A stretch of 64,000 nt of DNA, from NCBI GenBank assembly GCA_030324005.1, contig JARDVH010000163.1, forward strand, positions 53,941,959-54,005,958, written 5' to 3'. This stretch comes from Negaprion brevirostris. Taxonomy: Eukaryota. The notes below the pieces were generated by a model. That model was not told the origin of the DNA, searched no databases, and saw only the letters and a program-made list of their open reading frames with translations. Positions 1 to 64,000 of this stretch are shown piece after piece (position 1 is the stretch's first letter; every line of letters starts with the position of its first letter). A program made the position numbers and the translations under genes.

Positions 1-720
1 CAGCCGGGCGGGGGGAGGGCCAGGGGGGGGGGGGTGGTATCCAGCTCAGTGCAAACATGGGGTGACCGGGTATGTCCGTATGCGGGAGGGGGAATGAGGT
101 GAGCAGGCAGCTTTATCCTTTTGGGGGAAGCGGGTGAGGGTCTAGTGATGAGGCTAGCAATGTCAATATGGGGGGAGGGTAGCAATGAGGTCAGAGATAG
201 CTGTAGCGGTGGGGACAATGATGAGGGTCCAGCCATGTCTGTATGGGGGGCGGGTAAGNNNNNNNNNNAAGGATGAGGCCAGTGATGTCTGAATGGGGAG
301 GGGGCAGTGATGAAGCCAGTGATGTCTGTATGGGAGGGAGGGGGGGTGCGGGTCAAGTGGTGAGGCCAATTATGTCCATCTGGGGGAGAGGCAATGTCTG
401 TATGGGGATGGTGAGGATCCAGCAATGAGGCCAGCAGTGTCCGTGGGAATTTGAGGGCAGTGACCTCAATACTGGGAAATCTTTTCAACAATTTCCCAGA
501 GGTGTGCACATGTGAGGATTCCCACTTATCCTGCCAATTTTAGCCTCCTTGGTGTGAATAAGCCCACCCCTCAAGCTTTTAATGATATTCACGAATGTGA
601 CCTCTTCAATGCACAGAGTGTGGGAGATCCGAGTCTGAACTCCCACTGAAAAAACAATTGTGATTTACACCATTTTCCCTGTGAATTCAGTACTTTGAAC
701 TTTTTTGGGAGAATCACCCC
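1..720 (-). mobile_element. Non-autonomous DNA transposon (Harbinger-like termini), truncated by window start
   Basis: About 590-720 is the reverse complement of the left end of the element at 9626-9770 (attctcccaaaaa...cagtgggagttcaga...tctccca). G-rich low-complexity interior; terminus gggagaatcacccc. Confidence 0.6.
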
Positions 721-734
721 CGTAATCATTCCCA

Positions 735-985
735 TCGGATATGGAAGCAAGATCTCATTTGCCCTTTCTGGTTGCCATGAAAAACCCCATGAAACTGTTT
801 GAAGAAGTACGAAGGAATTCTCCTCGGTGCTCTGGCCAATTTTATCCCTCAACCAACCTCATGAAAACTGGTTATCTTGTGAATATTGTATTGCTGTTTG
901 TAAAGCTTGTTGTGCGCAAATTGGCTGCTGCATTCCTGATGTTAAAAGTAACTACAATTCAAAAACACTTCATTAGCTGTTAATA
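735..985 (+). mobile_element. Deu-domain SINE fragment (SacSINE1/AmnSINE1-like)
   Basis: Matches the recalled Deu-SINE consensus: tggccaattttatccctcaaccaac...ttgctgtttg...gtgcgcaaattggctgc...cttcattagctgt. Confidence 0.7.
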
Positions 986-1538
986 TGTTATGTTTGCTTA
1001 TTATTGGTCCATTCTTTTTTTTTGCACTTTTCTCTAAGCAAGAAACCACCTTCTCAAAGTAGTTAGGGATGGACAACACATACTGGTCTTGCCAGCAATG
1101 CCCAAATTCAATGAAAGAATGAAGAAAGCATGGATTGCAACAATAAACTTGAGAACAGAACTGATGGAGTGCAACAGTGAATCTGCAGTAAATCTACCTG
1201 TTTTTTAATTAATTATTTAATCCTTAGGATAAAGGAGAAACTGATGAAATCATTGATTTGAATTTTTATTGGGTTTGGTGCAGCAATAATGCAGTGGAAG
1301 ATCTGCAAAAACCCCAGAGAAATTATGTAAACATTGTTTAGAAATATGTCCCAAGGCTGTTCACTGAAATGTAATCAGACAAAAGTAGATATTGGCTCTG
1401 TGGGAGATTAAAGTTCTCTGAAATTTATGTTGGGTAGAGGATGGGAAATTGGCCAGAGAAGTGTCAGGTTTGGAAGTAAGAAAGGCACAAATGAAGGATT
1501 CGACATCCCTCAATTGAACTGAGGTAGGAACAGAAGTA

Positions 1539-1873
1539 ATTTGATTTGATTTAGTATTGTCACATGTATTAGTATACAGTGAAAAGTATTGTTTCTTGAG
1601 CACTATGCAGCAAAAGCATACTGTTCATAGAGAAGGAAATGAGAGAGTGCAGAATATAGTGTCACAGTCATAGCTAGGGTATAGAGAAAGATCAAATTAA
1701 TGCGAGGTAGCTCCAGTCATGTGTCTGTTGGCAGCAGGGAAGAAGCTTTTCTTGAGTTGGTTGGTGCATGACCTCAGACTTTTATATTTTTATCCTGACA
1801 GAAGAAGGTGGAAGAGAGAATGTCCAGGGTGCGTGGGGTCCTTAATTATACTGGCTGCTTTGCCAAGACAGTG
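1539..1873 (-). mobile_element. Rex1/Babar-type LINE 3' end (copy A, runs into gap)
   Basis: Encodes CLGKAASIIKDPTHPGHSLFHLLLSG; ends in a (tttga)n tail; similar to 2031-2370. Confidence 0.75.
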
Positions 1874-2030
1874 NNNNNNNNNNNNNNNNNNNNNNNNNNN
1901 NNNNNNNNNNNNNNNNNNNNNNNNNNNNNNNNNNNNNNNNNNNNNNNNNNNNNNNNNNNNNNNNNNNNNNNNNAAGGTACAAATGAAGGATTCAACATCC
2001 CTTAGATAAACTGAGGTAGGGACAGAAATA

Positions 2031-3305
2031 ATTTGATTTGATTTAGTATTGTCACATGTATTAGTACACAGTGAAAAGTATTGTTTCTTGCACGCTATAT
2101 AGACAAAGCATACCATTCATACAGAAGGAAGTGAGAGATTCCAGGATGTCATGTTACAGTCCTAGCTAGGGCACAGGGAAAGATCAACTTAATGTGAGGT
2201 AGGTCCATTCAAGAATCTGATGGCAGCAGGGAAGAAGCTGTTCTTGAACCGGTTGGTACACGTCCTCAGATTTCTGTAACTTTTTCCCGATCGAAGAAGT
2301 TGGAAGAGAAAATGACCGCAGTGCATGGGGTCCTTAATTATGCTGGCTGCTTTGCCGAGGCAGCCGTAAATGTAGTCAGATTCAATGGATGGGTGACTGG
2401 TTTGAGTGATGATTTGGCTACATCCCTGACCTTTTGCAGTTTCTTGCAGTCTTGGGCAGAGCAGGGGCCACACCAAGCTGTGATACAATCAGAAAGAATA
2501 TTTTCTATGGTGCATTTGTAAAAGTTGGTGAGAATCGTAGCTGACGTGCCAAATTTCCTTAGTCTTCAGAAAAGTAGAGGCATTGGTGGCTTTCTTAACA
2601 ATAATGTCAGCATCGGGGGATCAGGACAGGTTGTTGGTGATCCGGACACCTAAAAACCTGAAACTCTCGATCATTTCTCCTTGGTCCCCATTGATATAGG
2701 CGGGGGATGTTCTCCACTATGCCTCCTGAAGTCGCTGACAATCTCCTTCATTTTGTTGACACTTGGACAGATTATTGTCACTGCACCAGTTCACCAGATT
2801 CGCTATCTCATTCCTGTACTCTGTCTCGTATTGTTTGAAATCTGGCTAACTACAGTGGTATTGTCAGCAAACTTGAAAATTGAGTTGGAGGGGAATTTGG
2901 CCACACAGTCGTAAGTGTATAGTAGGGGACTGAGAACACAACCTTGTGGGGCACCAGTGTTGAGGATGATCGTGGAGGAGATGTTGTTGCCTATCCTTAC
3001 TGATTGTGGTTTGTGGGTCAGGAAATTCAGGGTCCAGTTGCAGTTGGAGAAGCCGAGGCCCAGGCCATGGAGTTTGGAGATGTGTTTGTGGGAATAATGG
3101 TGTTGAACATTGGGCTGTAGTCAATAAATAGGAGTCTGACATAGGTGTCCTTGTTGTCTAGGTGTTCCAGGGTTCAGTGCAAGGCCAGGGAGATGGCGTC
3201 TGCTGTGGACCTGTTGTGGTGGTAGGCGAAATGTAGTGGATCCAGGCAATCCGGGAGGCTGGAATTGATTTGTGCCATGACTAGCCTTTCGAAGCACTTT
3301 ATAAT
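2031..3305 (-). mobile_element. Rex1/Babar-type LINE, 5'-truncated, decayed RT and C-terminal region
   Basis: C-terminal motif KAASIIKDPMHCGHFLFQLLRSGKSYRNLRTCTNRFKNSFFPAAIRFLN; RT motifs on the minus strand ([10 protein letters not shown] near 2925-2955, KFADNTT near 2852-2873); short tandem 3' tail. Confidence 0.8.
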
Positions 3306-3899
3306 AATGAAAGAGGAGGGGCGCCAATGGATTGTCCCCAAACAGGGCCGTCACCCAAGGGGAGCAGCCGTGAGGGCGTTGTGGAAGGTGGTTGCAGATG
3401 CTGTAAAAGCTAGAAGCATGACACCTCGACCTGGTCAGCAGTGCAAGAAGAAACAGTATGGCTTTCTTTGGGCAGCAACAGTGAGTAAGCATCCCACTTT
3501 GACACCCGCACATGGTCAGCATGTATCTCAAACCATGCTTAGACAACTGAAGGGCATGCAACAAGGCCTTCTTCCCTCAGGGACAGCATCTAATCCCTTC
3601 CCCTCACCCCTCAATGTGCGCCCTTCAGTGGTGACCCTTTTCCCCAAAACAACCAACACACGCCTGAGACACAGGCACACATTTGCACCCCATGGACTTC
3701 AATATATTAATGCTTACTATCCACCTGATGCTTCCACAGACGAAAAGCATGCACAAACAGCGCAAGAGGGCACTGACTAGTGGTGGTGTGCCTGACCTGC
3801 AGCAGCTGACCAGCTTCAAACAGTGTATCATGGAGCTGGCAGGGGATGATGGGATATCCCGAATGGTGACAGACAGCCAAGTCAGTGTCCAGCATGCAA
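3306..3899 (+). pseudogene. PIF/Harbinger Myb/SANT-like DNA-binding gene relic (exons ~3306-3480 and 3740-3899)
   Basis: ALWKVVADAVKARSMTPRPGQQCKKK fits the Myb/SANT (NAIF1/MSANTD-like) trihelix pattern. Donor gtgagt at 3481, acceptor ttccacag before 3740, exon 2 TKSMHKQRKRALTSGGVPDLQQLTSFKQ, donor gtgagc at 3900. Confidence 0.7.
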
Positions 3900-5092
3900 G
3901 TGAGCATCAGCGTAGCCCTCAACCTAAGTTCCTCCTCGAAATAAGTGCAATGTTGTGTAAAATGATTTACCTCCCTTCCCCTAATCGGAGAATCTCCGCC
4001 CCACCCCATCCCCAACAATGCAGCACTCCCTCATAGAATGCATTGGGATGTTGGCCTAGACCATGGAATGGAAATTCAATCCAAATGTTCCTGACTTGGA
4101 GATCTGGCTGTTTCCACTGAGCTAAGGATTATATTCTACCTGGAAGCGGGTGAGTTTTGCGCTTTGGTCAACTTGCTAGCTTTGAGAAGGTGGAAAATAG
4201 GCTGACACTAAGGCTGAGTCAACTGGTTGGATTGGTTGGAGGTGGGGAAGGGAGGCAATCCCAGAGAGGACAGGATCTTCCCTAGCCGCGGATAGAATTT
4301 TATGATATCCTGCTGGTGGGTTTGAAGGCTGGTCAGAAGCAGCATGTGGCCTACATGCTGCTTATCCACCAGACTTAACTACTCTCCAAATTTACAGAAG
4401 GTGGTGGAGACATTGGGTAGCCTGTCTATTCTTGAGCGTATTGATGCTCTTAGTTGCCTGATCCCAACCTGCTATTATTTTACCTATGGGGGTGGGAGGC
4501 CCATGCGAGGTTAAGATTAAGAGACAATCTTATTGATCTTTAATCAAAGCTGTTGCATTGTCTTAAAAACCCAATTGATTCACTGATGTAATTTAGATCA
4601 GGAAACTTTCCACCCTTACCTGGTCTAGCTTATATGTGACTCCAGCCCCAAACCCAAATGGTAGAGACAGAAATTAGGGTTTGTAGCGCCTGTTTTCTTT
4701 AGAAGTTACGCAACTTCCAAATGCTCAGAAATGGCATCAGAACTACATGCTTTCATTTCTAATAAGGATAGCTACCTATAGATGCAAGAGTTACAGCACT
4801 ATTAAATGTGTGAGGATGAGGTAAAGCACATGAAGTTTAGAATTGAGTACTGATTGATAAAGACTAGGATTGGGTGGGCGATGAGAAGATTTGAGCAGTG
4901 GATGGGGCATTGCTGTTGATAGAATGTGTTATTTAAAGAGAAGTACACATATTATGCAATACGCTAAACACTTTCCTGCACTGTGTCCATGTTCTTGGAG
5001 AATACCTTGGCATTGGCCCTTGTCACTCTGGAGGGTCTCCTGCTCCCTCTGCAGATACAGGATATTTCTCACTTCCACCTCTTCTGCCAAGA

Positions 5093-5404
5093 TAGAATCA
5101 TAGAATCACTACATTACAGGAGGAGGCCTATCGAGCCTGCACCGACAGCAATCCCACCCAGGCCCTATTCCCATTACCACATGTATATGCCCTACTAATC
5201 CCCCTGATACTAAGGATTAATTTAGCATGGCCAATCAACCTAACCCACACATCTTTGTACCATGGGAGGAAACAGAAGCACCCAGAGGAAACCTACACAG
5301 ATACGAGGAGAATGTGTAAACTGCAGACAGATAGTGACCCGAGGCCAGAATTGAATGTGGGTCTCTGACACTGTGAGGCATCAGTGCTAACCACTGTGCC
5401 ACCA
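5093..5404 (-). mobile_element. HE1-type V-SINE
   Basis: Reverse complement of tRNA-like head ggtggcacagtggttagcactg, V-domain core, CR1-like tail ending ttctatgattctat. Confidence 0.85.
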
Positions 5405-5896
5405 GTGATCTCCAGTCCATTGTCTAAAAACCTTGGTACTCACTATATGTTCAACCATTGCTGAAAGATTGCAGCCCAAATTGTCTTTTAAAAAAATCCC
5501 ACCATTTTTTGAAACCATAATGCCTTTTGCCTTGTGATATTGAGTCCCCTGCTGATGAATGCAGTCAATGGACGGCACATTACTGATACTTAATATCTTC
5601 AAATGTTCATTAGCAAATATCATGGAATAGATTTTCTGCAGTGAGACATCAGTTTCTCACTTGAAAAGTGGACAGTCAGCAACTGAAAATCAATGGAGTA
5701 GGGAATACTTCAACTGCCCTTTGATACCTAAGACCCACCTGTTGCGATTTTCAGGCAGGATTGTAAATGGGTTAGTTGTTTGTGTGCCTGAAACTGGTGG
5801 GAGGCTGCTTCAAAAGGAAATTGGAATCCCACAGTGTTATGAGATTTCAGTTTCCATTTTCTGACACAACTTATAACAGGTGTTGAACAGCCTGCA

Positions 5897-6365
5897 GCAA
5901 CATGTATTTATACGGTACTATTTGTGAGCTAAAACATCCAAAGGCACTTCACAGGGGCATTATAAAACAAGATATGACACCAAACCAACCAAGCTCAAAT
6001 TAAGGCAAATGACCAGAACATTCATCAAAAGGAATTTCCTACAGTAAAAAAGTAGTGAGAGATGGAAAGACTTATGGAAGGAACACTGGAGCACCAGACT
6101 CAGGCAGCAGAGGATATGACAACCAATGGTGGAGCAATTAAAATGGAGATCCTCCAGAAGCCAGAACTAGATGAGAGCTGATATCTCCGAGGGTTGTGAC
6201 AATTGGTGGAGATCATCGACTTACAGTGGGGCCGGGCCATAGACTGGTTTGAAAACAAGCGTGAGAATTTTAAAACCAAGGCATTGCTTAAACAGGAGCA
6301 AATTGAGATCAGCAAGCACGGAGGTGACGATGAGTGAACAGGATCTGGCACGAGCTTGGGCATGA
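5897..6365 (-). mobile_element. L2-type LINE 3' fragment (old)
   Basis: Minus strand reads like an L2 ORF2 C-terminus; 3' end resembles the Deu-SINE tail (cctttggatgttt...tataaatacatgttg). A similar plus-strand 3' end lies at ~19910-20140. Confidence 0.55.
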
Positions 6366-6631
6366 CCTCATGACAACTCCTCAAAGAAATCCCTGGAGAC
6401 CACTCAAAATGAGGAGGAATGCCCTCCTGAATTTCCAAAAATCACCAGCATCAGGAATTTTCAGAGGGTTTCCTGCTCCATCACCCAAGGAGTTAATGGG
6501 GAATTGCCCACAACTGCTCCCCACAGCCATCTAACATCCCATAGGGCATTAACTGGCCAAGGACAAGATTTCCACCCCCAAGTGAGGAGGAAGTCCCACC
6601 TTGGAGAGCTCATGGTCAGTTTGATTGACAG

Positions 6632-7208
6632 GCAGCTTCGTCAGCCAGAGTATTGAGTTTAAAAATTGGCAAGTTACGTTGCAGCTTTATAGAACCTTAG
6701 TTAGGCCTCACTTGGAATATAGTGTTCAATTCTGGTCACCACACCTGGTATGGAGGGCATTAGTTATGAGGAGAGGTTGGAGAAACTTGGTTTGTTCTCA
6801 CTGGAACGATGGAGGTTGAGGAGAGACCTGATAGATGTCTATAATATTATGACAGGCATGGACAGAGTGGATAGGCAGAGTCTTTTTCCCAGGGTGGAAG
6901 AGTCAATTACTAGGGGGCACAGATTTAAGGTGCGAGGGGCAAGTTTGAAAAGAGATGTACGAGGCAGATTTTTTACACAGAGAGTGGTGGGTGCCTGGAA
7001 CTCGTTGCTGGGGGAGGTAGTAGAAGCAGATATGGTAGTGACTTTTAAGGATCATCTTGACAAGTACACAAATGAGATTGGAACAGAGGGATATGATCCC
7101 CAGAAGGTAGTGGGTTTTAGTTAAGTCGGGCAGCATGGTCGTTGCAGGCTTGGAAGGCCGAAGCGCCTGTTCCTGTGCTGTAATTTTCTTTGTTCTTTGT
7201 TCTTTGTT
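6632..7208 (+). mobile_element. CR1 (HER1-like) LINE 3' fragment
   Basis: LYRTLVRPHLEYSVQFWSP and SYEERLEKLGLFSLERWRLRRDLIDVY...FFTQRVVGAWNSL; (ttctttg)n tail; internal deletion near 6745 relative to the 54.8 kb copy. Confidence 0.9.
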
Positions 7209-7849
7209 ATCACAGCAACTCCCTGGGAATCTTGCATGTAGCTTAGGAACCTTTGCTGTTGATGAATAGGTCTGGCTGCTATGGGAGTTACTGGGATTGC
7301 AATGTGCATGCAATTGACCACGCTCTGTAAGGTCAACCAAAGATGCAAACCTGCTCACCCTAACAAAGCTGCTCATTCTAACTCATGTTACCACTGGCAA
7401 AGAACCTATCAGCAACCTTTCTTATGCATTTGAGGGCTCTCGACTGGGAGATCATGAATGTATCACCATCATAACACTGCAGGGATTCACAGGCGAAAGA
7501 GTTGAAGGTTATTGTCACTTTGATAGTTATTGCTAGAATGTGACCTAGAGGTGAATAGGATTATGGCTTCTTCTAAGATGTCTGCTGCCAAATGCTACAA
7601 TAACCCTGTGATTACTGAAACACTGAAAAGTCAGCTTCTGTTGGTGTCCTGGTGATGGAAAGTGTCTCACAAAGCCACTCTTCTCTATTGCTCACTTCTC
7701 TGTTGTCCCACTACAGGAATCTCATGCTGCTGCTGCTCCAATTTTACCTCAACCAAGGTCTGATCTACATTAGCTAAACTAGCCCAAACCTAATGTGGTT
7801 CAGAAAACCTCAGAAGTGTCAACACAAGTCCTGTGAACAACATCTTTCC

Positions 7850-8203
7850 CAGGCAATGGTCTAGTGGCATTTAGACTATTTATCTAGAATCTCAGCTAAT
7901 GTTTTGGGGACCTGGGTTTGAATTTCCCAATGGCAGATGGTGGAATTTTAATGTAACAAAAAATATCTGGAATTAAGAATCTGCTGATGACCATGAAACC
8001 ATTGTTGATTGTCAGAAAAACCCATCTGGTTCGCTATGTCCTTTAGGGAAGGAAATCTGCTGCCTTTACCTGGTCTGGCCTACATGTGGCTCCAGAGTCA
8101 CAGCAATGTGGTTGACTCTCAACTGCCCTTCAAGGGCATCTAGGGATGAGCAATAAATGCTGGCCAGCCAGCGACGGACGTGGCCCATGAATGGATAGAA
8201 AAC
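7850..8203 (+). mobile_element. tRNA-derived SINE, second family, with LINE-derived tail
   Basis: Head ggcaatggtctagtgg...ctgggtttgaattt; tail ctagggatgagcaataaatgctggccagccagcga...cccatgaatg; second copy at 38219-38560. Confidence 0.75.
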
Positions 8204-9625
8204 AAGTAGGAAAGAAGGGAGCTGTGAGTACTGAGCTGTGAGTATTATTGCCGCTCCATTGCCATTGTGTCCTCACGTGGTTTTCAATGGTGACTTTCAG
8301 GAAGACTCAAAAAACTATGAATGTGGAGCTAAGCTTTGACTTGAAATATCATTCCAATTGAATGTCTCTCCCAAACTAGGCTCATATAACCAAATCCAAT
8401 GCGCTAGAGTTAAATGTGGAAGTCAGCAGGTTAGAGCCTGTTTCTTAACCTCCCAATTCCCTACTGAGCTGCAATCAAACTCAGCTGCTCCTCCAGATTA
8501 AGATCCAACCCCAACACCCCCCTGCCCAACTCATCAATGTTCTCCACCCAAAAGAAAATGTAACTGACTGGAGAGCTACAAACTTGTAACTCGTCTTTAG
8601 GGATCTGGCAACTATTCAACCAAATCTGTTGTACAAATCATATCTTACTACAATATTTGCAAGGCAGATCATGACTCATGCTCTGATGCGTTCATTGTTG
8701 TTCCATCTGCCTCAGCATATACGACTTTAATACGTCTTCCCCTGCATTCTGTAGCAGGATGGCTAATTGTTAAACTTTCTGCAGAGTGGATTAATGCTAA
8801 ATAAAGACCACTAATGGAACTAAGGGAACAAAGATTTGTTCAGAAGTAGCAAGAACAAAGGAGGGAAATTGGCTATACTTTACGAGTCAAAGGAGAAGAC
8901 AGAGAACTGAACAAATACACTGCAGAAACTTGATAACAGGACAGTGTTGACTATCAGTATGTGGGTGTGAAAGAACGTGTTACCGTTATGATTCACTTGC
9001 TAACATGTGTGTGTTACAATGTACTTACACGCAAGGGAAATTGAAAAAAAAGTAATAAACCAACCAAAAGAACGTTGCAGCCATTCAGAATTCCAAGAGC
9101 ACATACAGCCTATAAAGAATTTGAATGCTGTATGGCAGTGAGCTCACTGCGCCATATATTGGCAATGTTACTGTGGATGACATTATGTGAACTGAATAAT
9201 CAGTCTCACATATTGAAAACAGGTAAAATGAACAAACCCGATATGAAAATTATTCTTGCAGTGACAAGTTACTGAGGTTCTAGCACATGCAAACATTTCT
9301 GAGACAAAGGAATTGGAACACAGAGGTATTTTAAAACTGTGAGAAGAACACTGATGTCTGCAGGAAGAAACACACAAGTAAGTGTCGGCCACTCAGCTTC
9401 TAAAAACTGTTCTGTCATTCAATTAGATCTTGACTGATCTCTCTTTTAATGCTATCTGCTTGCTTTGGTTCTGTAACCCTTAAAATCTGCCTAACAAAAT
9501 ACTTGCTGATCAAAAACCAATCAATCTTTGTTTTGATATTGTTAATTGACCTAGCCTCAACATCTTGTGGGGGGAATGCTCCAGATATCTACTTTGTCAT
9601 GAGAAAGTGCTCCTAGACATCACAA

Positions 9626-10782
9626 CCGAAATTCTCCCAAAAATATTCTAAGTGCCAAATTTGTGTGAAAACTGGAGTAAATCATACTGGTTTAATCAGT
9701 GGGAGTTCAGAGAAGAATCTCCCATACCCTGTGCACTGCAGGGGTCACTATCATGAATATCATTAAAAATCAATGGGCAGGACCTATTCCCACTGGAGAG
9801 GCTGAAATCATGCGCATGTGCAGTAGTCTGAACTGCTGGCCTCATGAGCTGGCCATTCCCATGACCCCTACATTGCCAGCCCTCTGGCCCAATCCCTGGC
9901 CCCCCAACCATTCCCAAGCTCAGCCCTGAACCTGTCCCTCCCAGCCTACCCCAATCTCCAACTACCCCCCCAATTCCCCCCGCTGCAGTCCTGACCCCTC
10001 TCCCCCATTGTCCCAACACCACAGCAGGCTGACCCTCCCCTCCACCCCACCCAGCCTGCCCCAATCGCTGGCCTCCGTTCTTCCCCCACCGATGCTGTCC
10101 GCAGAATGGCAACAAGAACAGTACCCCACCGATTGTCCTACCGTGCCCCGCCCCACTAGGACCTACCCCCATAGGCCCCACCCCCGTTGGCCCTGCTCCC
10201 TNNNNNNNNNNNNNNNNNNNNNNNNNNNNNNNNNNNNNNNNNNNNNNNNNNNNNNNNNNNNNNNNNNNNNNNNNNNNNNNNNNNNNNNNNNNNNNNNNNN
10301 NCCCCTAGGACCTACCCCCATAGGCCCCACCCCCTTTGGCACTGCTCCATTAGCAGTTAGCCCCTTGGGCAGTACCAGGGGGCACAGATTGGCATTGTCA
10401 AGGTGCCAATGCCCCTCGGGTGGGCTCCGATTGCCCCCCTACGCTGCAGCAGGATCGGGTGCTAGTTCCCCATTAATGGGGTGTTGGTGTAATCCCAGCT
10501 GGAGTGAACCGCCCTGGTGATGGGAGAGAGAAGCTAGTGGGCCCGGAGATTTCAGTTCCAGGCTCGCTAATAATATTTAAAATATATGGAAATATCAATT
10601 TAAATGATCTTGGCGCCTCCCTGCCGATTCCTGACATGGTGTTGATGGCACTGGAAATCAGGTGCTGGGAGACACTATCGGGGTGGAATGCATGCATGAA
10701 TCCCATGCATCAGCCGCTAGCCAGATTCTCCCGGCCAGGTGCATTAAAATCTTAGCGCAGCAGGATGGGAGAATCCCCTGCC
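9626..10782 (+). mobile_element. Non-autonomous DNA transposon (~1.15 kb, Harbinger-like TIRs)
   Basis: Termini aaattctccca...tgggagaatccc; C-rich repetitive interior containing a gap; same family as 1-720; related interior at 60320-60560. Confidence 0.6.
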
Positions 10783-11279
10783 ATCTTTGGTTTGCTGAGC
10801 TCTGACTTTAGGATTATATCCTCTTGTTCTAGATTCCCACAATGCAGGAAATGGTTTCTCCCCGTGCTCTCAAAATGCATGAAATGGAACCTTCTTCTCC
10901 TCCTTCAGGTACTATGCCCCAAGAGGGCATTGGTGACTGGCATTTGATTGCTCCATGAATATGCTTGACAAGGCACTGCAATAGTTTGCCGTTGCCTCCT
11001 ACAATATGGCTGAGATCCTCCTGTTCTTACCACCTGCCATCAGACATAGTGGAAGGATTTACAAGCTGATAATTAACCTGTTTGGTCATGTTATGAACGT
11101 AGATTCCATGGCCATCAAGTTCTGAAGTGGAACTTGAACCCAAAGCTTCTGACCCTGAGTTGGGGACACTACCTGCACCACGAGTCNNNNNNNNNNNNNN
11201 NNNNNNNNNNNNNNNNNNNNNNNNNNNNNNNNNNNNNNNNNNNNNNNNNNNNNNNNNNNCCTAGTCCCCGCCTCCTCAT

Positions 11280-11970
11280 TTCATCAAATCCTGTCTGCAT
11301 ATTCTTCTATCGCTTTTTCCAACATGTACTTACGTAACCTACCCTTTAAGATGTTCAAAATATAAAACTCAACTACTCTGAGCAGCAGCATGTCCCGCAT
11401 TATAATCACACTCTGGTCAAGTGTTTCTCCTTGAATCTTCTAATTATCACAAACAGGTCAATTAGATTGTCCCTTAATCTTCTATATTCAAATGAATATG
11501 GGTCTAGTGCACACCTTGTAATCTCATAATGAAACCCTTTAATCCCCATCACCTAACTGCTGAATCTGTGCTATTACCAGCTCCAAGCCAAAAACATCCA
11601 TCCAGAGATGCAGTGTTCAGGACTAAATGGAGAATTTCAGAAGGGGATTAACTAGTCATTCATGTAATTATAATGCCATTTCCAGCCCTTATTCTCCAAC
11701 CCTCTTGAGATCACAGCTAACATTTCATTAGACTATTAAATTATTTTTGCACCTGTCCTCCAGCTTTTAGTGACATCTGTACAAGAATCCTAAATCTCTT
11801 TGCCCTCTTCCAAGCTCATAAATTCTCACAATTAGAAAAAAACTTTCTAAAGTCATAAGTGGATGACCTTACACTTGCCCACATTAAACTCCACCGACCC
11901 CAGTTTTGTTCACTCAATGTCCTTTTGCAATTTTCTGCTTCCATCTGCACTAACTACTGTCCACCAAACT
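11280..11970 (-). mobile_element. Old CR1 LINE fragment
   Basis: Degenerate reverse-complement CR1 ORF2 3' region (e.g. atgaccttacacttgcccacattaaactcca). Confidence 0.55.
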
Positions 11971-12312
11971 TCAGGTGGAATTTTTCACTTCAGCATGTGG
12001 CAAGAATTATGACAGACTGCGGGGAGGGGCATGAGATTTGGCAAAAGTCTGTTTCCTGTCCGTTGGAAATTAGTTTGGAATTTTGTTCCCCCAACTTTGA
12101 TGGTGGGTTAATGAGTTTCATGTTCTTCTATGTTGGGAACCATAGTTGCATTCCTTTGCATCTCTTGAATGCTCATTAAAAGGCCAACTTCTCAGAATTG
12201 TGTTCCATCTTCAAATTAAAGATGCCCAACAACATATAAATAGACCTATCTGTTTCCCAACTGTAGATAAGTGATGTGCATCTGTTGAGTCTCACTTCGT
12301 GTTGAGAGATAT

Positions 12313-12535
12313 AGAAATTGCTGGAAAATCTCAGCAGGTCTGACAGCATCTATGGAGAGAACAGAACCAATGTTTAGAGTCTGGATGACCTTTCATCAGA
12401 GCTCTAACAGAAGGTCATCCAGAGTTAAAACATTGATTCTATTCTGTCTCCACAGAAGCTGTCAGACCTGTTGAAATTTTCCAACATATTCTGTTTTTGT
12501 TTCAGATTCCAGCATCCACAGCATTTTGCTCTTAT
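12313..12535. mobile_element. Palindromic Penelope-like element end (inverted pLTR arms) with degenerate hammerhead motif
   Basis: Inverted arms ...ctcagcaggtctgacagcatctatggaga / tctccacagaagctgtcagacctgttgaa; centre reads ctgatgaaaggtcatccagactctaaac on the minus strand. Confidence 0.65.
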
Positions 12536-14249
12536 CTGAGATATATTCATGTTGTTTTCGCCTATCTTTAAGAGCAGTGATGAGAAATTTTATAGGGGAG
12601 TGAGGGGGAGGGACAGCACCCAAGTTGCCTTTGAGGCCTAACTCCCATCTACTCGGCTACAGCCTTGGCTACAGGCTACCTTGTGGGTGGGTTATCCCTG
12701 CACATTAGTGGCCTGGCAGGTCTGCCCATTTTCTTTTACACGTTTTAAAGCCACTCCACGGATGCCTCAAGATTGACAACCCCTCTCTCACCCTTCCCAA
12801 TAATGGCAGGCTGCAGCTCTTTCACTGCTGGAGGACCTCCTATTGGCTCTCCAGCTTTGTGAGCCCATCACAATTCTTAATTGGATAGCAACTGCCCTCC
12901 CCACCTCCCCACCCCACCCCGCCTCCCCGCCATCACACCCACCAAAGCCAATAAAGCCATTATCAGGTTACTGCTCCTGACAGCCTTTGGGATCAGGATC
13001 CCCATATGACCACAATGTCAAGGTGGTGACCCAAAGGGACAACCATGCTCTGGCACTCTGCATGTCAGTGATCGTAAATTTGTGAAAAAGTAATGTATTA
13101 TTTCATAATAAAATGAGTGTGATGTAAAAACATAGAGGATCAGAAAAGACACTGCAGTTTATTTTGATGGTCCTAATAACTAATATCCCTTAATTGTTTA
13201 CTCCCTGATCATGAATTTTTAAAAAAACAATAAAATACCCTTTGTATTGTCTAAATTGAATTTTGAAAATAATTTACCAGTTGTGAAATCGATATCTCTG
13301 TTTGATTTTTCAGTAAATATGTATGTTTTTTGTTATTCACTTGTGTGCAATTGTGTGGTGATTTCCATGTGTGTTTCCTTTTCTCTTGGTCACACGAGGT
13401 TCGTCTTGTGACATTTAACAACTTTACAAGGTGGAACTGTAGCACCATCTGGGGATTTGATTTGGTACAGCGTGCAATGGGGAGATTTTTAATACGATAC
13501 ATGAGTGTAATTTATTGCAACACTACATTCAGTGTGGAGGTAGAATGTTTACAACTACATTAAACAGAGTTAGATTTCTCTGTCTGTGAGTCTGGAAGCA
13601 TTAGGCTAAGGTGGCATCTGCATGTGCAACAAACAAACGTAAGTAGGTGATTCTAAAATTAAGCAAAGTTAGTGCTGAAAAAACATTACTCCCTACTTAT
13701 ACCAATTTCTCGAATTACCTGTTTTAACTTTTCATTCCTCAAAATCTGCAAATTAAAGAAATTTATCCTCTGAAATCAATGAAAAAAACACCAGTAGCAC
13801 AGATGAAGAGGGTCTTTCATTTATAGAATGGAACACAGATAATGAACCATTTAGTGAAATGTGTCAGCCTCATGTTACAGCAGATTTCCAATTTGAAATG
13901 TTTCTAATGTCTAATTGCAAACTTCTCTCATTAACTGACCACGATGTAAATCATCTGATAGAATGTTATTTATAGTGAAAGATCAACTTCTAATTATTAG
14001 AGTTTGCATTTGTGTCAACCTTGTGTTTGGTATACTGCAATTAACTGAGCTATACGTTAGGAATTTCACAACATTGTACAACTAACTGATTGGAGAACTA
14101 AAAACCTATGCAGGCTGGCACTATGTGTAAGTTATAGGTTGGGATATTCAGGAGATGGTCTCACATCATTTCCTCTTTGCGTTGGCTGTGGTACTGCAGA
14201 AGTTTTATAAAGTAGTGCCGAAAAGATACTTTTCAAGGATAGTTCTAAT

Positions 14250-14428
14250 CAATTTAATACTTGCATGTAACCATCTGAGTTAGGTAGATTTTTGATAGAC
14301 GAGGGCATCAATGATGTCAGGGGTGCAGACAGGAAAGTGGAGTTGAGATCACAACCAAATCAGCCATGATCTTATTGAATGGCAGAGCACACTTGAAGGG
14401 CCTATTGATCCTGATTCCTATGTTCCTA
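14250..14428 (+). mobile_element. CR1 3' end fragment
   Basis: aaatcagccatgatcttattgaatggcagagcacacttgaagggcc...ttcctatgttcc 3' UTR motif; similar ends at 47270-47365, 49150-49310 and 33135-33213 (minus). Confidence 0.65.
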
Positions 14429-14977
14429 CCTGCTCCATTATTTCCTTAAAATATTTTTTTTACCCAAATTTGAACTTTGTTAAGCAAACATGAATAACTG
14501 TAACCCAGTTAAAATCATATCAGATTTACACTTCAGCAAATTCTGAATAATTGGGAACACAGAGGATAATCAAGTGCATGTTTCTGTTTAATGATACTGG
14601 TTAATACACAATTGTCTCAACTCATCTAATAGGCACAAGAACATATCACCTCCATTCTAATAAGTGACCTGCTGGATCAGTAATTCATGATTTAGATGCA
14701 GATTTTCAACATTTTTTATTCTTACTCAGTCTTAATTCTGTATTATTTGGGTGAAAGAAATGTAAAAGACCGAGAAACAATAAAGCAGAAAATGTAATTT
14801 AGTTGAATTTTTATTTCAGAAGTTACCCAACTGCTAACAAACTAAATGGGTGTTTACACTCAGTATACCTTTTAAGAGTATTAAACATGTATATAATCGT
14901 GTGAATTTTCCAATAATCATTATTTGTTAATGTTTTATATTTGATTGCTTATTTACTTCATACACTGGTACTTATTG

Positions 14978-15250
14978 TAGAGTCATGGAATCCCTACAGT
15001 ACAGAAGGAGGCCATTCGGCCCATTGAGTCAGTACCCATCACAATCCCCCTGATACTAGGGTCAACTGAATATGGCCAATCAACTTAACCCGTACATTTT
15101 TACACTGTGGGAGGAAACCAAAGAGCCAGGAGGAAACCCATGCAAACACAAGAAGAATGTGCAAACTCCACACAGATAGTGACCTGAAGCTAGAATTGAA
15201 CCCAGGTCCATGGCGCTGTGAGGCAGCAATGCCAACCACTGTGCCACCCA
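14978..15250 (-). mobile_element. HE1-type V-SINE
   Basis: Same head, core and tail as 5093-5404. Confidence 0.85.
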
Positions 15251-15404
15251 TTAGAATAATGATTTATTTCTGGAGTAATTTCCATACACTAATGTATTAG
15301 ATAATTACATTTAATGTGGTAGTATATTATTACAGATTGTAATGTCGTCATAATTTTGAATAGACCTCAAATATGAATGGGAAATACCTTATTGTAAAAA
15401 TAAA

Positions 15405-15680
15405 GTATATTTATTATCACAAGTAAGGCTTACATTAACACTGCAATGAAGTTACTGTGAAATTTCCCTAAGACGCCACACTCTGGTGCCTGTTTGGGTT
15501 AATGCACCTAACCAGCACGTCTTTCAAACTGTGGGTGGAAACTGGAGCACCCACAGGAAACCTGAAAACCGCATATACATAGGGAAAACATGGAAACTCC
15601 ATACAGACAGTGACCCAAGCCAGGAATCAAACTCAGGTCCTTGGTGCCATGAGGCAGCAGTGCTAACCACTGTGCCACTG
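15405..15680 (-). mobile_element. V-SINE with HE1 head and an alternative 3' tail
   Basis: HE1 head and core, then on the minus strand cagtaacttcattgcagtgttaatgtaagccttacttgtgataataaa instead of the CR1 tail. Confidence 0.75.
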
Positions 15681-16479
15681 TGGTTTTTACTCAGATGAAA
15701 AATACAGGCACACATTTCATGAAGTTCCTGTACACTTTTGCTACATGGCCTAGAGTGATACTGCTGGTTGTTGGTACAGTTGAACCGTTCCCTGAACATG
15801 CTTACTCAACATGATTACATTCCAACAATATTTAGTGTTTGACCATTGCGGGGATTTCATGGCCGAATTGAGCAAAAGAGAATCTTTAATCGCTTGTGAC
15901 GGTATCACATATTGACTCGTTTTACCTTCCTTCAGGACAGTCTGAGTGTGTAAGTAGGGACAAATGATTAGCTTTCCAGAGCCCCACATTCCTAGTGTGC
16001 AATGAGTCATAGGATTCTGTAGACTCCTTGCTGATCTCATTTGGAACTAAGGTAAGCTTTTCCACTCATTTATGTTCCGTGTTAGTTGTTCAGCATGTAT
16101 CCCAGAGGTTTCCTGAGTTCATTCAGTTGGCCCATAATAATTGGTGAATTGCATGAACTTTTCTGCTTCAAAAGACAACATGGGTAGGGTGGTAGGTTAG
16201 TGAGGTCAAACTGGGAAATAATTAGTCAGTGGCCTGATATGCCATTGCTGGCAGCTTCAATACAGATATTAAGACCAGATATTTGTTTCAGGAGAGTAAT
16301 TAATTCTGGAACATTAATTGTATGCATTTCAGTTGGATTAAGTGGAAAAATGGAGTTTAGGTCAATGATCATGATTTTCCTGAATAACAGAGCAGGCTCA
16401 AGAGGGTATATGCCTTTCTCCTACTCCTCTTTCTCATGTGTACTCCTTTGTGTATTTTAGTTTTCCTCCTACATCCACT

Positions 16480-16614
16480 GAACCAAATTCTCTGGCCGTT
16501 CAAACCTCTCCATTGCTGCCAGTGAGAACGGAGAATTTGCCACTCAGCCAAATCTCCGTTCACTGCAGTGGGACCAGAGCACCCCAGCTGCAGGTGAGGT
16601 CAGAGAATCCAGCC
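16480..16614. mobile_element. ~134-bp MITE, copy 1
   Basis: Ends gagaatccagcc; internal inverted repeat gaacggagaatttg...caaatctccgttc; homologous to 22032-22165 and 27137-27272. Confidence 0.7.
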
Positions 16615-16948
16615 GTCCCTACACCTCCAATGAAAGCTTTTGGGATAATGGGCACAGGGAAGGAATTTGCAGAGTGTTAGAAAATTTGGGGGCACACTTG
16701 GACCATTGTGATTGATTGTCCTGCCATTTGGTCTTTAGCAAGATGAAGGGGAGACACTAGTTGATTCTCCTTTTAGTTGGATAGGAAACCATTTTTATTT
16801 GTCATTCTATTGGAGAATGTGGTAGATTTCCTGCTGCAATGCTTTCTTTCTTGAGGCAAGTCAGGATTTTACTTTCTTATTTAATTAGGTGGTTAACTCA
16901 CTTGACTTTCAAGTAGATATACTTGAACTCAGATTGATAGCTTGCAAA

Positions 16949-19127
16949 TGTAGTGACATGGTAGCTTCTGACTCCGCGTCCTTCCATTACCAAAGCTCCC
17001 CCAACCTAGGTGTCACAGCATTGGATTACAGCCCCAAATTTCTTAGGGGCATATTGAACATTTTTAGAATGGCATGGTTTTTAAAAAAAAATGCAAGACA
17101 TTCAGCAAAAGATGGCTGATGATGTAAAGTGATAACCTTCTAGAAGATTCCTATATCGATTAGAATTGTTTGACTAGTCCTTAAAAAACACGGAATGTCA
17201 CATCTAAAAAGGTGTCAATGCCTGACACTGAAAAGAAGAAATGAAATGCATAAGACTAAACTTTAATCTTCTTCAGTTGTGGAGACAATAGAAACTGATT
17301 TCAGCAGATATCCAAAATGCATCTCTTCTTGAGTTATATCTGAGTGTGGAAATGGTCTGAGCAGCAAGAACATGGACTCTGGGCAAAAGAGTTGCTTGTT
17401 TTCTCCCCCCTTCCTGGAATAAACAGGGAAATCAATTAAAAAGCTAGCTGCAGACTAGTGTGTACTGGTGTTATTGGTGTGATGGTGTGTCAGCGTGTGA
17501 GTGGCACAGAAATAAAAAGAAACAGCAGTCAGTTGCCCTTGTAGTTGCAGGTAAAAGTTTCTCTCTGTAGTTGGAAGAGAAGTCAGCAGGATCCACTTGC
17601 AAAACAAAATTGAGCAGTCTCTTCAGCTAGCTGCAGAACCCAATATCTCCAAACTAACTCCTAAACTGCCAAAGTCAGCTCTACTGGATTCACCCAGTGT
17701 AACAGCTGCAACCTACCTTCATCTACGCTCAGTGACAAATCAAAGGCCGTGTTGCGTATTTTTTTGCACTAGGAAGTTCATTAATTATGCACAAGCAAGT
17801 TTCTCTCTGATTCTCCCAGCCAGCCAGCAGCTGATTCATCCACCCGTCCCCAGCTAATGGGCTCAAAGTTCCTGGTGCCATATTTAAATACCAGTCCAGT
17901 ACCCTCATATCATTGTCTACACCCCACCTGTCTCCACCAGACCATTAGGTTGTCAACAACTCAGAGGGAAAAGGCTAGCAGTCTCAAGAGGAAGTCTGTT
18001 TCTTGGTTCAACCATCATCCCCGCAAGCCGCATTTGGACCTGTACCCATGACACCTGGAGTCTTCGTCCATCTGCTTTCAGTTGGCAACGTGGCATTCCT
18101 TTGACCCCATTGTATGTGAGCTTTTTACACAGCCTTATCAGGATCTATCTTCCCTCATTCTGCCTTCCCTTGCTCATCTTCTTCATCCAACTTCTTGCTC
18201 CTCTGCTTGCCATTATAAGCCCTCACCCTTCCCACCCCCTTGCACTCCTCCTTTGTCTACATTAGGCTACAGCAACACTTCCCCAACCAAACCGTTCCCT
18301 TCCCCACCCTCCCCCACTCCTCACCTTGCACTTCACCAATTCGTCCCCGGTCAAACTTTAGACCTTTCTTGTGGTGGCTGCATGAGTTCCACAGCCAACT
18401 GCTGTCCATATAAACACTGGTATGTGACATCAGGGGCAAGTATCCCCAAAGCACAGGCCCTGTGCTGATCTGGCTCAATGATACACAAGTGTTCATGGGT
18501 CCAGGAGCACTATGCTGTCACTGTCCATGAACGCCAGCTCAGCGGTGAAAGCAGAAACCGGTCTGCCACGGCACAGTGGTGAACAGTGCATCAGAAGCAG
18601 CACAGCACTATAGCAGAAAGTTGTTGCACTCACCCCCATATCTCTGGTGAATTGAGGACTGCCTTGTGCATGTCATTCATTATTAACTAGGTTTGATGCT
18701 GATGTAAAGTCCCACTGGTGTGACCCAAGAGTAAAAGGATGCCAGCAGTCAGCACACATAAGCTGCAAATGTTGTTTGCGCCACTTGCCAGTGGGAAAAG
18801 TGACCCACCATTAACAAGCCTTCAGGAGAATTGCAACGTGGTTTTACTCCAGTGGGTTTCCAATGCTTTGGCTCCTGCGAGTTTCACCATGCCCACATAT
18901 AACAAACCCAATCGTGGGCTGGTTGGGAGAATTCTGTCTTTACCTTTTCCTTGATTAAAGAAAGCTTAGTTAAATTGACTTATTTGAAAAAATTAAATGT
19001 ATTTGAACTGGGGAAAGGAATCTATAGGGGGAAAAGACCCCTGTTAAATTAGCCTTGTTGCAATCAACCGAGGAGGTTGAATAAAGAAGGGGAGCTAGCT
19101 CCTTCCTCCTCAACAGGGAGCATAACA
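16949..19127 (+). mobile_element. Possible LTR-like element interrupted by a DNA-element insertion (~17800-18935)
   Basis: Right part has aataaa and ends ...agcataaca; the inner segment is bounded by gattctcccagcc...ggttgggagaatt. No convincing TSD. Confidence 0.3.
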
Positions 19128-19189
19128 AAATTGGGATCCTGTTCGGGAATTTAGCAAATTAGGTGACCTTGTCCAGTCATAACTCTCAA

Positions 19190-19780
19190 CGTATCAGTTG
19201 AGTGAACCTTCACTGAACTCCTAACACATTTAAAGGTTTTTTTAAATAAGGTGATCAAAACTGTACACAGTAGTCTCGATGTAGTCTCACCAATGTCCTG
19301 TACAACTTATAGCAAAACATTCTTCTTCTTATATTCCATTCCCCTTGCAATGAACAACATTCCATTTGTCATCCTAATCACTTGCTGTACCTACATACTA
19401 ACCTTTTGTGATGCATGCACCAGGACACCCAGACCTTCCGTACCTCCAGAGTTCTGCGATCACTCTCCATTTGAATAGTTTCCTATACTTTCTGCCAAAG
19501 TTCACACTTTCTCACATTATACTCCATCTGACAGATTTTTACCGACCCACTTAACCTATTTATGTCCTTTTGCAGACTATGTCCTCTTCACAACTTGCTT
19601 TCCTACTTATCTTACTCTTTTATCCAAGTCATTGAAATAAACTATAAATGGTAGACGCCGCAACACTGATCCTTGCTGCACTCGACTCCTCACATCTTGC
19701 CAACCCAAAAATGATCCATTTATGCTTACCACTATCGAACCATTGAATCTCAACAGTGCAGAAAAAGGCCATCTTTAAAT
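19190..19780 (-). mobile_element. CR1 LINE fragment (RT region, decayed)
   Basis: Reverse complement of CR1 ORF2 segments (ctgtacacagtagtctcgatgtagtctcacca; gatgcatgcaccaggacacccagacc), homologous to 46330-46860. Confidence 0.7.
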
Positions 19781-22031
19781 TAAAATTAAACACATTTAAA
19801 TTAAAACCAATCATCTACTATCTCAGCAGCCATTTGTTTTTAAGAATATATCCAATTGGACCTGGGGATTTGTTGGCTTTTAGTTCTAATAATTTTCTGT
19901 ACCATTGGTATCAATGCTGTCAGCTGCCATGCACTAAGCTTTGAAAACTGCTCCCTAAAACTCCTACCTCTCCATTTCTTTCTCTTATTGCTCTTAAAAA
20001 ATGTACTTATTCAACCAAACTTTTGATTATCTGTAATAAGATCTCCTATTTTAACTTTAGTTTGATAACACTTCTGCTTCAAGTGCCATGGAATGTTTTA
20101 TTAAAGATGCTTTATGTTTTAATGCAAGTTGTTGCTGTTGTTAGTGAATGTGTTCATGTTATGTGGTATCCACACGGAGAAGACATGATCCTGCAGGTCA
20201 GGATCCAGGTTAGATCCCTGGCTATTTATTTGTAGCTATGCTTAATCAACAGGCATTGGGGAAATGTTTTCTCTGGGATTTCTGGCTGCTTGAATTGTCC
20301 TTCTCAGGGGTTTCTGCATGTAAACATCACTGAGGGTATGACTGAACTGGTGCTTCCCATAGATAACTAGTCTGCAATGGTCACTAAGTTTACATTTGAA
20401 GGTATTTGACAGAGGTGCCAGAAGGCTGTACGACCCACACTTCTGCATCTTCAGAAAATAAGAGCGAATTCCACAAAATAAAATTAGCGAAATCAATCTA
20501 TTACAAAAAAGACAAATGTGTCTGTCTCAATTTTTTCTGGTACCGAAAATAACAAGTTTTTGTCAAACAAATGAGTTTATTGTTAATTTCAGCAAGCTTT
20601 ATAAGTGCCTATGATGTATTTAAGAGGGAGGACACAAATCTACAGTATAGATGAGAACAGAACATATAATTGCAAGAAAACAATTGACAGAGACAACAAG
20701 CTTGGAACTAATTCCAACTTTAAGATATCTAAGCCTCAAGTGAGATTAGTAATTAGAAGGGACATTTGGTTTCCACTGACATAGGACTCAACACGAGAAA
20801 CAAAGCTGCGTTGATTAATTGCTTTGAAAAGGAAATTGTATAAATGACTCATCGGGAGTAGGCTTGGAGATTATAGGGATATGTACGCACTGAGATGATC
20901 AAATACGCCAGAAGATTTAATAGGCCCTGTGCAGCTGGAGTGGGAAAATGCTGTAGAGGATGAAAGGCAAGGTTGAATTGTCAGGGTGAGATAGTTGAAT
21001 ATTCTCATGTTTGCTTGATCTAATTACTTTTACATATCATTTCCTCAAGATGTGAAACAGCTGGAGGACAACCCATGTCTATAAAAAGAACAGGATTATG
21101 TTTAATTTTTACTTTCTTATTTCATAGAGATGGGGTATTTTGGGGTCGTCCTGTATATTCACCAGTTGCTTATGATGGTGGGTTCTTAACCAGAACATGT
21201 ACTTGTTAGAATACTGCCCCTACCATGTAATCTCAAGAATGCCTGTACACATACTTCTGAATCATTTTACCTTCCTATCAGCCTAAGAAACCATTACTTC
21301 TTGCAGGTGGGGACAAAATTAAGAAAGTGGAGATGGAAGGAGAAGGAACACTTAAAAAGGAAGTAGTGGGGAATAAGGCAAGTTGAATTACAAGACTAGA
21401 ACAGCAAGCAGGATCAGCTTCTTCCCATGGTAATGTAGGTTGAATATCTTAATTGAAATGTAATGAGGAATAAAGGAGGACTGATGACCTGGTTCAGGGC
21501 ACGATAAATGGGTATCTTCAGCAGACTTATTCAATCATCAAGGCATTGCAACAGATACCCCTCTATACTGCCACAGTTGCACGAATAACAAGTTTAGCAG
21601 TTGGAAAATAGTGATGTCAGGGGTTATTAGAGAGATGTTGGACAAAGCCAGGGCCTTATGTATTTGCTACTTGGCCAGTAATGTGATTACTGTAACTCAA
21701 GGGTTGGTCTAGTGAAATACAGTGAATTTTTATTCTAGGGGTACAAAAGAGAACCTTAAAAACAGAATATGTAGAAAACTTCAGGAGGGCGAGCCAGGGT
21801 TCAGGCCAAGGATTTGGAGTCAGAGGGGGCAGGTACCTGTTACTGTAATGTTTACCAAAGGTATAAATGGGGAAATGCAAATCTCAATTATACCTTTTAA
21901 ACTAGTGCTCAGATGTTGGAATGTAGTTTCTTGCTTGTGTTGAATAAAATCTAATCACAGTCATCAATAGGATTCAATGTCAAACCATTCGCTATTAAAG
22001 TTTGTCAAAAGAAAAACCTAACAATAACTAT

Positions 22032-22165
22032 GGCTGGATTCTCCGATGTTGTTTGCCCCACTACCACTGCCAGCAAGAACGGAGAACTTGGCACTCAGCC
22101 AAATCTTCAATTATTGTAACAGGACCAGAGAATCCCAGCTGCCAGCGATGTCAGAGAATCCGGCC
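22032..22165. mobile_element. ~134-bp MITE, copy 2
   Basis: TIR ggctggattctc / gagaatccggcc (11 of 12 match) and the same internal palindrome. Confidence 0.75.
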
Positions 22166-23542
22166 TGTGTTTTTCAGAATAATATTCCAAAGTACTCAAG
22201 AAAACATGAAAGTAAAAACTCATTATTTTTATTGACCTTCACCTTGAATTGCAAGTAATGTTTGTTCTAGGGGGAAAAGCTAGAAGTTTATACAAATTAA
22301 TCTGAATGTCCAAGGTACTATGAGTTATCCAGGATGACTAATGAATCAGGCATCAAATAAACCACAAGGATTATCCTGACATCTGCATAGATCAATAAAT
22401 TAACAGAAAAAGATAGCTAAAAACAATTAACACACACAATTCTCAAACTAAAATACACAAATTAAATGATTTTGTATCTGGTGACTCTGATGTCAGGAAT
22501 CCTATAGTTTTAACTCACAGTAACAAATTATCTGTAATGACTTTATTGGCTACACTGCACAAAACAGAAAGGGCATAATTATCCAATCCCAGAAACAGAG
22601 ATAATACCGTGGTTCAGAACATTCTTCTTCCTATGCCTATTTGAACAGATCCAGAAATACNNNNNNNNNNNNNNNNNNNNNNNNNNNNNNNNNNNNNNNN
22701 NNNNNNNNNNNNNNNNNNNNNNNNNNNNNNNNNNNNNNNNNNNNNNNNNNNNNNNNNNNNNNNNNNNNNNNNNNNNNNNNNNNNNNNNNNNNNNNNNNNN
22801 NNNNNNNNNNNNNNNNNNNNNNNNNNNNNNNNNNNNNNNNNNNNNNNNNNNNNNNNNNNNNNNNNNNNNNNNNNNNNNNNNNNNNNNNNNNNNNNNNNNN
22901 NNNNNNNNNNNNNNNNNNNNNNNNNNNNNNNNNNNNNNNNNNNNNNNNNNNNNNNNNNNNNNNNNNNNNNNNNNNNNNNNNNNNNNNNNNNNNNNNNNNN
23001 NNNNNNNNNNNNNNNNNNNNNNNNNNNNNNNNNNNNNNNNNNNNNNNNNNNNNNNNNNNNNNNNNNNNNNNNNNNNNNNNNNNNNNNNNNNNNNNNNNNN
23101 NNNNNNNNNNNNNNNNNNNNNNNNNNNNNNNNNNNNNNNNNNNNNNNNNNNNNNNNNNNNNNNNNNNNNNNNNNNNNNNNNNNNNNNNNNNNNNNNNNNN
23201 NNNNNNNNNNNNNNNNNNNNNNNNNNNNNNNNNNNNNNNNNNNNNNNNNNNNNNNNNNNNNNNNNNNNNNNNNNNNNNNNNNNNNNNNNNNNNNNNNNNN
23301 NNNNNNNNNNNNNNNNNNNNNNNNNNNNNNNNNNNNNNNNNNNNNNNNNNNNNNNNNNNNNNNNNNNNNNNNNNNNNNNNNNNNNNNNNNNNNNNNNNNN
23401 NNNNNNNNNNNNNNNNNNNNNNNNNNNNNNNNNNNNNNNNNNNNNNNNNNNNNNNNNNNNNNNNNNNNNNNNNNNNNNNNNNNNNNNNNNNNNNNNNNNN
23501 NNNNNNNNNNNNNNNNNNNNNNNNNNNNNNNNNNNNNNNNNN

Positions 23543-23680
23543 TGCACATCTTTGGACTGTGGGAGGAAACCCACGCAGACATGGAGAGAACATAAAATCT
23601 CCACATTGACAGTCACCCAAGGCTGGAATTGAACTCGGGCCCCAGGTGTTGTGATGCAGCAATTCTAACCACTGTGCCAC
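23543..23680 (-). mobile_element. HE1-type V-SINE, 5' half (rest in gap)
   Basis: Reverse complement of gtggcacagtggttagaattgctgc...gggtttcctcccacagtccaaagatgtgc. Confidence 0.8.
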
Positions 23681-23884
23681 ATCAGAATTTAAACATTTTC
23701 TACTGCCAGTGCCCTTATTATAATCTCATTTATGCCACAACATGCATTCTTATTTTCTTCTTCAAAGGTATAGCACAAGGTTATAATAGTTCATTTAAAT
23801 GATTCTTCATTTTACAATATGATATAATATTCCACTTGCATAATTTCATGCATTAATACTATTTCAGAAATAAAAGCAATCTTC

Positions 23885-24130
23885 CAGGGACTCTGGTTTG
23901 ACTCCCTGCTTCGGCCACTGTGTGTGTGGAGTTTGCACATTCTCCCTGTGTCTGCATGGGTTTCCTCCCACAGCCCAAAGATGTGCTGGTTAGGTGCACT
24001 GGCCATTTTAAATTCTCCCTCAGTGTACCAGAACAGGCACCGGAGTGTGGCGACTAGGAGATTTTCACAATAACTTCATTACAGTGTGAATGTAAGCCTT
24101 CTTGTGAATAACAAATAAGCTGTAAACTTC
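23885..24130 (+). mobile_element. V-SINE with alternative tail (same subfamily as 15405-15680)
   Basis: gtgtggagtttgcacattctcc core, then ggagtgtggcgactaggagattttcacaataacttcattacagtgtgaatgtaagccttcttgtga. Confidence 0.75.
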
Positions 24131-27100
24131 ACAGTCTATTCAAAGTTCTGCTTTCATGAAAGTTAGCTTTGTAAAGTTGTGGGAGCAGAATCATTCAAAG
24201 CAGATGGTTATCATTAAGAAATATAGTGCTTTAATGAATATTACTGCTTTGGAAATAATTCAGTAATACTTTTTGCTGCTCTTATTGATAAAAAATATAG
24301 TTTACTCATTTTGGCTGTGATGGCCCAGTGGACAAAACATTTGTCAACTTTCACAGACAAGGCTGATTCTGATATCAGGCAATATCCACACACGCATCTC
24401 AAGCCAAATCCACTTGACAAAATTAGGTTTACAAAACATTCACACTGTGAATTAACGAATGAATTAATTAAAGCAAGTCATGTCACAATGTACTATACTT
24501 AAAACAAATCCAGTGTTTGTCTGCAGTATTTCTGCATTGTGGTGCGTTTTACTTCGGGTTCTATATTTGGCTGCAGACTGCCCATGGAGTGCCTAGGTCC
24601 ACGTATTAAGCTGCCCATGCATTTGGTCTGTTCCTAGACCACTATCAATACCTCTTCTGCATACTGCCATGCACAACCTGCACCTACCTGTATCAGAGTC
24701 CATTTCTCTTGTGAATTTCCTCCCTTTGCAAGCAATTTTAGGTACGACAATCCATACACTGCCCTTTCCCACTTAGCATTGCACTGGTACTGAGTGGAAC
24801 ATGGGTTGAATCTCTGGTTATCCCTGACTTCCAAGACTCTAATTGTTTGCATTGTAATGCTTGACATCACAGCCTCAAACAAATGCTGGATGAAAGGAAC
24901 ACCAGGTGAAATTTTGACATGTTAACAAGATCTACTCATGATGATTCAAAACACTATTTTATGTCAAAAATACTTGAGTTATCTAATAATTTGAATTAAG
25001 CAATGTAAACAAGATGTGGATTCACTGCTAACAAAATCAGTCAGATGATTTAAAATAAAAGTATCAATATTGTCAGTGGCTTGGGGAAGTAATAATGCGT
25101 TGAATGGAAGGATCATGGAAGGATCCAAGAGGGAAGTATAAAAAGCATGCACTTTCCGTGAAAGTTCTTATAACACACGATCAGCTATTCCAATGGACTG
25201 TCCTATCTTCCCATACAATAACTTGCATCTAGTCCTGCTCTCTCTCTCTCTTTCTGTCATGCCTCTCATATTGCCAGTCTCAGATGCTATGGATACCATC
25301 AGACTCCACACTTTTTGAGTTGTCAATTCCAAAGTGTCAAATTTAGTATATTTGCCTAAAAGCACATTAGGAAGTTCAGACTGTATATGTTGTGCACTCC
25401 GCAAGTTGCACTTCAAAATCTCCTAGCTTTCTATGTAATAACCAACATCAAAAGTAATGAATAGAAGTAAGATGTTAACAAAATACAATTAAGTCAGTTA
25501 TGATGTAGTAACAATCAATTGAAATGTAAGATTAAGATATGATAGCCTTTCCAGGAAACATATCACAGTGGGTCCCAAGTCCACTTTAAAATGTGGGCCT
25601 CAATGATATCTTGCCAGCCAGCTGTCTGGTGTCCAAAAGTAGCTTGCTACATTTGAGCCTTTGAAGGTTGGCTGCTAACCCAATAGTTGGTTAAGTCATT
25701 GTGAAGGGATTCAGGAGGGCTTCATGAGTCAGAAAGAGGAATTCTACAGCAGCAACAAACATTCTTTGTGAAACTGGAGGGGTATTCTTGATCCTCCAGC
25801 TCTAACCTCAATGAGGATCAGATTTAGATCTACATCGCTGGGTATCCACCACATTTTAATGAATGGGACATCTAAAGTGGCCATCAACTCAAAAGGCAGG
25901 TAACATGGAATCCATGCCCTATTCAAGTGCTTGAACCCCAATTTACATTCAGTTATTATACTCAGACAGGAGACTCAGCTGTTCAAGAAAACAACAACAG
26001 TGACATTTAAAGAATCAAGGGGCAAGATATGAGTGGTAAGTGTACTAACTGGTTAGTGACTCCCATTGTTCCATGCTTCTGCCTGATGGATGGAGCTAAA
26101 CTTCCCACTTCACACAGAATTACTATAGAATATCTAAATATTCCACTTGAGAGGAAACATTGTACTATTTGTCTAGCTGGGTGAATTATGAACACTTTCC
26201 CCACCCATGTTCGTATAATAGGATTTAGTTATTGAAAAGAAAAACTGTTTGCTGATGCAGGACACTATCATTACAAGCGCTGATCTAGAATGCTGCATGG
26301 AATGAAATATTACTATAGCCCATCCTATAGCCCATTGTAATATAAAATCTCTGTGCCACTTAGCGAGAACAACTTTTAACATGATAGAAATGATTTAAAA
26401 TTGATTTCATTCAGAAGTGAGGATTTGGAATCCTGCATCTCTCAAGTGCCCAGAATTAGCTACATTTATTCCATTCAGAGGTTTATATCTATTTCGCTGT
26501 CAATTTTTTCCTGTCAATTTTCTCCCGCACCTNNNNNNNNNNNNNNNNNNNNNNNNNNNNNNNNNNNNNNNNNNNNNNNNNNNNNNNNNNNNNNNNNNNN
26601 NNNNNNNNNNNNNNNNNNNNNNNNNNNNNNNNTTTGTCCTGAAGGCAATTTCTGCTTGCTCTGCAGAAACCACACTCCTCCTGGCAGCTCTGTTAGATAG
26701 CCAGTTCCCAGGCATCAGTTTTAACAATGAATGATATTTATTTTCTTACCATAGAGAGTAACACAGGCAGCCTGATCTAATTAAGGCCAAAACATACAAT
26801 TCCAGTAGGAATCAATTTACAGTCAGAAATATGATCCTTAGACGAGTTTCCAACCTTAACCAAGACACATCAATCTCAATAGTTGTGTCCTTATCTTGGA
26901 TCACCAACAACTCAGCACAAACTTAGGATCTTCCCAGTTTTATGGCTCAGCTATTCACCTGATAAATAACTTGGGTCAAAGTTAATATCTGAGTCACGAG
27001 GCTATTCTGAGTCCAAGATGCAGATGCTAATTTTAAGATGGTTTCAGTATTTTGGACCTTTAAAGATCCCACAAAGGAACTTATTTTCACCAGATAAAAG

Positions 27101-27136
27101 TGCTTTATCAATGAGGCTTTACTTAGAAGCTACAGT

Positions 27137-27272
27137 GGCTGGAATTCTCTGGTCTCATACACCCCGCGACTGCTGCCAGCAAGAATGGAAAATCTGGTGC
27201 TCAGCCAAATGTCCATTCAGTGCAGCAAGACTGGAGAATCCCAGCTGCAGGCGAGGTTGGTGAATTTAGCCC
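27137..27272. mobile_element. ~135-bp MITE, copy 3
   Basis: ggctggaattctc...gaatttagccc with the shared internal ctcagccaaat core. Confidence 0.7.
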
Positions 27273-27933
27273 AGTNNNNNNNNNNNNNNNNNNNNNNNNN
27301 NNNNNNNNNNNNNNNNNNNNNNNNNNNNNNNNNNNNNNNNNNNNNNNNNNNNNNNNNNNNNNNNNNNNACAGACTGAAAAGACATTTTAGAAGTCAGTCA
27401 TGGTGAGTTTATCCTTCTTTTCCAATTTTGGATGTTTTCTTCTGCCATTTCCCTACTTTGTCTCTTGGGAGCAAGAAAATGCGTAACAGATCTCCAGAGC
27501 TTGAATAGTATCAGCTAAAATTATCCCAAAGAAATAAATCACATTGTTGTTGGTGATGAACTGATTTTATGCTTTTGGCATGGAAAAAAAATTGCCTCGA
27601 AGTTTCACCATACAAACTCAGCTAAAGTCAAGAAATTATCTCATAAGGAATCCAGCACCATTCTAGTTTACCACATGTCAGGCGTAATTTTCTCACTTTT
27701 TGGATAAGTGTGGTTTTGGGCAGGAAAAGCAGTGAGAAACCTGCTGGCTGAACTGACGCATGTTTGTGTTGTATTTTTAACCATTTTGAAAAGAATGACT
27801 TTATGACTCTCACACCATGCCTGTGGAAAGCTGACTCTGATTTGGCCACCCCACAATCAGCTTAACTCTTCAATTGGCAAGAGAACTTCATTTAAATGTC
27901 TTCTCAGCATTTGCTTCAGGTCTAGTTAAGAGG

Positions 27934-29960
27934 ATGGCTGCTAGGAGGGTTGCCACAAAGTTTTCTGAGAGAGCACCCACCAAAATCTTGGATGAGGTAG
28001 AAGAGAGGCAGAACACCCTGTACCTGCAGGCTGGCAGGAGAACAGCCAGCAAGGTGGCCAATCTTGCCTGGGAGGAGCAGCAGCGCTGGGAAGATCAAGC
28101 TCCCTACACAAGAGGATGGGCATCCAGCTTAGGAAAAAGTAATANNNNNNNNNNNNNNNNNNNNNNNNNNNNNNNNNNNNNNNNNNNNNNNNNNNNNNNN
28201 NNNNNNNNNNNNNNNNNNNNNNNNNNNNNNNNNNNNNNNNNNNNAATATGGCCTCCTTTGTGCAGCTAGGGTAAGTCACTCTTCTTATTTACGAACACTC
28301 ACCCACTACACACCAATCACACACCCACTGGGAGCTCACCCACTGCCACCTCACAGGGCCCTACAACTCACCCTTCCACATGCTACCTCAACTCTCCCAA
28401 TGCTCCTCTCCTCATCACATCACAGCTCTCTCTCGCCAATCATACATGCCAGGCATCCTAATCACCAGACCTGGCATGCGTCTTGTTTGCACTCTCCCCA
28501 TCTGTCTCCTTGCAGGATAGGTTGGCTCAAAATGAAAAGGAGAGAAAGCACAGACCAGTGGAGGCACACCTGAACTGAAAATCTTCTCACCATTTGAGGA
28601 GAGAGTCCTGCCAGGCAGGAACAGCAGCGCTGAGGCCATGATGGGTGCCAGAGAAAAAAGTGTGAGCCCACAACACAATCATCCATTTGGCCAACTTCAC
28701 ATGAATTCTTCTCTCCTATTCTATGCTTCGACCATGTATTAATGCCATCTCCCCTCCCCTGCAGGAAAATTAGTGGAGCAGCCCGATCCATTCACAGATG
28801 CAACTTTGGAAGCCAACCAGGAAAACAACTTAAACTCTCAGATTTCTCATTGAAGAGGCATCAGTGATGTCACCCATATCCTCCACTAGTAGAGATTCAT
28901 ACTTCAGTTGAATTAGTAACAGACAGGTCTCTTGGTCACTAACTGGTGAGCACCTCACTTCTGATAATCCATGGCAGGTGGAGGCTGGTATGTCCCAGGG
29001 ATCCTGCACTTGGAGGACTCCTGAAGATCAGGACATTGCCGAACCCCACATAGATGATGTGACTCTGAACTTGTCACTCAGCTGCTGGAGCTACAAAAAC
29101 AAAATCAGGAACATCAGGAAGGGATGTCGGCCTCATTCCTCAGCCGGAGGAGTCCTATCACCTTCTGTCTGAGGAGATTGTGCCAACACTCCAAGGCAAC
29201 CAGGTCAGTACTGCGAGAGTGGCTGCCACAGTGCAGACCTTGGCTCAGGACCTTCACTCCATAGTAGGAGATGTTCACTGCATGGTTCAGACCATGAGCT
29301 CCATGGTGCAGGCACTCGTGGATATCCATGTGCTAGTGCCAGAGGATGGCAGGGCTTCTGGATCTTAACTATGCTGTCTTATTTTCTCAAGGAAGAACAC
29401 AGGATCCCTAAGATCCCATGGGGAAGAGATTCAGCTGGCACATAGCCTGGGGTCTTTCACCCAGGGAACCCTGGGGTGTCCAGCTCATCTGACTCCCCTC
29501 TTCCTGTGATCAACACAGCTCTAATTGAGGCCCTCCAAATCCCAGCTCTCCAGAGAACAGCCGCCAAGTTAATCTTAGTCAACAGGGCATGCACACGGTG
29601 GGTCATGCGTGGGCTGCTCTTGGAGGTTCCGGGAGTGGCCTAGTACTTCGTGTCGGTGTGTNNNNNNNNNNNNNNNNNNNNNNNNNNNNNNNNNNNNNNN
29701 NNNNNNNNNNNNNNNNNNNNNNNNNNNNNNNNNNNNNNNNNNNNNNNNNNNNNNNNNNNNNTGGCTAAGGAAGGGGTTCCATTCGTAGACACGCAGGGTA
29801 GAATAGGTGTAGGGTGATGGCGGCGCGGGCTCGTTGGGGCCGAAGGGCCTGTTTCCCGTGCTGGGTTGTTCTTTGTTCTTTGTTCAGACAGCAGGCAGCC
29901 TCCACCTCAGCTACTGATCATGTGGAGACACCAAGACATAGCGACGGGGTTAGAAAGATA
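27934..29960 (+). pseudogene. Harbinger Myb/SANT-like gene relic (exons ~27934-28270, 28516-28661, 28765 onward)
   Basis: MAARRVATKFSERAPTKILDEVEERQNTLYLQAGRRTASKVANLAWEE; donor gtaagt at 28271; acceptor ccttgcag; exon 2 includes a TSGGTPELKIFSPFEERVL-like segment; frameshifts and stops present. Confidence 0.7.
29591..29885 (+). mobile_element. Young CR1-derived retroelement (ends only, interior in gap) inserted into the Harbinger element
   Basis: The last ~120 nt are nearly identical to 51438-51560 and end in (gttcttt)n; CpG-rich 5' segment. Confidence 0.7.
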
Positions 29961-30450
29961 ATGAAGTTATAATTGCACATTGTGAGCACAGTGTTTTTAG
30001 TCGCTTGTACATAGAGAGCATTTATGTTAATATGTGAACATCTCAGTAATAAAGCTAAGTTCTTACACCCTATTAGTGCATCCCTGCTCTCATTCCATTG
30101 CTCTATAACCAGCCACGTACACAGCGGCATCCATCTAACACGTAACGGCTGGACACTGGCAAATGGTGCTGTCTCTGTCTTGCATCCATGAGGATGTCAG
30201 CCCATTGGTTGGTCTTCTCTTACACTGACAGTACACAATCATGCCAGTGTCACCCTGGCCACGGGGAGCTTCACTCTATGGCCAATCCCATCAGTCAACT
30301 ATTTATTTCTGACAGTCAGATCTTAACAAAAGAAACCCAACAGCTACATCCTTGTGAGAGTTGTTCCTCTGGCACCAGTGATACACACCCTCAGAGGCAC
30401 CCCTAACCAAGGAAGAGCCTATGTCAGGAGAGATGGCTCTGTCCGTGTAT

Positions 30451-30747
30451 CATAGAACTCCTACAGTACAGAAGGAGACCATTCAGCCCATCAAGCCTAC
30501 ACCATCAACAATCCCACCCTATCCTCGTAACCCCACATATTTACACTGCTAATCCCCCCGAAACTAGGGTCAATTTAACATGGCCAATCAATATAATCAG
30601 CACATCTTTGGACTGTTAAAGGAAACCAGAGAACCCAGAGGAAACTCATGGAGACACGGGAAGAACGTGCAAACTCCACACAGACAGTGACCCAGGTCTC
30701 TGGTGCTGTGAGGCAGCTGTACTAACGACTGTGCCACCGTGCTGCCC
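30451..30747 (-). mobile_element. HE1-type V-SINE inside the Harbinger element
   Basis: Full head (gggcagcacggtggcacag on minus) to CR1-like tail. Confidence 0.85.
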
Positions 30748-31019
30748 TGTGTATCATCACCCTGGTATTACCCTGATCACTGGGAGTTCACGAACTGCCT
30801 TCAACCAGACAGGGCACAGACATTCGCAGTGTCTATTTGAGGACGAATTCTCTGTTCTCACTGCAAGTCATCACCATCTTCCTGCATCATATGGACTGTG
30901 GATAACTGCAGCCTTCCCATTATAGGGGAAATATCAGAGCTGTGGTCACTGTGCTACCATATAGTGAGGAAGGGCCACCTCCCATGATGGGACCTCAGGG
31001 CCCACCCTAGTGCTGATTA

Positions 31020-32150
31020 TCTGTGATGTGGGAGGCTATCAGGCTTCATGAGCTCTCCTCCTCATTTGGGCCCTTGCATTGGCTGACACCGTCCTCTGCC
31101 TCCTTCAGGGGTCCCCCTTCGACATCTTCCTGGATATCCTCCTCNNNNNNNNNNNNNNNNNNNNNNNNNNNNNNNNNNNNNNNNNNNNNNNNNNNNNNNN
31201 NNNNNNNNNNNNNNNNNNNNNNNNNNNNNNNNNNNNNNNNNNNNNNNNNNNNNNNNNNNNNNNNNNNNNNNNNNNNNNNNNNNNNNNNNNNNNNNNNNNN
31301 NNNNNNNNNNNNNNNNNNNNNNNNNNNNNNNNNNNNNNNNNNNNNNNNNNNNNNNNNNNNNNNNNNNNNNNNNNNNNNNNNNNNNNNNNNNNNNNNNNNN
31401 NNNNNNNNNNNNNNNNNNNNNNNNNNNNNNNNNNNNNNNNNNNNNNNNNNNNNNNNNNCTCTGATATCTAAGAGCAGCCAAGGAGGTAACTGTCATGTAT
31501 ACTCCCCAGGAATCTAGCACATCCCTGCAGGTTGCACTTTGAATAGTCAGAAATGATCTGAACATTCAGGGAGTGAAAGGGGATGGCGAGCCATGTGCGT
31601 GCAATCACCGGTACTTTGCACTTGAGGGAAGCCAGCTATCTAGGACTATATCCTGGCTAGCCTGGCCCTGGTTAAAATTTGTGCAGTGGTGCACCTTTGC
31701 AAAGAACACACGCATGATCACTGAATGCACCTATGTGCAAAGAGATGCCACAAACATCACTGGTGAACACCTGAAAGCAGCCATTGCATTGAAATTTAGT
31801 GTGGCTGTTACCTTCAGGGTGACAGGTAGTGGGGGGCTTCCGAGTCCATGAGGCGTCAACTCTTGGAGAACCTTGCAAAGGTAAATGAACACGTTCTTGA
31901 ACATTCCAAAGCTCCTCCTCCACTTGTTCCAAGAATGTCAGTTGCTGTTTGTAAACTCTTGGCCGATGATGATGCCTCCGAGCAGCCACTCTCTGTGGAA
32001 CAGCCTTCGACAGCTAAGCAGGCCCTACCCCGGCACCCTTTCCTCTTCTAGGTTCTTTTGCTGCCTCCAGGAAGCTGCAAGTTGAAGCTGGTGTCTCCTC
32101 TCCTGCCTCGTGGCGAGAAGGATTATTGCCAACTACTGGCTCCACATGTG
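31020..32150 (-). pseudogene. Harbinger (HARBI1-like) DDE transposase pseudogene
   Basis: Minus-strand motifs RRHHHRPRVYKQ, LPVTLKVTATLNF, SDVCGIS, AGFPQVQSTGDCTHMA and FHSLNVQIISD...ARFLGSIHDSYLL, plus an acidic C-terminus; gap at 31145-31458. Confidence 0.85.
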
Positions 32151-34769
32151 TTTCTATGCACTAACTGAAAGAGAAGAAGGATAATGAGTGACCATTGAGG
32201 AGTCCTGTCTGTGCCCTGACTCATTGCCCAACCAACCCTGGGAGCATCCTACACACAGCTGTGCTTGCCTTGTCACTGAGTCCACTCCTTTACAGTCTCG
32301 AGCCTCTCGTTACTCAGCATGACCCCTCAGTCACAACTGTCTGGGACTGGCCTCTCTAGCCACCACTCCCCCCCCACAATGGTGCCCTGTTCTGGGATTG
32401 GCTTATCCAGCCTACACAGCATTCCCGAGAACTTGTGAACATCCTGACAAACCCATAAGCACCCCAAACCAAGCATCCCCCAGAATGCCAGCCCCCGATC
32501 TCCAGTGCCCTGTCTCCCTGTGGACTCCCTGGCAGGTAGTAACGACCTGCATGCTCACCTTCGAACTCCCTCGTGGAGGTGATGTCATCAGGTTCACTTT
32601 TTTAAAAGTCTGTTGTAAACTGAGTCAGTGTGAGGTCAGAATTGACGATGAGGAGGAAAGTTGTGGAGGGACTACCCGCTCATATTATAATGCAATCAAA
32701 TGAGGTTCTCAACCATCATGAGCATGAACCTCATTACATCATTAGCAGGAGTGATGGCATCATGAAATCTCATCAGCAAGATTCTCATTTTCGGCCTTTT
32801 GCAAGATTTTATGTCCACGTTGTCATTTGCGCTCACAGTGAATGTGGGTGCAAAATTGTGGCTATTACATCTACTCAGTTTTATGTTTCTCAAGTGTGAG
32901 TGAGAAACACATGGTTGATCAACTCCTGATGACAGATTCTGTAACAACAATATCTTTTACTACCTTGTTTCATATATTTTAGTTAAGATTAGTAAAAGAG
33001 AAAAAGTGTAAAAATATATCAAGAGGAAATCAACATTAGCAAAATAAGACAAATAGTATAATGTGTTTGTACAACTGTGTACATATTAACACATTCTCTG
33101 TAATTATATGCACAATTATATTAAATAACCAGAAAGTACATAAGAACATAAGAACATAAGAAATAGGAGCAGGAGTAGGCCATCCAGCCCTTCAAGCCTG
33201 CCCCGCCATTCAANNNNNNNNNNNNNNNNNNNNNNNNNNNNNNNNNNNNNNNNNNNNNNNNNNNNNNNNNNNNNNNNNNNNNNNNNNNNNNNNNNNNNNN
33301 NNNNNNNNNNNNNNNNNNNNNNNNNNNNNNNNNNNNNNNNNNNNNNNNNNNNNNNNNNNNNNNNNNNNNNNNNNNNNNNNNNNNNNNNNNNNNNNNNNNN
33401 NNNNNCTCAGACAATTGAAACTAGTCCATGAGATCATATTGATAGCACCTATGTCATCTGGAAAGCCATTATATAAGTGACTGGTTACGCCATGTCTGGA
33501 GTATTGCATACACCAGTCCCCTCACAGCATGATTGATATAGTGGCCTTGGAAAAGGTTCAGATGATTTTTCTCACTAATTGTTTCCTTTCATTTCCTGTG
33601 CCGTTCCAAGATATGTCACCTGGCTGGACATTACAAGGGTGTCTCGGCAGAGCATGTTGATCACCTGGTTGACTGCAAAAGGCACCACAAGGAGACTGAT
33701 AACTATACATAGATACATCTAGACAAGAGTACGAACCATGGAAGAATTTCCGATCTCTTGCCCTGAGTCACAGAAGCCAGCTGTAACACCCCAACTGCAC
33801 AGCTATGGCTGAGATCAGTTAACTTAGTACAGACCAATGACTGAACATGGCATCTTCTTGATCTGTATGGATCGACTATTCAAAGGATCAATTTAATGAT
33901 CCATTCTAGAAGCATTTTCCAAGTTGTCATTACATTGAAATTATTGATTTTCTGATGAATTGGTTAATAAAAACTAATACAAGATTACAATTCAAGTGAA
34001 TTGTTAATCTTAAATGGAAATTATAACAAGGTTTTGACTGGTGTAACTAGTCATTACATTCATTTAATTGGATTCCCTATAGATAACAATTAGAATCTGA
34101 ACTGATTCAGTTGTCTGAATGCCTTTATTACAAATGCAGAAAATTCAGTCTTACCATTTGGTAAAACATGATTAAAAACACATATTTAGATCACAGTTTA
34201 TCAGCTGTTTATTGTTATTGTAATGTCTCTCTGCAATGAAGTGTTGCTCAGTTGTTATTGTTAAATGAGTGTTATTTAGAATTAAGTTAGTTGGGGCTTA
34301 TTGTTCGCCAGCCTAATGTAATGGATTGGCTACTGCAGCGGGGATAAGAAAATATAATAGAAGACATAATGGAAGGTTAGGTGGTAACCAAATTTCTGTA
34401 TCCATACAAAGCTTTTCCATGGTATTCTAATCACTGGCAATGCAGACTGAGTTGATCTCAGCTGGGCACCAATAAGAATTCTACAGTTGGCCTCAGTAAC
34501 TTAGGTTAGAAAGGGAGAACATTGTTCCTGACTGCTTTCCAGTCACCTTTACTAGAATTGCAAGTGTGAATTTCAAATGATATTGTGGCTTGGCCTAGCT
34601 GTGCTATCTATATACTTTGAAAACCAACTGAGCTTCACTTTTCAGGCTCTTGCTTAGATAGATAGCAAGAAGGGAAGCCTGTCAAAGAGTCAATTACTTT
34701 AGGAGAGAGATATTTTTCAATTTGGAAGTTATCCGTCCAGATCTGATATTCCACAGATGCAGTTGTGCT

Positions 34770-35192
34770 AAGAAAGAGCCTGGATTTATATAGTGCCTTT
34801 GATGATCTCAAGATGTCCCAAGGTGTTTTACAGCCAACAAAGTCTTTATGAACTATAGTCACTGTTGTAGCTTAACTTGTCAAACTGCAAAATTACAAAA
34901 ATGGTAGTGAGCTAAAAAAAAAACCTGTTGTAATTATTTTTGAGGGATATCTGTTGACCAGGACACCAGGAGAATTCTGCTGCTTGAATTCAAATAATGC
35001 CATACGATCTTTACACCCACCTGATTGGGCAGAGTGGGCCTCGATTTAGTGTCTCACCTAAAAGATGGCGTCATTGACAGTGCAACAGTCCCTCAGTACT
35101 GCACTTGAGTGTTAGCAAAACTTACATGCTCGAGTCTGTGGTTGGAACATGCCAACTTTTGGCTCAAATGCAGGAATTTTGCCACTGAGCCA
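34770..35192 (-). mobile_element. Deu-domain SINE, near full length
   Basis: Minus strand: tggctcagtgg head, gtgcagtactgaggga...gcactgtc, Deu core ctcctggtgtcctggtcaaca...tatccctca, tail aaaggcactatataaatcc. Further fragments at ~53790-53920, 59600-59750 and 63910-64000. Confidence 0.75.
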
Positions 35193-36076
35193 TTGCTACA
35201 TAACCCCGTTCTGTACACTGGTTATAGAGTTATGATTCAACATGCTGTACAGATTGGAGTTCTGTTGTTCCAGTACTCAGCTTTGCTTTGCTCTCTGTAA
35301 ACCACTGATGGCTGTCTGGATATCCATTAATCATTGATGTTGGTGAGGTAATTTACATACACAATTACAAGCATGCTTGCTAAAATGAAAAGAATGGATA
35401 GACACTAAAATTCCTGGAATCTGGCAAAAAAAACACTTTTCCTGAGATGAGCTTTGTCTACCCGTTGCTGATAGTCCTGACATTGCTGCAAGCTGACAGA
35501 TGCTATGACNNNNNTGAATTATGCGACTGTTTGAAAAAAGCCCACATGGTGTTCACTCCTCCTGTTATAATGGTTAGCAGTCGGATCATAGATCCTCTCT
35601 CTCTTCAATTCGCAAATCTTATTCATGCGTGCAAAAGTAGCAGTTTAACTGCAATGTTAAACAAAACTGCAATCTGAGCACGCGTCATGAATATATTTAG
35701 TCCAAATTAAAATAGGTAAATAAACGTGAGGATCTAGATTTTCATTAATCTGGTAACATTTCATTACAAAACATATTTAATTGATGAGTGTTTTAAGGTG
35801 CTAAATCTTGGGAGGAAAGTCACTTTGCTGTAGAAGATCTAATACATATAGTATTATGCTTTAATTAATATTGCTTATTTACCCATGCTTGATATTGAAG
35901 TATTGAAAAGCATAAGCACACAAGATTGAATTAACATTTCAAACCACCAAACAAAAGTTCCAAAATACTCTCCATGGATAACATGTTATTTCATTCATCA
36001 TTCTATCAGGCTTGCATGGACATTGGATTACTTTTCATTAATGAATACAGACACTTCAGAATTGTCTGCTGCACAT

Positions 36077-36082
36077 TTTATT
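36077..36082 (-). promoter_or_regulatory. Candidate polyadenylation signal for SLC35G2
   Basis: AATAAA on the minus strand ~135 nt past the stop codon; other candidates exist further downstream. Confidence 0.3.
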
Positions 36083-36215
36083 CCACAGAACATTCAGAGA
36101 ACATAACAGCAACTGACCATCTTTCGACACCACAGTACAAAAGAACATTGCACAGTTGACACTTATAGAGATTGCTCACATTTAATCTTCTGGTTACTTA
36201 TGACATTATTAACAT

Positions 36216-37463
36216 TCATTTGATGGGGGAATTTGTTATCTCCAGGTAATCCTGTCTGCCATTACGGTTGACCCAGTAAAGCTTGTAAGCAGTCAGTGCA
36301 AAGACACTGAAGATGATTATTGATCCACCAATTAGGTCATACATGGTTGGAAACATACGGAGGACTAGCAACTGAAGGATCATGGCAACTACGATCTCTA
36401 AGTGTTGCACTGTGCTAACTAATGCTGGGTGGAATCGATTTAATGCATAATATACACCTAAGAAAGCCACAGTAGAACAGATGCAGATCCCTAATAAATA
36501 TCCCCAGGTTTCTCCATCCAATGGTATAATAGGCTCTTGTAGGATAAACATTGTGGATGCACCCCAGACTGTACCTGTCCATCCAAAGGTGAAAAGAGCA
36601 GTCCACATGCTAACTTTTTCTTTGATTGCTCTGTAAATGATCATGGCGAGAGCTGTAGTTAGCCCAGCCATTACTGTCATGGTATAGCCAAAAGCTTCCT
36701 TCCAAAGGCCCACCAAGGAATTATCTTCATCAACAATATTTGGGATCATTACCAGGCAAAGACCAAAGACACTGCACACCACTGTGACAACATCAGTATA
36801 GTCCAAACGTTCATCTACTAGTAGAAAAGCTAGAATGGCACTGAAGACTGTGGTGGTGGCTCTCCACATAATGGTCCCATTGCTCGGGGGCACAATTGCG
36901 AAGGAGGTGTAGGCGCAGGTGATGGAGATAACATTACACACCCCATACAGAAACAGACCCATTCTGTATCCTTTGGGTCCAAGAGGATGCTCATTACCAT
37001 AGCAGACAATCAAAACAGCAAAGATTTGCAGGACAGAACGAATGAAGAGGAGTTCCAGGGATGGCACTTTGGACCGATCAGCAGCAAGTCGCGTTACTAA
37101 TGCAACACAACCATGGGCCAAGGCAGCCCCAAACAGGGCCACCCAGGTTATTCTTGGCTCAGAGACCACACTTTGTCCAGTACTTTCTGTCTGTTGCCCC
37201 ATTCCTTTATCTTTCTGTTCTTCTGATAAACTCTGACGAACATCAATTGTCCCAAAATATGTTCTTCCTTTACTTTTAGTGTCACCCAAGAGTTTTTTCT
37301 TTGGGTTGTCTTCAACATAATTTTCACTGTCTAGGTATGTCTCTTCATTACCCTCTTCTTCAGGCTGTGGGTAATGTGCCGTGTATTTCACAGTCACTGT
37401 GTTTGGGTGGATTTTCACTCTTTTCTTTGAGGGATTTGTTGTCTTCATAGGTGAAGATGCCAT
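36216..37463 (-). CDS. SLC35G2: Solute carrier family 35 member G2 (TMEM22), EamA/DMT-type multi-pass transporter, 415 aa, single coding exon
   Basis: [69 protein letters not shown] and C-terminal SPIK match recalled vertebrate SLC35G2. ATG at 37463 in context AAAATGG; splice acceptor ttttctgtgaaatttgctgcag just upstream (exon starts 37486). Confidence 0.96.
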
Positions 37464-38218
37464 TTTTCTGCAGCAGAATCTCTTCCCTGCAGCAAATTTC
37501 ACAGAAAAGTTAAACCATCATATTGTTTGTCATTACTGTACGTGTGGAACAGCATTTGTAGCTTATATTTATGGGCAACTATGTGCCACATCAACTGCTG
37601 CATATACGAGGAAGTCCAACTAATTTAAGTGCTAACCCTTCCATGTATGTATTAAAACAACATTTCCTTCAACCACAAGAGTACAGAATGTTAAAAAATA
37701 ATACTTTGGAGTACCCAATGATAGTAAATTTAGTTAATCCTTGGGTAGCTAATTCTACATCAATTTATTACTCTCTCAGAATAGAAAAGAGGCAAAGGTA
37801 TGAGATGGTAAACTGCTGAGTTGATGTAGAATATATACAAACCACAATAAATACCTGAATGTTAAAACTGACACAATTTCAACACTTTATTTTTATAACA
37901 GAAATATTCAAGAATTTAATGTCAGTCAGATATTAATGTTAGCAATTTGTAGAAAATTCAGCTACTTGCAAACAGAGCACATTTCAATTATCCTCCTTCT
38001 GGATGCTGCATGTAGCTACTCCTACTAGGAGATCTGCTGTCATGGTATGCCATGCTCACACATCCACTATAGCTCATCTACAACCATGATGTGACATTCA
38101 TCATCTAACGACATCTAAGTTGTCTAGATCCATCTGCTGCCTGCCATTTTGCCCTCCAGATGAACTCTCTGTCTCCTATCAGTGCTAGAATAATTTGTTA
38201 TTACATTTTAATAGAAAG

Positions 38219-38560
38219 GAGGCAAAGGTCTAGTGGTATTATCGCTAGACCATTAATCTAGAAACTCAGCTAATGTTCCGAGGACACAGATTTGATTCCC
38301 ACCAAGGCAGATGGTGGCATTTCAATTCAATTAAAAATATCTGGAATTAAGAATCTACTGATGACCATGGAACTATTGCTGATTTCCGGAAACACCCATT
38401 TGGTTCACAAATGTCCTTTAGGGAAGGAAATCTGTCTCTTTTTGCGATCTGGCCTACATGTGACTCCAGAGCCACAGCAAAATGGTTGACTCTCAACTGT
38501 CCTCCAAGGACAACTAGGGATGGGCAATAAATGTTAACCAGCCCATGTTCCATAAATTAA
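38219..38560 (+). mobile_element. tRNA-derived SINE (same family as 7850-8203)
   Basis: ggaggcaaaggtctagtggtattatcgctagac...ctagggatgggcaataaatg. Confidence 0.75.
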
Positions 38561-40574
38561 AATTTTCTCTTCTATATTGCCTCTTTCATATTACAGGCAA
38601 ACATTGTGATCACTCTGAATTGCAGTAACTGGGGAGTTTTATTTTATTACTGCAATGGTTTTCAAAATGGCAGCAGCGAGAGAAAATACAAACACTGCCA
38701 ACTTTAGTTCATGTATTATTGAACCAGGGATCCAGAAATGTTTGATAAGTATTCCCTCTGCTGGACCAGACTTCTGGAGAAGACGGCTGACTGGTGTGGC
38801 TTGGTATCTTTACATGGGAGCTACATCTGAACCACTAAAAGGGTTGAAGAAACCTTAGTAACATTATTTGCTTTTTTTGTTTGAACTTAGTGTTTCTGAA
38901 AACAGTGAACCAGTTGGTGATGCTGGTAGGAAGCGGATGATAGAATCATCAAACATGAACTTTGTTATGAACAAACATGTTTTCTTCAGAGATTTTTTGG
39001 TCATTGGCAGAGCAAGGGCACTCTCCCCTGACCTTGAAGAAAGGTTTCCCGAAAGATCTAACAATCTCTGTGGCAGGAACTTCCCATTTTCCCGATAGCA
39101 GTTTACATCTGATGCCAAGTGTCGTGGATATCTTGGCGTACAGCAGTTTGCAGGATTTCTCGTTATTCTACGAATGGATGGACACAGAAGTTGCTGTCGG
39201 CTTCAGTGGTTGCAAATACTGTTAATTTATCTCTCATCACCATTGCAAGATTCGTGCCAGAGCCTAGAGTTTGTGTGACTAAAAAATTATAATAGACATT
39301 TCAAATGAAATAGAAAATTCAAGACAATATATTGCAAATATTGTCCACTTCAATTCCAATCTGCCTGGCATACTGGCTGAGGAAAGGATTCGGTTGGACC
39401 TGCAGCTTTTGATATGCAGAGGATCACAGGGATTGTGCTAATATTTTTATGGGGTGGCCAGGAGTATATCAATATGGGCAGGGATCCTTAATCAGAATAA
39501 TATGAAAACTTCTGGTCTCATTGAATACTGCAAATAAGTAATTACGTTTTTAACCCTAAGCTTCCCTTCTTTTGCTTATTCATTTTTACCTTGACCCTTT
39601 GATCCACAAATAATGCTGCCCCTTCAGTCCTCTTGTCCACTCCGATATACTTTTCATTTGCTTTTGGAATAGTAAGTTTGGCAGTGCAATACTAAGTTTG
39701 AAAGAGTTCATTTTTTATCTTTTTTTATATTAACAATGATTAGCTATTCATCAAGATTTCTTAAAATATAAGTGACAGCTAGAACTCGTGGTCATTCGTT
39801 TGATCAGTTGAAAAAAATGTTTAAGGGATCATTTTCTTTGTTTACACTCCTGCATTTGAATGAGGAACAAAAATGTCTGGACACAATTTCCATTAACCCC
39901 AGTCCTGCAAAAGAAACCATACACGTTGAAAGCCTGGGGTGATTATACACCATGCCAGCCCCTTGCTCTAATTCCAAAACAGAAATCCATGATTCAGAGA
40001 TTGAACAAAAACTTTAAAACATGAATTGTTTCTGATGGAACTTTAGGTAGCTAATCCGAATGGTAGTAATAAACTAATCCAAGCAATAAATGAATAGCTG
40101 GTTTCAGTGTTCACTACAGATTTTATGCTGCGTCTCAATTTTCATAAGGGAGGCCTTCACGCCAAAAAAATTAAAGCCAAATGTTTCCTAAAACATGGGG
40201 TAAATACTTGTTAAAATTACATTTAATTACAAACAGGAACAGTGTCAAAGTGCACTTTTTAGTTTTAGTGCTGTCAAAGCAAATGTTTATTCATCTATGC
40301 ATTGTAACTGTTAATCAGGGAAAAGAAATTGGCTAGAGATCCCTAAAATGTGACTTAACTGTTTCACTATATCAGACTTGCAGGTTGCGCTATTAAAGTT
40401 AGATTGAAATTTAATTATCTCCATCATTTTCCTTAACTGTGCTATCAGAAACAATGATGCCTAATGAAAACAAGGACTAATTCCATTCAGTTCCATATAT
40501 ATGACAGGAACTTTTTACAAAAGCACTGCAATGTTGACTTGCAGAGTTCTATTCCATGTTCCCCTCCAAGTCAC

Positions 40575-40770
40575 TCACTATCCTGCAACCTGCATTGTCC
40601 CTGGATCAAAGTCCTGGAACACCTTCCCTGACAGCACGGTGAGTGTACATACACCACATGGACTGCAGCGGTTCCGGAAGACAGCTCACTGCCACCTTCT
40701 GAAGGACAATTAGGGATGGGTAATAAATGCTACTTGAGCCAGCGATGCCCACATCCCATGAATGAGTAAA
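40575..40770 (+). mobile_element. LINE 3' end (CR1/L2 group) sharing its tail with the 7850/38219 SINE family
   Basis: GSKSWNTFPDS...HGLQRFRKTAHCHLLKDN followed by tagggatgggtaataaatgc...ccagcgatgcccacatcccatgaatg. Confidence 0.7.
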
Positions 40771-41741
40771 GCAAATGGGCGATTTACTTCAAATTCATTT
40801 GATATTAACCGTGATGAGTTGTGTGTTACAATTTATTTTATTAAATCAAATGAGAAATGTATTCATAAACGCTGAAGTAATGACCACTGACTGGATTTGT
40901 ATTGAGGCAACAATAAAGTTGGGGAGGAATGCTGGCAAGGATGATGGAACTGAATTTAATCCACTTTGATTGGAGGATCTGTTGCTACCTTAACATGCAT
41001 TCCACAATTAGCACTTGGAAATCCTTTTAGCATCTCTGTTAGGACTGCCAAACTGTACCTGAATGGTGCCTTAATCAGGAAACAGTGACACGGATAAATA
41101 ATAAGCATAGACTCTGTTTAAAATATTAAAAGACACTCCAAACGGGAATGAAAATTCACTGTCTATTCTTTCTCAGATGGCCTCATTACAAACAGGAGCT
41201 GCTTGTTGCAGGGACAAATGTAACCCACGCAATGTGCAACAGAATAATCCCTGTGGAGTAATTTACACCAGAGTTTGAGTGGTGGTGGGTCTCTTGGGAT
41301 ACGTCTATTATGACATTTCATGGCTCAATTACTCGATGCATCATTACATTCTGGTCTCCCAGGTCAACTGAACGCTGAAGCATCTATTGGCTCATTTAAT
41401 GGTAAATTCTTTTTCAGGTTAAAATCTGTACGAATTATTTTCTTGATCCAGCTTCCAGAGTACAGGTTAAAAAATAAGGAAAGTCAACTGCCCGTCTGAT
41501 CAAGTGAACTTGATAAATTTTATAGGAATAAATGAGTACTGCGCACTGATGATGCATGTTCGATTCAACATTGTTGACGATGGAGATTGAGGTCAAGGTG
41601 GAAATGTTACTTTGCAAAGAAATGGCCCAGCTAGTTATCAGAAATGTTTGATTCCTCGTTCCTGACGCTAGGGCAATTGCTAGCAAACTGATGTGCACTT
41701 CTAATGTTTCCAATTAAAGCAACACGTTTAAATACGTAAAG

Positions 41742-42165
41742 AAAATGCTGGAAAGACTCAACAGGTCAGGCAGCATCTGCGAAGAAAGGTTAACAGGTAA
41801 TGTTGATCTAATGACCTGCTTTCTTTCCTCTCTCTCTCCACAGATGTTGTAAGGAGTCTCACAATACCAGGTTAAGGTCCAACAGGTTTATTTAGTAACA
41901 AACGGTTGTAAACGGCGACGAGTGAATGACCAGTGAATGTTAACAGGAGCGTTCAAGGGCGCCTTCCAGCACATTTAGTGGCTTTTGCTACCAAATAAAC
42001 CTGTTGGACTATAGCCTGGTGTTGTGAGACTTCTTATAGTGTTTACCCCAGTCCAACGCCGGCATCTCCACATCATGTCCACAGATGTTGCCAGACCTTT
42101 GATGTGTCTTCCCGGCATTTGCTATTTTCATTCCAAGTTTCTAGTATCCCTAGTATTCCGCTTGT
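41742..42165. mobile_element. Palindromic Penelope-like element (12313 family) interrupted by a second element
   Basis: Left arm aaaatgctggaaagactcaacaggtcaggcagcatctg; right arm tccacagatgttgccagacc...tttctagtatcc, split at the TSD. Confidence 0.65.
41850..42077. mobile_element. Palindromic Penelope-like insertion with 13-bp TSD and captured 74-bp local sequence
   Basis: TSD tccacagatgttg at 41837-41849 and 42078-42090; arms aaggagtctcacaataccaggttaaggtccaacaggtttattt / aaataaacctgttggactatagcctggtgttgtgagacttctt; same family as 55771-55966. Confidence 0.8.
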
Positions 42166-42179
42166 GTTTTATTGCCTCC

Positions 42180-43810
42180 TGGTCAACGCGGTGAAATTTT
42201 GGGGCAGGCATACATCAGATTTACACCAAACTGTATCTGGTCAGTCTCTCTCGTGTTCACACAATGGTATCAGAAGCCCCAAAACAAGTGTGTGTGTGCT
42301 GTAGGACTGGGCTGTACCACGAAGCGGCAGCAGAACAGTTAACTGACCAGCACATCAATGAATGCGGGCACGGAAGATGATACAAAGCGGGAAACGGAAT
42401 GGACTTCATACTGGGATTAAAAGCAATTAGTCGGAAAATGATCGAAAATAAGATCACTTCGGCAAGGTATTCAGACTCCAAACGCGAGGCACCACTGATG
42501 ACTTTAATCTTGGGTTGCACAACATTATATTTGTTCGCCTTTTCCAGCAATCATTGGAAATTTCCATCTTGATTGCTTGCTTGTTACTGGGATCCTTTAA
42601 AAAAATTCCACACGTGAGGGGCTGGCAGCTACCACGAAATTCTACGAATAAAGCGACTGCAACGTGTACATCATCAGAAAGCAACTTTATGAGCGGTTGA
42701 AGAACCATGTGCAAAACTGCCGATAATTAATGCCAATTTTTTTTTCTGTGAACGGAATGATATGTGAGACATGAAATTCAATCTTTAGAGCTGGAATAAT
42801 ATTACTTCTAAATACCTAGCTGGCGAGGGAAGCAGTTAGATTGGGGTTTTCCTGTCTTCAGTATGGATCACACTGACAAGTCATCTTCTTCTGTGCTCCC
42901 AACACACACGAGGGTGTAAATGAAGATATTTGTGGCGTTTCCGCGAGCAAGCTGCAGTTAAATGTACTGGAAGGCGCCCTTGAACGCTCCTGTTAACATT
43001 CACTTGTCATTCACTTCTCGCCGTTTACAACCACCCGCCTGGGAGCAGCTGAGCAAACACATTTGGGGTGAAAACGCGAACAGTTCACTGATCCATCAGC
43101 CCCGCATTGATGCGATGCTCCAGTCGTTAGCTTTACCTCCCGAGGTCCTGAGCTACCAAAGAGCATCACTAATTAAACCGGACATGTAGTGAAATAGTAA
43201 CAGTGAATGACAGTCTGGTTGGAGAAAGTAAGACTGAAGGGTTAAAATCGGCAAGCTTAAGGACACAGCGAATGCTAAAGCGGATAGATACAAACGCGGC
43301 GAGGTGCCTCCCAGCCTAAGCCCCTATGCATGGCAGATGAAGCTAACCCCAGCTCACTGGACTCTCCATCCATCACAGTGGACAGTAACAAGACTTTACC
43401 TTCCCTTCTGTCGGACTGAGCACTTTGCAATGGTGCTGGAAGCAGTTGGGTTAAACGGTCCAAGGAGCGCGGCGGCGTCTTCCAGGAGACGGCTGCCAGG
43501 CTCCTGCCATCCCTCCCTGGTGCTGGCACCGAGCAGATATAGAGATGTTCCCGGGACCGGGNNNNNNNNNNNNNNNNNNNNNNNNNNGGGGGGTGGCAGG
43601 GAGGGGGATGGAAGGGAGATGAAACGCGTCGATTTGCTTTGCAGGTTACCTGAGCAGATGGCACCAGGGGGAGATGCTGCACGGCAGAGATGGCCGTGTT
43701 TCCAAGCTCTAACCTCTCCTCTCTCTCCTTCACCTAGACTGAGCTGGAGCCAAACAACTGCAAGAGAAAATGAAGAGGGGGGCAAAGCGAGAGTGCATGC
43801 GCACAGGAGG
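42180..43810 (-). promoter_or_regulatory. CpG-enriched region, probable SLC35G2 promoter and non-coding first exon
   Basis: CpGs retained in non-repeat sequence; GC-rich core at 43440-43620; minus-strand donors AAG|GTAAAG (exon end 43400) and CAG|GTAACC (exon end 43650); ~6 kb upstream of the coding-exon acceptor. Confidence 0.55.
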
Positions 43811-44939
43811 CTGGAGTCATTTCATTCAATAGCCTGGAGATGGTAGCTTCAGCAAAACAACTTGTCCTCACAGTCAATCCCGCATGTTAATCGAGATTCC
43901 CAATGTTCCCTGGGTCATACTCAGGTCTAACTAGTAGTATGGTATACATGCCCCACCAGCACAAACCCAGCAAACCTGCAGAAGTTCCGGTGCCTGCACT
44001 GACCACTGCCAATGAATGATTCCCATACCTATATATTCAAATAAAAAACCAATAGAAATATTCTGGTATAGGGTGTCACACATGTCTAATCAACGGCGCA
44101 TCCGGCATTAATATTGTCTTTAAGAAGATTTATTTTTGGTGGATGTTTCTTCAAATGGAAATAGCAATTTCAGGACAATTGCTAGCGCAGAGCTGCTTTA
44201 GCAATGTAGCGTCAGATATGACTGGATCACGTCAAGCAGATTCGCCCTTCCCTCTGTCAAAGCCAACTGTTATTCCAGTGTTGTCCTGGACAGCAAAGAT
44301 AAACTAGCCTGTTCCCCATTAAAAATCATCTCTTTAAACCCCTCCCCCCTCCCTCCATCTCCTGCAGCAAGAGCAAGGAGCTTAGGGACTTAAATGTCTT
44401 TGAGATTGAGACCATTGGTCCAGCTGTTTCTGTTGATTTCTCACTCTATCCCATAAATAACAAACTAACCCTCTCCCCAGGTTCCCCCTACTTTCACACT
44501 GAAGCCACAACTTTCTCTGTTTTGCCTTCTTTCTCCTTTCACACCTTCTCTGAATTCATCTGGTCTATGAGCCACATTAGCTGCTCCTTCCTTCCAGTTT
44601 CTTCCAAAATTCGATTACCTAATTTCCTACCTGGTCCACATGCTTATTGGCTTTATAAGTGGTTCACTATTGAACACTGTGAAAGGCTGCAGTGAGGTCT
44701 GGTAGAATGAAGAGTGATAATGCCTCATGATCACAGTCACAGAGAATGGGCTATGTGAAATTGGTTAGAAGTATTCTGGGCAAGTAGCAGACATAGAAAA
44801 TGGAACAGACCAATTCAAACTCAGACTTGTGTGTGTGATGAGCATAGCTTTGAAAGGCAGCAACATACACAAAGCCACTGGCAGGAAAGGAAGGTTGGTG
44901 ACTCAAGGCATTGTGTTTGGCACTCCTCATAAACTCTTG

Positions 44940-47365
44940 CAAATGTTGGAATCAATTATTAAAGAGGTTATAGCTGGGCAGTAAGAATATTTCAGTGCAA
45001 TCAGGCAGAGCCAATATAATTTTGTGAAAGGGAAATCATGTTTGACTAATTCATTGGAGTTCTTTGAGGAAGTAAATAGCAATGTGAATAAAGGTGAACC
45101 TGTGAATAGGGTGTACTTAGATTTCCAGAAGGTGTTTGATAAGGTGCCGCATCAAAGGTTATTACACAACGTAAGAACTCATGGTGTAGGGGATAGCTGG
45201 CATAGATGGAAGGCCTTTGACGAGGTCCCTCATGGCTGACTGGTGCAGAAAATAAAGTTGCACAGGATCAGAGGCGAGCTGGCAAGTTGGATACAAAACT
45301 GGTTTGGTCAAAGAAGACAGAGGGTTGCAATGGAAGGGTGTGTTTCTGAACGGAGGGCTGTGACAAGTGCCATTCCTCAGGATCAGTGCTGGGACGTTTG
45401 CTGTTTGTAATATATGTAACTGGTTTGATTAGTAAATTTGCAGACGACACAAAGGTTGATGGATTTGCGAATAGCGATGAGGACACAACATGATACAGAT
45501 CAGTTGGAGACTTGGTTGGAGAGATGGCATATGGAGTTTAATCTGGACAAGTGCGAGGTAATGCATTTTGGAAAGTCTAATATAGATAGGAAATATACAG
45601 AAAATGGCAGAACCCTTAAGAGTATCGATAGGCAAAAGGATCTGGGTGTACTGGTATACAGGTCACTGAAAGTGGCAACGCAGGTGGAGATGGTTGTCAA
45701 GAATGCATATGGCATACCTGCCTTTATCGGCCAGGGCATTAAGTTTAAAAATTGGCAAGTCATGTTGCAGCTTTATAGAACCTTAGTTAGGTCGCACTTG
45801 GAATATAGTGTTCAATTCTGGTCACCNNNNNNNNNNAAGATTTACCAGGATGTTGCCTAGTATGGAGGGCATTAGCTATGAGGAGAGATTGGAGAAACTT
45901 GGTTTGTTCTTGTTGGAATGATGAGGGGTGACCTGATAGAAGTCTACAGGGTTATGAGAAGCATGGACAGAGTGGATAGTCAAAAGCTTTTTCCCAGGGT
46001 GGAAGCATCAATTACTAGGGGGCATAGGTTTAAGGTGCGAGGGGCAAGATTTAAGGAGATGTACGAGGCAGATTTTTTACACAGAGAGTAGTGGGCACCT
46101 GGAACTCATTGCTGGGGGAGGTCATGGAAGTGGATGCAGTAGTGACTTTTAAGGAGCATCTTGACAAATACATGAATAGGATGGGAAGAGAGGGATGTGG
46201 TCCCCGGAAGGGTAGGGGGTTTTAGTTAAGTTGGGCAGCATGGTCAGTGCAGGCTTGGAGAGCCAAAGGGCCTGTTCCTGTACTGTAATTTTCTTTGTTC
46301 TTTGTTCTTTGATTGGTTAGCTAACAAAAAGACATAAATGGATCATTTTCAGTTTGGCAAGATGTAATGAGTAGTGTGTCACAGGGATTAGTATTAGGAC
46401 CTTAGCTATTTAGAATTTTATCTTTGACTTTCATGTAGGGACCAAATGTGTAGTTGCTAAATTTGTTGACAACACCAAGGTAGGTCAGAAAGTAAGTTGT
46501 GAAGAGGATGTAAAGGGTCTGCAAAGGAATATAAGATAGTTTAAAGTAAGTGGGCAAAAATTTGGTAAATCAAGTATAATGTGGGAAATTCCATTTTGGC
46601 AGTAAAAACAGGAAAAAAAAGTAAATTATCTAAATGGAGCGAGATTGCAGAACTTTGAGATGCAGAGGGATCTGGGTGTCCTGGTACATGAATCACAAAA
46701 CATTAGAATGCAGGTACAACCAGCAGGCAAATGGAATGTTGTTGTTTATTTCAAGGGGAAAGGAATATGAATGTAAGGATGTCTTGCTACAGTTGTAGTG
46801 TAATGGTGAGACTACATCTGCTGTACTGTGTATAGATTTTGTCTCATTTCAAAAAGGATATAATCACATTAGAAACTGATTCATGGGATGACAGAGTTAT
46901 TTTTTGAGAATAGGTTGGACAGGCTGTTATGATCACTGTCAGCAATCTATTGGAGTTTAGAAGATCGAGAGGAGATCTTAGTGAAACATATAAAATCCTG
47001 AAGGGGCTAGATAATGTGAATGCTGAATGTATGTTTTCCCTGAATGGATGTTAGACCAGAACCAGGGGTCATAATTTAAACTAAGGGATCTCCCATTTAA
47101 GATATAGATGAAGAAATTATTTTCTTCTAGAGGGTCATGAGTCTCTGGAACTCTTCCCCAAAAAGTGGTAGAGGCAATGTCATTGAAAGTTTTTAAGACA
47201 GAGGTAGTTAGACTCTTGACTAACAAGAGAATCTGGGGGTATTGCGAGTAGGCAGGATAGTGGTGTTGAGGCAACCATCAGAACAGCAAAGATCTTATTG
47301 AATGGCAGAGCAGGTTTGATGAGCCAAATGACCTACTCCTGCTCCTAATTGTACATCGGTATGTT
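44940..47365 (+). mobile_element. Older CR1 LINE (RT to 3' end) split by a younger CR1 insertion
   Basis: KGKSCLTNSLEFFEEV...VYLDFQKVFDKVPHQRLL to ~45209; resumes at 46311 (gattggttagctaac); ends with CR1 3' UTR. Confidence 0.8.
45210..46310 (+). mobile_element. Younger CR1 (HER1-like) 5'-truncated insertion
   Basis: KAFDEVPHG, SKFADDTKV, WHMEFNLDKCEVMHFG, LYRTLVRSHLEYSVQFWS; (ttctttg)n tail at 46290-46310; same subfamily as 6632-7208. Confidence 0.9.
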
Positions 47366-48204
47366 AAAAAAGGGAAAAGATAAAAAGAGAAATTAAAACA
47401 TGCCAAGACACAATTTCACAGCTTCTGGAGACAGCAAAGCAATGCCATAATTACCTTAAAAAAATGCACACTTTTGATCCCAACTTTGCAATCACACACC
47501 GAGGAACCTCTGTTTAAAAATAAGGGGTCACTCATTTAAGAAAGCGATGAGGAGAAATTTCTTCTCTCAGACGGTCATCAGTCTCTGGAACTCTCTTCCT
47601 TAAAAGGCAGTGGGAGTAAAGTCTATGAATATTTTTCTGGTGGAGCTAGATAGATTCTTGATTATGGGCACATGGTGGCACAGTGGTTAACACTGCTGAG
47701 TTAATAGTTGATGGTTTAAGCTCAGGAATTTGGCTAGTGAGAATGCTGGGAATGCAAGAGAACATGGGACTATTGAAATCAGACAGCACTTGGATGGAAT
47801 CAATGCCTCAGAACCCTCAGACATGTCAGGACCAGGGACTTAAGAGAAGTTCATGGAGTTTGGAAACTTAGGTATCTGGATTGGAAAGTACTTAGAGTCT
47901 AAGATATGAGATCACACGATGGGTGGGTGTATTGGCATAGGGGAAATGGGAGCACTGTAGGTTGACATAAAGAATGATCACAGCTACAGGGAGTAGAGAG
48001 AGTAGTGTGCGGGACAAAAAGTAGAAAAGACAAGGGTAGAACCAAGAACACAAATTGAATAATTTGTTGGGATGGCAGCAGGGAACTAAGTCGTGTTGTG
48101 GTTGCCAAGAAATACTGAGGTTTCTCAACTACAGAGACCTGAAATGGTACATTTGAAGACTGCAAAAAAAATGACAACTTAAAGCCCAGTTGAACGACCC
48201 AGGC

Positions 48205-48516
48205 TCCACAGTGGCACAGTGGTTAGCACTGCTGCCTCACAGCGCCAGGGACCCAGGTTCAATTCCACCCTGGGGTCACTGTCTTTGTGGAGTTTGCATA
48301 TTCTCCCTGTGTCTGTGTGTGCTTCCCCCCGAGAGCTCCAGTTTCCCCCCACACTTAGGGTTAGGTTGTCTGCCAATAATAAATTGCCCCTTAGTATCAG
48401 GGGAACTAGCAGGGTAAATATGTGGGGTGAGAGGGATAGGGCCTGAATGGGATTGTTGTCAGTGCAGCTCGATGGGCCAAATGGCCTCCTTCTGCACTGT
48501 AGGGATTCTATGATGA
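48205..48516 (+). mobile_element. HE1-type V-SINE
   Basis: gtggcacagtggttagcactgctgcctcacagcgccagggacccaggttcaattcc...gatgggccaaatggcctccttctgcactgtagggattctatga. Confidence 0.9.
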
Positions 48517-50844
48517 TTCCAAATGTAGCAGCAGGCAAGACAAAATTCTTGAGAGGGGAAGACCTGTGTGGACGAAGTACTGAGAAAATTGGGTGGTTTG
48601 ATTTATTGATTAAATTATGTTTTTCTCACTTTAGATTATTGATTTTTGTGTTTATTATTTTGGAGGTATATCATGACATACAAACCAACATGCTACTCAG
48701 AGAAAATTTAAATTATACTTTACTTCTGATGCTGTTAATGGTCTGTCAGTAACTGACAATAAACTTTCTTGTTCATAATGGATTCAAGTTCATAGACAGT
48801 CTTCCTCAAATAGAAAGGTGGATTACTGGTGTGGGAATGGAAATTATTTCATTTGTGAGGTTCTTCTAAATGTTTAATTAAAGTACATTGTGGGGGCAGT
48901 GAACTTAGAATGATTGATGACACTAAGTGCAAAAAGTGGAAAATGTTTTTTTGCTGTTTCACTCAAGTCAATTATTTTGATAAGTCAAAATCACTCCAAA
49001 ATAAATTATTACATGGTAAATAATACTTCCAATAATGTTATCTTTTTACTTGCTATGATCAAAGAGGACTTAGGCAGAAACATAAATGCTGTATTCAAAT
49101 CCACCACTCATCACTTTACCTATAGAAAGAATAACACTTTGAGTATGATTATGACAGGGGAATTAAGGGTTATGGGGAGAAAGCAGGAAAGTGGAACTGA
49201 TCCACTTCAGATCAGCCATGATCTTATTGAATGGCGGGGCAGGCTCGAAGGGCTAAATAGCCTACTCCTGTTCCTATTTCTTATGTTCTTATGTTCTCAT
49301 GTTCTTATGATTTTATGCCAGAATATTACATTTTAATTTCAGGTATTAAAGCTGTGGAGTAGATGGGTACAAATATTATCTTGATAGGAAACCATGATTA
49401 TGTTCCACTTACCTTTCAGCAAAATTAAACATTCCATTGACCCCTTGTTTAATACAAATTCCAAAACTACCATTCTGATTTAGAGCTCAGCTTTGTAAAG
49501 GTTTGATACAAAGGCTTAATATTAAACTCAAGACATCAGTTTACACTTCATGAATTTGGATGTGGTGAAGATTTGGACATATATAGACATGGCAATTTAC
49601 CACTGAAGCAGGAGATACACATTTGAACTGTTTGCCATTACCATACTATTTATTAATGAATGACTCAATTTTCTAACCTATGCATTGATCTCCATGTCAC
49701 AGAGTAATTACGGCAATAAGCCGACAGCAGAAAACTCAGTCCCTGCTGGAATAGGCAGCTTATCTTAGTACCTGGTGGCACATTTATATGGTTGCTCAAC
49801 ATGATCTGAATAAGCTTCCTTCAGATTATAGTCTGGAGTCAACATCATTCACAGTCTACATGCTTCTCCAGACTTCTTAATTCAAATTACAGATGCAAGG
49901 AACTGGCCTGCTAGAATCTCAGCAACATACTGATTATACCTGTTGATTGGAAGTACATGTTGGTACAAGAAGATCAAAGATTTCTTCCAATGCCAGACCT
50001 GCTTCTTTGCTCATTATATCAAGTAACTGAGTTTTCATGCTTTTATAATATTGTGGGTAAGCATTTATTTTTTCTGTACTGAAACTCTGTAATCAAGTAA
50101 AGATCCTGTACATATTGAAGCCAATTGGAAGGCTTTTCGACTTTCTTTTACCTGCAGTATTTTTTGCTGATACATTTTCTTTACAGCTGATGAATTATTT
50201 CAGTGTTACTGGTGATCAGTGATGGGGCTTAATGACAAGGCAATGTAACTCCATACAGTGCCCATATTGAAATTGCTGAACTCCTTTCACACATCTGTCA
50301 AAGTTACATTTCATTGCAGCACACAACCTCTTTTTTGCTAGATGTCTTATGAGCATGTATTTGAAGGAAACTCATTTTCAGGTCTAGCTGAAAGTTAGTA
50401 TGTAGGACTAAATTGGACAGCTCTTTCAGAGAGCTAACACAGGCCGCAGTGACCCATTTCTGTTCTGCAAAACCATAATTCTATCTGTCATTTAAACGGG
50501 ACACTTTTTTCTTTTCTGTAAATAGTTTTTTTAAAATCATATTCGCAGCAGGAGGTCTTTGCCCATCTGGAGCACTTATTGAGAATATGACTGTACTCCC
50601 CACCCTATTTTTCACTATGTGGTTTAAACAGATTGGTCAGATCTGACCAGTCTTTCCTCCTATAATCAATCTCCTGTAGATGAACATAAAACACTATTTA
50701 AAAGTACTTTGGCATTTTTACAGTCGTTTTGTAACATCTATAGATTCCTCCTTCTCAATAAATCAAAAGCTTTGCATGAAGTTTTATTCACCTAGCCCCA
50801 GGTAATTGTTGCTTTCATAATATTAACAGTGTATATAGTGTATT

Positions 50845-51560
50845 AACAGTGAATATAGGGAGGAATATAAGCTGTGCCAGGTGCCACATGTGGGAGTTCT
50901 TGGTGGCGTCACGTGTCCCGAAGGTGCACATCTGCATGAAATGTTTAGAACTGCAGCGCTTGAGGGCCCGGGTCAGGCAACTTGAGGGGCGTCTGGAGGA
51001 TGCGTTTCTAGTTAGGGAGAACGAGGAGTTAATGGTTAGGAACCACGATCAGGAAGAGATCCCAAGGGCTGAAGATCAGGAAGGGTGGATGACTGTGAGG
51101 AGGAGAAAGAGGAAGAAGAAGAGTAGTCAGGGTCCCCCGGCCTCCTCAGAGCCCCCCCAAGGTTCGTCGACAGGGGCACAAAAGGATAGGCAGAAGGGGG
51201 AGACTGACCTAGAGGGACAGAAGGGGGATGGCAAGGTTATAGTGGTAGGGGATGGGAGGGTCCGGGGTATTGATAGAAGGTTCTGTGGACAGAGGCGTGA
51301 CTCCAGGATGGTGGTCTGCCTCCCNNNNNNNNNNNNNNNNNNNNNNNNNNNNNNNNNNNNNNNNNNNNNNNNNNNNNNNNNNNNNNNNNNNNNNNNNNNN
51401 NNNNNNNNNNNNNNNNNNNNNNNNATCTCCCCTGAATTTGGCTAAGGAAGGGGTTCCATTAGTAGACACGCAGGGTAGAATAGGTGTAGGGTGATGGCGG
51501 CCCGGGCTCGTTGGGCCGAAGGGCCTGTTTCCCGTGCTGGGTTGTTCTTTGTTCTTTGTT
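50845..51560 (+). mobile_element. CR1-type ORF1 (zinc finger, coiled coil, SGNH esterase-like) followed across a gap by a CR1 3' tail
   Basis: CARCHMWE...HICMKC, LQRLRARVRQLEGRLE, VIVVGDGRVRGIDRRFCGQRRDSRMVVCL; tail gggccgaagggcctgtttcc...(gttcttt)n. Confidence 0.85.
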
Positions 51561-54544
51561 GTTTGTACCTGATTCACCGTTCTATGATGAACCATCTCCA
51601 AAAGGCCTCACATAAATACCTTCAGCTACTAAGCTATGATGATGAAGTACCTTTCATAGTAAGCAACTGACATCAGGTATCTGAGTTTCTTGAAATTCCA
51701 AGACAACCATCTTCAAGCTCCCTCAGTTGACAAAGGATAGGTTACATTAAAGCAGACTAGTGGAAAGGAAACTGTCTTTCTACGTTTCATCATTAAATGG
51801 GGCTGATTATGAGTCTTGCCACATATTTAAATTGCACTGGCTGACATGACGATAAATCAAACCTGATAGCACTTTTTCTTTTTGGATATATTTCTTTGAA
51901 GGTATTTAGTTAACACTTACATTCAGCATATGAATAATGCTGCAGAGACATTTATCTGAGAAAGTGCAAAGCATATACATTCAAATGACAGTAAAGATGA
52001 TCAAGTATATTGTACTGTGATTGATGTTGATAGCAGAATGTATATTTGTTCACTTGATGTTTCAGATGCTTTAGTATGACAGTTAGCTAGCATCAAAATT
52101 CATTATCTGAGATATTGCTTTAGGGAAACCCACCAATTTGCCAACTGTTAACAAATTCAGAACAGCAGGATCTCTTTATGTGATTAACATCAAAATTAGT
52201 CTGTTTTATCAAACTAATATCAACCAGATATAAATAGAGAAGAAGCTGAGGAAGTGATCATGGCGATACCTTCATGTTTGAACAATCAATGTGTTCATAA
52301 AGAGGGTGGCACTGGAGCTGTAAAGTAAATGAAAATCAGGGGAAATGTTATTAACTGATTTCTGCACTCAGGAGTCTATTCTTGGCTGTCACTCTTCATT
52401 TAGTTTGATGCTGCTCCCTACACTCAGAAATCTTTACATACTTTTTCTTTCTCCTATATTAGAGTGGTTCCAGTTTACTCCCTGTCTCAATTCCAAGCTT
52501 TGAATCTCCTCGTTCCTCATGGTAACTTCCAGCAGGAGTCATTGTCTTCATTTCATTTCACACTCTGTGCCCCACAATCCTTCACCTTTGTGCATTATCT
52601 CACATTTAACCAGTCTCACCATTCTCTTTCCCGAATCAATGTTTGGCTGTGGCTTGTTTTGCTGCTTCCTTGTTTAGTTTTATTTCATTGAACTGGTGTG
52701 GTCTAGTTCTGTTTGAACTTTCCAGTTATTCTACGCAGAATCTCACTCACCACAACCTCTGAGGTTCCCTTCAAGTTACATGTTATTCTTAGACTTATTC
52801 TTATTCTTCATTGTCATAGATTTTAAAATCTCAATTTAGAAGGGATAGGTAACAAATGCTAACCTTGCCAGCAATGATCACATCATGTGAATTAACAAAA
52901 TAAACAAATAAAAAAAACACATAACATCATTTAAATACACTTATTAATTCACCAATGTTTGACCATTTCACTGACATTACATTGCCAATGCAAAGTTCCT
53001 CAGCCATACCTGTATATCATTTCTGCAGTAAACTTGCAGGAGAAAAGTGAATCAGAGTACATGTTTTGTAGCTGGCCCTGACTAGGTAAAGGACCAATGC
53101 ATTGATGCCCAGTGGCACTCGCAAGAGTCATGTGGACTCTAAAAGAAACAAAGAATGGAAACACACCACCATTCGTGTTAATACAATGAGATTAATGTTA
53201 CACGTTAGCAATGGGAACGCAGCTCAAGAATTCAGGTATTGAGGTCAACATGTCCAATTTGTTGTCCTCATGATTTTCCTACCACTACCATTGATCTCAC
53301 TCATGTATTTATCTATTATTTGCCTCAAGTCTTCTCTTTCTCCTAGCTGTAAAATGAATTTGGTCAATGTCAGACTGTAGCTATCACAAAGGTCTTGTCT
53401 CACAAATAAACCAGTCCCACTGGGCATTAATTGCTTAAGCTGATCGGATCAAAAGGCTGTTTGTTTTGAAAAATAAAATTGTGTTACTGATACGGTATGT
53501 TACTGGAACTCTCTTCGGAGGTTGCAGATACATTTGTAAAGATAAGTATGAAAGAGACTTATTGTGCATTTGGTCCACATTGTAACTATTCTAGAGGGTT
53601 TGATACCAACACTGCAGGAGTTGTGGGCTGTGTAGCTGCCCTGATAAGGACACAAAGTGCTGTGGGACCTCCATCACTTGCTCTGAGCAGGAGATAATAC
53701 ATTGCAGACTACGTGACTAAATAAAAAATATATATTTTTAAGATGATGGCTTATTGGTGTTCTAACTAATTTGCACTTGAGGTTGTAATAAAATAAAACA
53801 TTTACATCTTTCAAGTCCTCAGGAGTTTCAAAAACTCATTGATCATCAGTGAATTACTTTTTAGTGTTACACTGTCAGAAAATGACAGCCAATTTGCACA
53901 CAGCAAGCACACAGTCCAGCAGAACAAATGGGAAATTCAGGAATACACCAAATCCAATTATTTGATCTTTAAAATGAAATATCTGTAAATTACTGGAAGT
54001 GTGTGCTCAAACCTCTATTTCATAATGCAAGAAGGCAAGGCAAGGAGCAGTATCAAGGTAAATAAGGAATGGCAGCCCAAGAGTTAGATCCTATCGTTAC
54101 AGCCTTGTAAAATCACCCCCTTAAAACCTTTGTTATAAAATGCTGAAAAGTTACCAGGAAAGGTTGAAGAGCCAAGACTCTTTTCTCTACAAAAGAGGGT
54201 GTTTTAAATTTTGAAGGCAATTGATAAGGTATACATTCACACTTTTGTTGGTGGCTTTAGCTATGGACCATAAATATAGGATGGTGTTATGAGGCATTGC
54301 TTCTTTATTTATGAAAATATGATCTTTCAACTGATTGGAAATTTTGCAATTTGAGCTGTGACAGAGCAAACTGCTTTAAAGTGTAAGGCCACATTCTAAA
54401 AAGATGAGATACTAACAAATCATCCTCAGGGTTATGTGAAAAGAAAATTATTTCTTATAATCCATTGAAACTTGTAATTATCTAAGGAAAAAGCATTAAA
54501 AATGCAAAGTACTAGTTGTACTAGTTGTAGATAGTACTAGTTGT

Positions 54545-55125
54545 AGATCTAATGCAGGGGGGAGCTATCCAATAAACAGCTGAACCATCAGAAGTATAGA
54601 CACACAGAGGGACAAATCCTTAAAGGTGGCAACACAGGTAGAAAAGGTGGTGAAGAAGGCAGATGTCATGCCTTCCTTTATCGGATGGGGCATAGAGTAT
54701 AAATGTTGGCATGTGATGTTGCAGCTATATAGAACATTGGTTAGGCCACATTTGGAACACTGCGTCCAGTTCTGGTTGCCACACTACCAGAAGGACATAT
54801 AGGCTTTGGAGAGAGTGCAGAAAAGGTTTACCAGGATGTTGCCTGGTATGGAGGGTCTTGGCAATGAGGTGAGATTAAGTAAACTAGGGTTGTTCTCCCT
54901 GGAAAGACGGAGGTTGAGGGGCGACCTAACAGAAGTTTATAAAATTATGAAGGGCATACCAAGCAAGTTGGTTGAAGCAGACACGCTAGAATCATTTAAG
55001 ACTTATTTAGATAGCCACATGGGAATAGAGGGATACAAACGGATGGCCTAGTTAGGAACACACGATCAGTGCAGACTTGGAGGGCCGAAGGGCCTGTTCC
55101 TGCACTGTATTGTTCTTTCTCTCTT
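54545..55125 (+). mobile_element. CR1 LINE 3' fragment with internal deletions
   Basis: LERVQKRFTRMLPGMEG...LGLFSLERRRLRGDLTEVYKIM; 3' gagggccgaagggcctgttcctg; short tactagttg repeats at the 5' junction. Confidence 0.85.
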
Positions 55126-55770
55126 TGGTTTTGTACAAAGCATTCATGACTTTTGTCTGCGTAAATACTTACACTTCCTGTTTTGGATGCAAAGCCATAT
55201 GTGAAGTGAAACAAAGATATTATATGCTTGCGTCTCTAGAAACCTGAGAATATTTATGATTTATTTTTAAAGAGTTGGTTCAAAAACAGTGAAAATATTA
55301 AATTTTTCTTTTCAAATTAAATTTGCCATTGATGCTACCTAGCTTCACTCTCCCCTCTCAGAGAGGAGTCTTCCACAGCCTCATCAATGCTCTAGGGCGA
55401 GCCAACCAGAGGAGACCTCACTCAATAATAAGCCTCTATTCTTTCATTCAGCCATCAGAATGCAAGGTTACCAGCTAAACAGTAGTAAAACCTAAATGCA
55501 GCATGTAACAGAGTGGGCCCACAGGGTTCTAAAATACATTTTTGATCTTGTCCACATTATCTGGAAGGAGGCAGTACAAAAAAATTGCTATCATTGACAA
55601 ATAAATTGGGCAAGCGCTCTTAAAGTGGAATGAAATGCAGAAGTTCAAATAATATCCAGCAGACCAATCTGCTATGCAACATATTTCTCCCAGTTCAACC
55701 TCAAAAGCCCTGAGTCCTTCTAAATGAAATGGTGAGTTGTTGTATAAGAACTCTAGAAATAAATGATAGT

Positions 55771-55966
55771 CATGATGTGGAGATGCTGACAGTGGACAGC
55801 GGTGGGCACAATAAAAACTCTCTCAACACCACGTTTATTTGGAATCACAAGCTTTCAGAGTGCTGCTCCTTCATCAGGTGAGTTTCTCAAGGAGCAGTGC
55901 TCCAAAAGCTTGTGATTCCAAATAAATCTGTTGGACTTTAACCTGGTGCTGAGAGACTTCTTACTA
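55771..55966. mobile_element. Palindromic Penelope-like element end
   Basis: Inverted arms tttatttggaatcacaagcttt...gctcctt / aaggagc...aaagcttgtgattccaaataaa; starts catgatgtggagatgc, the reverse complement of 42062-42077. Confidence 0.75.
55845..55881 (-). ncRNA. Minimal hammerhead ribozyme motif (PLE type)
   Basis: Minus strand reads UCAC-CUGAUGA-AGGAGCAGCACUCU-GAAA-GCUU-GUGA: conserved core, stem I UCAC/GUGA, palindromic AAGCUU stem III. Confidence 0.6.
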
Positions 55967-55974
55967 TGCCAGAA

Positions 55975-56345
55975 ATAGAAGCAGCAGGCCACATAGTCTG
56001 TCAAGTGTGCTTCGCCATTTGATATGATCAAAAGCTTCACCTCCATTTTCCTGCCATTCCCCATACCCCTCTATTCCCCGAAACACTAAAAATCTATTCA
56101 TCCCAACCTTAAATGTATTCAATGGCGGAGCATCCACAATCCTCTTGGGTAGAGAATTCCAAAGATTCTCAACCCTTTGGAGTGAACCAATTTCTCCTCA
56201 CCTCAGTCCGTATTAATCAGTCCATTCTCATGAGACTGCTCATGTTTTAGATTCCCAGATAGGCAGAAAAAAATCTCAACATCCACTCTATCAAACTCCC
56301 TCAGAATCTTGTAGGTTTAATAAGATTATCTTTCATTCTTCTCCT
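55975..56345 (-). mobile_element. CR1 3' fragment
   Basis: Reverse complement of the CR1 ORF2 end and 3' UTR (gaattccaaagattctcaaccctttggagtgaaccaatttctcctca). Confidence 0.7.
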
Positions 56346-56349
56346 TATC

Positions 56350-57100
56350 ATAGGGCAATGGATAAGGATATTGTCCTATCACAATTCAAGCATAACTACA
56401 GCACACAGCAAGATTCCAAGTAGTGGTGTTGCCTGTCTAGTGTCAAGTTTCAAGACATTTCCTCAGCTGGAGAGGAACTTGGTGGTAGCGGGAGGATCCA
56501 GTTGTCATAGCAATGACACAGACAGGACAAGGAAGTTCTGAAAGACAGATGCCTAGATTATCTGAGCGACGTTCAACTTAGCAGAGAGCAAATAAGATCA
56601 GAAATGAATATCATAGAAACCCTACCAGTACAGAAAGAGGCCATTCGGCCCATCAATTCTGCACCGACCACAAACCCCAGGCCCTACCTCCATATCTGTA
56701 CATATTTTACCCATTAATCCTCTAATCTCTGCACCTTCGATCAATTTAGCATGGCCAATCAACCTAACCTGCACGTCTTTAGACTATGGGAGGAAACCAG
56801 AGTGCCAGAAGGAAACCCACGCAGACACAAAGAGAATGTGCAAACTCCACACAGACAGTGCCCCAAGCCAGGTATCGAACCCAGGTCCCTGGAGCTGTGA
56901 AGCAGCAGGGTGCTATGGTGCCGTATGTAGATTGTGGATTGAAGACTGGTGTAGAAAAATGGGTCCTAGTTCATGGTGCATTGGTCCTAGCAAGTGGAGG
57001 TTCTCCATTTGGGACAATCTACACCTGAACTGCAATGAGGCTGGTGTTCTAGTGAACAGAGACAGTATTAAACTATACAGTGGGGTCAGGGATCTAATTT
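56350..57100 (+). mobile_element. Old CR1 ORF1 esterase fragment interrupted by a SINE
   Basis: gtggtgttgcctg (VCCLP-like), gaggatccagttgtc, and after the SINE WIEDWCRKMG...WDNLHLN..AGVL. Confidence 0.55.
56611..56923 (-). mobile_element. HE1-type V-SINE
   Basis: Typical core and tail in reverse orientation. Confidence 0.85.
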
Positions 57101-59272
57101 GAAAAGATGTGGCACATCAGGTAACATTCACATCACCACTCAAGTGCCAGATAATGATCATCTCCAATCAGAATCTAACTATTGCTCCATGACATTCAAC
57201 AGCATTACAATCACTGAAACACCCCCACTATCAACATCTTGAGGGGATTTACCATTGACGCATTCAAAGAATGGGTCAGACTATGAATCGCAGGTGAGGA
57301 AATGTTCACATACAGTTGATAGGTCCTCTGATGGGGGAAATGGGGAATGGGGAATCTTATGCTGGAACCTCACTAAATGACATGGTAGAGTTCAGAATGT
57401 TCAATTATTGTGACAAACAAGAGTGACCGCAACAGAGCTTTTTGAAATAGCTGACAAGTTAGGGGGTAAAGCTGTATAGAAGGCTACACAGACAGTTGAG
57501 GGAGTTTGGTGTATATTCAGAAGTCCCAAATAGGCATCGTCCAACATGTGGAAAAGGTCCCATTGGATGGTACTAGTTAAAGACACCCTGAGACTAGGTT
57601 AGTGGCCGAAGGATTTGAAGAATGGTTAGCAGATATAGAAATAGTGGACTCACGCCTGTAGTGGATCACATCCAGAGGCAAATGTTTCTTAAACCACCTC
57701 AGGCACAGAGATGGAGGCAAAACTTTGGAATTTGAATAAGTATATTGTTTCATAGAGGTAGAGGTTTACAGCATGGAAACAGGCCTTTCGGCCCAATTTG
57801 TCCATGCCACCCTTTTTTTTAAGCACCGAAGCTAATCCCATTTGCCCACATTTGGCCCATATATGCTATACCCTCCTTACCCATGTAACCACCTAAATGC
57901 TTTTTAAATAACAAAATTGTACTCGNNNNNNNNNNNNNNNNNNNNNNNNNNNNNNNNNNNNNNNNNNNNNNNNNNNNNNNNNNNNNNNNNNNNNNNNNNN
58001 NNNNNNNNNNNNNNNNNNNNNNNNNTATTTCTTTGATGTATTTTATTTCTTCAGTGCTTCTATCACTCACTTGGTGGCTCAGATTGCTACAAACCAAAAA
58101 ATTGGGGGAGATGTAAAACAGGCTGCTGATTTTTGGGATCCAATTTATCTACAGTGCAAAGTTACAATCTACTCAAAATGAACTTTAAAGGGACCAATTA
58201 TTTTAAATTATAAACAGTAAATGAAAAAGCCGTTTAATGAATTTGGTTGGATTTGTGTCTCCATGTTATAGGAGTTCATGCAAGATTGTTTTTCCATCAT
58301 CAAAAAGCTGGTATAGACAGGAAAGACCTACCTCAATGGCTCTTATCTGCATGGTAGCCATTCAGCTAGGTTACCAGGTTACTTTCTTAACATCAATGTG
58401 CTCCCAACTTCTCTGACAGTCTATTTTGGTTCTTCTTTATTTAATCCTTTTAGCTACCTCTCAGTTAATTTTCCTGATTTCTAACTATCCATGTCTCTTC
58501 TTTCATTTCTCCACTTTCTGCCTCATCTACTGTTCATCCACTCTGCAAATCTCCTATTCACCATTCATTAATTTTCCTCTACTCATTCAACAATCTCCTT
58601 CTTCTACAAGATATTACCTCTGTATCCACCCTGCTCTTATTCTCTTGCAAGATAATTCTTTACACTTTACCTCACTGAACATCTTTTCTTGTTTTTGTTC
58701 TCCCCTTGTTTTCCCATTCTATGATTCTTTTCCTTCCTATGCTTCCTTCTTCTTCCCACTCTCTGGCACACATACCTCTTTCTTCTACCTTAGTGATTTG
58801 CTGCAGAACTCCAATATCTATTTGAATCTTGACAGAATAAGCATGTTGTAGCATCCAGTGGTCCTTAAATCAGATTCCATTTCTAAAGCAGTGATAATAT
58901 TAAGATAAAACTGATAAGGAAGACAGCACTCTAAAGGATCTATACATTCAAATTGAATAGCCACATTCCAATTATTATTAGAATATAACCCCAGGGAAAT
59001 CCACTAATTCAATTTCTACTTAAAATTAAAATTGATTTTACCTCTGATAATAAGGATTACATTAAAATGATTAAACCTTTTATATATTAATCAGTCTAAG
59101 ATCTGTAATGTTCCTGAACTTTATTCTGACTTCATCACTTCCTTTTAATATGATACATTCCAAGATAACATTAGAAAGATTTTGTCCTTTACAACTTAAG
59201 GGAAATGGAACTGTAATTAAAAAAGAAATGGAGGCTGTGCATCATTTGGTAGTATTATGTCTCTGTTGCAGT

Positions 59273-59492
59273 TGAAGTAACTCCTCTGAAGCCAGTATCC
59301 CTGTGCCAAATTTAGATGTATTTATACAGAAAGCAGCACTCATACAGAGTATAAACTTACAGTGCCAGTAATTCTGACACTCCACATTATATACTCTTGC
59401 AGGGCTCCCTGATTGGTTAATCAGTTACTACCTTAATCAGGGAGATCACATTTTAAGAAGTTTACATTGTGGGCCTCATTAAAATAATCACA
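59273..59492 (-). mobile_element. Solo LTR, 220 bp
   Basis: TG...CA termini with a perfect 5-bp TSD gcagt (59268-59272 and 59493-59497); internal ccctgattgg...aatcaggga inverted motif. Confidence 0.75.
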
Positions 59493-59803
59493 GCAGTGAT
59501 ATGTTACTTTGATTTACACTTTATAAGGAATTGGAAAGTTGTGCTCTGTAATTAGTGTCCATTTAATGCACTGGTTAAATAAAGACAAGCTCTGACTGCA
59601 GTGTGACCTATTTAGTAACTTTCTCACTCTCATGTCAGAATCATGGGTTAAAATGCCATAATAGTAAATGCAAAGATAATTTATGCTGACACCTCTGTGT
59701 TTTATTGAACGAATTCTACTTTTTGGATGATTTATCTTTCAAAGCTATTGCTGAATTTCTTTTTGCAGTGGTTTGATGCACTCAATTGTTTGGTAGGCCA
59801 TTT

Positions 59804-60140
59804 CATAGGTTCTTAAAATCCCTACAAAACAGAAGAAGGCTATTTGACCCATTGAGTGTGTACCAACTCACTGATAGAGCATCCCATCCAGATCCACTCA
59901 CTGCCCTATACCCATAACCCCACACATTATCTTGCTAACTCCCCTAACCTACACATCTTTGAATGTTAAGGGGCAATTTAGCATGGCCAATCCACCACAT
60001 CTTTGGACTGTGGGAGGAAACTGGATTTCCCAGAGGAAATCCATGCAAACACAGGGAGAATGTGAAAACTCCATACAGTCACCCAAAGCTGGAATTGAAC
60101 CTAGGTCCCTGGCGCTATGAGGCTATGCCACTGTGCCATT
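59804..60140 (-). mobile_element. HE1-type V-SINE
   Basis: gggcaatttagcatggccaatccacc...tttggactgtgggaggaaac...ccactgtgcca. Confidence 0.85.
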
Positions 60141-60194
60141 TCAGGGTGTAGTCAAGCATTAACAACTTGAAGGAATCCTGCAGAACTAAAGATT

Positions 60195-61840
60195 TAAAAC
60201 ATTTCCTAGGATGTGATCACTCCTGGCAAGTCCATCATTTGTTACCCACCCCCTTCTTGAACAACTACATTCCATGTGGTGTTGGTACACTCACAAAACT
60301 ATTGGGAATGAAGGGGGACAATCAGGCCCCCCAAGGCATGGACACCCTGACAGTGCCAGCTGTATCCCCCGGCACTATCCAAGGAGCAAAGTGCCCATGC
60401 CCAGATGGCACCTTGGCACTGCCTGATGGGCATTGCCAAGGGGCCGGGGCATATTGTGGGTGGAGCCTGGGGTGATTAGTGGAGCTGGGGGTCCAGCTGC
60501 CACTCTGCAGACAGGATCAGTCTGGGATGGAAGGAGGGCAATGATTGGGGTGGCTGGGGGTGNNNNNNNNNNNNNNNNNNNNNNNNNNNNNNNNNNNNNN
60601 NNNNNNNNNNNNNNNNNNNNNNNNNNNNNNNNNNNNNNNNNNNNNNNNNNNNNNNNNNNNNNNNNNNNNNNNNNNNNNNNNNNNNNNNNNNNNNNNNNNN
60701 NNNNNNNNNNNNNNNNNNNNNNNNNNNNNNNNNNNNNNNNNNNNNNNNNNNNNNNNNNNNNNNNNNNNNNNNNNNNNNNNNNNNNNNNNNNNNNNNNNNN
60801 NNNNNNNNNNNNNNNNNNNNNNNNNNNNNNNNNNNNNNNNNNNNNNNNNNNNNNNNNNNNNNNNNNNNNNNNNNNNNNNNNNNNNNNNNNNNNNNNNNNN
60901 NNNNNNNNNNNNNNNNNNNNNNNNNNNNNNNNNNNNNNNNNNNNNNNNNNNNNNNNNNNNNNNNNNNNNNNNNNNNNNNNNNNNNNNNNNNNNNNNNNNN
61001 NNNNNNNNNNNNNNNNNNNNNNNNNNNNNNNNNNNNNNNNNNNNNNNNNNNNNNNNNNNNNNNNNNNNNNNNNNNNNNNNNNNNNNNNNNNNNNNNNTGC
61101 ACCCCGATAGTTCCAAGTCAGATGATGGTGTTCCCATGGGTCTCCCACCTTATTCTGGACATTATTGAGGCAGCTGAACATGATTGGGCCTAACATATAA
61201 CCTTGAGGAACTTCTGCAATGTTGTCCTGGGACTGAAATTATTGACCTCCAACAACCACAATTATTGTCTTTTGTGCTAGCTACGACTCCAGCCAATGGA
61301 GGGTTTTCCACCTGATTCCAATTTTGCCAGAACTTTTTGATAATACATTTGGTCAAATGCTGTCTTAATGTCAATGACAGCCACTTTCACCTCACGTCTG
61401 TAATTCAGTTCTTTTGTCCATGTTCATATCAAGGCTGTAATGAAGTCAGGGGCTGAGTGGCCCCAGTGGAACCCAAACTGAGCCTCAGCCAACTGTGTAG
61501 GTGCTGCTTGAAAACACTGCCAATGACACCTTCCATCACTTTGATGACCAAGAGGAGTTTGCTGGGGTGAAATTGGCAGGATTGGATTTGTCCTACATTT
61601 TGTGGACAAGACATATCCTGTGCAATTTTCTACATTGTTGAATAGATGCCAGTGTTGCAGATGTATTGGAATAGCTTGGCAAAGGCCATGCTTATTTCTG
61701 CAGTACAAGTCTTTAGTAGCATTGCCAGGGTATTGTCAGTGTGTATCGTTTTTGCAGCATCCATTGCCTTCAGCTGTTTCATGAAATGATTTGATTTGGC
61801 CAACAATTGTCATCTCTGATTCTGGAGACCTTGAGAGGAG
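60195..61840 (-). mobile_element. CR1/L2-group LINE fragment (RT and 3' end) interrupted by a DNA element at ~60312-61120
   Basis: AQFGFHWGHSAPDFITAL, LGPIMFSCLNN and DIKTAFD-like motifs on the minus strand; tail at 60195-60310 is the reverse complement of the 40575-40770 type. Confidence 0.65.
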
Positions 61841-62409
61841 GTTTTGTACCATCATACCTTTTATTATTTAATTGTTCCTGTTCTCCACCTTTTTAGGGTT
61901 TTCCCCTATTTTTTTCCTCCCCCCCCAATGTTTTCCCTGTCTCTATACTTGCTTAAATTATGTTCNNNNNNNNNNNNNNNNNNNNNNNNNNNNNNNNNNN
62001 NNNNNNNNNNNNNNNNNNNNNNNNNNNNNNNNNNNNNNNNNNNNNNNNNNNNNNNNNNNNNNNNNNNNNNNNNNNNNNNNNNNNNNNNNNNNNNNNNNNN
62101 NNNNNNNNNNNNNNNNNNNNNNNNNNNNNNNNNNNNNNNNNNNNNNNNNNNNNNNNNNNNNNNNNNNNNNNNNNNNNNNNNNNNNNNNNNNNNNNNNNNN
62201 NNNNNNNNNNNNNNNNNNNNNNNNNNNNNNNNNNNNNNNNNNNNNNNNNNNNNNNNNNNNNNNNNNNNNNNNNNNNNNNNNNNNNNNNNNNNNNNNNNNN
62301 NNNNNNNNNNNNNNNNNNNNNNNNNNNNNNNNNNNNNNNNNNNNNNNNNNNNNNNNNNNNNNNNNNNNNNNNNNNNNNNNNNNTAACTGCTTTCTGAAAA
62401 AATGGAAGA

Positions 62410-62515
62410 AGTTATAATCTGTAATCTCAATTTGAGTCCAGAATGCTGTAAAGTGCCTGATCAAAAGTTGAGGTGCTGTTCCTTGAGCTTGCATGGAACT
62501 TCTTAATTAGAGCAA
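62410..62515 (-). mobile_element. Penelope-like GIY-YIG endonuclease C-terminal fragment
   Basis: Minus strand KLKEQHLNF*SGTLQHSGL resembles the recalled PLE terminus KLEEQHLIFRLGTLQPSGLN; a pLTR-like fragment lies at 62853-62925. Confidence 0.55.
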
Positions 62516-64000
62516 CGAAGGAGGTGGTGGGCAGACGTCAGTGTGGGCATGGGACAAAGTCTGTGGGAGCCAGGGGCAGGCATTCTCCGGCCTGGGAGGG
62601 ATGTGGCAAGGGAGTGGCGTTCTATCTATTTTTCTGTGTAAGCACAGTTGGAGGCTCCAATTGGAGCTGCAAGGTTTTGGGCACATTAATCCCCATCCAC
62701 AGGCTTGTGCAGTGTGATTTGGACTCACTGTTTTTTTTTTGCAGGCAGAGTGCGTATGGGTGTGCCTGAGAATGGATCTAAAAATCGGGTCTGAAGAACT
62801 CCCAGTTTCAAGTCCACCCAACACTTAGAATCAAAATGATAAAATAGGGTCCGTCAACTCTGTTTCTCTCTCCACAGTTGCTGCCTGATCTGCTGGATAT
62901 TTCTAGCATGTTTGGTTTTTCAGTGAAATAAGCTAGTTTGGCTTTGTGATACGATGAATTCCGCATGATCTGTTGGATTGAGCAAGTTTTCGGCTTAATT
63001 ACTTTTTAAATTGTTCTTGTTTTTAATATTCAGTCAAAATGATTATGATTAAGACTGAGCTGTTTCTTTATCTAACCTTTGTAGAAAAACATTACATAAT
63101 CCTACCAAAATGACTCATTATTCTTTACTCTTAAAAATGTTGTTTACAGGAAATCTTGCATAACGATTTTTTTATTGTTTGGTACTCTTTGAGTGTCCGG
63201 ATATGCATTCAACATTCATCTTATTTTCTTCCAATTATTTGATTGTCTAGTCTTGCTAGTCATACAGGTACAGATTTTCAGAAACCATATCAAATAATAA
63301 TTCCACTGACATTTCAAGTTAGCCTGAAGGAATTGCAGGGGAGCAGACTTGAAGGGCCATATAGACTATGTTTGCTCTTATGTCTTATTTTCTTAAGCAG
63401 ACAAGGAAAAGATGCTACCTGCCTGCCATATAGAGGATACTGAACACCAAGTTAAATAATAACAAAGGCTTTAGGTCTCAAAAATTGTGTACCTTACTGT
63501 TTACTAGCTGTGACTTAAATCTCACTGACAGAAATTTCCAGAAATTAAAAACTAATCTCATGGATACCATTATAAGCATAAAAGAAAACGTATGCCTTTA
63601 AAACATATTTTCTTTTAACAGATAGATACGTTAATTTAAATATATTGGAAATGAGAAAATAGGCTGTTTGACGTGGAGGCAAGTGGTCACATGATAAAAT
63701 CCCTTGAAATATATCCAACCAGATTTGGCAATTCGACATTGCTCTGTGATGGCTTTCCACTAGCCCTTGAAAATAACTCCTGTGATTAGCTAGTCTACCA
63801 TCACCCTTCCTGCCTGCTGTGTTTGAAATCTCCTCCCTCTCCCCCATTGAACCACAATCTGCCACTGACCTGACAATACTATCTCCAGCTGACTGGTGAG
63901 CCTGGAGACAAGCAACCAATGAGATCAGTGACCAGTTAACCTATTTAGTGGTGTTGATGGAGAAATAAATATTGACCAGGAAACTGGTCCTCCTCGAATC

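Follow-up and report, generated by a model that had tools for sequence, protein, structure and literature searches.

Junction filler matching nearby DNA in a stub insertion of a shark Penelope-like element, and local donors in related copies

Introduction

The layout of Penelope-like element (PLE) insertions is known, and two accounts of inverted-pLTR insertions mention unrelated sequence captured between solo pLTRs; the passages concerned give no source, distance or polarity for it (PMC3846280, PMC8557442). The inversion is ascribed there to self-priming on an antisense template, whereas the arm lengths reported below favour two cDNAs. Published PLE papers, in the parts drawn on here, treat the building of head-to-head ends as an open question. 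The purified protein of a lizard PLE, Anolis Poseidon, cuts and extends both strands in vitro from two start sites that bound the tail, and hammerhead cleavage is not needed; joining and filler are not addressed in the sections of that study used here (PMC11167929).

Among better-described systems, twin priming of L1 likewise involves two cDNAs, one cut and end joining, and the cases described include co-insertions from nearby pre-mRNA (one case) and from genomic DNA near the site (three) (PMC10191854, PMC11702581, PMC13174262). Those events are somatic or from cell lines, amount to a handful and belong to another element class, whereas the shark PLE events described here are germline-fixed with donors in a defined band; L1 cDNAs also come from different parts of the RNA, whereas the PLE arms copy the same pLTR segment. 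Short inserts at nuclease-made breaks likewise derive from resected ends or transcribed loci with short microhomology, and their donor distance is described as shifting when MRE11 or BLM is inhibited (10.1101/2022.09.30.509517). In that account the breaks carry no cDNA arms and donors fall into classes of 0-250 and 250-750 bp, whereas here none lies below 290 nt.

Layout and occasional capture are thus known for PLEs and L1. A recurrent, distance-limited local source is apparently new: no prior account of such donors in PLE joints was found in the literature searched (subscription papers and preprint supplements lay outside its scope), and the portion of 10.64898/2026.07.22.740005 consulted holds nothing on local donors in PLE centres.

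Results

A stub insertion with a 74-nt junction filler

The window analysed is a 64,000-nt stretch of the Negaprion brevirostris genome. The features discussed are as follows.

36216..37486, minus strand: coding exon, EamA family (profile match and RNA-like runs)
41725..42140, no strand: older palindromic repeat, putatively Penelope-type, hosting the insertion (ends approximate)
41837..41849, no strand: left TSD copy, 13 bp (exact repeat; one target copy at the empty site of organism F)
41850..41903, minus strand: tail-less inverted pLTR arm, cut short just inside the arm core (outer boundary common to most palindromes)
41904..41977, minus strand: 74-nt junction filler, inverted copy of 42959-43032 (alignment and genome search)
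41978..42036, plus strand: sense pLTR arm (93-96% to other copies)
42037..42077, plus strand: one-sided PLE 'tail', 41 nt (comparison with other palindromes)
42078..42090, no strand: right TSD copy (exact repeat; empty site in organism F)
42959..43032, plus strand: donor in unique DNA of intron 1 (881-955 nt away, transcript-upstream of the insertion; present in organisms E and F)
43651..43797, minus strand: exon 1, non-coding, in a CpG-rich stretch (5' end is the contig limit)
55771..55964, no strand: second palindrome of this family (left-sided tail; centre without visible foreign filler)

The 228 bp at 41850-42077, flanked by a perfect 13-bp TSD (41837-41849 and 42078-42090), are a stub insertion of a PLE with pLTR arms head-to-head. 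Its inverted arms (41850-41902 and 41984-42036; 53 nt, 87% identical) match the element at 55771, whose left arm carries a hammerhead-like core on the minus strand, and bases inside the arm assign the two to different subfamilies. An earlier note, made from the sequence of this window, had described the TSD and the arms as at 55771, and both were seen again in our alignments.

Positions 41904-41977 are the reverse complement of 42959-43032. The match has sharp ends, similarity stopping at both borders, and our count agrees with the earlier one at 70 of 74 identical positions. At the joints one base (left) and two bases (right) are shared and could be assigned to arm or donor alike. A search of the 2.69-Gb genome with the 74-mer, as the earlier note had proposed for 42959-43032, returned two matches only, filler and donor (the search skips very common words); the sequence is therefore not a dispersed repeat. 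It is not a standard part of the family either, centres differing among copies. The description of a 'replaced' centre had to be given up, because these palindromes have no fixed centre: what lies in the middle is the joint of two independently truncated arms. The 74 nt are better called a junction filler.

The host gene, a putative SLC35G2 in the earlier note, lies on the minus strand; its coding exon covers 36216-37486 and intron 1 spans 37487-43650. RNA-like runs X20 and X22, from two studies (their RNA status is an automatic guess), join an exon ending at about 43650 to the coding exon. Donor and insertion thus both lie in the first intron, where the donor had already been placed from the sequence, and the donor, about 620 nt below exon 1, is transcribed ahead of the insertion site. 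The proposal that the insertion is nested in another palindrome also held: the two sides of the host repeat align as an inverted repeat and align to the palindrome at 12313-12492. The latter represents a second palindromic family, related to the host repeat, with inverted arms and a different centre.

As the earlier note foresaw, filler and donor place a 74-bp inverted repeat in the pre-mRNA, a potential dsRNA whose stem is predicted in silico. No function is indicated for the predicted stem and none is claimed, since substitutions have gathered freely on filler and donor and three of the four mismatches are later changes.

Elsewhere in the window, repeats lie beside N gaps (1482-1871 with 1974-2363; 29762-29884 with 51439-51560; 10153-10199 with 10302-10348), some of them probably assembly duplications. 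Several palindromes outside it are doubled across 100-N gaps.

Age of the filler

Comparison of orthologous loci, suggested earlier, revealed an empty site with a single target copy in organism F, while contigs of the related sharks B, C and D pass from both flanks into the element; the contig of organism E begins to match exactly at the right TSD. In organisms B and C a variant lies inside the filler, and the contigs break at 42975-43004, a stretch common to filler and donor. The filler is present in organisms A, B and C, and no filler-free orthologue was seen among the loci compared. Outgroups polarise three of the four mismatches, one to the filler (41919, from B and C) and two to the donor (43016, from B-F; 42966, from B and D). 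These three are ordinary later substitutions, so that the filler was a near-exact or exact copy when made.

An element family whose centres are joints

Two exact 17-mers set 60-120 nt apart retrieved at least 1296 palindromes, and centres of 100-260 nt were seen in 556/576 strand matches. The centres all differ from copy to copy; most palindromes keep the outer boundary of the 41850 arm. The tail was one-sided in 137 of 157 palindromes, on both sides in 2 and undetected in 18. Repeats at the flanks (longest exact match, 155 copies) measured 4-15 nt and reached 10 nt or more in 60, the short values including chance matches. With a direct pLTR beside an adjacent inverted 5'-truncated copy, a one-sided tail of 41 nt in the 41850 copy where 30-40 bp is described for PLEs, a variable TSD and a hammerhead motif, the family shows traits of endonuclease-bearing PLEs. 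Longer copies run upstream into the hammerhead-like motif and then into a frame matching shark RVT_1 proteins; at L009 this frame, upstream of the pLTR, matched 14 shark proteins, of which four carry RVT_1 (PF00078) and the majority PF26215. Pfam searches with three ORF fragments themselves gave no match. GIY-YIG-like residues were noticed by eye in the frame upstream of the pLTR.

For the hammerhead we searched with a regular expression for what we assume to be the minimal motif. It occurs at 55877 on the minus strand and in most copies, and is missing (cut off) in the 41850 copy; Rfam gave no match to the hammerhead-like core at its gathering score. The architecture searched for is that described in PMC4209133. 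The right arm of the 41850 copy starts at the predicted hammerhead cut, and we considered whether cleavage causes the junction. This was rejected: 125 of 130 arms in the unselected sets run past the cut, and a pattern search for arms that end there yielded nine sites. The start of the right arm at the cut is put down to coincidence. Among unselected palindromes (L033-L047, L200-L259), 62 of 130 arms stop a little beyond where the motif has its 5' end; this hot spot of truncation does not coincide with the predicted cut.

Inward reach was compared in 138 palindromes: the tail-less arm was the longer in 41, the tailed arm in 32, and the two were about equal in 65. A fold-back copy cannot hold bases absent from its template; since either arm can be the longer, a fold-back origin of the second arm is ruled out and both arms were made from RNA. 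The two arms of one copy belong to the same subfamily in 61 of 71 cases, with 35% expected, which points to one RNA or one source for both. Element ORF sequence from beyond the tail (score of at least 45) occurs in 7 of 216 centres, so the joint accepts extra templates.

Several other centres were noted. Those of L100, L144, L221, L235, L260 and L266 hold a second copy of the element's tail, as if RT had restarted at its normal start. That of L226 (G000:C7:3544015-3544153) carries degenerate telomere-like repeats, possibly from a telomeric template or a telomerase-like addition at the joint. By eye, the filler at L285:2900-3100 resembles the 3' end of another retroelement, with a short terminal repeat beside the tailed arm, which suggests a jump to an RNA 3' end.

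Local donors in other copies

The earlier note had raised the possibility of a general local capture, and a search of palindrome centres against their own flanks added 12 accepted cases to the 41850 copy. Three sets of palindromes were examined, in two of which candidates had been picked by eye for foreign-looking centres. The first held 38 palindromes so chosen (L156 was dropped, no palindrome being detected), each centre being compared with its own flank (+/-5 kb) and with those of 39 other loci, all masked. In 7 of 38 the own flank outscored every other, with about one such case expected (p=4e-5). The second comprised 60 sites from the first 100 listed, 51 unselected and 9 taken partly by look, with 3 skipped as duplicate or all N. 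Nineteen of its centres had at least 15 non-element bases, several of these masked segments being gap duplicates, neighbouring copies or element pieces and not foreign; the own flank was strictly best in three, over 72-92 aligned nt (p=0.004). In the third, 40 sites chosen by eye after a prediction had been written down, the own flank came first in four (p=0.017), two of them convincing (34 nt at 97%; 20 nt exact). Left out of the accepted donors were L145, L148, L090, L224 and L265, which lie in repeats or are matched by controls, and two weak first-ranked matches, L273 (inside an arm) and L275 (12 nt in a repeat).

A local patch is thus detectable in about 5% of long-centre copies, and in fewer overall; a rough extrapolation gives hundreds of patched copies genome-wide. 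Many long fillers gave no local donor, some flanks holding large N gaps. The filler of L147 is element ORF, that of L142 has a single 74% match elsewhere, and a 129-nt filler at L087:4950-5080 matches a multi-copy C2H2 zinc-finger-like gene family at 78-91%, with no clear source and with no neighbour within 15 kb. The L087 filler is a candidate for mRNA captured in trans, and being a gene fragment without a neighbour it suggests that part of the fillers point to RNA templates in trans.

Donors lie in a distance band

The 13 accepted donors measure 13-114 nt and are 78-100% identical to their fillers; four are short (13-26 nt), and about one of these four is expected by chance. From the element to the near end of the donor the distance is 293-1413 nt (median 861), and in all 13 the far end is at most 1527 nt away; two of the intervals include gaps of at least 100 N. 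All 13 fall inside 280-1800 nt, for which a uniform distribution out to 2.8 kb gives p=5e-4. These limits were taken, after the data had been seen, from mouse meiotic resection, for which a mean of 1100 nt is given with 99% of tracts above 280 and 1% above 1800 (PMC7263140). The two bands are alike, with the caveat that the mouse figures come from SPO11 breaks and the donors from shark PLE insertions. Ten long fillers that lacked a near donor gave no full-length match at 3-15 kb; in four of them an 11-15 nt match at that range exceeded the best control by 2-4 bits, none covering the filler. Polymerase theta insertions are marked by microhomology at the joints and iterated short tracts, and their donors are usually far closer than those seen here.

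Donors occur on either side of the site, eight direct and five inverted. Ten of the 13 combine direct orientation with the tail-less side or inverted orientation with the tail side (p=0.09). In 9 of 10 asymmetric cases the donor end far from the site adjoins an arm, with patchwork at the end nearer the site (by eye; p=0.02). This polarity rule was drawn up post hoc. The two cases added once the prediction had been written are divided: L284 fits and counts among the nine, and L263 is the exception. The filler of L216 combines two inverted donors, one from each flank. The second is a 20-mer that has 10-11 nt in common with the end of the arm and was not found in other loci totalling 1.16 Mb. One or both tracts of L216 must have come from the strand with its 5' end toward the break. 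Two tracts of L141 come from one donor and share their near end, as expected if the template ended there. Joints share 0-11 nt, and iterated tracts occur in L141, L090 and L088.

CpG observed/expected is 0.55 at the 41850 locus and 0.15-0.50 at the other donor loci, mostly near the background median of 0.27; a link to CpG islands was rejected on this ground. GC skew at donor loci showed nothing of note.

Genes at donor loci

Pfam searches on 300 of 311 stop-free frames at the first ten other donor loci identified genes at two; at the remaining eight no exon was found within 4-5 kb, a search that misses short exons. At L102, an ankyrin-repeat gene, the donor lies upstream of the site as in the 41850 copy. 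At L256, a granzyme K/A-like gene lies 2 kb beyond; either the donor falls downstream of the site, or neither of them belongs to the gene. Gene direction is thus mixed across the 41850 copy, L102 and L256, and under one polarity rule pre-mRNA cannot have been the template in all three. The granzyme-like exon (L256:6126-6326) has arginine at what we take, from the granzyme motif, to be the usual position of the catalytic histidine; going by its sequence the gene may be an inactive paralogue.

Discussion

We propose, as the somewhat more probable reading on balance, that these stubs arise from two target-primed cDNAs, joined after one end has copied local DNA exposed by processing of the break. 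The element endonuclease would make a staggered cut, and RT would start at two fixed RNA points to give one arm with the tail and one without, both cDNAs stopping early. Most pairs would be joined directly; a few percent would take up filler, whether copied from element RNA, from other repeats or from sequence nearby. The local template would be single-stranded DNA near the resection end, most simply the strand with its 5' end facing the break, from which the element RT or a host polymerase would copy 13-114 nt toward the site. End joining and gap filling would then restore the flanks with the TSD kept: resection of 5' strands would spare the 3' ends that carry the cDNAs, so that the TSD survives. 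Independent priming of both target ends with the TSD retained, the feature of twin priming, is seen here indirectly, in the one-sided tail (137 of 157) and in either arm being the longer. The model must also explain the shared subfamily of the arms (61 of 71). Against it weigh the total of 13 donors and the fact that which arm primed is not readable from the sequence.

The template might instead have been RNA. A jump of the RT off the element RNA and onto nascent pre-mRNA of the host, tethered where the element inserts, fits the 41850 copy well, the donor being transcribed just ahead of the site and the filler reading as pre-mRNA cDNA that extends the tailed arm; L102 shows the same geometry, and the ORF sequence in 7 of 216 centres attests RT jumps onto RNA at the joint. 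There is precedent in one L1 insertion (PMC10191854) and in transcription-coupled insertions at breaks as described in 10.1101/2022.09.30.509517. For the 41850 copy alone, with its clean joints, 1 and 2 shared nt and no patchwork, DNA and pre-mRNA fit equally. Across copies a DNA template is favoured over nascent RNA, because gene directions are mixed, the distance band resembles that of resection and donor distance elsewhere shifts with resection enzymes. Pre-mRNA also fits poorly with the L256 donor, which is downstream of the site or lies outside the granzyme-like gene, with the use of both flanks and opposite strands at L216, and with the absence of donors beyond 1.6 kb in spite of long introns. 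Granzymes are silent in the germline, which further weakens the case at L256, and the eight loci of ten without a detected exon weigh slightly in the same direction. We therefore regard pre-mRNA as an unlikely general template. RNA transcribed outward from both break ends, and copied by RT from its far end, would match the 5'-ended strand in polarity and would accommodate donors on both flanks; by itself it does not explain why none lies within 290 nt, and we consider it rather improbable. Break-induced transcription is discussed in 10.1101/2022.09.30.509517.

The two routes offered in the earlier note were template switching during retrotransposition and repair of a finished hairpin; local capture itself stands, and repair is the weaker route, because the centres vary as joints of truncated arms and there was no intact centre to lose. 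A palindrome that broke later at its centre and was patched by the host with nearby DNA would agree with the fragility of palindromes, with the resemblance of patchwork fillers to polymerase theta products, and with filler and donor being 95% identical where the arms are 87%. Yet all centres vary, often with element RNA sequence that only RT would supply, the differences between arms include variants found in other copies, and the filler is in organisms A, B and C with no filler-free orthologue seen; we give this route little credence. The assembly is gap-rich, with some gaps inside palindromes, and an artefact had to be considered. A chimera was already thought unlikely in the earlier note on account of the four mismatches; with three of these resolved by outgroups, the filler present in the contigs of two other organisms and a genome-wide E of about 1e-24, chimera and chance similarity are refuted at the 41850 locus and have next to no probability.

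If two cDNAs joined at a processed break are indeed the source, the stubs identify the centre as a place where two cDNAs were end-joined, which records whichever single-stranded templates were within reach. Captures of this kind leave, as a by-product, small inverted or direct duplications of intron and promoter-proximal DNA; nothing in the sequence of the 41850 locus itself suggests a function. Since a shark genome holds thousands of copies, the distances and polarities of donors can be counted and so give a read-out of the integration intermediate. More tentatively, and with a good deal of doubt, fillers may mark where resection stopped. The hundreds of patched stubs expected in a shark genome would then be a fossil record, both of how far germline resection ran (median about 0.9 kb, range 0.3-1.5 kb) and of how Penelope integration ends, with two cDNA ends at a resected break priming on the 5'-ended strand. 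They could possibly serve to read out the resection of germline breaks in a lineage that lacks genetics.
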